From: Mobula hypostoma
Lineage: Eukaryota
Direction of reading: 5' to 3'
Assembly: GCF_963921235.1 (NCBI RefSeq)
Contig: NC_086097.1
Location: 171,680,001 to 171,744,000 of the forward strand
DNA length: 64,000 nt
Of this stretch, positions 1-64,000 are shown piece after piece. The first letter of the stretch is position 1, and the number at the start of each line of letters is the position of its first letter. Made by a program: the position numbers and the translations under genes. The notes beneath the pieces were generated by a model. It had not been told where the DNA came from and did not search any database. It saw only the letters and a program-made list of their open reading frames with translations.

Positions 1-69
1 GGAAATAATTGTCAACAACCAACATCACACAGAGAAGGAAACACGGTATCTTTACCCAGTCTGTCTTTA

Positions 70-182
70 AGATTCGAAGGTGTTCATTATTGAAGTAGGG
101 TTATGATTGGGCAGGTTGATTGAAGAACCTAATGGTTATAGGAGAGTTAGCTGGTCCTGAGCCTGCATGATGTGGGACCTCA
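70..182 (-). mobile_element. Short decayed 3' fragment of a Rex1/Babar-type LINE
   Basis: Reverse complement resembles the end-of-ORF/3' region of the other Rex1-like copies in the window (for example 8130-8200). Confidence 0.4.
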
Positions 183-1742
183 CATATTTTATAATCACAT
201 ATTCTAGGTTCTCACATAAGCCATAGAAACAATTATTTCATTCTCCTTTAAACTTGTGAAATGGAAATGACATTAAACAATTTTGAATCTTGAAGAGAGA
301 CTGGGTAAAGATACTATGTTTCCTTCTCCATGTGATATTGGTTCCTGACAGTTATTTCCTTCTGCCTTACTATGGTTGCAAGCTTATTCAGAATCCTTTG
401 AGTAGCTAGAATCATTAGTTTCCAAATCCCTCATTCGCTGCACATGCAGGAGATCAAAGGATTGCAACAGTGTTTGTCATGGTTGTTCTCCAGCTCTCTG
501 TCATCATGGATTATCAAGAATAATCATCAACCATTAAGTATATTAGTCATGGAATCAGGGAATCATTACACTGTGAGATTCAAATCCACACTAGTAAGAG
601 CAATCCAATCACTCCTGTTCCCAGTATTCTCCTTGTAGCCCTGAATCTCCCTTTAAATCTCTTCCATATCTCTCTGACTCCCTTTTAAAGACAAAGATTA
701 AATCTATCTCCACCACTCACCCAGGCTATGAAACCCCCAGGTGATTACTGTCAGGGATCTTCACAGCAACTTGGTGACCTACAATCTTTCCAGATTAATA
801 TAATTTCTCTCATTCTTTCCCTTTGATTAATGCCTTTTATGTCGGTCTGTATTTGTGCACCATTTTACTCAAAACCTTTGTCAGCCAGAATGATCTCACG
901 CTCAAAGATAAAGGTCAAAGTCAGAACATTCAGAACGTTCAAATGCTCCATTTCTATGATGCCATTGTATCTTAGCATGGTTTAAATGGCAGCAAATTAC
1001 ATTCTTAATAATCATTCATGCATAGTCACATGCAAAGCAGTTCAGATGGTGATTCAACTCGCTCCCCCTAACACCATACCCAGGCAGGAATCCAGCTCAG
1101 ATCTCCAACAATGGCCTTTTCTTCAAGATGGCATCACTACCCAGAATGGAAATCAAAAACAAAGAGCCAGTTGGAGGTTATCAAGCAGATGGTAAAGTTA
1201 AGTGCAGACACTTAGTTCAATTTTGTTTACAAAGAATGCACCATTCTGAGATGCAATTCAGCTACTGTGTCAGTCAGTTGTGCGGTTAGCTCGCTTGGCC
1301 AATGAATCCTTGGCCCATGCTTCAATACAGTTCAGAGAGAGTGTAACACAGGGTCTGTGAGCCCCATTCAAAAACTACATGCTATTTTTTGTGCTTCCTG
1401 CACACAATCAGATCCTAATGTACTGCAAGATAACGAGCATCCTGATGCATGCATCTTTGCTGTCCAGATGTTCCAGGGTTGAGTGAAGAGCTAGTGAAAT
1501 GGCATCTTCTGTGGACCTGTTGTGCCGGTATGCAAATTGGAGCTAATCCAAGTTGCTTCTCAACCAAGTCGAGTTCCTCACTTGCAGACCGCAGTCAGTC
1601 AGAATGGAAACAACATCTCATCCACAATCTCCATCAGCACAAGTACACCACAAGGCTGTGTGCTTAGCCCCTTGCTCTACTCACTTTATATGTATAACTG
1701 TGAAGCTAACACAGCTTCAATGCTATACTCAAGTTTGCTGCT

Positions 1743-4700
1743 AGTTTTGGTTAACGTCTATGCTCCCAACATGGACTGCCCGAAATTTTACAAATTATTA
1801 TTTAATTTGTTCCCAAATTTGAATGAATTTTCACTAATCTCGGGCAGGGATCTTAATACTTGTTTATCCCCATCTTTGGACCATTCGGCTCCTTTACGGA
1901 TCTTACCCAATAAATCTGCAACCTTGATTAACTCATTCCTTTCAGATTCCAGGTTGACGGACATTTGGCGTTTTTTGCATCCTCAGGAAAAAGATTTTTC
2001 TTTTTTTTCACATGTTCATCGTTCCTATTCAAGAATTGATTATTTTTTTTATTGACTCTCGTCTTATTTTCTCTGAAATTCAGAGTTCAGCAGAGGAGGA
2101 CAAAAGGCTTAATTAGGAAGGGGAAAAAAGATTATGAGAGAAAACTGGCAGGGAACATAAAAACGGACTGTAAAAGCTTTTATAGATATGTAAAAAGGAA
2201 AAGACTGGTAAAGACAAATAAGACAAATGTAGGTCCCCTGCAGACAGAAACAGGTGAATTGATTATGGGGAGCAAGGACATGGCAGACCAATTGAATAAT
2301 TATTTTGGTTCTGTCTTCACTAAGGAGGACATAAATAATCTTCCAGAAATAGTAGGGGACAGAGGGTCCAGTGAGATGGAGGAACTGAGTGAAATACATG
2401 TTAGTAGGGAAGTGGTGTTAGGTAAATTGAAGGGATTGAAGGCAGATAAATCCTCAGGGCCAGATGGTCTGCATCCTAGAGTGCTTAAGGAAGTAGCCCA
2501 AGAAATAGTGGATGCATTAGTGATAATTTTTCAAAACTCTTTACATTCTGGACTAGTTCCTGAGGATTGGAGGGTGGCTAATGTAACTCCACTTTTTAAA
2601 AAAGGAGGGAGAGAGAAACTGGGGAATTATAGACCGGTTAGCCTAACGTCGGTGGTGAGGAAACTGCTGGAGTCAGTTATCAAGGATGTGATAACAGCAC
2701 ATTTGGAAAGCGGTGAAATGATCGGACAAAGTCAGCATGGATTTGTGAAAGGAAAATCATGTCTGACGAATCTCATAGAATTTTTTGAGGATGTAACTAG
2801 TAGATGTGGTATATTTGGATTTTCAAAAGGCTTTTGACAAGGTCCCACACAGGAGATTAGTGTGCAAACTTAAAGCACACGGTATTGGGGGTAAGGTATT
2901 GGTGTGGGTGGAGAATTGGTTGGCAGACAGGAAGCAAAGAGTGGGAATAAACGGGACCTTTTCAGAATGGCAGGCGGTGACTAGTGGGGTACCGCAAGGC
3001 TCAGTGCTGGGACCCCAGTTGTTTACAATATATATTAATGACTTGGATGAGGGAATTAAATGCAGCATCTCCAAGTTTGCGGATGACACAAAGCTGGGCG
3101 GCAGTGTTAGCTGTGAGGAGGATGCTAAGAGGATGCAGGGTGACTTGGATAGGTTGGGTGAGTGGGCAAATTCATGGCAGATGCAATTTAATGTGGATAA
3201 ATGTGAAGTTATCCACTTTGGTGGCAAAAATAGGAAAACAGATTATTATCTGAATGGTGGCCGATTAGGAAAAGGGGAGGTGCAGCGAGACCTGGGTGTC
3301 ATTATACACCAGTCATTGAAAGTGGGCATGCAGGTACAGCAGGCGGTGAAAAAGGCGAATGGTATGCTGGCATTTATAGCGAGAGGATTCGAGTACAGGA
3401 GCAGGGAGGTACTACTGCAGTTGTACAAGGCCTTGGTGAGACCACACCTGGAGTATTGTGTGCAGTTTTGGTCCCCTAATCTGAGGAAAGACATCCTTGC
3501 CATAGAGGGAGTACAAAGAAGGTTCACCAGATTGATTCCTGGGATGGCAGGACTTTCATATGAAGAAAGACTGGATGAACTGGGCTTGTACTCGTTGGAA
3601 TTTAGAAGATTGAGGGGGGATCTGATTGAAACGTATAAGATCCTAAAGGGATTGGACAGGCTAGATGCAGGAAGATTGTTCCCGATGTTGGGGAAGTCCA
3701 GAACGAGGGGCCACAGTTTGAGGATAGAGGGGAAGCCTTTTAGGACCGAGATTAGGAAAAACTTCTTCACACAGAGAGTGGTGAATCTGTGGAATTCTCT
3801 GCCACAGGAAACAGTTGAGGCCAGTTCATTGGCTATATTTAAGAGGGAGTTAGATATGGCCCTTGTGGCTATGGGGGTCAGGGGGTATGGAGGGAAGGCT
3901 GGGGCGGGGTTCTGAGTTGGATGATCAGCCATGATCATAATAAATGGCGGTGCAGGCTCGAAGGGACGAATGGCCTACTCCTGCACCTATTTTCTATGTT
4001 TCTATGTTTCTTCAGTGGTTAAATGTGAATATGACTCTATAACGATTTCGGATCGTGCTCCATTTAAGCTTTCTATTAAAATACTGGCCAATACACAAAA
4101 TAATAGACAATGGCATTTTAATTCACTGTTGCTTCAGGACTCGGATTTTGTTAACTTTATGAATGAACAGATTGATCTCTTTTTTACAATCAACTATACA
4201 GAAGATATTTCTTTGAACATCCTTTGGGATACTTTTAAAGCTTATATTCCTGGTGAGATCATCTCATACTCTGCTGCTTTGAGGAAGAGGTTGAAGGACG
4301 AGGAGCTGGTTATTGTGGACAAGATTAAGGAAATTGATAAGAAGTATGCTACAGCTCCCTCTGAGAAGTTGTATAAACAAAGAACTGAACTTCAAATGGA
4401 ACACAGTTTATTACTTTCATCCTCGATTGCAAATCAATTAATGAAAACAAGAAGCGAATTTTATATACATAGTGACAAAGTTGGTAAACTGTTGGCTAAT
4501 CAGTTGAAGACTAACTATACTAAATTTCAAATTAATCAGATTTATAATCAAAAAGATCAACTGATATTTGATCAAGCTGAAAATCAATCCTTTTTTGATT
4601 TTTATTCCTCCCTATATCAATCAGAGTTTCCACGAGACTCTAAATATATGTATGTCTTTTTAGATAACCTCGATTTCCCTAAGATTTCACATGATGTATC

Positions 4701-7515
4701 TTCTATGCCAGACACTTCTTTTACCACTGATGAGATTAAGAATGTTATTTTCTCTATGAGCCCGGGGAAAGCTCCTGGTCCTGATGGGTTTACTGCGGAA
4801 TTCTATAAATTTTTTGCATCTTCAATTGGTTCCCTTGGTTACTCAGGGTTCTGGAGGCCTCATTAAAACTTGGTAAACTTCCCGAATCCTTCTATAGAGC
4901 ATCGATCTCTTTAATATTAAAGAAGGATAAAGATCCTGCTCAATGCGCATCTTATAGACCAATATCCTTATTAAATGTTGACTCTAAAATTTTTTCTAAA
5001 TTATTAGCAAACAGATTAGAAAAAGCACTTCCTTATATTATTTTGGAAGACCAAACGGGTTTTATTAAAGGTCGCTACTCTTTTTATAACATTCGCACAC
5101 TGTTAAACATTGTTTATACCCCCTCACAAAATGATCCTGAGTGCGTCATTTCCTTAGACCCTGAAAAGGCCTTTGACAGAGTTGAATGGCCTTACTTATT
5201 TAAGGTGCTTGAAATGTTTAATTTCAGCCCAAAATTTATATCCTGGATCAAACTGTTATATCATTCTCCTATGGCCTCAGTTCGTACTAACTCTTTAAAC
5301 TCACCTTTTTTCCCTCTTTTTTGAGGTACCAGACAAGGTTGTCCTCTTAGTCCTTTATTATTTGATATTGCATTAGAACCTCTTGCAATTGCTATTCGAG
5401 AATCTCCAAATATTATTGGGATAACTCGGGGTTTAAAGTCCCATAAAGTATCACTCTATGCTGATGACTTACTTTTATATATTTCTAATCCTCAAAAATC
5501 TATCCCTGCTGCTTTAGATTTATTAGCACAATTTAGTCTTTTTTCAGGTTATAAGCTAAATCTCAGTAAGAGTGAACTTTTCCCGATTAATAAGCAAGTT
5601 CCCTTATATCAGAATCTCCCGTTTAAATTGGTTAATAATCATTTATCATATCTTGGGATTAAAATTACCTGTAAACATAAAGATTTATTTAAGACTAATT
5701 TCCTACCCTTAATTGATCGCATTACTCAACTTTCATTTAAATGGTCTCTATTTTATTTAACTTTGATTGGTCGTATTAATGCTGTTAAGATGTTTATTCT
5801 GCCAAAATTTTTATGTGTATTTCAGGCATTACCGATTTTTGTTCCAAAATCTTTTTTTGACAAAGTTGACTCTAAAATTTCTTCATTTATTTGGCAAAAT
5901 AAAAACCCGAGATTGGGTAAAATACGTCTACAGAAAGCTAAGAGAGATGGAGGCTTGGCATTACCTAACTTTAGATTCTATTATTGGGCAATTAATATTC
6001 CACACATGAAATTTTGGTTACTTGATCAAGATACACTATCCATTCCTAAATGGGTAGTATTGGAATTACAATCTGCTCAAGGTTATGCACTTGGCTCCAT
6101 TTTAGGTTCTTCTCTTCCTTTCGATTTGAAACGCCACAAACAGGTTTGTAATCTGATAGTTAAATATACCTTACGTATTTGGTTTCAATTCCGAAAATTT
6201 TTCGATCTTAATCAATTTGGGCTTGCGATTCCTATTTTAGGCAACATATTCTTTCCTCCCTCTTCCATGGACCGTGCCTTTCAAATTTGGAAGACTAATG
6301 GTATTTCATGGTTTTTGGATTTATTTTTAGATGGTTCCCTTATGTCTTTCGAACAATTGTCTAACAAATATAACTTACCAAGAATACATTCTTTTAGATA
6401 TCTCCAAGTTAGAAATTTCCTAAGTACTATACTCTCTTCCTTTCCGACGCTACCTCCTACATATACTTTAGATACTATAATTAACCTTAATCCATGTCAG
6501 AAAGGTGTAACGGCTATTATTTATAATACTATTATGAAACTTAGGAAAGCTCCATTCGATAAGAGTAGGTCAGATTGGGAAAAGAAATTGGGCGGATGAC
6601 TGGGCGCATATTTTACAACTAGTCAATACTTCCTCTATTTGTTCTAAACACTCCCTAATTCAATTTAAAGTTGTCCATAGAGCACATCATGTCTAAAGAT
6701 AAATTAGCTCGTTTTTATTCTCATATTAACCCTCTTTGTGACAGATGTCATGGGGAGATAGCTTCCTTAACTCATATGTTTTGGTCCTGTCCTACTTTGG
6801 AAACTTTTTGGAAAGACATTTTTAATATTATTTCAAAGGTATTGAATATAGATATTTCTCCCCATCCTATTACTGCTATCTTTGGATTACCTAAAATTTC
6901 CAGTAATCTTTCCCCTTCAGCCCGTAGAATGATTGCATTTCTTACTATAATGGCGAAAAGATGTATTTTACAACATTGGAAGGAGATTAATGCTCTAACT
7001 ACATTCTTTTGGTTTTCCCAGACGATACTATGTTTAAATTTGGAGAAAATTAGAAGTAATCTTTATGATTCTTCAGTTAAATTTGAACAGACCTGGAGAT
7101 CTTTTATTCAACATCTTCATTTAATGTAACTTTTTTTCTCTCTCTGTCTATATTTACATTCTCTTCTTGCTTTTTAACTGTTTTTAATGGAGGTCGGATT
7201 TGAGGACATGATTGTTTTAAGTTGTTTAACTCTACTTGATACCTAGTTAGCCCATTTCTTTGCTTTGCTTTTTAGATTAGTTGCACGGTGGGGGTTTTTT
7301 TGGGTTTTTTTTTTGTTTTTTTTTCTTTTCCTTATTGACATGTATGAAAATTAGTATACTATTATATTACCTTGTTATTTTATATCTAAACTGCACTGTT
7401 TGTACTAACTTCTTTTTGTGTATTAATATCTCTTGTAAAGTTATATTGCAGCAGTGTATTAGTGCCTACATGGTTTACCTTCTGTGTACTAATTCATTAA
7501 AAAGATTTAAAAAGA
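1743..7515 (+). mobile_element. 5'-truncated L1-clade LINE (ORF2 endonuclease-RT-CCHC, frameshifted), with a nested CR1
   Basis: APE motifs LVNVYAPN, SRIDYF and SD(H/R)AP; KAPGPDGF; YRPISLLNVD; D(A/P)EKAFDRVEW; YADD at ~5457; C-terminal CDRC-x8-H-x4-C. T-rich 3'UTR and A-rich tail. 12-bp TSD AAGTTTGCTGCT at 1731-1742 and 7516-7527. Confidence 0.92.
2071..4010 (+). mobile_element. Young 5'-truncated CR1 LINE (ORF2 RT) nested in the L1
   Basis: ORFs 2052-2837 and 2806-3915 carry GPDGLHP, NYRPVSLTS, DFQKAFD, GVPQGSVLGP and KFADD. One deletion-frameshift near 2803. Tail is (TTTCTATG)n. The L1 endonuclease frame resumes at 4011. Confidence 0.95.
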
Positions 7516-8679
7516 AAGTTTGCTGCTGACACCATTGTCATTGGCCAAATTAAAAGTGGTGATAACTCAGCAAATAGGAGGGAAATTGAAAATCTGGCTG
7601 GGTGGTACCTCAACTACCTTTCACTCAATGTCAGCAAGGCTGAAGAGCTGATTACTGACTTCAGGAGGAGGAAACCAGAGGTTGATGAGCCAATGTTCAT
7701 TGGGGGATCAGAGATGGAGAAGGTTAGCAGTGTAATGATCAACTATAAATTCCTCAGTGTTATCACTTCAGAGGATTTGTCCTAGACCCAGCACATAAAT
7801 GCAATTATAAAGAGAACACATCACCTCCTCTACTTCCTTAGGTGTTTGTGATGATTCAGCATGACACGTAAGACTTTAACACACTTCTATAGATGTGTGG
7901 TGAACTGTATATTGACCAGTTGCATCACAGACAGGTATAGAAACACAAAGCCCTTGAATGGAATATTCTACAAAAAGTAGTGGATACAGCCCAGTCCTTC
8001 ATGGGTAAAGCCCTCCCCACCATTGAGCACAGCAACATACAGCGCTGACACAGGAAAATAGCATTCATCATCATGGACCTCCACCACCTAGGCCATAATC
8101 TCTTCTCGCTGCTGCAATCAAGAAGAATGTATGGGAGCCTCGAGATCCACATCACCAGATTCAGTAGTAGTTATTAACCCTCAACCATCAGGCTCATGAA
8201 CCAGAGGGGATATCACTCTGCTTCACTCGTTCCATCAACGATCATTCCCACAACCTATAGACTCACATTCAAGGACTCTTCATTTCATGTTTTCGATATT
8301 TATTGATTGTTATTATTTATCTTCCTCTTTTGTATTTGGACAGATTGTTGTCTTTTGCACAATCATTGATTGTCCCTCATGTTGGGTGCGGTCTTTCATT
8401 GATTCTATTGTGTTTCTTGGAGTTACTGTATATGCTGGCAAGAAAATGAATCTCAGATTGTTTATGGTGACATATATGTACTTTGATAATAAATTTACTT
8501 TGAACTTTGAAGGTGTTGAACTACATTCTCATTACCACCATCAGGGAGAAGGTACAGGAACCTGAAGACACGCACTCAATGTTTTAGGAACAGCTTCCTC
8601 CTCTCCACCATCAGATTTCTGAATGATTCCTGCACTTATGAATACTACCTTGCTATTTTACTTTTTGCTACTCATGCCA

Positions 8680-8845
8680 CATGTTAGTGAGTCCAGAACC
8701 AGGAAGATCATATAGTTTGATACGTGGCTAAGGAGTAGGTGCGAGAAGGAGGGCAGAAGATTTTTGGATGACTGGGCTCTCTTCCAGGGAAGGAGGAACC
8801 TGTACAGAAGGGATGGTTTGCACCTGAACAGGAAGGGTTCTGAAA
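8680..8845 (+). mobile_element. CR1 ORF1 esterase (SGNH) fragment
   Basis: WALFQGRRNLYRRDGLHLN matches the CR1 ORF1 DGLHL motif; the same motif occurs on the minus strand at ~45300. Confidence 0.65.
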
Positions 8846-9616
8846 ATCCATGTACACATCAACCGATTCTCCTTTGTCTATCCCGCTTCAAAGAATTCCA
8901 ACAGATTCATCAGGCAAGATTTTCCCTTGAGGAAACCATGCTGACTAAGCAATAAAGTGATATTGATAGGTGTATGCAGGTCCGGTGCAGGTCGATGGGA
9001 GTAAGCAGTTTAAATGCTTTCAGCATGGACTAGGTGAGCTGAAGGGCCTGTTTCTGTGCTGTATGTCTCTTTACGTCAGTGATAGTAAACCTTATTCTGA
9101 CAAAATGTTTCACTTCATTTAAATAATAATTTGTTTTATCATTCTTCCTTCCAAAGTGGCTAACCTCATACTGTCCCACATCATACTTCATCTGCCAGCT
9201 TCTTGCCTACTCATGTCACCCATGTGAAACCTTTGTAGGCTTTGTGTTCACTCAACCTTCTCATGCTCTTCCGCAATGTGTTACGTCTAGACATTTTGCT
9301 CCGGTCAGCAGGCCCCGATGAAGAGATCTCATAGATTACTATAGTCATATAGCACAGAAACGTTATATCTGTCCCGACCATCAACCATCCCTTTACACCA
9401 ACCACACATTATTTTCGGTTTATTGCATCCAGGTTAAAACCAACTAACCCCAATACCTCATCAAATTCCACCACTTACCTATATTTGAAGTTGTTCAGCA
9501 TGGAAACAGGCCGTTCGGCCCGACTCATCCAAGCTGACCCAGGGTTCTCCCTGACCTGGTCTTATTTGCCTGTATTTGACCCATATCCAAATGTCTTATC
9601 TACTACACCCCTCATG

Positions 9617-9936
9617 TGTTACAAGCCACACCCAACTGCACTAGCTCCCGGCGTTTAGATGCTCTAACTCTCTGGAGTATGGATAGTTAGTGCGGCCCCT
9701 TTGAGTGTTCAGGACCATCCTACTAATAGGCAATCACATTTTGGCACCAAGAATTCAGTATTTAAAGAGCACCTGAAGGGAGCCTTGGTGCTCAATTGTA
9801 AGCTCATCAAGAGATGTCATTTAATATTTTGTTTTGTGATCATTTCTCATTCTAGTTTTAAGGACCACGCTCGATCCTTGCCTCGGATACTCCAGCATTT
9901 GGGTCATAGCCATTCTCGTCCAGGCCTCTCCTCACA
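9617..9936 (+). mobile_element. Solo LTR (320 bp) inserted in an old minus-strand CR1
   Basis: TG...CA ends (TGTTAC...CTCACA). 5-bp TSD TCATG at 9612-9616 and 9937-9941. TATA-like TATTTAAA at ~9759. The flanks rejoin as CR1 sequence. Confidence 0.7.
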
Positions 9937-10012
9937 TCATGATTTTGTACACCTCTACGATGTCACCTCTCAGCCTTCTTCCTTCAAGGGAAAACAGCCC
10001 CAACCTTTTCAG

Positions 10013-12068
10013 GCAACACACACAAAATGCTGGAGGAACTCAGCAGGCCTAGCAGCATTGATGAAAAAGAGTACAGTTGACATTTCAGGCCAAGACCCTT
10101 CAGCAGGACTAGAGAGAAAAAAAGATGAGTAGATTTAAAGGGTGGGGGAGGGGAGACAGAAACACAAGATGTTACGTGAAACTGGGAGGGGAAGGGGTGA
10201 ATGAAGTAAAAAGCTGGGAAATTGATTGATGAAAGGGATACATGGCTGGAGAAGGAGAAATCTAATAGGAGAGGACAGAAGGTCATGAAAGAAAGAAAAC
10301 CAGAGAGAAATGATGGGCATGCAAGGAGATAAGGTGAGAGAGGGAAAAGGAGATGGGGAATGGGGAAGGGGGGTGCCATTACCGGAAGTTGGAGAAATCA
10401 ATTTTCATGTCATTAGGTTGGAGGCACCCAGATGGAGTATAAGGTGTTGTTCCTCCAACCTGATTGTGGCCTCATCACGAAAGTAAGTTGAGGAGGCCAT
10501 GGGTATATACGTCGGAATGGGAATGGGAAGTGGTGTGGTAGAGGGAGGCGAGCATCTTTCTTTGAAGGAGGACATCTCCTTTGTTCTGCAATGAAAGCCT
10601 TATCCTGAGAATGTAAGTGGCGGAGATGGAGGAACTGAGAGAAGGGGATGGCATTTTTACAAGTAACAGGGTGGGAAGAGGTATAGCCCAGGTAGCTGTG
10701 AGAGTCCATGGGTTAATAATAGATATTAGTAGATAAGCTGTCTCCAGAGATAGAGACAGAGAGGTTGAGAAGGGGGAGGGAGATGTCAGAAACGGACCAG
10801 GTAAATTTGAGGGCATGGTGGAAGTTCGAAGTGAAGCTGATGAAGTTGACAAGTTCTGCATGGGTGCAGGAAGCAGCACAATGCAGTCATCAATGTAGCA
10901 TAGAAAAAGTGGGGGATGGCCACCAGTGTAGGCTTGGAACATAGACTGTTCCACATAGCCGACAAAAAGGCAGGCATAGCTGTGACCCATGCGAGAGCTC
11001 AAGGCTACATCTTTTGTTTGAAGGAAGTGGGAGGAACCAAAGGAGAAATTATTAAGAATGAGGACAAGTTCTGCTAGACGGAGGACAGTGGTGGTGGAGG
11101 AGATCTGGTTAAGTCTGGTGTCCAGAAAGAAATGGAGAGCTCTGAAGCCTACTTGGTGGGAGATGGAGGTGTATAGGAACTGGACATCCATAGTAAAATA
11201 AGATGATAGAGGCCAGGGAACTTAAAATCATTGAAAAGATCCAGAGTGTGTGAAGTGTCACGGATGTAGGTAGGAAGGGACTGAACTGTGGGGGGGGAAT
11301 CAAACAGAGCTGAGGTATGCAGATATGAGTTCAGTGCGGAAGAACAAGCTGAAACAATGGGTCTACCTGGACAAGCAGGTTTATGGATCTTGAGTAAGAG
11401 GTAGAAACTGGAGATGCGGGATGCAGGAACTATGAGATTGCTGGCATTGGATGGGAGATCCCCAGAGCTAATAAGGTCAGTGATGGTGTGGGAGACAATA
11501 GTCTGGTGCTTCTTAGTAGGATTCTGTTTGAGGGGTAAGTAAGAGGAGTTGTCTGAGAGTTGTCACTGTGCCTCAGCAAGGTAGGGGTCAGTATACCAGA
11601 CTACACAAAATGCTGGAGGAATTCAGCAGGCCAGACAGATCCATGGAAAAGAGTAAAGTCGATGTTAATGGCCTACCCTCTCTCCTTCATCATACCCCAT
11701 CTCCTTTTCCCTCTCTCACCTTATCTCTTTGCCTGCCCTCTTATGCTCCTCCCCCATTTTCTTTCTTCCATGGCCCTCTGTCCTCTCCTATTAGATTTAC
11801 CCTTCTCCAGCTCTTTATCTCTTTCATCAATCGACTTCCCAGCTCTTTATTTCACCCCTCCCCCTCCCAGTTTCACCTATCACCTTGTGTTTTTCCCACC
11901 CCTCCCCCTGCCTCTTAAATCCACTCCTCACCTTTTGTTCTTCAGTCCAGCCGATGGGTCTCAGCTTGAAACGTCTCTTTTCCATAGATGCTGTCTGCCC
12001 TGCTGAGTTCCTCCAGCATTTTGAGTATTTTACTTGGATTTTCAGCACCTGCAGATTTTCTCTTGTTT
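10013..12068 (-). mobile_element. Decayed Penelope-like element (RT fragment) with inverted pseudo-LTR arm
   Basis: ORF 10475-11191 has MDVQFLYTSI and RMGHSYACLFVG..YIDD. pLTR sequence on the minus strand at 10013-10400 and on the plus strand at ~11675-12068. Imperfect ~14-bp TSD (CCCAAC/ACTT/ATTC) at ~9999 and ~12069, inside a CR1. Confidence 0.85.
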
Positions 12069-12806
12069 CCCAAACTATTCTGCCTCTCTTTATCTCCTGT
12101 CCTGTCAACACCCTGGTGAATGTTTTCTGCATCCTCACTAGCTTCAGCAGATCCATTCTGTAGTGTGCTGAACAGAACTGTGCACAATATTCCATATGCA
12201 GATTCACCAACACTTTGTACAGTCGTAAGATGACACCTCAACTCCTGTACTTATTGCAGTGCTCTGACCAAAGAGGGCAAGCCTGTCAAACGTCTTCTTC
12301 ACTACCTTGCATACCTATGTCTCCACTTATAGCGAAGCATGCACTTGAATCCAAGAACTCTCTGTTCTACAGCACAGTCCTGGGGCCTGGCCTAGTTTAA
12401 CATACCAACAGGCAACAATTTGCAGTTTTCTGAGTTAAATTCTATTTGTCATTCCTTGATCTACTTTCCTCGTTAATCAAGATCCTGCTGTAATCTTATC
12501 TAGCCTTATTTGCTACTCAATGCTCTGGTCAATGAAGCCAAGTGTTCCAGCTGTGGTCTCATTAAAGTCAGACTGCATCAAAACTTCCCTGCTTTTTACT
12601 TCATGCATCTTATGGCAGAGGCCTGGAAAGCTCGATGCAAATTTGGAAAGACCTATACATTTTGGAAAAACTCTACACAAATGCAAACTTTTCTTCTCTC
12701 ATTTATAAACTGCTTGGTACTCTCAGGAAGCCCAATGTGGTGAAAAGTTGAAAAGACCAGCCTTGGTGGCAGCATTATAGAGTCAAACAACATGGAAAAA
12801 GGCTTT

Positions 12807-13052
12807 GGCCCATGGTGTGTATGTGGTCAAGAAATGCATTCTACACTAATTCCAGTTTCAGTACTCGACCAAGGGTATGAATGTGGTCATGAAGTGCATT
12901 CTACACAAATATGAGTTTCAATGCTGGCCCATGGTGTGTATGAGGCCGTGAAGTGCAGTCTATATGAATTCCAGTTTCAGTACTTGGCCCATGGTGTGTA
13001 TGTGGTCATGAAGTGCATTCTACACTAATTCCACTTTCAATGCTTGGCCCAT
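12807..13052. repeat. Minisatellite of four ~60-bp units within a minus-strand CR1 3' region
   Basis: Units start at 12807, 12867, 12926 and 12986 (GGCCCATGGTGTGTATGTGGTCATGAAGTGCATTCTACACTAATTCCAGTTTCA...). Confidence 0.9.
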
Positions 13053-13650
13053 GTCTTCTATACCATGATGGTTTAAATGTTCATCTAATTATTTCTTACA
13101 TACTGTGAGAATACATGCCTGTGTCACTGTTCAAGTATTTTCAACACTGTTCTATGTGGGAGAAACAATCTTCAAATCCCATTGGAGTCTCCAATCCCTT
13201 ATCTCAGGTCTTTGTCCTCTAGTTGCAGACACTTCTGCTGGGGAAAGGTTTCTCACCATCAAGCTGTGCTTCTCATAACTTTATATATCTCAGTCAAAAT
13301 TCCCATACCCTTCTCTGCTTAACAAAAACAAACCCAGCTTTTCCTTATAATCAAAACATCCTATCCCAGGGAGTGCCCTTGTGAATCTGCTCTCTACTCT
13401 CTCCAGTGTGTAAAGACCAGAACAGAACACAATATTCCAGCTGTAGCCTAGCCAATGTTTTATATATAGTTATTCCATACCCTGTCTGCTCTTGTCGTCT
13501 ACATTTGACAAATGAAGACAAGTACCCTGCATGCCTTCTTAACTGTCTATCTACCTTTGCTACCACCATCAAGGATCCAATATTTCTCTTTTCCTCAGTT
13601 TTTTCTACATTGTACCCCATCAAACACATTACAGCTCTTCCTTCACAGTA

Positions 13651-13893
13651 TGTATTGTGCACATGGCCAAGTGATTAAGGCCACGTGATCTGAAGGTCTA
13701 GTGATCTGAAGGTCGCTAGTTCGAGCCTCAGCTGTGGCAGCGTATTTGTGTCCTTGGGCAAAGCACTTAACCACACATTGCTCTAGTGACTGTGCGAGGA
13801 GTGGCGTCCCACACAGACTTCCAATCTGTGCCTTGTAAGGCATGAAAATGACCGACGCAGGCCTCTCATGGTCTGAGTCGACGTTCCCTCCTC
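13651..13893 (+). mobile_element. tRNA-derived SINE with CORE-like central domain
   Basis: A-box-like TGGCCAAGTG (~13664), B-box-like GTTCGAGCC (~13719), CORE-like GTGTCCTTGGGCAAAGCACTTAACC. TSD TCACAGTA at 13643-13650 and 13894-13901. Confidence 0.75.
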
Positions 13894-13894
13894 T

Positions 13895-14260
13895 CACAGT
13901 ACTCCTTCTATCCCACTACACCTCTTTGGACACAGTATCCTATTACACCCCTTCCTACACAGATCTCCATTACATCCCGCCCTACACAGTACATCATCGA
14001 ATCTATGACGCTGCCTCTTACACTGATGTATCCCATCAAATCCATTCACTCTTTCAAGTACAGTATCAAATTATATCCATTTTAGTCCTTCCCACACAAT
14101 ATCCTATTAAATCCATTTACCCTGTCCTACACAGTATGCTATCAGAGCCTTACGACCCTCCCCAGACTCCCATTGAAACCCCAAACCTTCCTATACAATA
14201 TCCCATCACACTAATTCCACCCCTTGCTATACAGTACCCCTCACATCCATCATTTGTCCT
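13895..14260. repeat. Degenerate ~27-bp C/A-rich tandem repeat
   Basis: Recurrent ACACAGTATCCCATTACACCC-like units. Confidence 0.6.
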
Positions 14261-15055
14261 ACTATCTCCTTTGATCTCCTCTCAGAGTTGATTTTGCTGA
14301 AATCTCTCTCTAAATCCTGCCCCTCTTCCATAATTCTGTGCAATCCTTCCAAGACTCTGTGTCCTGTAATCGTCCTCAGCCCTGTCTCACATCTGTTTAT
14401 ATTCCAACCAGCCCACAGTGCTGTGTAATGCCCATTGAACTTACACCACCAAATATCTCTGGCTTTTATCACCCTGCTTCCCTTGTTGATTTATTGTCTT
14501 TATCTTACAGAAAGATATCGTTGAAGATCATCCCATTGATGAACTCTTATATAAGTTAATCATAGTACAAGCTGGAATTACTTGGAGACAAATTTTTGCC
14601 ATTCACCAGATATCAGAGGTTCATTGCAATTGGTATTACAGACTATGCTTGTGCTGTTATTAATGGTCAGTGCATGTTTTAGCTCTTTCCGGGACAGTCA
14701 CAGCTAGGAAACTACCTGCTGATGAAATGCAGTTGGTTTTCTTCCCTTGGGCAGTCAGAGACCATTAGGCAGCGATCAGAACATGCACGTGCCTTTCATA
14801 ACCTCACAATGTCAGGTACAGGCATTGAAGGTGGAGCTGCCCCTCGGATTCCTGTGCCTGTAGGCACAATGTAAATGTAAATTCCTGTGACTTGTAGGCA
14901 CAATGCAAAGTAAATGAACTGAGTGATTCTGAACCAATCTTGACTAAATTTTGTAAGGAAAACAGCAAAACTGATCACCAGTAGTTGAACTTCATAAAAC
15001 ATAGTTGGAATATTTTGTACGTTTCTTAGTTGCCAAACTATATGAGGGAGATAGT

Positions 15056-15525
15056 CACGCAAACACGAGGAAATCTGCAGATGGTGGAAATTCGAGCAAC
15101 ACACATCAAAGTTGCTGGTGAACGCAGCAGGCCAGGCAGCATCTCTAGGAAGAGGTACCGTCGACGATTCGGGCCGAGATCCTTTGTCAGGACTAACTGA
15201 AAGAAGAGTAGTAAGAGATTTGAAAGTGGGAGGGGGAGGGGGAGATCCAAAATGATAGGAGAAGACAGGAGAGTGAATCTGTCCTGTCCCATGATCCTCT
15301 CATATCCCTTTTGCCAATCAACTGTCCAGCTCCTGGCTCCATCCCTCCCCCTCCTGTCTTCTCCTATCATTTTGGATCTCCCCCTTCGCCTCCCATTTTC
15401 AAATCTCTTACCAGCTCTTGCTTCAGTTAGTCCTGACGAAGGGTCTCAGCCCGAAACGTCGACTGTACCTCTTCCTATAGATGCTGCCTGGCCTGCTGCG
15501 TTCACCAGCAACTTTGATGTGTGTT
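15056..15525. mobile_element. Palindromic mini Penelope-like insertion made of two inverted pLTR ends
   Basis: Arms ~15098-15272 and ~15351-15526 are reverse complements. Imperfect 12-bp TSD GAGGGAGATAGT/GAGAAAGATAGT at 15044-15055 and 15526-15537. Confidence 0.85.
15429..15464 (+). ncRNA. Minimal type-I hammerhead ribozyme motif in a PLE pLTR
   Basis: AGTC-CTGACGA-A-GGGT(CTCA)GCCC-GAAA-CG-TC-GACT: stem I AGTC/GACT, intact core, palindromic ACGT stem III, predicted cleavage after C15460. Confidence 0.8.
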
Positions 15526-16252
15526 GAGAAAGATAGTTAGAAGGATGGTGACCTGGGAGGTCATTGGGATATTCAAGACTTCAGGGAACAAGGATATAAT
15601 GTCACAACCTCCTCTCTTTCATCAAACACCTTTAATAATTATGGAAGTGGCCTTACAACACACACGCGGTTACGGTATTCTAACTAGGTATTAAGGCCAT
15701 CTAACCAGGATTTTTGAGATAGATGTCAAGCACAACTGGAAGATTATCAATTCAGTGAAAGACACTCATTGGTCTGCTGAAACCTGTTTGCCTTTCAGCA
15801 TGGTGAGGTACACCTAAGGGAGTGCTGCCAGCTGGCACATTCGGGGCTGTAGGAATGTGTCCTGAGGGATGCACTGAAGCTTAACCCAGCCAGTGGGGAA
15901 GGACTGCAATCAACAGCCTTCTATTATCAGATATGGTGGGGCTGAGCCAATTGGGGAAGCTTGTGGCGACCCACTTTCTAGCACACACGAACCGGCTCAC
16001 GAAACAGCGCGCGCCGGCAGAGAGGCCGGCCCCAAAAAAGGGCGCCAGGCCATCTTCACCAGCAGGGGGAAAATCCCTTCCGCGGAAAGGGTCTGGGAAT
16101 ATGCATTCCCCACAGCAGTCCCGCCCAGGGAGGGCAGGAACAGGAAGGCTTTAAAGCAGGCCGCGAAGTTTGAATAAATCTCTTTCATCGCAACTCCAAC
16201 TCATCGACTACGTGTTGTTATTCTAGCGCTATGTGTAGCACACCACTACAAT

Positions 16253-16266
16253 TGGTGACCCCGACG
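16253..16266 (+). promoter_or_regulatory. Primer binding site complementary to the tRNA-Trp 3' end
   Basis: TGGTGACCCCGACG begins 2 nt after the 5' LTR and is complementary to ...CGTCGGGGTCA-CCA of vertebrate tRNA-Trp. Confidence 0.85.
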
Positions 16267-16290
16267 GCCCAAACAAAATTTGGACCAGAG

Positions 16291-17253
16291 ATGACTGACG
16301 CCACATCTGTTCATGCAGTTTTGTTAAAACTGCCAAGCTTCTGGACGCTGCGACTCCGCTTATGGTTCGAACAAGCAGAAGCACAATTCCACATTCGGCA
16401 GATAACCTCGGAGTCCACTCGCTACTACTACGTGCTGAGCTCCCTCGACCAGGAGACTGCTGCACAAGTTGAGGAGTTTATACAGTCGCCCCCGGAGGAC
16501 GGCAAATACACAGCATTCAAAGCCCTGCTCATAAGGACTTTCGGACTCTCACGGCACGAGCGTGCTGCCCACTTAATGCACCTGGATGGTTTGGGAGACA
16601 GGCTGTCGTCAGCATTAATGAACGAAATGCTGGCCCTGGCTGAAGGACACAAACCCTGCCTCATGTTTGAGCAGGCGTTCCTAGAGCAACTGCCCGAGGA
16701 CATATGCCTGCTGCTGTCTGATGCAGATTTCAGCAACCCCCGGGAGGTGGCGGCCCGGGCAGATGTGCTGTGGAATGCCAGGAAAGAGAGAGGGGCATCC
16801 GTCGCACAGATCACCAAGCCGCGTGCCCAAAGGCAGACCAGACCAGGCCCGGCAGCAGAGCCTACAAAACCCGGCGACGGGAGTGAGGAGCCCAATGAAC
16901 AATGGTGCTTCTACCACCAGCGATGGGGCACAGAAATTCCCGGGAAACGCCAAGGCCCAGCCGCCGCTGATGGCTATGGCGGCTGGCCATCAGGGCAGCC
17001 TCCTGTATGTCTGGGACAAGCAGTTGGGACGCCGCTTTTGGTCAACACCGGAGCGGAGATCAGCGTTTTACCTCTAACGAGTTACGACACCCGCAACAGA
17101 GAACTGGGACCCACCCTGAGGGCCGCAAATGGCAGCACAATACGAACCTACGGCACCCGCACGGTGCGGCTACAGTTCAGCTCCAGCCGGTTCACGTGGG
17201 ACTTCACACTGGCCGCCGTGGCCCAACCACTCCTGGGGGCAGATTTTCTATGA
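16291..17253 (+). pseudogene. gag: Gypsy gag and protease (disrupted)
   Basis: KLPSFW...WFEQAEAQF gag N-terminus. Zinc knuckle truncated after CFYHQRWG. Protease motif reads LVNTGA (catalytic D to N). TGA at 17251. Confidence 0.85.
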
Positions 17254-17337
17254 GCCCACAGCCTACTGGTCGACCTGCAAGAGAAGCGACTAGTCCACGC
17301 CAAGACTTTTCAAACGTTCTCCCTGGGTGAAGCACAG

Positions 17338-19930
17338 TTGCCAGCCCCACACCTGGACTCCATCATGCTGTCCAACGACGAATTCCCCAGGGTCCTGGCC
17401 GATTTCCCATCAGTTCTAACATCGCAGTTCACGGCAGCCATGCCCAGACACGGAGTACAGCACCACATCCCGACCCAGGGACCATCCCTCCACGCCCGTG
17501 CTCGAAGGCTTCCCCCGGACAAGCTCCAACTGGCAAAGGAGGAGTTCAAGAAGATGGAGGAATTGGGGATCACACGATGGTCCGACAACCCATGGGCCTC
17601 CCCCCTGCACATGGTGCCCAAGGCAATGGGGGGCTGGAGACCATGCGGCGACGACCACAGGCTGAACGAAGCTACAACACCAGACCGCTACCCTGTGCCG
17701 CACATTCAAGATTTTGCAGCAAACCTACACGGTGCAAGGATCTTTTCCAAGGTAGACCTTGTCTGGGAATACCATCAAATCCCGGTACATCCAGACGACA
17801 TCCCCAAAACAGCACTCATCACCCCGTTCGGCCTTTTCGAATTCCTCCGAATGCTGTCCGGCCTAAAGAATGCCGCACAGATTTTCCAGCAGTTAATGGA
17901 CGCAGTGGGACGCGACCTGGACTTTGCATTCATCTATTTGGACGACATCCTCATAGCCAGCAGTAGTCGTCAAGAGCATCTGACCCACCTCCGTCAACTC
18001 TACGCCCGACTGAGTGAGTTCAGCCTTACAATCAACCCAGCCAAATGCCAGTTCATACTCAACACCATCGACTTCCTAGGCCACAGGATTACTAAAGACG
18101 GGGCAACCCCTCTGCCCGCCAAGGTAGACGCGGTCCGCCACTTCCCCCGACCCAACACAACCAAAGGCCTGCAGGAATTCGTGGGTATGGTGAATTTCTA
18201 CCACCGTTTCCACCCCTCAGCAGTCCGAATCATGCATCCCCTGTTCACCCTGAAGTCGGGTAAGGGCAAGGACATTACCTGGGACGAAGAGGCCGCGGCC
18301 GCTTTCGTTAAAACCAAAGAAGCCTTGGCAAACGCCGCGATGCTAGTGCACCCCAGAACAGTCGTTCCTACTGCCCTCACGGTGGACGCATCCAACACAG
18401 CAGTCGGTGGAGTGCTGGAACAACTCATCGAGGGTCGCTGGCAACCCCTGGCGTTCTTCAGCAAACATCTACGACCACCTGAACTCAAATACAGTGCTTT
18501 TGACCGGGAGCTATTGGCACTATACCTGGCAATCCGGCATTTCAGGTACTTCTTAGAAGGTCGGCCCTTCACCACGTTCACGGACCACAAACCGTTTACC
18601 TTTGCGTTCACGAAGGTGTCCGACCCCTGGTCGTCTCGCCAGCAGCGACATCTGTCTACATCTCCGAGTACACGACGGACATCCGGCAAGTCTCGGGAAA
18701 GGACAGTGTCGTGGCAGACGCACTATCCAGACCTACCATACAGGCCCTGTCCCAGGGGGTGGACTATGCAGCACTGGCGGAGGCACAGCAGGCAGACGAT
18801 GAGATCCCTATTACAGAACTGCGGTCTCCGGTTTGCAGCTCCAAGACCTCCCCGTAGGCCCAGGTGAGAGGACCCTATGTGTGACGTAGCTACCGGCCAA
18901 CCCCGCCCCGTCATCCCGGCAGCCTGGCGCCAGCGGGTTTTCAACTCCATTCACAACTTAGCGCACCCCTCCATCAGGACAACCATCCAGCTGGTCTCCA
19001 ATAGGTTCGTGTGGTATGGACTTCGTAAACAGGTTAGTGAATGGGCCAAAACATGCATGCAGTGCCAATCGGCCGAGGTGCAGCGGCACACCAAGGCTCC
19101 GCCACAGCAGTTCGAACCCACCCGCCGGAGGTTCAACCACATTCATGTGGATATCGTGGGGCCCCTGCCAGTGTCGCGAGGAGCGCGGTACCTCCTAACT
19201 ATGATAGACCGGTTCACCAGATGGCCAGAGGCGGTCCTGCTCACCGACACCACCTCCGAATCCTGCGCCCGAGCACTGATCACAACCTGGGTAGCCCGCT
19301 TCAGGGTACCGGCCCACATTACCTCCGACAGAGGCGCCCAGTTCACCTCCAGCCTGTGGTCAGCTATGGCCAGCCTTTTAGGATCGCAGCTACACCACAC
19401 AACTGCCTACCACCCACAGGCAAACGGACTAGTGGAGCGCTTCCACCGTCACCTGAAATCAGCTCTCATGGCCCGCCTGGAAGAGCCTAACTGGGTGGAC
19501 GAACTTCCCTGGGTCCTGTTCGGAATCCTCACGGTGCCCAAGGAAGATCTACACACCTCGTCGGCCGAGTTGGTGTACGGAACACCTCAGTAGTCCCAGG
19601 AGAGTTCATACCAGCCCCAAGGGGGCAAGAGGAAGAACCCACAGCAGTCCTGGACAGACTACGGGAGAGGCTCGGTAACCTGGCCCCCATACCCACTTCA
19701 CAGCACGGACAGAGCCCGACCTGCCTACCCAAAGACCTGCAGAACTGTAAGTTTCTTTTTGTACGACGGGGCGGACACTGGGCACCGCTACAGCGGCCCT
19801 ACGAGGGGCCGTTTAAGGTGATCAGGAACAACGGGTCCACGTTCGTGCTGGACGTTGGGGGGAGAGAGGAGGTTTTCACGGTGGACCGACTTAAACCAGC
19901 CCATGTGGACTTGGTGCAGCTGGTTCGGGC
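17338..19930 (+). pseudogene. pol: Gypsy pol (RT, RNase H, integrase), frameshifted
   Basis: WASPLHMVPK, FSKVDL, YLDD, TVDAS, FTDHKP. HHCC and HVD..TSDRG..VER integrase motifs in ORF 18877-19593. GPF motif at ~19805. Confidence 0.92.
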
Positions 19931-22189
19931 TCAGGCACCGCGGCGCAGGGGCAGACCTCCCAAACAGAGGCCGATCCAGACTGTGGACACCAGGCCATCT
20001 TCACCAGCAGGGGGAAAATCCCGCGCGCGGAAAGGGTCTGGGAATATGCATTCCCTACAGCAGTCCCGCCCGGGGAGGGTGGGAACGGGAAGGCTTTAAA
20101 GGAGGCCGCGAAGTTTGAATAAATCTCTTTTATCGCAACTCCAACTCACCGACTACCTGTCGTTATTCTAGCGCTGTGTGTAGCACATCGCTACAAGCTC
20201 CTCAAACAATGAAATGATGTATCACATCAGGGGACCGCATGAGTGGTAATGGAGCTGTGATTTTAAAAAAATGTTAATACTACTAAATATATTGACTAAA
20301 TGACATTAAAAATATCAAATGTTTTACACTGTTGCTTTCTATAGAAAAATTGTTATATACAAAAAATGTTATTATTGAAATAAAAAGAGTATCCTTTAAG
20401 TATCAATGGGGAAAATATAAATCAGTGTTAGTCTGTTCCAAAGCTTTTCTTGCTTTGTTACAGCTTGAAGAGTTTCCTGTGTTCTCTTTCCTTTACCTCT
20501 GATCTAGAACAAAGCTTGTAGTTATTTATCAATGTGTTCCCATTTGTCCCCCATTGGGATCTATATTTGATGTGCCCTGATCATTGTGACAAGTGGAATA
20601 AAATAGCTGGTATCTAAGAAATGAGATTTGTCTTTGTTGCTAGACTTCAAGAAGAGTTTATCTGTATATCCGTAAATCAGGGAATTATTTCAAGAATAAA
20701 ACTAACATGTATTCTCAACAATGGAGCTTTGTACGTTTCTGAAATTGGTATCAAAACTATAGAAGCCATCGACACATTAAAAGTGATTAAATTTATGACA
20801 AGAAAAACAATTTCTTTTGCACATTACAGAAATTATTTTAATCTAAAAGATGAATGGTTTTGTATTTTCATTAAACGCCGCTCACATTTTCACTCGCTCT
20901 GATCATCTGTGACTATTTAATGAATAACTTTGAATCCTTTCTTTATGTTGTTAATTACAGCCGAGTTGGAAAATAATTAATTCTTTTTAAATGTAAGTCA
21001 GCCATTTAATCAATTCCTGATGAACACAGATTAAGCACAAATGATCCAGCCTTCTTATTGGTGGCCTTTAATTGTTGTCCTTGCAATTCGGCTAAATTAC
21101 TTCTGGAAATCAATTTTTCCTCACAAATTTGTCCCACTTTATTAGATTTTAGTACATTGTTAAAAGAAAAACCCAGTGGACTTGACAATGTTACAGTGAG
21201 CTAAAAAAATGATTACATATGAAACTGTCATTCATCTTTTAAGGAAATGCAGAACATAATAACAATCGACATTCTGCTGTAAATCCATTTTGTTCGATAG
21301 TACAGTCTGCTTAGCTGACCAGTGCTTCAAAAATTACATTTCCATTATTGGGGTCTTACAATGCTTCATTTCTTGATGTGTTTGGTTTATTGGATCTGGG
21401 CATTGTTGGCAAGGCCAATGTTTGTTGCTCCCTTCGATTTGAGATCGCTGCTGGACGTTCAGGATCCAGCGAATAATCAGACCAGATATATATTCAGCAG
21501 ATTTCCTCTGAAGTGTATTACTGAGTCGGATAAATTTCATCACAATCCTTTCCCAATTGTGATAAGAAACGACTGATCATAGCTTTATAATTCAAATTTT
21601 ATTGAATTACTCGAATTTAAATTCCCCAATTACATCAACGATTCAAATTCATGCTTAAACACTAATATTCTTGGCTTCTGGATACCAGTAACATAGCCAT
21701 TGCACTTATTGCTGTGATCTTTAATATCTTTAATGAGGAATTTCTTTTCAAACAGTAATGTTATGATATTGAACTGAGCATTGTAACTTTGGGATAACAC
21801 GTTATGCTTGCCCTGTGAGGCACTGTGAACTTTGATAGATCCACATATCACCTACACCTCTTGCTCACTCAGACTGTAAGTATCTGTTACCCACAATCCC
21901 AGTGATTTAAAGTACTTCTAATTCAACAAAGACAAGCTGTCCCAAGAAAGCCACCTTCAGTAGTCAAGGTTTACCATTCCTGGGGAATGACTCAGTAATA
22001 GATTCATGTACCCTTCATTGAATCGATAATTTCTGTAACAAAACAGCAGCCAAATTGTTATTAGCAAGCTCCTACAGATGCAATGCAATAATGACCAAAG
22101 CTGCTCTTTGGTGGTGTTACTGAGCGCTAAGAACTAGTTCCAGAAGGTAGTCCATGTTGATCTTCAAGTAAGGAGCCGCACATTGATGA

Positions 22190-22400
22190 TGTATTTAATA
22201 TGCCTGTCCCACAATTCCAATCACTTGAGTTCAATCCCAACATCTGGTGCAGTCTGTGTGAAGTCTGCACATCCTCCTTTTCACTATGATGATTTTCCCG
22301 AGGTAACCCTGTTAGCTTCCACATCCCAAAGTAATGCTGAGTGTGATTAACTGGCTACTGTGAATTATCCTTAGTGCAGGTGACTGGTGGGAGAACCGAC
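22190..22400 (+). mobile_element. Old V-SINE/HE1-like SINE
   Basis: GAGTTCAATCC B box followed by GTCTGTGTGAAGTCTGCACAT...CCACATCCCAAAG, a V-domain-like pattern. Confidence 0.6.
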
Positions 22401-22439
22401 ATATGTTATTGAGCATAAGTGACAGAGAAATAAGAGTGA

Positions 22440-23175
22440 GACTAAGTTAAGAGTTAAGAGTATATTTAGTAGCAAAATATGCATACATGATTTGTCTCCT
22501 TACAGGCAGCCACAAATCAAAGAAACCCAAAAGAACTCATCAAATAAAAGAAGACAGCCAAACACTCAATTGTGCAGAGAGAGAAAAATAACAAATCATA
22601 CAAACAATAAAAGTAAGCAAATAGTATTCTGAACAAAACTGAGTCCTCAGACATGAAGCCCAGAGCAGCTGGAGTAGGCTATAGCTTCAACCTCAGTTCA
22701 GCGCAGAGCTGAGTAAATGTTGTGGAGCAGTGAGCAGAACCAGGCTGACCCTTGCCCCTTGTCCCAACACATTGCCTTTTCAATTCATCTGGCCCAGCGT
22801 TTAAATCATCCAAACATGGGGTCGTTCCTCGGAGTAGGAGTAGGACTAGGACCTGGGTCCTGTCGCATCGATATGCTTGGGGCCTGGACTCCACTGCCAC
22901 TTTTTGGCCTGACACTTAGATTGATCAAACCTTCCCCTCTGCCCCAACTTTGCGTCGAACATGTCTCAACCTCGCCTCGACTTCAGCTCACAGTACCATG
23001 CTTTGACCCTTGACTCAGCCTTTTTTTTTGCTCACTTCTGCATTGTTTGCGTTGCGCATTTATCATAAATTTGACAAGAAAGAGTGTTATTAATAAAGTA
23101 TTTAGTTGTATTCTTTGTTTTGTTTGCCACCAGTACGTAGTCGCTGGGCTTCACCGGCAACATCTTAAACCAGGA
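22440..23175 (-). mobile_element. Probable non-autonomous, non-coding LINE derivative
   Basis: Minus strand begins GGTTTAAGATGTTGCC (AAGATGGCG-like 5' motif) and ends in a T-rich 3' region with a short (CTTAACT)n tail at ~22443-22457. No ORF. Confidence 0.4.
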
Positions 23176-23378
23176 CTAAGAAAGCTGCTGTGAGATCCAG
23201 GGTAGAATCAATGAGTCAAATGTCCTCATTTTATGTCATATGGAAATACAGGACCCTGGGTCTTTCATAATTGCCCAAGAAGGTAGTCGAGGCTACAGTT
23301 TAGAAAAGTTGTCTATCAGATCATGCAACAGGGCAGCACTTGTATAGTATTTCACCAGATCATTGGATGAGATTCTGT

Positions 23379-23665
23379 GACATGGGTTAAGGGTGAGGGA
23401 GGAAAAGTTTAAAGGGAACATTAGGGGGGGCTTCTTCACACAGAGAGTGGTGGGAGTATGGAATGAGCTGCCAGATGAGGTGGTAAATGCGGGTTCTTTT
23501 TTAACATTTAAGAATAAATTGGACAGATACATGGATGGGAGGTGTATGGAGGGATATGGTCCGCGTGCAGGTCAGTGGGACTGGGCAGAAAATGGTTCGG
23601 CACAGCCAAGAAGGGCCAAAAGGCCTGTTTCTGTGCTGTAGTTTCTATGGTTTTCTATGGTTTCT
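23379..23665 (+). mobile_element. CR1 3' fragment
   Basis: FFTQRVVGVWNELP, followed by a (TTTCTATGG)n tail. Confidence 0.9.
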
Positions 23666-25659
23666 GTAGTGGATTTGAATCCAAAGGTACTTTTGAACTA
23701 TAGCCAATTAAAATAGTAGCGGTCAGGAAAGGCTGCATAGGTTAGGACAAGTTTCCCTGTAAAGCAGAGGTCAGGAAAATAATTTTGAGTATTTTAAAAA
23801 CAACCAGCAGATCAGGCAGCATCTCCAGAGAGAAGAAGTGTTAATGTTTCAGGTCAATAACCTTCCTTTATAATTAGGAAAGGGAAGAAGGTTTTGGAGA
23901 AGTTGCAGAGGAGGTTTGTTAAGACATCTCTTGGATTGAAGTCTTAGCTAAGGAAATTTGGAATATTTTCTCTGGAGAGGAGACTGAGTGGCGCTTGATG
24001 GAAGTATACAAAGTTATGAAATGTGAAGATGGGGTAGACAGTCAAAATCCTTTCCCCTAGAGTGGAAAGTACCAATTCTAGAGGGCATTGTTTTAAGGTG
24101 AGAGGGAGAACTTCAAAGGAGATGAAAAACAAGTTTTTCTTCAATATCTTGTGCTCCTGTCTCATCATTCTCCTTCTTATCTTACTACAGGCCATCTCCC
24201 CTCACTTCTAATGAAGGGTTTCAACATGAATCATTGGTAATTCCTTCCCCCTCACAGATGCTGCTTGACCCAAGGAGTTCCTCCAGTAGACTGTTGCTGC
24301 AAATTTCAGGCCAGTCGTTCCCTGTTCCCAAATACCCAACTATACAATAATTGGTTAATATTCCATCTGCTCACATTATGCATTATTAAAGAGATCCACA
24401 ATCATCACAATCATTCACATTACCATTAAATTACTTACTGTAAGCTTTAATGCACGTTTCAGAATAAGTAATAAAACTGTTGCATAATCTATTATGTTTC
24501 AGTAGGATTTAGACACTTGTCGTAATTAGCAAAAGGAAGAGGAATACAGAAAGTTCTCCTGTTTGAGAGCTCCTTTCTGTGCTCTTATTTATGGAAGTCT
24601 CTTGATAGTAAAAGTGTGTATTTTCCAGATTCATGGCATTACGCTGGTATAACTCTTGTAAGTTAACAGTCATTACCACTGACAGTTCTATTCAACAGCA
24701 GCTAATAAAACAGAAATAAAGCATGAGATGTTTTCTTAAACATAATATCCACAAATAACCTTGCTGGTAATATTTAAACATGCTTAAAGGAAGTGATATT
24801 GTTCACAGGTAATATTCTTCAAAGGCTAGGAATAAGTTTCAAACAAAGTTGTGAAGTGGAATGAGTTGCGAATGAACCACCGACCAGAAAATCCTGTTGA
24901 TATTGGTGATCATTGATTATGCACCAAATAATGGTTATCAGACATTGATGCAAATCTAGACTGATGTTCCAGTGCAGAATGAGGGCAGTTATTTGCTTCT
25001 AGGGAAGTGTTATTAATATAAAAGTTAAGTAGAACCTGTCTTTTTTTAATTTTTGATTTAAGGAGAAATATCTTGCTTGGTTCATTATTGTTTTTGTAAA
25101 ATCAGCTAATTCTGATTAAAATACTCCTTTCAATAAGATGAATCAACTGCAGGTCTCTTTTGGCCTTTGAGCTCAATCAAATTAAAATGACAAACCTATG
25201 AACTGATGTGATCTACCTGCGCACCTATGCTCAATTTGTGATGAAGCTGTTCTGCAGTTTGAAATCTACTTCACTTCAGAAGAACACATGCACGAGATAG
25301 CACTGAAGACAGGCCTGAACTCCATTTTTTTTCAGAAAACTGGTGGCTTACACCACTTATGCCTCTGCTTTATTTCAGCATGCATGGCCTTAGGAACAAA
25401 TGTACTTTGTGACTTTCTGTTTGCAATGATATATGGATTTTGTTCATCAAGCCACTGGCTACTCAGTTGAATACTGAAAGATTAAGACTTCAGACACAAA
25501 TCTTGGTCTATGGGCAGCAGTGATGCCTTCCTTTATAAATAGTCAGAGACTTTGACTTCCCCTAACAGGCAGCTAAAGACACAGGAAAAATACCATAACG
25601 TTGTGAAATTTTCCAGGTTTCCTGGTAGGAAAGTTAATGATGATGTTGCCTTCCAGGTG

Positions 25660-26090
25660 ATCATCCCAAGTGCTGAGACTATGCTTATACTCATTCAGCT
25701 ACATTAGGTACTGTAGGCCAAACACTGTCACCCGATTCCCAAAGCAGATGGGACTCCAAGTTCACTAGTGTGAAGGGATCCCCAAATAGATCGAGAAAAA
25801 GATTCAAGAATGTCTTCAAAGCCTCCTTGCAGAAATGCAATGTTTCCACTGTTTTCTAGAAATCTTGGGACAATGGACCCTGACTGTGGAGATGGAGGAT
25901 TTGAGATGGTATTGAGAGAGAGCAATGGAAATCCTATTTCAGCCTCAGGAGCATACCTCTCAAACTTCTAGTAAGCTATGACCTGTCCGATCTGTTGCGG
26001 GGTCAGTGGTGCCAACTTAGCCTCAGTCACCTCAAAACCTATCAAACTGGAGTGAAGGCAAATTATCCTTGATCCTACAACTGCCTCAGC
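25660..26090 (+). mobile_element. Old RTE-clade LINE C-terminal fragment
   Basis: Translates to IPSAETMLILIQL...RFPKQ...RKRFKNVFKASLQKC, like the RTE C-terminus (QLRWAGH..RLPKQ..KRFKDTLKASL). Confidence 0.6.
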
Positions 26091-26957
26091 AAAATCAGGA
26101 ACAGCTTAACAGTTCTTACTGAGTGGCAGCAAATGGCCAGGAAAATGGGACCAGCTCAGGAAGGACAGCTTGGTCAGTACGGATGAGTTAGGCTAAGGAA
26201 TCATTTCCCTTCTGTATAATGATGACTTGATTATAGTTATAACTCTAGTTAAACTAGGTTGTAAGTTTATTCTGGATTGTCTTTGCTTTTCTGCCAGTAC
26301 CTCTATGTACCACTGCCATGAAATGATCTGTATGGATGGCATGCAAAACAAAGTTTTCACTGTACTGTGGTACATGTGACAATCATAAACCAATTTTCCA
26401 ATTGCCAAAAAGAACTCTGGACCTTGTGTGACTCCAATTCTACATCCTCCCCCCACCAGTAGAAAAATCCTATCATGATGGACACATCAAATGCTCTCAG
26501 AACTTCACAGGGTTCAAGAAAATTACCTCACCCTCTGGCATTCTCAAACATCTATGCTTTAGTTCTTCTCAATGGTGGGTGTCATGGCCTTTCCTTTTAC
26601 TTATCAGAATATGCCACGTGCTAAGCGATTTTGAAAAAGTGCATTTAAAACAATTTTTTTCAGAGAAACAGATTCCTTTGTTCCATACATTTGTAACTTT
26701 CTTTTTCAAATGAATAGAAAGAAAGCTTTGAAGACATTTCATTTCTCAGATATTTTTTCCTCAGTGGTGTACTGTAATTTATTATTTTGAACACAAAATA
26801 GGAGGGAGGCTACTGCACGAGATCGAAGCAGTTACAGAAACTTGTAAAATTAGTCAGCTCCATCATGGGTACTAGCCTCCGTAGCATCCAAGACATCTTC
26901 AAGGAGAGGGACCTTACAAGGGTGGCGTCCATCGTTAAGGAACCCCAACACTCAGGA

Positions 26958-28820
26958 CATAGAAACATAGAAAACCTACAGCACAATACAGGCCCTTCAG
27001 CCCACAAAGCTGTGCCGAACATGTCCTTATCTTAGAACTATATAGGCCTACCTATAGCCCTCTATTTCTCTAAGCTCCACGTACCTATCCAGGAGTCTCT
27101 TAAAAGACCCTATCATTCCCGCCTCCGCCACCGCCACCGGCAGCCCATTCCACGCATTCATCTCTCCCTGCATAAAAAACTTAGCCCTGACATCTCCTCT
27201 GTACCTACTTCCAAGCACATCAAAATTATGTCCTCTCGTGCTAACCATTTCAGCCCTGAGAAAAATCCTCTGACTATCCACACAATCAATGCCTCTCATT
27301 ATCTTGTACAACTCTATCAGGGCACCTCTCATCCTTCACCGCTCCAAGGAGAAAAGCCCGAGTTCACTCAACCCATTCTCACAAGTCATGCTCCCCAATC
27401 CAAGCATCATCCTTGTAAATCTCCTCTTCACCCTTTCTATGGTTTCCACATCCTTCCTGTAGTGATGCGACCAGAATTGAGCACAGTACTCCGAGTGGGG
27501 TCTGACCAGGGTCCTATATAGATGCAACATTACCTCTCAGCTCTTAAACTCAATCCCACGGTTGATGAAGGTCAATGCACCGTATGCCTTCTTAACCACA
27601 GTCAACCTGCTTGGGGACTCAGACCCCAAGATCTCTCTGATCCTCCAAACTGCCAAGACTCTTACCATTAATACTTATATTCTGCCATCATATTTGACCT
27701 ACCAAAATGAACCACCTCACACTTATCTGGGTTGAACTCCATCTGCCACTTCTCAGCCCAGTTTGGCATCCTATCAATATCCCGCTGTAACCTCTGACAG
27801 CCCTCCACACTATCCACAACACCCCCAACGTTTGTGTCATCAGCAAATTTACTAACCCATCCCTCCATTTTCTCATCCAGGTCTTTTATAAAAATCATGA
27901 AGAGAACGGGTCCCAGAACAGATCCCTGAGACACACCACTGATTACCAACATCCATGCAGAATATGACCCATCTAGAACCACTCTTTGCTTTCTGTGGGT
28001 AAGCCAGTTCTGGATCCACAAAGCAATGTCCCCTTGGATCCCTTGCCTCAATAAGCCTTGTATGGGATGCCTTATCAAATACTTTGCTGAAATCCATATA
28101 CACTACACCTATGGCTCTACCTTCATCAATGTGCTTAATCACATCCTCAAAAAGTTCAATCAGGCTCATAAGGCACGACCTGCCTTTGACAAAGCCATGC
28201 TGACTATTCCTAATCATATTATACCTCTCCAAATGTTCATAAATCCTGCCTCTCAGGATCTTCTCCAACAACTTACCAACCACTGAAGTAAGACTCATTG
28301 GTCTATAATTTCCTGGGCTATCTCTACTCCCTTTCTTGAATAAGGGAACAACATCCGCAACCCTCCAATCCTGCAGAACCCCTCCCGTTCCCATTGATGA
28401 TGTAAAGATCATTGCCAGAGGCTCAGCAATCTCCTCCCTCGCCTGAGGTACATCCCAACCGGTCCCCATGACTTATCCAACTTGATGCTTTCCAAAAGCT
28501 CCAGCACATCCTCTTCCTTAATATCTACATGCTCAGGCTTTTCAGTCCACTGCAAATCATCCCTACAATTGCCAAGATCCTTTTCCGTAGTGAATACTGA
28601 AGCAAAGTATTCACTAAGTCCTTCTGCTATCTCCTCCGGTTCCACACGCACGTTTCCACTATCACACTTGATTGGTCCTATTCTCTCACATCTTATCCTC
28701 TTGCTGTTCACATACTTGTAAAATGCCTTGGGTTCTTTTCCATAATCCTGTCGGCCAAGGCCTTCTCATGGCCCCTTCTGGCTCTCCTAATTTCATTCTT
28801 AAGCTCCTTCCTGCTAGCCT
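26958..28820 (-). mobile_element. CR1 LINE ORF2 fragment, frameshifted with internal deletions, adjoining a Rex1 fragment at 26800-26957
   Basis: NYRPMSLTS, MDFSKVFD, QGSVLGP, KFADD and VRPHSEYC motifs. (CATAGAAA)n tail at ~26957-26975. Confidence 0.92.
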
Positions 28821-29104
28821 TTCCGGCTAAGCCCCTTCAGCAGGACTAATAGTTTTAGCCTGAAACGCCAACTGTACTCTTTTCCATAGATGCTGCCTGG
28901 TCTGCTGAGTTCCTCCAGCATTTTGTTTGTGTTGCTTGGATTTCCAGTACCTGCAGGTTTTCTCTTGTTTGCAATTTCACATTGTTTAAGTCCATGATAT
29001 TAAATCTAATTCAGCTCCTTGTTCTCAGCACATAGACTCTGATTCAACATTGTGCTGCCCTGCCTTTAGTTCCATTTTTCTGAATCATTGCTCAGTTTCA
29101 GATC

Positions 29105-29526
29105 TGTAGGAGCAAAAGGAAAGATCACTCAAGAGTTGATATTCCAAATAACGGGTGATTTACTAAAAACTGGTACGCACCAGGAGTCCAGTCACTGCTA
29201 AATCTACCTGAGCATGTATTTGTAGAGATTTCACTTTCTCAGTTGATGAGAATACCAGCAAATCTTCACTTTGATAACAGAAAAAGTTAATTAAGTAATG
29301 AACTAGGTCCTGATTACAGAATAAACTGATATTCACAGGACTAACAGTAAATTCAATTTTCTATTACAACAATGGGTGCACACTATAATATAACTTACGA
29401 TACTCCTGAACCGTCATTACTGCTACATTCCATTCCCCATGTCACTGCTTTACCTGTTACCATATTAGCACAATCCACATCTCTATTTACTCGTTACTAG
29501 CCCTCATTATTCCTTCCCATACAACA
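29105..29526 (-). repeat. ERV 3' LTR
   Basis: Shares blocks with 36496-36920 (TTCTCAGTTGATGAG, TTAATTAAGTAA, ACTAGGTCCTGATTACAGA, GTTACTAGCCCTCA). TG/CA termini. Preceded on the minus strand by PPT AAGAGGGGGA at 29528-29537. Confidence 0.88.
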
Positions 29527-29579
29527 GTCCCCCTCTTGGCCCTTGGACTGAAATGGCCAGAAGGGCCTAAAGATTAAAT

Positions 29580-32083
29580 CCCTAACAGGACCCTTGTTAA
29601 GCCTAGTAAATGACAATGCCTCTAATGTCAATTCTCTACCTGCTTTCATAGTACACACACTAAAATGGTAACGGTCATTTAAATAAACAGCTAAACAACA
29701 ACCATAATATGAGAGATAAGTCGAATCCAGGGATGGATTTCTATATTCAAACCATAATTTCAAATACTGCCCCAAAGGGTCAGGTTTTCTAGAGCCACCG
29801 TGGCTCCATTTTCATGATCTGTTATCCTTTTCTGCGGGACGTCCCATTTCTTAATGACTTCCTTAGGGAGGAGGTGATAGCAGCGTGCCACACGCACGTA
29901 GCTCTCCGGTGAAAATGATATCGTATCCATCAAATAGGGGCCATGGACAATTCTGATTTGATGGAGACAGACGTGAAAGTACAGAGGAACATCTGGAGAA
30001 ATTTCTGAAAGACCAGTTCGCTGCTGCTGTTACTGCGTGATCGAAAATCTTCCGGAGGGAAGGTCTCAAAATCCCCTGCTTTGCCTGTTGCTGGTGACCG
30101 AGACTGAGGTCGAATCGTTCGGATAGAGATGGTGCTCGGTACTCGGTGTCAGAGGGCTGATCGGAGGCTCAAATTTTTCGGACTGTGGTCGGGCATGGCA
30201 GGGAGAGTTTTTTTCCTTCTCCCGTTTGCGGGAGATGTGGGACTTTCCAGAAACTTTGAACTTTTTTACTGTGCCATGGGCTGCTCTTCATCAAGTTATG
30301 GTACTGTTGCACTGTTGTAACTATATATTATAATTATGTGGTTTTGTTAGTTTTTTCAGTCTTGGTCTGTCCTGTGTTTTGTGATATCGCACCCGAGAAA
30401 TATTGTATCATTTCTTAATGCATGCGTTACTAAATGACAATAAAAGAGGACTGCGTGTCCTCATAATCTAATCTAATCTAATCTTCTAGGATGATCTTTT
30501 CCCAATCAGCAGTAAAGTGTGGAATGGGTGGCAATTCTGTGCCACATCCTTGTGCAATTTTTTGTCTACGTCACTACCATAAACAGTAAACTGCGTCTCC
30601 AGCATTCCTGCTTAGGCAAGCTCTGCACCGCAATAGTTAATTTGGCTGAGATGTACTGGTTGCCACATTATAGCTGTTGCAATGCCCATTCTAATATGCT
30701 CTTGCTGATACTGCGATGTGGTAAGTAGATGTTCTTTATTAAAGTTAATTTCAGGAAGATTTAATTTTTTAACATCATTATGAGCAGGGAACGGTTATCA
30801 TACAGTATGTAGCAAAATCTCATTCCGTCAGGCCTCTTCTTACAATCTCCTGTGTTCATGCCCAATGATTACCCCTTTGGTGACATTGCATCAAGTTGAC
30901 CCCCATCTTCACTTGTGTAACTCGATTGCATAGGTCAGTGGGTTGCTTAGAGATATCCAAGTCCCTCAAGGTATTTTCAATATTATGCGCTCTCATGAGA
31001 GAGTACACCTGATTGTCGTATCAGAGACTGCTACAACATACGGTAGACTCCTCATTTTCGCAGTCTTTCAAGACATGATTAGTCAAGAGTGAGATCTCAA
31101 ATGTGGCTCACGGGGGCACCTTCACCCACCCATTCTTTCGATTCTTTTGGCTGGAAGTCTAACACCCAGCATCCCCCCACCCTTCTAACTGCAGAATGTC
31201 TGCCCCGACTACAGACAAAAATCAGGCAGCGTATATTGTACACTGCATCTGCATTTTGATCACGGCCTCGGATAGCATTGCTCACTCTCTCAATAACATC
31301 ATTAGTTATATATTTTAGTGGCTGCAATAACTAGATAGTTTCCAACTCCACTTCTGCCCCTTGCTTCCCTATTCTACTAACTTATCCCAAGTCACCATAG
31401 TTTTGCTTTATAATCTCCTTTAGCTTCCGCCAGAGTGAACTGATCTGCGTTTTTATTTCTACTGTATCTAAAGTATTGATTGTGGAGACCTTGCTGAGCA
31501 TCCTGCTCCTAACAACTCTACCAGGCCAGGCCCCTTTTCCTCCTTGGCCTCTCTGTCCTAAACTCACTATGAGTAACTTGCCTGTAGAGTACCAGCACAT
31601 GCCTGTAGCCTGGTACCACAATAACTCTTTCACTCCTATTATCCAACCCTATACCTATACCCCCAGTGTCCGACACTGTGGTGTTCTTTTGGTAGCAGGG
31701 ATACCTCAGTGATCGATTCCCAAACCAAGCGGCCCCGTCGCGTTACCATACGAGCTTCATTGCCGCACCTCAGTGTTTCGTGAATGGTTATGACAAGAAT
31801 AAGCACGGGATCCCCCTCTCGCGCACACCCAATCCTCACCTGGATCCCCCCACCGAGCGCTGGGCGGTTTTCAAATGTCCATTTCACAGCAGCGCATACT
31901 ATTACGTCTCTCATATCGAAAGGCATAGCCTTGGTACACCCCACAGCTGGTCATTCTTCGTTATTCCCTCGGTTTACAGTCTGCATTTTACTTGCTCTCG
32001 AGAGATAGTATCTCAAAAGAATGGCACATTCACTTATCCAAATTCTTCTGAGTGTTGTTTGTAGGGATCCCTGTTTACTGTTC
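29580..32083 (-). pseudogene. env: ERV env remnant (class I fusion protein with N-proximal cleavage site)
   Basis: RPRRKR furin site (31533-31544), then GLVELLGAG..VSTINTLDTVEIKTQISSL fusion peptide and heptad after correcting frameshifts. Cys-containing region at ~30780-30930. W-rich membrane-proximal segment and TM at ~29648-29720. Many stops. Confidence 0.75.
29868..30483 (+). mobile_element. Non-coding retroposon (LINE-tailed) inserted in the ERV env
   Basis: T-rich 3' end, AATAAA and a (TAATC)n tail at ~30464-30483. Imperfect CTTC(C)TAGG duplication at the ends. Env-like sequence resumes on both sides. Confidence 0.7.
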
Positions 32084-32110
32084 CTGTAGAAATACGTTTG
32101 CATTGTTAAA

Positions 32111-35100
32111 TCATTTCTGCCCAAGGTGTCTTTTCAGGTGGGACCAGTGTTTCCACATTGGCCGTTCCTTTGTTTCTCCTAGGGCACATATTTCTCCAGT
32201 CAAGATGGCCATACGGTCCTCCCCATCTGTGTCCTGGTTTTCTGGTACAATTTTAACCATTACCTGATCTCTCGCTTCTGGCAGGTTCCCCTTCACTTGG
32301 GCATTCTCGTGCTCCAGTCCCGCATTCTCTGTCGATCAATTACTTCCTCTTTTAGACCATGCAGATGAATGGCTAACTCCCGTACAAAGTAGATAATCCA
32401 GTCCTTACCATTGCAGCTCTACAGTCCTACTGTAATTATCCTCCAATCGTTGCATAGCCCGTCCTGTCGTTAATTTAAGAGGAATAAATCTTGTCCCACG
32501 AACAGGGCTCGCTCGTAGTTTCATCAGCACTGTTGGTAAGACCAACTTTCCCCGGCCTTCGCTAAGCTCCCTTTTAGGGTACGATTCAATTTCCCAATCA
32601 TGCCAGATCTCCGAGGTCAGTATGGAATGTGAAACTTCTATTTGACCCCTAACGACTTGATTGTCTCCGCGGTAAAACGTGACCCCTGCTCCGAATCAAG
32701 GCTGGCCAGTGTTCTCCGCCTGGGTATTACCTCCTCAGCTTGCACACGGGTTGCTGTCTTAGCGGAGCAATCCCCATATGGGAACGCTTGCAGCCACCTG
32801 GTGAACCGATCAGCAATCATCAAACAATACCATTTACCCTTGGGTTGGAGTAATGGCCCTGTGAAGTCCATCTGACGTTGTTCTCATGGATCGTTAGGCC
32901 GTGGCTGATGCCCTAGTCGGATATTAACTGCTTTACCTGTGTCACATTGGGCCCAAGTTATTACCTGCTGGCAGAATTAAGCTGTATCTCTCCCCACCAC
33001 CAGCCACAACCAGTATCTTTATAGCTGGGTTCTCATCTTATTCCACCCTATGTCAGCTAAACCGTGGTGGGTTTTAACAAATGATGTCTGATGCACTCCA
33101 GGGCTATCACACTGTCACCTTTTCACTACATCACATCTTTTTGCACTGCTCCTGTCTGTTCCCAAATCCACTATTCCTCTGAAGACGCCGTTTCCTGTAT
33201 AGCCTTTGAATCTTCCTCCTTCGCCTCCCCGATCATCGCTACCTCCACTGGGACAGGACCACATTCCTCCACAATTGCCTTAGCTGCCTGTTCAGCAAAC
33301 AGATTTCCCTTTTGCTCAGGGATGTCCACCCTTCTGTGTGGCTTAATCTTCATGACTGCCACTGTCTGGGGCAGTTCAGCAGTTTCAACTAACTCCTTCC
33401 CCATTTCTTCACAATGTATATGCCCTCCTGATGAGGTTGTATACCCACTCCCTGCACAGGCTGCCCTGTAATCATGTACTACTTCAAATGGGTGTCTACC
33501 GTCTGTGAAAATGTTCACCTTTTTTGTCCTTACCAAATATAAGGGCCTCTGTTGGCGCTTTCAGTTCTGTCACCTGTGCTGACCTGGGGCCCGGGAGTTC
33601 TCCTGGCAGTAGTTTCCCTCCATTATCTAAAACAATCCATTCTGTTCCTGGACTACCGTCATGGACCCATCTACAAAAAGGGTCAACATACTACTCCCTC
33701 TAAGGACCTTTCTCCTGTGACTGACTCCTCAGGTCCTGGCTTTAGTGACATGCACACATGCAGGGATCCACCTTGTCTTATCAAACTGGCTGGGTTAATC
33801 TAACTATGTTGCAATGGGGCGTAGGGAAGCGGACCCAAGTGTAGGACACAGGCACGGAGAGCGGGTTAGGATCCTTACGCGGACTTGAACGTTGACTTGG
33901 ACTCGGAGCCTGGACTTGGACATGACTTGAACACCGAGCGACAAAACTAAACAATGACAGACAATCCGTATCGTGGCTTGAAGCAGCAGCAAACGGCCTG
34001 CAGTACTCAGCCGTACACAAGACGACAAAAACGACAGACAATTAGTATCACGGTTCGGAGCAGCGGCAAATGGTCTGCAATACTCAGCCAGACATATCAC
34101 GACAAAACAAACAATGACAGACAATTCGTATCGCGGCTTGGAGTAGCGACAAATGGCCTGCAATCCTCAGCCGGACAAGAGACGACAAAAACCAACAACG
34201 ACAGTCCATTCATATCTCAACTCCGGGTAACATGTGAAGCGGCAAACAGCCAGCAAAACTCAGCTGGACGGCAGAGTCTCGACTCGACCCAGGAACTGCG
34301 AATGGCAGACTCTCAACTCGACTCATTCTCAATGGCTTGGAACGAGCATGGCTGCACTGCTGAGGTGACGAACCAGCAGCGAGTAGATGTAAGCCGAAGT
34401 TTTAATGCTGCCGGTTCGAATGAGGATCAGGTGCCCTAATCAAGGAGCCCAGTGGAACACGGGGAAAAGGAAATTAACTGAAATAAGGAGTCAACGGACC
34501 AGACTGTGACAAACTATCCCTTCTATCTGTACTTATTGTATGCAGGTAACAATACCGCATCCCATTTCACTTGCCTGCTGTCGGACATTGCCTGACAGCG
34601 CAATGTTCTCCAGGAGAGTGACAACGTCATGAGATGTGTGCAAGACTATTTGATTTCTAACCCATCAGAGTAATAGGTTCTGACGCTTGAACGACCCAAA
34701 TTGCATACATGCAGTCCTGGTGCTACAGGGCCCCATTTACAGAATAATATGCTATAGGCCATAGCTTGTCACCTTGTTCTTGACGTACAAGAGCTTTATA
34801 AAACTCCCTCTGGTTGTCATAAAAAAATATGGATCGATCTGTTCATTTCCGGCAAACTCAAACCCGGTACCTCAGGTAGAATTTGCTTTAGACGCGAAAT
34901 GGTTTGATCTAACTCCAGCATCCATTCCACCTGTTCTTTGCCCTGTTCCCCTCTTCTTACCAGAGCGGGTTCGAGGTTCGGCGAGCTCAGCGTAACTTTC
35001 CACAAAACTGCAACCGTAATTTAGGAGCCCTGAAGTATGACGGATTCCTTTCACTGTTTACGGGTGGGGGAGTTTAAGAATTGCTTCTTTACGTTCCTTG

Positions 35101-35800
35101 GATATTACTTTCTCACCTGTTTAATCTTGTGTCTCAAATATACAACTTCAGACTGTCCAAACTGTACCTTGGAAGGGTTTACCTTCAGTCCCGCATTTTC
35201 GATAACCTGTAACATCCTCAAAACCACTCGAATGTGCTATTTCTCTCCCGGAGATGAATATCATCCAGGTTTTACAAAATACCGCTACTAGTATCTGCCA
35301 AGGGAACATGGGCAATTATTTTAGCCACACGTCGATGGAAAATGGCGAGACTGTAATGAAAACCCAAAAGCAACTTTGTCCAAGTCTCCTGTCTCTGGAT
35401 GGCAAAAGCTAACTTATCCTATCAGGATATACTGGAATTGATCACATACCACTTGCAATATCTGAGATAGTAAAAATATCCTGTTCTGGCCTCAGGCCAT
35501 TCAAAACTTAGATGGGTTTGTCACTATAGTGACACATTTGCTCAGAGAGGTACAATCAATGGTTAGCCGGTAGGGTTGGCTTGGCTTAGGTGCTGACCAT
35601 TTTGGGGAAATTATGCGGGAAATGGTTGGCCAGATTACTCCTCTTTGTTGCAGTTCTGTGGCTATCATTACCACTACAACCTCTGCTTCAATTTTAATGG
35701 GGTACTGTCTAAGAGGTGGGTGTGATTGTCCTTCTATTCGAATGGGTGTCATCTCATCGAGGTCACAGTCCTGTTTGTGAGTGGCCCATATGTAAGGATA
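32111..35800 (-). pseudogene. pol: ERV pol remnant (RT, tether, RNase H, integrase)
   Basis: WATHKQDC..TPIRIEG..QYPIK, YRLTID, FTISDIASGM*SIP, GFHYSLAIFH, NLDD (YxDD position), GLKVNPSK. RNase H FVDGS, NIFTDG, KGNLFAEQAAK. IN MDFTGPL..DRFTRW..DSEQG, GPY, WKHWSHLK. Confidence 0.9.
33807..34511 (-). mobile_element. Solo LTR (705 bp, probably Gypsy-type) inserted in the ERV pol
   Basis: TGTTGCA...TGTGACA ends. 5-bp TSD AACTA at 33802-33806 and 34512-34516. Internal ~80-bp tandem array at ~33939-34270. Confidence 0.85.
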
Positions 35801-36474
35801 TGCTACCGAGGGCCGATACTTGTCACTTCGTCTGGAGTTGTTTTAACTTCTCTGCCGAGATCTGGAAAATGGGTCCCGCTACACTACCTCTACAGCTTCT
35901 TCAACCTTTGTGAAAAAGCATTTCTCATCATTTCGTTTGACAGTGGGTAATTCATTTAGCAACGTCTGTTCCTCCATTGCTGTAAATGGTTCTTCCACCC
36001 TGGACTCTGCTGCACTATTCCCTATTCTCTTCCAGACAACCCAGAGGAGTGCCAACTCTGAGGCACCAGCTGCATCAGCCAAATCATCCCTAGCTATATA
36101 CGTACATGTGCCTTACTAAGACTTTTGCACACTACCTTATGTCTCAAATAACGGTTTGTGAATCAATTCCCCAATTCGATTGCAACCCAAAACCACCTGG
36201 ACCCCGTCTGCCAGTTACCCAGACACCCAAAATTGGTTAGTCAATTGATTCCTCGATTCAATTGCAACCTATAGCCACCTGGACCCAGTCTGCCAGTTAT
36301 CTTTACACCTCAATCCCCTGGCCTCTGACACCAAATTCCTCAAGCTCCAAAGTCTATTTGTACCAGAACTTACAGTTGCAGTCAACTATGGGTTATACCC
36401 CAATTTAACTGGATAGCATCTCAAACACACTCACCCAACCAGGAGCCTCATAGTCGGTTGGGATCCAATGGGAG

Positions 36475-36492
36475 ATCATGCCAACTACTCCA
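36475..36492 (-). promoter_or_regulatory. ERV primer binding site for tRNA-Ser
   Basis: Minus strand reads TGGAGTAGTTGGCATGAT versus TGGCGTAGTCGGCAGGAT expected for tRNA-Ser (15/18 match), 3 nt from the LTR end. Confidence 0.8.
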
Positions 36493-36495
36493 ATT

Positions 36496-36920
36496 TGAGG
36501 AGTAAGCTGAAAGATAATGGAGTTGGTGCTCAAAATACAGGCCATTTATTAAAATCTGGAGGACCAGTCAAAACTGATCTACCCGAGCATGAATTTGGTA
36601 GGGCTTTGACATTCTCAGTTGATGAGATTACCAGTAAAATCACATTTTGATAACAGAATGGTGGTTACAGGAAGATTTAATTAAGTAACAGACTAGGTCC
36701 TGATTACAGAGACAAATGATTGCCCGCAAGTCTAACAGTAAATCCAGTTTTCTATTACAATTATTGGTGCCTGCTATTACATAATTGCTGAAACTCATGA
36801 AACTTGGAAATCATCACTGCTACTTTACATGTCTTTGCTTCTAGGCATTCTTTGTGGTTTCCTGTTACCACATTAGAACAGTTCACTAGTTACTAGCCCT
36901 CACTATTTTCCTCTACAGCA
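36496..36920 (-). repeat. ERV 5' LTR
   Basis: Diverged direct repeat of 29105-29526, immediately followed by the PBS. Confidence 0.88.
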
Positions 36921-37991
36921 CCGTCCTATTCCTCAGTTGATATAACCCCACCCCAATAGCACTAGTAATGCTGCCTGTGAGGTCATTGTTTTCAGCCAGT
37001 TGAGGGGCTGGTCCCTACGCTCTAAGAATCAAAAGTAATCCTAATCACTGGGGGCACTTAAAGAGAAAGTATTTATAATTACAAAACATCAAGGAACGGA
37101 GGACTATGGGGAATAGATGCAAAGGAGGAATTGAGATCAGCATGTATCAGCTATGATCATATTGAATGATATGACAGCCTCGAGGAACTGAATAGCCTAT
37201 TCCTGCAACCAGTTTCTTATCCTTTCTCCTGCAACATTGTCTGTGAGAGCACTCTCCTCCTTCTTCTTTTCCCACTGATGCATGGAAATTTGGAGATTAC
37301 TACCTTTCATCTCTTGCTTCTCAATCACTTTCTTAGCTCATGTAAATCTGCAGAACATCATCCCTCTAACATCAGAATGATTGGTTCTGATACGAAGCAT
37401 GACCTTAGGTTTTTATCTGCCTGTCTTCCCCAGCCACTGAATGATAGAACTTAACCTGGGCAAATATGTGGTATTATCTGATGTCAACACAGACACTCAC
37501 CATCTGACTTCCCTTTCTGAACAATCTTCTCCAGTGATAATTAATTTTTCTTTTCCATAGGAAAATGGCAAACTGGAAGGAGATTAAACTGAGTGTGATA
37601 ACGCAACAAGAGAGCTAGGAAGAGTCAAAAGGGAAGATCTATTTTTGTTGACCGAAGAACTCAGAGAATGTTTGATAGGACTAGAAGGGAGTTGCAAAAA
37701 ATTCTCACGATGCATGCTGAGGAGTTCACCATCCAAGAGGGTGGTGGATGGAAAAACTCACTGAGTCATTGTGTACATGTTAGGTTTTTCGTTGACTGTT
37801 AAATACCAGAGTTAAAAGGTATCTGGTTGAGCTCCAGAAGGCCTTGACTCCTTGGAAAGCTAAGGAAATTTGGCCTGACCCTGTTCACCCTCACCAACCT
37901 TTACACAAGTACCACTGAAAGCATCTTATTCAGATGCTTCATGGTTTCATTTGGCAACTGCGCAGCCCAAAACCACAAGAAATTGTGGAGA

Positions 37992-39708
37992 ACAACAGGA
38001 ATTCTGCAGATGCTGGAAATTCAAGCAACACACATCAAAGTTGCTGGTGAACGCAGCAGGCCAAGCAGCATCTATAGGAAGAGGCGCAGTCGACGTTTCA
38101 GGCCGAGACCCTTCGTCAGGACTAACTGAAGGAAGAGTGAGTAAGGGATTTGAAAGCTGGAGGGGGAGGGGGAGGGGGAGATGCAAAATGATAGGAGAAG
38201 ACAGGAGGGGGAGGGATAGAGCCGAGAGCTGGACAGGTGATAGGCAAAAGGGGATACGAGAGGATCATGGGACAGGAATCCGGGAAGAAAGACAAGGGGG
38301 GGGGTGACCCAGAGGATGGGCAAGAGGTATATTCAGAGGGACAGAGGGAGAAAAAGGAGAGTGAGAGAAAGAATGTGTGCATAAAAATGAGTAACAGATG
38401 GGGTACGAGGGGGAGGTGGGGCCTTAGCGGAAGTTAGAGAAGTCGATGTTCATGCCATCAGGTTGGAGGCTACCCAGACGGAATATAAGGTGTTGTTCCT
38501 CCAACCTGAGTGTGGCTTCATCTTTACAGTAGAGGAGGCCGTGGATAGACATGTCAGAATGGGATGGGATGTGGAATTAAAATGTGTGGCCACTGGGAGA
38601 TCCTGCTTTCTCTGGCGGACAGAGCGTAGATATTCAGCAAAGCGGTCTCCCAGTCTGCGTCGGGTCTCACCAATATATAAAAGGCCACATCGGGAGCACT
38701 GGACGCAGTATATCACCCCAGTCGACTCACAGGTGAAGTGATGCCTCACCTGGAAGGACTGTTTGGGGCCCTGAATGGTGGTAAGGGAGGAAGTGTAAGG
38801 GCATGTGTAGCACTTGTTCCGCTTAGACGGATAAGTGCCAGGAGAGAGATCAGTGGAGAGGGATGGGGGGGACGAATGGACAAGGGAGTTGTGTAGGGAG
38901 CGATCCCTGCGGAATGCAGAGAGAGGGGGGGAGGGAAAGATGTGCTTAGTGGTGGGATCCCGTTGGAGGTGGCGGAAGTTACGGAGAATAATATGTTGGA
39001 CCTGGAGGCTGGTGGGGTGGTAGGTGAGGACCAGGGGAACCCTATTCCTAGTGGGGTGGTGGGAGGATGGAGTGAGAGCAGATGTACGTGAAATGGGGGA
39101 GATGCGTTTGAGAGCAGAGTTGATGGTGGAGGAAGGGAAGCCCCTTTCTTTAAAAAATGAAGACATCTCCCTCGTCCTAGAATGAAAAGCCTCATCCTGA
39201 GAGCAGATGCGGCGGAGACGGAAGAATTGCGAGAAGGGGATGGCGTTTTTGCAAGAGACAGGGTGAGAAGAGGAATAGTCCAGATAGCTGTGAGAGTCAG
39301 TAGGCTTATAGCACACATCAGTGGATAAGCTGTCTCCAGAGACAGAGACAGAAAGATCTAGAAAGGGGAGGGAGGTGTCGGAAATGGACCAGGTAAACTT
39401 GAGGGCAGGGTGAAAGTTGGAGGCAAAGTTAATAAAGTCAACGAGTTCTGCATGCGTGCAGGAAGCAGCGCCAATGCAGTCGTCGATGTAGCGAAGGAAA
39501 AGTGGGGGACAGATACCAGAATAGGCACGGAACATAGATTGTTCCACAAACCCAACAAAAAGGCAGGCATAGCTAGGACCCATACGGGTGCCCATAGCTA
39601 CACCTTTAGTTTGGAGGAAATGGGAGGAGCAAAAGGAGAAATTATTAAGAGTAAGGACTAATTCCGCTAGACGGAGCAGAGTGGTGGTAGAGGGGAACTG
39701 GTTAGATT
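37992..39708 (-). mobile_element. Young 5'-truncated Penelope-like element (Neptune-like), RT plus GIY-YIG
   Basis: ORF 38450-39595: MGTRMGPSYACLFVG, RYIDD, Cys linker KCYTC, VIYC..C..LYIGET. One C-terminal frameshift. pLTR at ~37992-38430. Perfect 15-bp TSD AAGAAATTGTGGAGA at 37977-37991 and 39709-39723. Confidence 0.95.
38088..38123 (-). ncRNA. Minimal hammerhead ribozyme motif with intact core
   Basis: Minus strand reads AGTC-CTGACGA-AGGGTCTCGGCCT-GAAA-CG-TC-GACT. Confidence 0.8.
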
Positions 39709-41600
39709 AAGAAATTGTGGAGAGTTGTGAATGTAGCTCAGTCCATTACACAAACCAATCTCCTCTCCATGGACTCTTCCTATACTCCCACTGTCTCAGA
39801 AAAGCAGCTAATTTAACCTGGGACCTTCCAGCCCTGGTCATTCTATTTGCTCCCCTCTCCTGTCAGGAAGAAGCTACAAAAGTTTGAGAACATATACCAC
39901 CAGGCTCAAACACAGCTTCTATCCCACTGTTATAAGATTCATGAACAGTCACCCTGTATGATCAAGGTGAACTCTTGACCTTTCAATCTACCTCTGTTGT
40001 GGCCCTTACTCATTATTTGTCTACCTGCACCAAACTTTCTCAGTATGGGTAACACTATATTCTGCATTGTTAGTACTCTTCCCTTGTATTACATTTATCA
40101 ATATACTTGTCCATAGAACGATCTGTATGGATGATATACAAAACAAAGCTTTTCACTGTATCTTGGTATTTTCACAATAATGAACTAATTACTGAAGATC
40201 TATTTCTATGATAAGGAATTTTTAAGAACATAAGATCATATGATACAAGAGCACAAGTATGCCATTTGGCCCATCGAGTCTGCTCTGCCTTTTTATTGTG
40301 GCTGATCCATTCTTCCTCTCAGGCCCAATCTCCTGCCTTCCCCCACCCCACCCTATATCCCTTCATGCCCTGACCAATCAAGAATCTATCAATCACTGAT
40401 TTAAATACACATAAAGATTTGACCTCCAGAGCTGCCTATGGTAATAAGTTCCACAGATTCACTAGTCTCTGGCTGAGGAAATTCCTTTTCATCTTCATTC
40501 TACAAAAACATCCCTCTATTCTGAAGCTGTATCCTCTGGTCTTAGACAATCCGACCATAGGAAATATCCTTTCCTCTTCCAGTCTATCAAGGCCTTTCAC
40601 CATTCAATAGGTTTCAATTAGGTCACCTCTCATTTTCCTGAATTCCAATGAATACAGGCCCAAGCCATCAAATGCTCTTCATAAAACAAGCCATTTAATC
40701 CTGGGATTATTTTCATAAACCTCCGTTGAACCCTCGCTGGTTTCAGCACATCCTTTCTAAGATAATGAGCCCAAAACTGCTCGCAATACTCCAAGTGAGG
40801 CCTCACCAGTGCTTTATAAAATCACAACATTACACTTTGCTTTTATATTCTGGTCCTCTGGAAATGAATGCTAACATCACATTTGCCTTCCTCACCACAG
40901 ATTCAATCTGCAAAGAAACCTTTAAGGAATCCTGCGCAAGGACTCCCAAATCCTTTTGCAACTCAGATTTTTGTAGTTTCTTTCCATTTAGAAAGCAGTC
41001 AATCCTTTCATTTCTTCTGCCAAAGTGCAAGGACATACACTTCCCAATGCTGTAGTCCATCTGACACTTCTTTGACCATTCTCCTAATCAGTCTAAGTTC
41101 TACTGTAGCCTCTCTATTTCCTCAAATCTACCTGTCCTTCCATATATCTTTCTGTCATCTGCAAACTTTGCAACAATGTCATCAATTCCATCATCCAAAT
41201 AATTGACATAATGTATAAAGCAAAAAACTTCGTCCCAACAGACTCCTGTGGAACACCATTACTCACTGGTAGCCAACCAGAAAATGCTCCCTTTATTCCC
41301 ATTCTTTGCCTCCTACCAATCAGCCACAGCTTTATCCATGTCCGTTTCTTTCCTGTAATATCTTGGTCTCATATCTTGTTAACCATAGCTTGTCAAGGGT
41401 CTTCAGAAAATCCAAGTACACAAGATCAATCAATTCTGCTTTGTTTATCCTGTTTGCTATTTCTTCAAAAAATTCCAACAGATTTATCAGGTAAGATTCT
41501 GGCCAACACCTCTCATATGCCTCTCTAATTCCCATTATTCCACTGTAATTCTGATACATTTGACTTTAGCTTCTCTTTCTCAAATTTCAGGGTGAATTCT

Positions 41601-44480
41601 ACCATTGTTGGTAGAATCGCAGGTGGTGACGAGAGGACATACAGGAGTGAGATATGCCAACTAGTGGAATGGTGCCGCAGCAACAACCTGGCACTCAACA
41701 TCAGTAAGACAAAAGGGCTGACAGTGGACTTCAGGAAGGGTAAGACGAAGGAACACAGACCAATCCTCATAGAGGGATCAGAAGTGTAGAGAGTGAGCAG
41801 TTTCAAGTTCCTGGATGTCAAGATCTCTGAGGACCTAACCTGGTCCCAACTTATCAATGCAGTTATAAAGAAGGCAAGAGAGCGACTATATCTCATTAGG
41901 AGTTTGAAGCGATTTGGTGCGTCAATAAGTACACTCAAAGACTTCTACAGATGTACCGTGGAGAGCATTCTGACAGGCTGCATCACTGTCTGGTATGGAA
42001 GGACTACTGCACAGGACCGAAAGAAGCTGCAGAGGGTTGTAAATTTAGTCAACTCCATCTTGGGTACTAGTCTACAAAGTGCCCAGGACATCTTCAAGGA
42101 GCATTGTCTCAGAAAGGCAGCATCCATTATTAAGGACATCCAGCTCCCAGGGCATGTCCTTTTCTCACTGTTACCATCAGGTAGGAGGTACAGAAGCCTG
42201 AAGGTACACCACTCAGTGATTCAGGAACAGCTTCTTCCCCTCTGCCATCCAATTCCTAAATGGATATTGAACCCTTGAACACTACCTCACTTTTTTAATA
42301 TATATTATTTCTATTTTTTGCATAATTTTAATCAATTCAATATACATGTACTATAATTCAGCAGGCCAGGCAGCATCTCTAGGAAGAGGTACAGTCGACG
42401 TTTCAGGCCAAGACCCTTCGTAGGGACTAACTGAAAGAAGAGCTAGTAAAAGATTTGAAAGTGGGAGGGGGAGGGGAAGATCCAAAATGATAGAAGACAG
42501 GAGGGGGAGGGATGGAGCCAAGAGCTGGACAGGTGATTGGCAAAAGGGATATGAGAGGATCATGGGACAGGAGGCCTAGGGAGAAAGAAAAGGGGGAGGG
42601 GGGAAGCCCAGACGATGGCAAGGGGTATAGTCAGAGGGACAGAGGGAGAAAAAGGAGAGTGAGAGAAAGAATGTGTGTATATAAATAAATAACGGATGGG
42701 GTATAAGGGGGAGGTGGGGCATTAGCAGAAGTTTGAGAAGTCAATGTTCATGTCATCAGGTTGGAGGCTACCCAAACGGAATATAAAGTGCTGTTCCTCC
42801 AACCTGAGTGTGGCTTCATCTTTACAGTAGAGGAGGCTGTGAATAGACATATCAGAATGGGAATGGGACGTGGAATTAAAATGTGTGGCCACTGGGAGAT
42901 CCTGCTTTCTCTGGCGGACAGAGCGTAGATGTTCAGTGAAACAACCTCCCAGCCTGCGTCGGGTCTCACCAATATATAGAAGGCCACATCGGGAGCACCG
43001 GACGCAGTATATCACCCCAGCCAACTCACAGGTGAAGTGTCGCCTCACCTGGAAGGACTGTCTGGGGCCCTGAATGGTAGTGAGGGAGGAAGTGTAAGGG
43101 CATGTGTAAAGCACTTGTTCCGCTTACAAGGATAAGTGCCAGGAGGGAGATCAGTGGGGAGGGATGGGGGGGGACGAATGGACAAGGGAGTCGCGTAGGG
43201 AGCGATCCCTGCGGAAAGCGGGGGGGTGGGGGAAGATGTGCTTAGTGGTTGGAGGTGGCGGAAGTTACGGAGAATTATATGTCGGACCTGGAGGCTGGTG
43301 GGGTGGTAGGTGAGGACCAGGGGAACCCTATCCCTTGTGGGGTGGCGGGAGGATGGAGTGAGAGCAGATGTGCGTGAAATGGGGGAGATGCATTTGAGAG
43401 CAGAGTTGATGGTGGAGGAAGGGAAGCCCCTTTCTTTAAAAAAGGAGGACATCTCCTCCATTGCTCCCTACGCGACTCCCTTGTCCATTTGTACCCCCCA
43501 TCCCTCCCCACCGATCTCCCTCCTGGCACTTATCCTTGTCAGTGGAACAAGTGCTACACATGGCCTTACACTTCCTCCCTCACTACCATTCAGGGCCCCA
43601 GACAGTCCTTCCAGGTGAGGCGACACTTCACCTGTGAGTCGGCTGGGGTGATATACTGCGTCCAGTGCTCCCGATGTGGCCTTTTATATATTGGTGAGAC
43701 CCAACGCAGGCTGGGAGATTGTTTCACTGAACACTTACGCTCTGTCCGCCAGAGAAAGCAGGATCTCCCAGTGGCCACACATTTTAATTTCACGTCCCAT
43801 TCCCATTCTGATATGTTTATCCACAGCCTCCTCTACTGTAAAGATGAAGCCACACTCAGGTTGGAAGAACAGCACCTTATATTCTGTCTGAGTAGCCTCC
43901 ACCCTGATGGCATGAACATTGACTTCTCAAACTTCCGCTAATGCCCCACCTCCCCCTCGTAGCCCATCCGTTATTTATTTATTTATATACACACTTTCTT
44001 TTTCTCTCTCTCCGTTTTCTCCCTCTGTCCCTCTCACTATACCCTTTGCCCATCCTCTGGGCTTCCCCCTCCCCCTTTTCTTTCTCCCTAGGCCTCCTGT
44101 CCCATGATCCTCTCATATCCCCTTTGCCAATCACCTGTCCAGCTCTTGGTTCCATCCCTCCCCCTCCTGTCTTCTCCTATCATTTTGGATCTCCCCCTTC
44201 CCCTCCCACTTTCAAACCTCTTACTAACTCTTCCTTCAGTTAGTCCTGACAAAGGGTCTCGGCCCGAAACGTTGACTGTACCTCTGCCTGCCCTGCTGCG
44301 TTCACCAGCAACTTTTATGTGTGTTGGTTGAAATTCCAGCATCTGCAGATTTCCTCGTATATACTGTAATCGATTGATTGATTGATTGATTGATTTTTCT
44401 ATATTATGTATTGCATCAAACTGTTGCTGCTAAGTTAACAAATTTCATAACACATGTTGATGATAATAAACCTGATTCTG
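41601..44480 (+). mobile_element. Rex1-like LINE nested in the CR1, itself interrupted by a PLE
   Basis: ORFs 41592-41789 and 41793-42278 (WCRSNNLALNISKTK, FYRCTVESILTGC). 3'UTR resumes at 44359 and ends AATAAACCTGATTCTG. Confidence 0.88.
42359..44358. mobile_element. Penelope-like element with long inverted duplication (GIY-YIG plus pLTR on both strands)
   Basis: Minus arm 42359-43458 (ORF 42722-43114) and plus arm 43459-44358 (ORF 43489-43941) encode the same VIYC..LYIGET domain. Confidence 0.93.
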
Positions 44481-45924
44481 TTATTATGATCACTTGCCCC
44501 TAAAGGTTCTTTTACCTTCAGCTCTCTAATCAATTATGGCTCATTGCACAACACTCAATCCAGAATACCTGGTCTCCTAGTGAGCTCAACCATGAGCTGC
44601 TCTAAAATGCCATATCATAGGCATTCTAGAAATTACCCCTCTTGGAATCCTGCACCAACCTACCTGCATACTGAAATCCCCCATGACTATTGTAACATTG
44701 CCCTTTTGGCCTGCATTTTCTATTAACCATTGTAACTTGTAGACCACATCCTTACTGCTATTCGATAGGGGTGGGGAGCATCTGTTTATAACTCCCATCA
44801 GTGTCTTTTTCCCCTTCCAGTTCCTTAGCTCCATCCTCAACAATTCAACACCTTCTGACCCTATGTCAACTCTGCCTTTCTCCCTGTCTTTTTGATACAA
44901 TATATATCCTAGGACATTAAGCTTCCAGTTATAATCTTTTTCAGACATGATTCAGTGAAGCCTACAACATCATACTTGCCAATCTGTAACTGTGCTGCAA
45001 ATTCATCAACCTTATTCTGTATACTGTGCGCATTCAAATATAACGCCTTCGGTCCTGTCTTCACCCTTATCAATTTTTTTTGCTTTTTACATTGCAACTC
45101 ACCCTGCTGACTGCAATTTTGACCTATTATCAGCCTCTGCTTACTAGGAGTCTCACTACACATTGCCTCTGTTTATAAACTAATTACCTCATTTTCAGCA
45201 CTGCACTTTGATTCCCAATTCCTGCCAAGTTAGTTCAAACCCACCCGAACAACTCTAGCCAACCTGCCCTCAAAGATATTGGACCCTTTCAGATTCAGGT
45301 GTAACCCATCCCTTTTGTATTGGTTTATACCTTCCCCAGAAGAGATCCCAATGATCCGTAAATCCGTAAATCTGAACCCTGCCCCCTGCACCAGTTCCTC
45401 AGCCACCCATTCACCTGCCAAATCATACTATTCTTATCCTCACTGGCATGTGGCACAGACGGCAATCCTGAGATTACTACTCTGAGGGGCCTGTTTCTCA
45501 ACTTTCTACCTAGCTCACTAAAATCTCTCTTCAGGATCTCCTCACCATGTCTACCTATGTCATTGGTGCCAATATGTACCAGGACTTAGCCTCGTCCTTG
45601 AGAATGCCATAGACGCGATCCGAGACATCCCTGATCTTGGCACTTGGGAGACAACATACCATCCAGATGTCCCTGTCGCGCCCACAGAACCTCATCTCTG
45701 TTCCTCTGACTAAAAAAATCTCCTCTCAACACTGCAGTCCTCTTCACCTCTCTGCTCTTCTGAGCCACAGCAGCAGACTCAGTGTCAGAGACCCAGTCAC
45801 TGTGGCTCCTGCCAGTAGGTTGTCCCCCTCAATAGTATCTCAAGTTATATACTTATAACTGAGGGGAACAGCCACAGCTGCACTCTGTACTGTGAGAGTA
45901 CAATTGATTGCTGTATTCAAGAAA

Positions 45925-46530
45925 GTGGAAGTCAGAGAACTCAGACCAGTCCTCATCGAGTGATAAGAGAATTTATCCAACACATTGATGGAAAAATGAA
46001 GAAGGTATGCCAACAGCTATACTTTGTGAGGAGTTTGAGGAAACCTGTTATGTCAAGGTTCTTGCAAATTCCAATTGATAAATGGTGGAGGGCATTATCG
46101 CAGCCTGGTATGGAGGCCCCAATGCACAGGATTACAGGAGACCGCAGCGGACTGCAGACTCAGGCAGTTCCATCATAGGCACCCCGCCCCACCACCAAAC
46201 ACATCTTCAAGGCGTCATGTCTGAGGAAGGTGGCATTCGTTACTAAAGACTCTCACCATCTGAGACATGTGTTCTTCTTATTACTACCATCAGGGAGGAG
46301 GCACAGGAGCTGGAAGATCCACACTTAATGATTTAGGAACAGCTACTTCCTTTCTGCTGCAATATTTCAGAACGATCTGTGAACCCATGTTACAACCTTA
46401 TTATTCCTTTTTTTGCACTATTCATTAATTTTGCAATTTATTGTCATTTTTATGTCTTTGCATTGTATTGCTGCTGCAAAACAACAAAATTCATGTCAGA
46501 TAAGTCAATGACAATAAATCTGATTCTCAT
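45925..46530 (+). mobile_element. Old Rex1-like 3' fragment
   Basis: QQLYFVRSLRK..., LLPSGRR motif, tail AATAAATCTGATTCT. Confidence 0.7.
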
Positions 46531-48055
46531 TCTCTGTATGATGGGGTGAATGGCTCCTTCCATAACATAAAACTTCATGAAAGTAAATTTTATTGTGCAG
46601 ACACAAGCAACGGCTGATGTTGGAATTTGGAGTAAGAAACAAACAGAAGAAATCAGCAGATCGGGGAACATCTCTGGATGTACCACCCTTTTGTCACACC
46701 TCTGTCTCATCTTTATTTTCAGGCAACCTTCCCTCTACACTCTCAGTCCTGATATACAGTCTTGACCTGAAATATTAATCATCCCTTTGTCTTCACGGAT
46801 GCTGCTTGACCAGCTGAGTTCCTCCTGTAATTGCTTTTTTTTAAATCTAAATCTTTGCCTTTCTGTCTAACAAGGCTATGCTTTAGTACTGGAACAAGGA
46901 GAATTCCTCTGCAGCTAACTTAATCAATTGTTCATTTTTATTTGCTGTATTTGTCTGTGTATTTGGTGTTTTTGCAATAAAAAAAACTCTGACTGTCTCA
47001 ACTGATTTTAGCAGTCAGAGACATTCAAGGTTTTGTTTGCATTAACTGTTCTGACCAAGCTTAACCAACCATTAAATCTTTCAGTGTTTGAGGGTAGGGC
47101 TTGCTTTGGTTCATTTCAGACAGAAAACACAAAAACTGCAGCCCACAAACAGATTTCTGTCCCAAAGAGGAAAGGAAGTTAGAAGCGCAATACTCATGAT
47201 TTCTTTGCTAATAGTGATGAGGCCATAAGACTTAAGAGCTGACAGGCCATTTGGCCATCAAGACTGCTCTACCATTCAATCATAGCTGATTTATTTGGCC
47301 TCCTATTCTCCTGCTTTCTCCTTGTAACTTTGACACCCTTACTAATCGAGAGCCTATCAATTTTGGCTTTATATTTATCAAATGGCTTAGCTTCCACAGC
47401 TGTCTCAGGCAATGAAGCCCACAGATTCTCCACCCTATGACTAAAGAAATCCCTCTCATCTCTGTTCTAAAGGGATGTCCTTGTACCTTAAAGCTGTAAT
47501 GTGTCATTTTTAGGATGACCACAAGGATAATCAACAGAACAGATCAACAGTGTTGCTTAGCACACTGAGTCTCCCTCGCCATTTGATCATGTCTGATTAA
47601 TATCCTGGGACACCTAAGAAAGCATCAGATTTTGTTTTAAATATACTTAATTTCTTGGACTCCACAAGAAGTTATCTATGGCAATGAATGCCACAGATTC
47701 ACCAGCCTCTGGGCAAAAAAATTCCTCGTCATCTCCGTTATAAGGTACGTCCCTGTATTCTGAGGCTTTGATGTCTTGATTTGAGGTTGATCGCAAAAAC
47801 TGATTCACCTGAGGTGAGTTTAGAACCAGGACCCCATGATGGAACTGGCTCAGTTTGCAACCCTCTGCAGCTTTTTCAAATCCTGGGTAGTGGCCTGCCA
47901 TACCAGATGTTGATGCAATCAGTCAGAATGTTCTCCATAATACATCTGTAGGCTTTGGTAACACCGAATCTCCTCAAACTATTAATGAAGTATAACTGCA
48001 GATGCGCCATTTTTGTAATTGCTACAATATGTTGGGGCCAGAATACTTCTTAAGA

Positions 48056-50530
48056 GATCTTAAGCTGATGTAAAAGCAAAAGAAAGGGCCCATAACAAAG
48101 CAAAAATTAGTGGGAAGACAGAGGATTGGAAAGCTTTTAAAAACCTACAGAGAACTACTGTACTAAAATAATCATTAGGAGGTAAAAGATTAAATATGAA
48201 AACAAGCTAGCAAACAATATCAAAGTGGATAGTGAAAGCTTTTCCAAGTATGTTAAAAATAAAAGAGAGATGAAAGTGGATATAGGACTGCCAGAAAATG
48301 AGGCTGGAGAAATAATAATGGGGTACAAGGAGATGGCAGATGAACTAAATGAGTATTTTGCGTCAGTCTTCACAATGGAAGGCACTAGCTTTCTGCCAGT
48401 TGTTGAAGGGTATGAGGGCATACAAGTGAGTGCACTTACTACTACAAGAGAGAAGGTGCTCAAAAAGCTAAAAGACCTAAGGGTGCATAAGTCACCCAGA
48501 CCAGATGAACTGCACCCTGGGGTTCTGAAAGAGGTAGCGGTAGAGATTGTGGAGGCATTAGTAATGATCTTTCAGAAATCATCGGACTCTGGCATGGTGA
48601 CAGAGGACTGAAAAATTGCAAATGTTACTCCACTCTATAAAAAAGGAGGAAGGCAACAGAAAGGAAATGATAGACCAGTTAGCCTGACCTCAGTGATTGG
48701 GAAGATATTGAAGTCAATAGTTAAGGATGAGGTTGTGGAGTACTTGGTGATACAGGACAAGAAAGGACAAAGTTATCATGGTTTTCTTAAGGGAAAATCT
48801 TGCCTGATGAACTTGTTGGAATTCTCTGAGAAGATTACATGTAGGGTAGATAAAGGGGATGCAGTGGATGTTGTATATTTGGACTTTCAGAATGCCTTTG
48901 ACAATGTGCCATACATGAGGCTGCTTATCAAGTTAAGAGCCTATGGCATTACAGGGGAGTAATTAGCATGGTTAGAGCATTGGCTGGTTGGTCGGAGGCA
49001 GCAAGTAGGAATAAAAAGATCTTTTCTGGTTAGCTGTCAGTGACTAGTGGTGTTCCGCAGGGGTCGGTGTTGGGACTGCTTCTTTTTATGCTATATATGA
49101 ATAATTTAGATGATGGAATAGATGAATTTCTTGCCAAGTTTGCAGATGATATGAAGATTGGTGGAGGAGCAATTAGTGTGTTACGTACCAGCAGCAATAG
49201 ATCACACATTGAGTCAGGTTTTAATGTTCAAACCACTATCTTTATTAGTATCTACTTAAAATATAAAAGATTAAATGAAATAAACAGAAGTTAACAGTGT
49301 TACGTGTTCGTGGGACTCCCAAACTGTCAAGCTTAGGAACAGTTCTTAAAGACTTAAGATGGCAAAGTAGAGAGGTCCAGTAATCCACGGAATAAATGAG
49401 GGAAGAGATTTGTAAATCCACGTTAAAATGTAAAGAGAAGGCGATTACAGGAATTCCACAGGTTCCACATCAGGAAAACGAAGTAACAGTCGCCAATTCG
49501 AGTCGAGTCGAGTCGAGTCGTTCCGAAATCCATGTAGAAACATCACAAGGTGAGTCACAGAATAATCCCTTCGCACAAGTGGTTACCACATAGCACACCC
49601 AAATCCAGGCAAGGGTTAACAAGAGTGGTCGCCACAGGATACTCCAACAAAATCCACATATGGATAGTAGGAAGTGACAGTCACACATCCAATGTGCACT
49701 ATGTGCCGTTACTCAACCCAGTCCTTTGGGCATGGGAAAGTATCAGAATTTACCCATATCATAGCAAGCTGACGTCCTGACAGCCCGCTTTCTCCCTCTC
49801 TCCTTACTCCTGAAAAATCCCAGCAGTCTGTCACAGCTTGTTATACTGATGTCATAGTCCTGCCTCATACAGGCGTTTCAAAGTGACACTCACAGTAAAC
49901 AAAACCATGGTCATGTAACAGTGTTGAGGAAACAGGTAGGCTACAGAAGGACTTGGACAGATTAGGAGAATGGGCAAGAGAGTGGCAAATGAAATACTTG
50001 TCAGAAAATGCATGGTCATGTACTTTGGTAGTAGAAATAAATGTGCAGACTATTTTTTAAATGTGGAGAAAATCCAGAAATTTGAGATGCAAAGGAACTT
50101 GGGAGTCTTTGTACAGAACACCTTAAACATTAACTTGCAGGTAGAGTCGGTGGTGAGGAAGGCATATGCAATGTTAGCTTTCAAAGGTTGAAAGGCCTAG
50201 ACAGAGTAGATGTGGAAAGGATGTTTCCCATGGTGGGGGAGTCTAGGACAAGAGGGTACAGCCTCAGGATAGAGGGGCATCCATTTAAACCAGAGATGCA
50301 AAGAAATTTCTTTAGCCAGAGGTTGGTAAGTTTGTGGAATTTGTTGACACAGGCAGCTGTGGAGGTCAGGTCGTTGGGTGTATTTAAGGCAGAGCTTGAT
50401 AGGTTCTTGATTGGTTATGGGGAGGAAGTCTGGGAATGTGTCTGAGGAGGGGCAAAAAGGATCAGCCATGACTGAATGGCACAACAGACTCAATGGGCCA
50501 AATGGCCTTTCTCGGCTCCTGATCTTACGG
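48056..50530 (+). mobile_element. CR1 ORF2 fragment interrupted by a solo LTR
   Basis: ELNEYFASVFT, PDELHP, DFQNAFD, GVPQGSVLG, KFADD. Resumes at 49921. Confidence 0.9.
49179..49920 (-). mobile_element. Solo LTR (~742 bp)
   Basis: Terminal inverted repeats TGTTAC...GTAACA, (A)GTG duplication at the ends, minus-strand AATAAA at ~49241. CR1 sequence rejoins across it. Confidence 0.8.
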
Positions 50531-50534
50531 TCTC

Positions 50535-51130
50535 ACATTGACACCTAGGAACTTGGAACTGCTCAACCTTTCCACTGGAGGTCCCTTGATGAGGACTGGT
50601 GTATATCCCCTTCATTTCCCCTTTCTGAAATCCATAACCAATTCCTTGGTCTTGCTGATGATGAGTGGAAAGCTGTTGTTGTGACACCACTTAACCAGCT
50701 GATATATCACATACATGCCTCCTTGTCACCATCTGAGTTTCTACAAACAACAGTGGTGTCATCAGTAAACTTATCAATGGTGTTTGAGCTGTACCTGGCC
50801 ACACAGTCATGGGTGTCGAGAGAGTAGAGCAGTGGGATAAGCACACATCCCTGAGGTGCAGTGGTGTTGATTATCAGTGAGGAGGAAGTGTTATTTCCGA
50901 TCCTTGAACATTCCCACTTGCTGGTTGGCACTGGTTTTCACCTAACACCTTGTGCAGTTTCAACAGCTTGAAAGATGTTCTGATGTCGGCCTTTGAGACT
51001 AATATCACAGGGTTAGCAGACGCTGCAGGGGTGTCACTGACAATTTTATAGATGCTGTTTGAGCTGTGCCTAGCCATACAATCGTGAGTGTAGAGGAGTT
51101 AGAACAGTGTGTTAAGCATGCATTTTCGAG
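50535..51130 (-). mobile_element. Rex1-like RT fragments
   Basis: APQGCVLIPLLYSLDTHDC..KFTDDTTVV. Confidence 0.75.
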
Positions 51131-54099
51131 GTGTGCCTGTGTTATAATCGGCACATGAAGATTGATTGCATTGAAGTTCATGAAACTGGATTTCAGAAGC
51201 TGAGTTTAAAATATAGCTGTAGTATGTTACCTGTTCAAGCATGGCCTAACAAGGACAAACTTGCACTCCTGTCTTTGTTCAAGAACTTCAAAATAGAACT
51301 CATATCCCAAAGCACATTCTGTCAAAATACCTCAACCCCAGAACTTTGAGCAACAAGACTTACTGTGCCAAAATGACACTTATTGGGGTGTCTGTCATTT
51401 ACAAATCAGTGTCACGTATTTATTGAGGATAGAAAATTAAAACATTTTCCAAACCACCACTCCAATTTTGATTCAAGTATTGAGAGGTTAGAACTGAATT
51501 TGAACGTATGTAATGCTACTCCCTTTTTGATGTAATGTCATTCACCTTGACATTTTAACTCAGTTGTTCTCCCTACAGATACTGCTTAACTTGCTCAACA
51601 TTTGCAGCATTTATTCTTTCTAGTTTAGATCGCCAGCATTTGAATTCAGAATTCAGAGAAGGCAAGTTATATGTTAGGGTATGAATCTGCTTCAGTTATT
51701 TTAATCATAACAACAATGTAATATTGTTTCAAGTGGAAGAGACCAACATCCTGAAATAAAAAGGATAAAGATAATATGCACATTCAGGCAAAATAGAATG
51801 TAGAAAAGTTATAATAATATAAATACTAATTAAGATAATTTATGTACTGTGTCCATGTACCTATAGTAAAATAATGTAAGGCAGAGAAAGCTGGATTTAT
51901 GCATTAGCTGTGTTAGCTTCTGTGAAGAGAGAAATAGACTGAGGTTGGAATCAGATTTAAAAGGGAACTGAGGGACAAATTTTTTTCACCCAGAGGGTGG
52001 TGAGTATTTGGAACAAATTGGCAGATGAAATGTTTGAGGTAGGTAAAACAGTAGCACTTGGATAGGGGTGGGGCTCAGAGGGATATGGGCCAAATACAGG
52101 AAATGGTGACTAGCTAGGTAGGAACCATGGTTAACAGGCACCTGTTGGGCCGAAGGGCCAGTATCTGTGCCGTACTGCTCTATGACTCTGAGGGTGGGAA
52201 AAGGAACTCAATTAAGAAAGAGAAAAGAAAAAGAAAGGGAAAAGAACTTAAACATTTATTTTACAACAAAGCTCCGTAAATTGCTGCCTGAGGAATAAGA
52301 TTTTGCAATTTAAATGTTCAACCTGTGTGCCTAAAATGTAAATTTTCACAGTGAGTTTAATGGGCAATTAATGAGGAAATACAGTGAATTATTCAGAATA
52401 TCAATGTAACTGAGACCAAGATGCTGATTGGGTGGCAGTGTAAAGCAGTCCGCAAATGCTGGAGATTTGTAATTCACAGCATAAATTGCACTCCTCTGAC
52501 TTTGCAGATTGATTTGCACATTAACAACAGTGTGAGTTGTCAATTTGAACATTATTTTCCTAACAAGATCTGACTTGTGTTTTCCACCTACAGTGCTCTA
52601 TCAGTGAACCCTAACTGTGATAGGACAATATTGGTTTCAGCACTGGAAACTATTTTTACTTTATTAATCTGTTTTACTAGCTTTAAATTCAGAGGGCAGC
52701 ATGAGATAGAGTTTGGAACGATTGGGGGTGTGATACTATTAGAACCTCAATTCCTTGCACCTCAAGGGATTCTAATGGAAACTTCTGCTCATTAAAACAG
52801 ACATTGTTGGAGGGAAGAGAACTTTATTTTTCAGGAGATATAATTAGGCAGTATAAGTCATTAGCTTAACTTTACTTCTTGCTCTAGTATATAATGAACA
52901 TCCAGTAGATTAGTGGTCAAAGTAGACAATTCCTGCCAAAAACTAAAATTTCAGAGAACATGTATTGAAAAAGCTTCATCTTCTGCACAATTGTTACAGA
53001 CTTAAACTTTTCATCCATTGCACATAGACATTAACCAAGTCATTCTAGGATATTTAGCGCACAACTCCAGCCAGGACATTTCATGCACCAATACAGCCTT
53101 GGGTAATTTACCAATTTATTTGTGCTGGTTCCTCCATTCAACAAATTGTTCTGGACAACTCACCAACGAACTAATTCTGGGCGATTCATTAACCAACTGA
53201 AAAGGACCACATCATGCCAATCCCATTTACCCAGCTTGTGGTAAGTTACAACATAAAGTCATAAGTCATATTCATTGTCATTGGAAGAGAATATATCTGG
53301 CATGATTAGTTAGTTTGCAGTTTATGAGCAGGAAAAGTTATAAACGAATATTTGTCAAACAGTCGGGCGGTGCCAATGGGCCAACTCAACTATGCTGACC
53401 AAGATACCCGTACAGACAAACCTATGAATCTATAAATCCAAGAGTTCATTCAAGCACTTAGTAAAAAGTGGGTGTTTCTGCCTTTACCACCCTTTCAAGC
53501 AGAGTTCCAGACACATCATGATAAGTACAATAATTTTTGCAATTAACTTAAACAAATGTCCCTCCTATCCTCCATGAAACACACACACACACACTTAATT
53601 ACCCATGGCTAAGGGAATTGATCTTCACACCCACTTGTCCACAGCTTCAAATAAATTTGTAAATGTAATAATTCTCAATTAAATATTGCTTCATTCTTTG
53701 ATTTAAAGCAACTCAGACTATTATTTATTACACCTTAATTTCCTCTGGTCTTGCAATATTCTCGTATTAGTCTTGTCTGGTATCATGCACGGGTGCATTA
53801 ATAAAGAAATACCCTTAGAGTGTTTGTGCTGCACATGACAGAAGACAAACTTTTTTATTCAGTTGTGAAATTGCTGATCTCTGACCTCACAACTTGGTAG
53901 ATTGCTTTATAATTGACACATATACTGAGGTCCAGCGAAAAACTTTGTTTCACATGCCAGAAGAGAAAAGTAGTAACAGAATGCAGAGTATGCTATAGAA
54001 TTACAGTTACAAAGAAAGTATAGTGCAGGCAGACAATAAAGTGCAAGGTCATGACAAAGGAGATTGTGAAGTTAACAGAATATCTTATGGTATGAATCA

Positions 54100-55520
54100 A
54101 CTCCTGCCTAAGCAAGGACCTGGACCAGATGCAATTTACCAGTCACCACAATAGGTCTAAAGTGAATGTAATCTCTCTGGTTACCACTCAACCTTGAATC
54201 ACCTGGATAATGGCAATGCCTACATCAGGCTGCTGTTTATTAATTATAACTCAGTGCTCAATACAATCATATCCTCATTTCTAATTGATAAGATCCAAAA
54301 CCTGAGCCTTTGTACCTCCCTCTGCAACTAGATCGTTAACTTTCTCATCAGGAGACTACAGTCAGTGTGGATCAGAAACAACTTGTCATTCCCACTGACA
54401 ATCAATACTGGTGCACCTCAATGATGTATGATTAGGCCACTTCTCTACTTTCTCTACATCCATGACTGTTTGGCCAGGCATAGGTCAAGCACCGTCTATA
54501 AATTTGCCAATGACACAACTATTGTTGGCAGAATTTCAGATGGTGACGAGCAGACATGAAATAGATCAGCGAGCTGAGTGGTGTCACACCAACAATCTTA
54601 GTCTCTAAGTCAGTAAGACCAAGAAATTGATCATGGACTTCAGGAAGAGGAAGTCGAGGGAACACACACCAGTTCTCATTGAGGGATCAGAGTGGAAAGG
54701 GTGAGCAGTTTCAAGTTCCTGGGTGTCAACACCTCTGAAGGTCTGTGTGGGGCCAACATTCTGATACAATTACAAATAAGGTATGGCAGCGGCAATATCT
54801 CTTTAAGAGTTTGAGGAGACTTGGTACGTCACCAAAGACGGGGAAACCTCTTTGATGTACCATAGAGAGCATTCTAATTCATTGTATTACCACCTGGTAT
54901 GGAAGGACCACTGCACAGGATTGAAAAAAGCTGCAGAAAGTTGTAAACTCAGCCAACTCCATCATGGGCACTAGCCTCCCCAGCACTGAGAACATCTTCA
55001 AAAGGCAATGCCTCAAAAAGCATCGATCATTAAGGGCCCCATCACCCAGAAATGCCCTCTTCTCACTATTAATATCAAGGAAGAAGTACAGGAGCCTGAA
55101 GACACACACTCAACATTTTGGGAACAGCTTCTTCCCCTCCACCATCAGAATTTTGAATGGACAATGAACCCATATACACTGCCTCACTATTTCTTTTCAC
55201 TTTCTCTCTCTCTTTTTACACTACTTATTTAATTTAATTGATCTACATTTATATTTCTTACTGTAATATATAGATTTTTATTATGTACTGCAATGTACTG
55301 CTGCTGCAAAACAACAAATTGCATGACAAACACGAGAAAACCTACCGATACAGGGAATCCAAAGCAACACCCACAAAAAGCTAGGGGAGGTCAGCAGGCC
55401 AGGCAATGACTGGTTATTCTTTTTCATCGATAGTGCCTGACCTGCTGAGTTCCTTCAGCATTTTGTGTGTGTTAAATTGCATGATGTATGCCAGTGATTT
55501 TAAACCTGATTCCAATTCTG
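54100..55520 (+). mobile_element. Decayed Rex1-like LINE (RT to tail) containing a 147-bp palindromic PLE remnant
   Basis: YIRLLFINYNS, GAPQ.C..PLL, KFANDTT and ESIL motifs. PLE at 55327-55473 with 11-bp TSD AAATTGCATGA (55316-55326, 55474-55484). Confidence 0.85.
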
Positions 55521-58189
55521 CTGCAAGAGGTCTGTTCAATAGTCTACAACAATGGGATAGAAGCTGTCTTGTGCTTGGCTGTATGTCTTTACAGGTTTCT
55601 GTATTTTTTGGGATTGGGGAGGGATGAAGAGAGAATGACTGATGTGGGTGGGATCTTTGATTATGCTGGCTGCTTTACCAAGTCTGTGGGAAGTGTAGAC
55701 AGAGTCCATGGAGAAAAGGTTGGTTCCCATGATGTGTTAATCTTTGTCCACAGTCCTCTGGAGTTTCTTGTGATCTTGGGGCAGAGCAGCTGATATACCA
55801 AGCTTGATGCCTTCTATAATGCACCTATTTATTAATCTTCTCAATGCTTCCCACTGGAGCTCAGCTCTAGAGGATTCCTGGCATTCAATAACTGTGACGT
55901 CATCAGGTTTGCCAACTAGTCAGACAGAAGCACAGACAGTAAATCAAAAGGAATAAACACCAATTTCAATTATAATGGCTAAATAACAATTGGAACAAAA
56001 GCTAATGTGATTAATGTAAAGACATCATAAATAATCTCACAAACAAATTAAATAATCACTTCTATTTTACAATATTCTTATGAAGGAGTTACACTAATCA
56101 TACATACAATTCATTTTGTGGGAACAGATAATTTATCAAGCAGTCATTATGGCTTAGTGTGCTATTTGAAGCATATTTAGAACTGATACAATAAAACACA
56201 TGGTGTTAAGAATATTTTACTGTGGGAACAATTTGTAAATGTGTAAATAATTAAATTTTTTGCTGTTCAAGTAATTTCCCTTGATGCTAATGGAGGAAAG
56301 TACAAACAGGGCACCTTATAGAGTGGGTGGGGCTGAGCCACTGATAGCCATTTTTGGATTTCCACATATAGATATGCTCCATAGAAGAGCAGGCAAAGAC
56401 TGATCATCATCTCTTTCATTCCACTACACATTCAGGAATAATCCCAAATACTGACAGCTGCATAACTGCCAAACTTCAACTGATTCTGAAAGGTTACACC
56501 ACAGATTAACTTAACAAGAAGTTAAGGGAAATAGTATCTGCCCAAAAGGTTCTACAACATAATAATGATGAGCAAAGTGTTGTCCCAGGTGCAGAGGTCA
56601 ATATGTACTCATCAACCGACAGCACTAAAAAGAACTCCATTTGCCATTATCACTCGGCTGTTCTGTTGAATTTTGATGTATTTTTTGCTTTGCACTGGAG
56701 ACGACATTTCATCCATCAAGATTGCTAAAGAATTCAGAATTATTCCCACTGATCTATGCAATTCCCCAATATCCTTTGATAATATATCATAATCTAAAAG
56801 ATACACAGGCTCCAGTTTATTAACATGAGTAAACATTTTAAATTCTTACAATAGTCTGCATGACACACTGCTCCTCATCTCTTACCTCACCCTGTCAGTG
56901 ACAAGTGCAAGCTGATGACTTCTCTCAGCAGACCCAGGCCTTCCTTAATTATCTCAGCACTTTACTAATTCAAACATAAACAATTAAATCTCCTCTGTTG
57001 CTGGGGGATATTGTTTTAAATGTTAAAGTGTCAGCTCAGGGAGTGGGGACGATGTGGATTTATTACTGCAAGTTGTAGTGAAGGGAGAGGGGGCAGAGGA
57101 TGTGTTTTGAGCAGGATATAGCCAAACACAAAAGCATATGTGAATGCAAAAGCAAGAGCAGGCCATTCAGCCCAACTGACTACTTCACCGTACAGCAAGC
57201 TAATGTCCCCAGTGCCACTTTCCAGCTTGAACCGCATAATCTTTAGGTCCTGTAATTTCTAAAGATTATCAATCCCTGTCTTGAATGTACTCAGCAACTG
57301 AGACTCCACAACCAGCTTTTCAATTTACAAACCTTTTCTTAATTAAATATTCCAGGAATCGTTTTGTGAATTGAGAAATAATGGACCTAATTACTCAAAT
57401 GAATTATACCGAGAGTTTGCATGCAGTACCGTTCTCCATCAAGACGCGAAGCCTCATAAGTCTCTTTTAACCATTTACCTCATTTACCTCTCACCGCAAG
57501 TCTATGCTCTCTAGTATTCAACATTTCCACCTTGGGAAAAGGACTCTATCTACCCTAAACACAAGCTGCCAGAAATATTGAGTAACACACACAAAATGCT
57601 GGAGGAACTCAGCAAGTTTGGCACCATCCATAGAGGGGAGTAAAGAGTCAAAGTTTTGGGTTGAGAATCCTGTTTCTGCCTCTCATAGTATTACTGTCAG
57701 ATCTCCCCTCAGCTTCTAATGCTGGAGAGAAAATTATCCAAGTTTGTCTAAGCTCTCCTCATAACTAATACACAAGCATGTCATACAAATTCTCTTCTAA
57801 ATTGCCCCAAGATCCCTCCTTCTACTTCTTGTAGCCCTGGAAAAGCAGCCAACATAATCAAAGCCTCCCCCAACCCCAAACGTTCTCTCTTGTTTTGCCA
57901 TCCCTTTGAAGTTTTCCATTTTCTGTATGCTCTTTGGATTTTCACCATCTGCAGCTTCCATTTCCTGAGTAAATAATTTAGTACAAATCAGATGTTTCCC
58001 TGTCAGGCAGTCATTAATCCCATCCTGCCTCCAAGGCACTAGTTAAGATAGTTGTGGTAGTAGCCTCAATGCTTCTGATTTTATTCTTGCATTTGAATCC
58101 CATTCATTGACCTGGCTACAATATTAATTGCTCTCTCTGCTGTTTTTGATTTTGTTTAAATGTTACACCTTTTTCTGTGATTAAAGAAG

Positions 58190-59710
58190 CAACACCTTCA
58201 AAGTTAACTTGCAGGTTGAGTTAGTCGTGAGGAAGGCAAAAGCAATATCAGCACTCATTTTGAGAGGACTAGAATATAAAAGCAACAATGTAATGCTGAG
58301 ATTTTAAAAGGCATTGGTCATACAGCACTTGGAGTATTGTGAACAGTTTTGGGCCCCTTATCTAAGGAAGGATGGGCTGGCATTGGAGAGGGTCCAGAGG
58401 AGGTTCATGAGAATGATCCCAGGAATGAAAGGGTTAACATATGTGGAATGTTTAATGGCTGTGGGCTTGTACTCACTAGAATTTCAATGAATAAGTGGTG
58501 ATCTCATTGAAATGTATCAAATATTAAAAGGCCTAGATAGAGTGGATGTGGAGAGAATAGTACCTATAGTGGCACAGACTAAGGCCAAAGGGTATTGCCA
58601 CAGATACGAGAATGTCCCTTTAAAAAGGAGACAAAAGCAAATTTCCTGTAGCCAGAGTGTGGTAGTCACTTTACACTTATGACTGTGTGGCTAAGTATAG
58701 CTCCAACACCAAAACAATTTTGATGATGACACAACCATTGTGGATTGTATCAAAGGGGCTGGGAGGTGTAATAACAACTACTGCTCACTCAATGTCAACA
58801 ACACCAAGGAACTGTTTGCAGACTTCAGGAGAGGGAAACCAGGGGTCCATGAGCCAGTAACCATCAGAGGATCAGAGGTGGTGAGGGTCAATGACTTTAA
58901 ATTCCTGAGTGTCATTATCTCAAAGGACCTGTCCAGGACGCATCATAAAAGTGTACTTGAAAGAAAGCATGACAGCACCTCTATTTCCTCAAGAGCCTCC
59001 GGAGCTTCAGCGTGTCATCAATAACCTTGACAAACTTCTACAGATGTGTGGTAGTAAGTGTACTGACTGGCTGCATTACAGCCTGGTATGGGAATACCAA
59101 AACATTTGAGTGTAAAATTCTACAAAAGGTAGAGGATTCAGCCCAGCATATCACGGGTAAAGCCCTCCAAACCACTGAGCACATCTACATGAAACATTGC
59201 CGTAGAAAAGCAGCATCCACCATCAAAGATCCTCACCACCCAGGCCATGAGCATTTCTCATTGCTGCCATCAGGTAGAATGTACAAGAGCCTCAGGACTC
59301 GCACCACCAAGTTCAAGAACAGTTACTCAACCATCAGGCTCTTGAACAAAGGTAGCTAACTACACTCATTCTATTTCTGGTGTTCCCACAACTGATGGTC
59401 TCGCTTTAAGGACTCTTTATCTTGTTATTTTATGTTCTCTTTATTTATGGCTATTTATTTTTATTTGTCTTTGCACAGTTTGTTGTTCATTGATCCTGGT
59501 TACAGTTAGTTTTCTATAGATTTGCTAAGTATGCCCACAGGAAAAAAAGAATCTTAAGGTTGCATGTGGTAACATGAATGTACTCTGATAATAAATTTTA
59601 CTTTGTACTTTACTTTTATGTTGAATCTATGGAGTTCATTGCCACAGATGGCGTGGAGGCGAAGTCATTGGGTATATTTAAGACAAAGGGTCCTTGATTA
59701 GTAAAGTCTT
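58190..59710 (+). mobile_element. CR1 3' fragment interrupted by a Rex1-like LINE (~58665-59615)
   Basis: HLEYCEQFWAP CR1 motif. Rex1 ORF 59012-59359 (FYRCVVVSVLTGCITAWYG). CR1 resumes at ~59620. Confidence 0.8.
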
Positions 59711-60291
59711 ACGGTCTTAATCGAGCTGGGAATGACGGAGGGAGAGCCCCCAGTTTTTGCTTGCTTTGAAGAGCTTAGTTCCCTCTGAACATGCTAGGCG
59801 ATTAAGCTTGGAGGTGATATGAATGATTTTGATTCCAAGTGGGAGACACAGTTCACTGGGTCATAGCAAGTTATTGAACTGATGAGTAATTTATCTGCAG
59901 TGCACTGTAAATTTTAACAATGTGTGAAAGAAACAAAATGTAGCTATGGATAAATTATTAATTGGAACCAGTCACCTATTGAAGGATCTGTTCATCTTGT
60001 GGTTTGATGGAACACTCAAAAGAATAGCTCATGTTTGCCTTGTTTGGCAAGCAAGCTAGATTCTAGCCAAATAGAACTGAAAGGTACTGATAATGATTCA
60101 ATAGTCTGGCTTAAATTTCTTTTCTATTCATTTTCAATTAATTCCCTGAGGGACAAAATTTGAGTACTTTGGAAATTTTTGTTGATTAATTGCCACGAAA
60201 CAGAGGACAACATTTAACACACAAGTAGTTGGGGCTGAATATCTTGAAGAAAGAGAGTTGGAATATTTCAGGATGTGTTGCCTTAAGAAAG

Positions 60292-60404
60292 CAATACACA
60301 CACAAAATGCTGGAGGAATTTTGCAGGTCAGGCAGCATCTAGGAAAACAGTATAGTCAACATTCCGGGAATGTTTTCCAGCATCTGCACATTTTCTCTTG
60401 TTTA
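60292..60404. mobile_element. 113-bp PLE remnant composed of two opposed pLTR ends
   Basis: CACACAAAATGCTGGAGG.. joined to ..CCAGCATCTGCACATTTTCTCTTGTTT. 11-bp TSD CCTTAAGAAAG at 60281-60291 and 60405-60415. Confidence 0.8.
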
Positions 60405-61569
60405 CCTTAAGAAAGGTTCAGTTGTAGTATTCAAAAGAACGTTGGATTCATACTCAAAGTTGTAGAAGTGTAGATCACTCAAGCATAAAAATCAGGATAT
60501 GGAGATCTGAAACACGTTACCAGACAATTGAATAGTTTTGTTGAGGAACCAGGAGAGATTCCAAGAGTGGTAACATCGGAATAATATTTCATCTTCACAA
60601 CACTGAAATCAAATTAAACTTTCTAACCAATGAATGTTTAATAAGCCTCTATCACAGTCCTGAAAATTTGGATGAAAAGAAGTTTCAGTCTGAGTTCAGT
60701 CGATTTAGTCTATGAATGACAGTACCATGGTATAACTGGTAATGCTGATGCCTCAAAGCTCCAGCAACCCTTTCAATCCTGACCTCAGATGTTATCTGTG
60801 TTAAACTGTCATGTTAGAACATGGAACATAGAACAGTACAGCACCCGAACAGGCCTTTAGGCCCACAATGTTGTGTTAAAGTAAAGAAACTAATGACTTT
60901 ATAATCTAATTTCATTAATTTTAAAAGTTGTTACTGTCCCTTCCTCAACCATGTCCTCTGGCAGGTCACGCCACATACATGACACTTATGTAAAAATGGT
61001 CCCCATCCTATTAAATCTCTCTCTCAGGTCCTCTAGTTAATGATTCCCCCAACCGTGAGAAAAAAAAACTAAGTGCATTCTATGACCTTCATGATGTTAC
61101 ACTCGTCTATAACATCACCTCTTAGTCTTCTATACTCCAAGGAATGAAGACCAAGCCCGTCCAACTTCTCCCCATAACCCCGTCCACTAAGTCCTGGCAA
61201 TATCCTTGTACAGTAAATCTCTTCTGCATTCTTTCTACTTTAATAATAACTTTCCTGTAGCAGGAGGACCATAACTAAGCTCAGTACTCCAAATGCTGCC
61301 CCTCCAGCATCCCAGTTATGCAATGAGCTCACACGATATGATCAACTCTTAACTTCATAATATATCTCATTACAATCTTACATTTTATTGTTTACCTGCA
61401 CTGCACTTTTTCTGTGGCTATTACACTTTATTCTGCCTTGTTATTGTTTTACCTTGTTCTATCTCAATGCACTGTGTAATGATTTGATCTGTATGAATAG
61501 TAAGCAAGACAAGCTTTTCACTGTATTCTTGGTACATGTGACAATAATAAACTAATGCCAACTATCACC

Positions 61570-63077
61570 GGGCCCCACAGTAATGTAGCGGTTAGCTATT
61601 ACAGCTTGGGGTGTTCCAGAGTTCAGAGTTCAACACCGTAACTCCCATCAGGCTCCACAAGAAGCTCAGAGACCTCGGCCTTCACCCTGCCTTGTGTAGC
61701 TGGATCCGGGACTTTCTGTCAGATCGCTGGTAAGTGGCAGGAGTGGGCTCCCTCATTCTGCCCTCTGACCCTCAACACAGGAGCCCCCCCATCCCAAGAC
61801 TGTGTCCTAAGCCCCCTCCTTTGCTCTCTGCATACCTATGACTGTGTCATCACCCACAGCTCCAATCTGCTAATTAAAATTGCTGATGAAACTACACTAA
61901 TTGGCCTAATCTCAAACAATAACGAGACAGCCTACAGAGAAGAAGTCATCACCCTGACACAGTGGTGTCAAAAAAACACCTCTCCGTCAATGTTGCAAAA
62001 ACAAGGGAGCTGGTTGTGGACTACAGGAAGAATGGAGACAGGTTAACCCCTATTGACATCAATCAATCTGGGGTTGAGAGGTTGAACAGCTTTAAATTCC
62101 TCAGCATACACATCTGTACAAACCGCCTCTGTGATGAAAAAGGCGTAACATAGAAAATAGGTGCAGCAGTAGGCCATTCGGCCCTTCGAGCCTGCACCAC
62201 CATTCAGTATGATCATGGCTGATCATCCAACTCAGAACCCTGTACCAGCCTTCCCTCCATACCCCGATCCCTTTAGCCACAAGGGCCATATCTAACTCCC
62301 TCTTAAATATAGCCAATGAACTGGCCTCAACTGTTTCCTGTGGCAGAGAATTCCACAGATTCACCACTCTCTGTGTGAAGAAGTTTTTCCTAATCTCGGT
62401 CCTAAAAGGCTTCCCCTTTATCCTCAAACTGTAACAGCACCTCTTTCACCTCAGGCGGTTGAAATAGTTTGGTATGGGCCCCCAGATCCTAAGAACTTTC
62501 TACAGAGGCACAATTGAGAGCATCCTGACTGGCTGCATCACTGCCCGGTATGGGAACTGTACTTCCCTCAATCGCAGGACTCTGCAGAGAGTAGAGCCGG
62601 CAACCCAGTGCATCTGTAAATGTGAGCGTCCCACTATTCAGAACATTTACAACGACAAGTGTGCAAAAAGGGCCTGAAGGATCACTGGGGACCCAAATCA
62701 CCCCAACCACAAACTGCTCCAGCTGCTACCATCCGGGAAACAGTTCCGCAGCATAAAAGCCAGGACCAACAGGCTCCGGGACAGCTTCTTCCACCAGGCC
62801 ATCAGACTGATTAATTAATTCATGCTAATACAATCATATTTCTATGTTATATTAACTGTCCTGTTGTACATACTATTTATTATAAATTACTATAAATTGC
62901 ACACTGCACATTTAGATGGAGACATAAAGTAAAGATTTTTACTCCTCATCTATATGAAGGATATAAGTAATAAAGTCAATTCAATTCAATTAATTCTGTT
63001 GTCATCTGTCAGAAGTTTGTATGCTCTCCCATTGAACTGCCTGGCTTAGCTCTGGGTGGTCCGTTTTCTCCCACAGT
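61570..63077 (+). mobile_element. V-SINE-like SINE split by a Rex1-like LINE (~61631-62993), which contains a minus-strand CR1 (62151-62430)
   Basis: SINE head GTAGCGGTTAGC..GAGTTCAA resumes at ~62994. Rex1 RT motifs and (TTCAA)n tail. CR1 flanked by GTAACA at 62145-62150 and 62431-62436. Confidence 0.8.
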
Positions 63078-64000
63078 GAATGATAATGGGAATGTGAGGG
63101 GGAGTAAGCTGGAGGAAACTGAGTGAATGTGAAGTTATTCAGATAATTGCCCAAGGATCAATACATAAAATGGCCTTCCTTCCATAATGTCAGAAAAGTA
63201 TGAGAAGATTATACTTTGGCAACATGACCATTTCAAAGAAGCTTGCAAAATCATCTTTCCTGACAGATTTTTATTAGCTCTGTCATAAGAGAGTGAGACA
63301 GATAGGCATTTGTGATGATCTAGCAACTTCCATTTCATTTCTCAGAGAATTTTTTTCCAGTTAAATTACATTAATTGGTTGTGAAGGGTACTACACATAT
63401 TGCTGTAAAGATATGGGTGGCACAGAATCAGTAGGAAATATCAGAAAATGTTTTATTTTACTGGCTTGATAACATGCCTGGAAGGTTTGTGTTGTACCTG
63501 TCAGATTTCTGTCTGTCAAGCGTGTTTAGTTTTACTTTCAAATAAGCAACTTTACATTAAAATCATAGCTGGGTTATTGAAGGGATAATATCAGAAAGTA
63601 CCAGACTGTATGGAATTTGTAGGTGTCTGCAACTCTTGCACTAAATGTGATTGATGCTTGGGGAGCTGTGGTTGAAAACGTCAGAGCAGAGATAGGATTT
63701 TTCTACACAAGAGGAAGGAAGGAAGCTGAGTGAATTGTGTTATGATACTGATCGATCACTAAGGACACTCACCACCCAGGATATGCCCGCTTCTCATTAC
63801 TATCATCAGGGAGGAGGTAGAGGAGTCTGAACACCCATACTCAATTCAGAACTAGCTTCTTCCCCTCCGTCATCAGATTTCTGAATGGCCCATTAACCCA
63901 TGAAAACTAATTGATATTTGCTATTACATTTTGTAGTAATTTTATGTCTTCCCAGTCATTGTGGGGGGTTTCAACCAGGCCAGCTTGAAGTAGCCTCTGA

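Follow-up and report, generated by a model that had tools for sequence, protein, structure and literature searches.

An SnRV-adjacent family of endogenous retroviruses with a probably exchanged F-type envelope, together with a candidate domesticated env, in a probable ray genome

The window, by which we mean the whole stretch of 64,000 nucleotides that was analysed, carries on its minus strand a provirus that runs from LTR to LTR, is interrupted by two later inserts and has all of its genes broken. This element and its copies elsewhere in the same genome are here given the working name family A. In the reading direction of the provirus, its features are:

36495..36920, minus strand: 5′ LTR, 426 bp, TG...CA; the other copies share the same ends
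36475..36492, minus strand: primer-binding site (PBS) for tRNA-Ser(AGA); 15 of 18 bases match the complement of the tRNA 3′ end
35879..36112, minus strand: gag remnant; among five gag references, the horn-shark ERV gag P0007 scores highest
34544..35797, minus strand: reverse transcriptase (RT) and tether, broken; 44% identical to reference P0002
33807..34510, minus strand: later insert, solo LTR of another element, TG...CA, with a 5-bp duplication and 83-bp tandem repeats
33230..33796, minus strand: tether end and RNase H of gamma/epsilon/SnRV type, broken
32100..33105, minus strand: integrase with a GPY-like C-terminal part, broken; rve E 1e-7; C-terminal end approximate
30484..32100, minus strand: broken env, comprising the N-terminal subunit and the greater part of the fusion subunit; 5′ end approximate
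31533..31544, minus strand: RRKR furin-type cleavage site, preceding the fusion peptide
29866..30483, plus strand: later insert, a (TAATC)n-tailed dispersed repeat
29648..29865, minus strand: env C-terminal part with membrane anchor (anchor about 29648-29729); 46% identical to residues 640-694 of an open env, C2:126459313-126461514, that lies outside the window
29528..29537, minus strand: polypurine tract (PPT)
29105..29526, minus strand: 3′ LTR, 422 bp, TG...CA

Most of this architecture had been read correctly from the letters alone: the original prediction of two LTRs of about 420 bp, a tRNA-Ser PBS, a PPT, two inserts and a pol with tether, RNase H and integrase is borne out, with RT, tether, RNase H, integrase and env following one another in that order. 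A tether with RNase H is common to all retroviruses. The two LTRs of the window copy share 71% identity by BLAST, or 77% over 393 aligned sites (K2P 0.27), and its RT core has accumulated three stops and four frameshifts. The 18-mer used for the PBS comparison, which we take to be the complement of the tRNA 3′ end, corresponds to a tRNA 3′ sequence that is present in all three tested genomic tRNA-Ser(AGA) genes; among the 31 exact 18-mer PBS matches in the genome, the four loci tested (4/4) were not tRNA genes. Both inserts are absent from the other copies that span their sites, and the one at 29866-30483 is probably a non-LTR element. The stretch from gag to RT is about 1.1 kb longer in other copies, so the window copy has lost most of gag and apparently the protease region. 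Its target-site duplication is unreadable, two other copies having 5-bp duplications (5/5 and 4/5 matching), and no accessory genes were seen in the window element.

Family A is both numerous and old. Searches of the 3.48-Gb genome with three parts of the element gave at least 42, at least 53 and at least 85 DNA matches, the long ones being about 70-75% identical. Beside the K2P value of the window LTR pair, two other copies gave 0.23 and 0.20, and LTRs compared between copies gave 0.20-0.28. These values indicate a single old burst that carried family A to dozens of sites or more, with neutral decay ever since. With the dating formula of Han (2015, PMC4422223), this corresponds to an age of about 60 million years at a mammalian rate and about 600 million years at the shark rate given in the same paper. 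The latter is implausible, and the age can therefore be stated only as lying somewhere between tens of millions and a few hundred million years. That the host is a cartilaginous fish, as had been supposed, is supported by a haemoglobin-alpha exon scoring 87 bits on PDB entry 1cg5, 61 bits on 1gcv and at most 55 bits on the other single-chain matches listed. We take 1cg5 to be stingray and 1gcv to be shark haemoglobin; the host is thus an elasmobranch, probably a ray. A cholinesterase exon did not discriminate between hosts, and exact look-ups of RAG1 matched in none of six cases.

For the phylogeny of RT, the copies were read one at a time, and X was set at breaks. The main tree holds 72 rows, 10 of 82 having been dropped (six of family A and four of family B), and smaller follow-up trees had further rows dropped. 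It was built without class II rows, and apart from SnRV, FFV, loki and WDSV-type, the names given to groups are provisional ones derived from motifs and a first tree. The genome also holds family B, a relative that is younger and has no env; used as a readable query, it returned 109 and 150 proteins, its closest named relatives being from Pimephales promelas and Heterodontus francisci. A homologue search with the degraded window RT found nothing, and the viral contigs searched yielded no relatives of the lokiretroviruses or of the lineage described below as clade X. Among the references, P0180 is the feline foamy Pol and P0120 the SnRV Pol, which matches the SnRV row in the alignment of the lokiretrovirus paper (Wang and Han, PMC7947760) and retrieves a contig of 10,688 nt, the length given for SnRV (PMC12193657). 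Two loki references only, P0244 and P0247, were available, both labelled by motif match to that alignment; P0247 almost equals its lamprey row when compared by eye.

In the 72-row tree, the window copy and four other copies of family A form one clade (100/100) nested within clade X (100/97), which includes ERVs of horn shark and minnow. Clade X stands beside class I (97/89, and 92/89 in a smaller tree), SnRV branches next outside clade X plus class I (92/90), and the lokiretroviruses lie outside all other retroviruses (97/88). The window RT falls outside the class I core node (100/99) and hence not within epsilon/gamma, as the original prediction had expected. The same prediction had suggested an RT and integrase phylogeny as a check on its lokiretrovirus assignment; in the RT tree built here the element does not group with loki, and the AU test rejects a clade uniting family A with loki (p=0.0018). 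A clade of clade X plus SnRV is not rejected by the same kind of test (p=0.42).

Frame-aware scoring of the window RT against 251 references puts clade X at ranks 1-7 with scores of 293-450 (P0002 450, P0001 448), SnRV at rank 15 (218), the loki references at ranks 50 and 67 (181 and 171) and FFV at rank 120 (132), with 10 shuffles at 27-40; RT identity is 45-47% to P0001/P0002 vs 29% to SnRV. For RNase H, ranked on 80 references, clade X takes places 1-3, loki 74 and 78 and foamy 76, and in PDB this domain matches MLV/XMRV, with no foamy match at E≤10. Integrase, ranked by score on 140 references, has clade X in places 1-2 (364 and 298) and loki in ninth (209). Gag remnants in six of six copies (the window and five others) score best on the horn-shark gag among the five gag references. 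As read from sequence, tree and scores together place gag and pol of family A in clade X, a fish lineage between SnRV and epsilon/gamma, and clade X in turn tends to come out as the sister group of epsilon/gamma.

The envelope calls for separate treatment. A search of the genome with one env piece gave 151 places, among them the complete open frame C2:126459313-126461514. Its 733 codons begin with a signal peptide and include a furin site at residue 282; the fusion subunit is 451 residues long, and there is a membrane anchor. The window env DNA is 47% identical to this open relative (score 574, shuffles 35-49) and scores 39 on a gamma-type env; over residues 213-634 (~420) of the relative it has suffered 8 stops and 13 frameshifts. 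Neither ISD nor CX6CC is present in the open relative, and the description of the window env as atypical holds up, since it is without gamma-type motifs and F-like through this relative. In the Atlas, residues 215-715 of the open frame gave 0.94 and 0.93 on clusters with PF00523 in 21% and 88% of their members, and the whole open protein gave leads under 0.9 only. Foldseek, run on an AlphaFold model of the open env with a pLDDT of 35, listed 41 matches, comprising 39 paramyxo-/pneumovirus F proteins and two coronavirus spikes, with best values of E about 1e-3 (9e-4) and TM 0.15-0.17. Sequence and profile searches of Pfam and PDB with all env pieces returned no F family, PF00523 included, the F-type assignment of the window env coming by way of its 47%-identical relative; a homologue search with an alignment of env pieces found nothing, and exact look-ups of two long env frames matched in none of four cases. 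Via the relative, it is well supported that the family A env encodes a class I fusion protein, predicted to be cleaved by furin, whose long fusion subunit is of the paramyxo-/pneumovirus F type.

An F-like Env, related to paramyxo-/pneumovirus F, is known from lokiretroviruses (PMC7947760). Because foamy Env is F-like in structure too (PMC11468914), such an env is no loki marker, and the element is loki-like only in the type of its env, a type that also occurs outside loki. Our literature search, made mostly without subscription papers, found no description of an F-type env beyond loki and foamy, and bioRxiv 2021.11.23.469661, as far as its available text goes, treats gamma- and beta-type Env only.

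The original prediction went further and proposed a lokiretrovirus in a cartilaginous fish, which would have extended that lineage to a new host class. The window element indeed has a tether with RNase H and an F-related Env with an RXKR site, and one env stretch resembles, by eye, a loki Env from the supplement of PMC7947760. Yet it differs from loki in RT clade, RT motifs and RNase H group, the loki RNase H grouping with foamy in Wang and Han (PMC7947760), and by score ranking its integrase is not of the loki/CGIN1 type. The RT motifs quoted in support do stand in the window sequence, but they are decayed forms of LPQGFHNSPxIF and DIxNGFWS of the SnRV/class-III type. In other copies, the quoted motif appears as LPQGFHNSP or a decayed form, as in SnRV, and not as PFGYxNSPAEF, whereas the ten of ten loki RT rows examined in the alignment of PMC7947760 have QYKIP or KYRIP plus PFG(Y/L)xNSPA(E/D). 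The loki PFG motif occurs in none of 10 family A loci. Genome-wide, the loki RT motif was not found at 0-1 mismatches, a search that decayed loki copies could escape, and the eight inspected matches with 2-3 mismatches are Gypsy-type RT. That no chondrichthyan loki had been described, as the original prediction held, agrees with Wang and Han's screen as published, whose supplement covers six chondrichthyan genomes and gives Orectolobiformes as 3 screened, 0 positive (PMC7947760). With RT tree, RNase H, integrase and gag all pointing to clade X and the AU test excluding loki, we reject lokiretrovirus identity, which is refuted for gag and pol of family A and highly improbable for the element at large; the new host class falls with it.

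How, then, did family A come by its env? Within clade X, family A has the F-type, the members L102 and L103 have a gamma-type env (with ISD and CX6CC), and L100, L101 and family B have none. A third family in the same genome, family C, has gag-pro-pol-env and LTRs that are 92% alike in one copy; its RT falls among class-III-like rows and is 59% identical to SnRV RT, and the env it carries is of family A's kind. Families A and C are 42% identical in env vs 35% in RT, and one family C env piece matches eight of eight family A loci at 39-51%, and the SnRV env only at background. The SnRV env is colinear with this env family, if weakly (233 columns, E 0.009, probability 4.5%), and its low-confidence model (pLDDT 39) gave a best Foldseek E of 1.1. 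Because env normally diverges faster than RT, yet the A and C envs are the closer pair, exchange is the simplest reading, and we lean towards the view that family A may have gained its env by recombination with a class-III-like lineage infecting the same hosts. The pairwise identities behind this view carry no direction.

Two other accounts have to be set beside this. Family A might be an ordinary member of the SnRV-related CmiERV-I (clade Huo), env included, and as such already described: SnRV-related ERVs are known from the elephant shark, a chimaera, in which CmiERV lineage I clusters with SnRV and detection required a downstream env homologue (Han 2015, PMC4422223), clade Huo infects all vertebrate groups (PMC6001957), and the joint clade with SnRV is not rejected by the AU test. 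The free trees, however, set clade X nearer to class I than to SnRV, and our literature search found no F-type env described outside loki and foamy; we regard this account as possible but doubtful. The other account dispenses with recombination, the F-type env being ancestral and vertically inherited in loki, foamy, the SnRV grade and family A, with the gamma-type env arriving later in part of clade X and in class I. The F-like Env of both foamy viruses (PMC11468914) and lokiretroviruses (PMC7947760) and the weak colinearity of the SnRV env speak for such retention, which would also fit scenario 1 or 3 of Wang and Han (PMC7947760), but the envs of A and C are closer than their RTs and far closer to each other than either is to the SnRV env, and we consider it unlikely. 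Retention and exchange are not mutually exclusive readings.

Taken as a whole, the explanation that the window holds a dead copy of family A with clade X gag and pol and an F-type, likely exchanged env is one we hold with considerable confidence. On this explanation, an ancient simple retrovirus invaded the germ line of an ancestor of this probable ray; it was primed by tRNA-Ser, made 5-bp target duplications (as seen in two copies) and used the usual RT-tether-RNase H-integrase. In one period it multiplied to dozens of sites or more, and it has decayed neutrally since. Most likely it acquired its F-type env from a class-III-like lineage by recombination; otherwise it would have kept an ancestral one.

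The open env on C2 lies beside decayed pol. This upstream remnant, in which 320-380 codons hold 4-7 stops and 3-5 frameshifts, has its nearest reference in P0119, a class-III-like Pol from a frog, and not in clade X, and the C2 env therefore comes from a related but separate insertion. It was found under seven organism labels, with word shares of 0.20-0.88. Among four sequence runs compared, differences amount to 11 in 451 bases for organism C and 25 in 764 for organism G, in both cases with no gaps inside the frame; the 5′ flank shows 31 differences in 593 positions, with gaps, for organism C and 34 in 418 for organism D. The frame has changed less than its flank, and in the long contig of organism D all indels among those listed, a set that omits 23 indel rows, lie behind the stop codon. 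Among the listed, best-supported in-frame differences, 12 of 20 are silent vs an expected share of 0.34 (p=0.014). In run X19, which like run X9 is guessed to be RNA, a contig fits from place 605 only, the point at which a pyrimidine tract and AG end, ten bases before the start codon; this suggests that the C2 env message may be spliced. From these sequence patterns, the C2 env looks as if it were a host-captured gene, and we treat it as a candidate.

Within the same literature scope, we found neither a captured env described from cartilaginous fish nor any previous account of a retroviral env of F-type that a host had captured. Rays and their kin include many live-bearing species. Somewhat in favour on balance, in our judgement, is a broader picture in which the F-type env occurs all along the SnRV/class-III grade and as far as the sister group of epsilon/gamma, where members of a single clade have an F-type env, a gamma-type env or none, and in which rays domesticated the C2 env as a conserved, spliced gene. 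If this is true, the C2 env becomes a candidate cell-fusion or antiviral protein, both being putative roles.

For the origin of the retroviral envelope, Wang and Han give four scenarios and exclude none (PMC7947760). An F-type env on a pol next to epsilon/gamma, in a clade that also has gamma-type env, marks a meeting place of both envelope types, and the question of envelope origin becomes testable by env trees. An F-like env alone, moreover, cannot identify an element as loki. In a cartilaginous fish, the C2 env would represent a fusion gene captured by its host, of a type that our literature search did not turn up. With the loki claim gone, two things stand: an ERV family adjacent to SnRV whose F-type env was probably acquired through exchange, and an env of that type that is a candidate for domestication.

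Compared with known systems, family A shares with SnRV and SnRV-related ERVs LPQGFHxSP and DIxNGFWS in RT, the RNase H type, the 5-bp duplication and a long fusion subunit behind a furin site; clade X and SnRV are adjacent in the trees, and a joint clade is not rejected (p=0.42). Family A differs in that its RT is far closer to P0001/P0002 than to SnRV, its env is barely alignable with that of SnRV and accessory genes were not seen in it. Lokiretroviruses have the LTR-gag-pol-env layout, the tether with RNase H and the F-like Env with an RXKR site in common with it, but they stand apart in where the RT falls and in its motifs, in the type of RNase H, and in integrase and gag. To epsilon/gamma it is tied by an RNase H of the MLV/WDSV kind and by the tendency of clade X to be their sister group, whereas its RT lies outside their core, its env is without ISD and CX6CC, and the 5-bp duplications of two other copies differ from the 4-bp ones of class I (PMC4299795). 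Foamy viruses, finally, resemble it in the F-like fold of the fusion protein (PMC11468914), while RT, RNase H and integrase are all far from theirs and the RT does not fall in the foamy clade.

The ray genome contains a complete, open F-type env, i.e. a gene for a probable paramyxo-/pneumovirus F-like fusion protein of the kind found in the window provirus (family A), and a candidate host-captured gene:

G000:C2:126459313-126461514 (L076:616-2817), open F-type env of 733 codons adjoining decayed pol

This frame is present in seven organism labels, is more conserved than its flank and carries a likely splice acceptor.

Two further families of proviruses, both of them younger, can be set beside family A:

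L034-L042, L054-L060: family B, clade X (the fish lineage between snakehead retrovirus, SnRV, and epsilon/gamma)
L092/L093, L094, L096, L098, L099: family C, broken, with class-III-like RT

Family B encodes a gag with two zinc knuckles, no env was seen at the three loci extending beyond integrase, and its spread was probably intracellular. Family C carries an env of the same type as family A; its primer-binding site (PBS), presumably matching tRNA-Asn, differs from that of the window provirus. The full tRNA-Ser PBS 18-mer has 31 exact matches in the ray genome (control, 0); tRNA genes were ruled out at all four sites tested, and such sites are therefore probably younger Ser-primed LTR elements. 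Elsewhere, 22 clustered globin exon matches (G000:C36:102.3-103.2 Mb) mark an unusually large haemoglobin array.

Within the window lie:

33807-34510: solo LTR, 83-bp unit in 3.4 copies
38450-39706, minus strand: RT frame of 418 codons, GIY-YIG-like end
27668-28765, minus strand: LINE RT fragments just past the proviral 3′ LTR

None of the other loci in the comparison matched the solo LTR. The RT frame, accompanied by repeated and inverted terminal segments (38300-44000), we take to be Penelope-type, and the LINE fragments are presumably CR1-like.

Other envelopes are found at:

L102:4089-5825, L103: metagenome contigs, open clade X pol with gamma-type env (ISD and CX6CC)
L074:6131-9535: SnRV env, long fusion subunit

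Clade X also includes members without env (L100/L101). The SnRV env aligns weakly with the env family of the window provirus and may itself be F-type.
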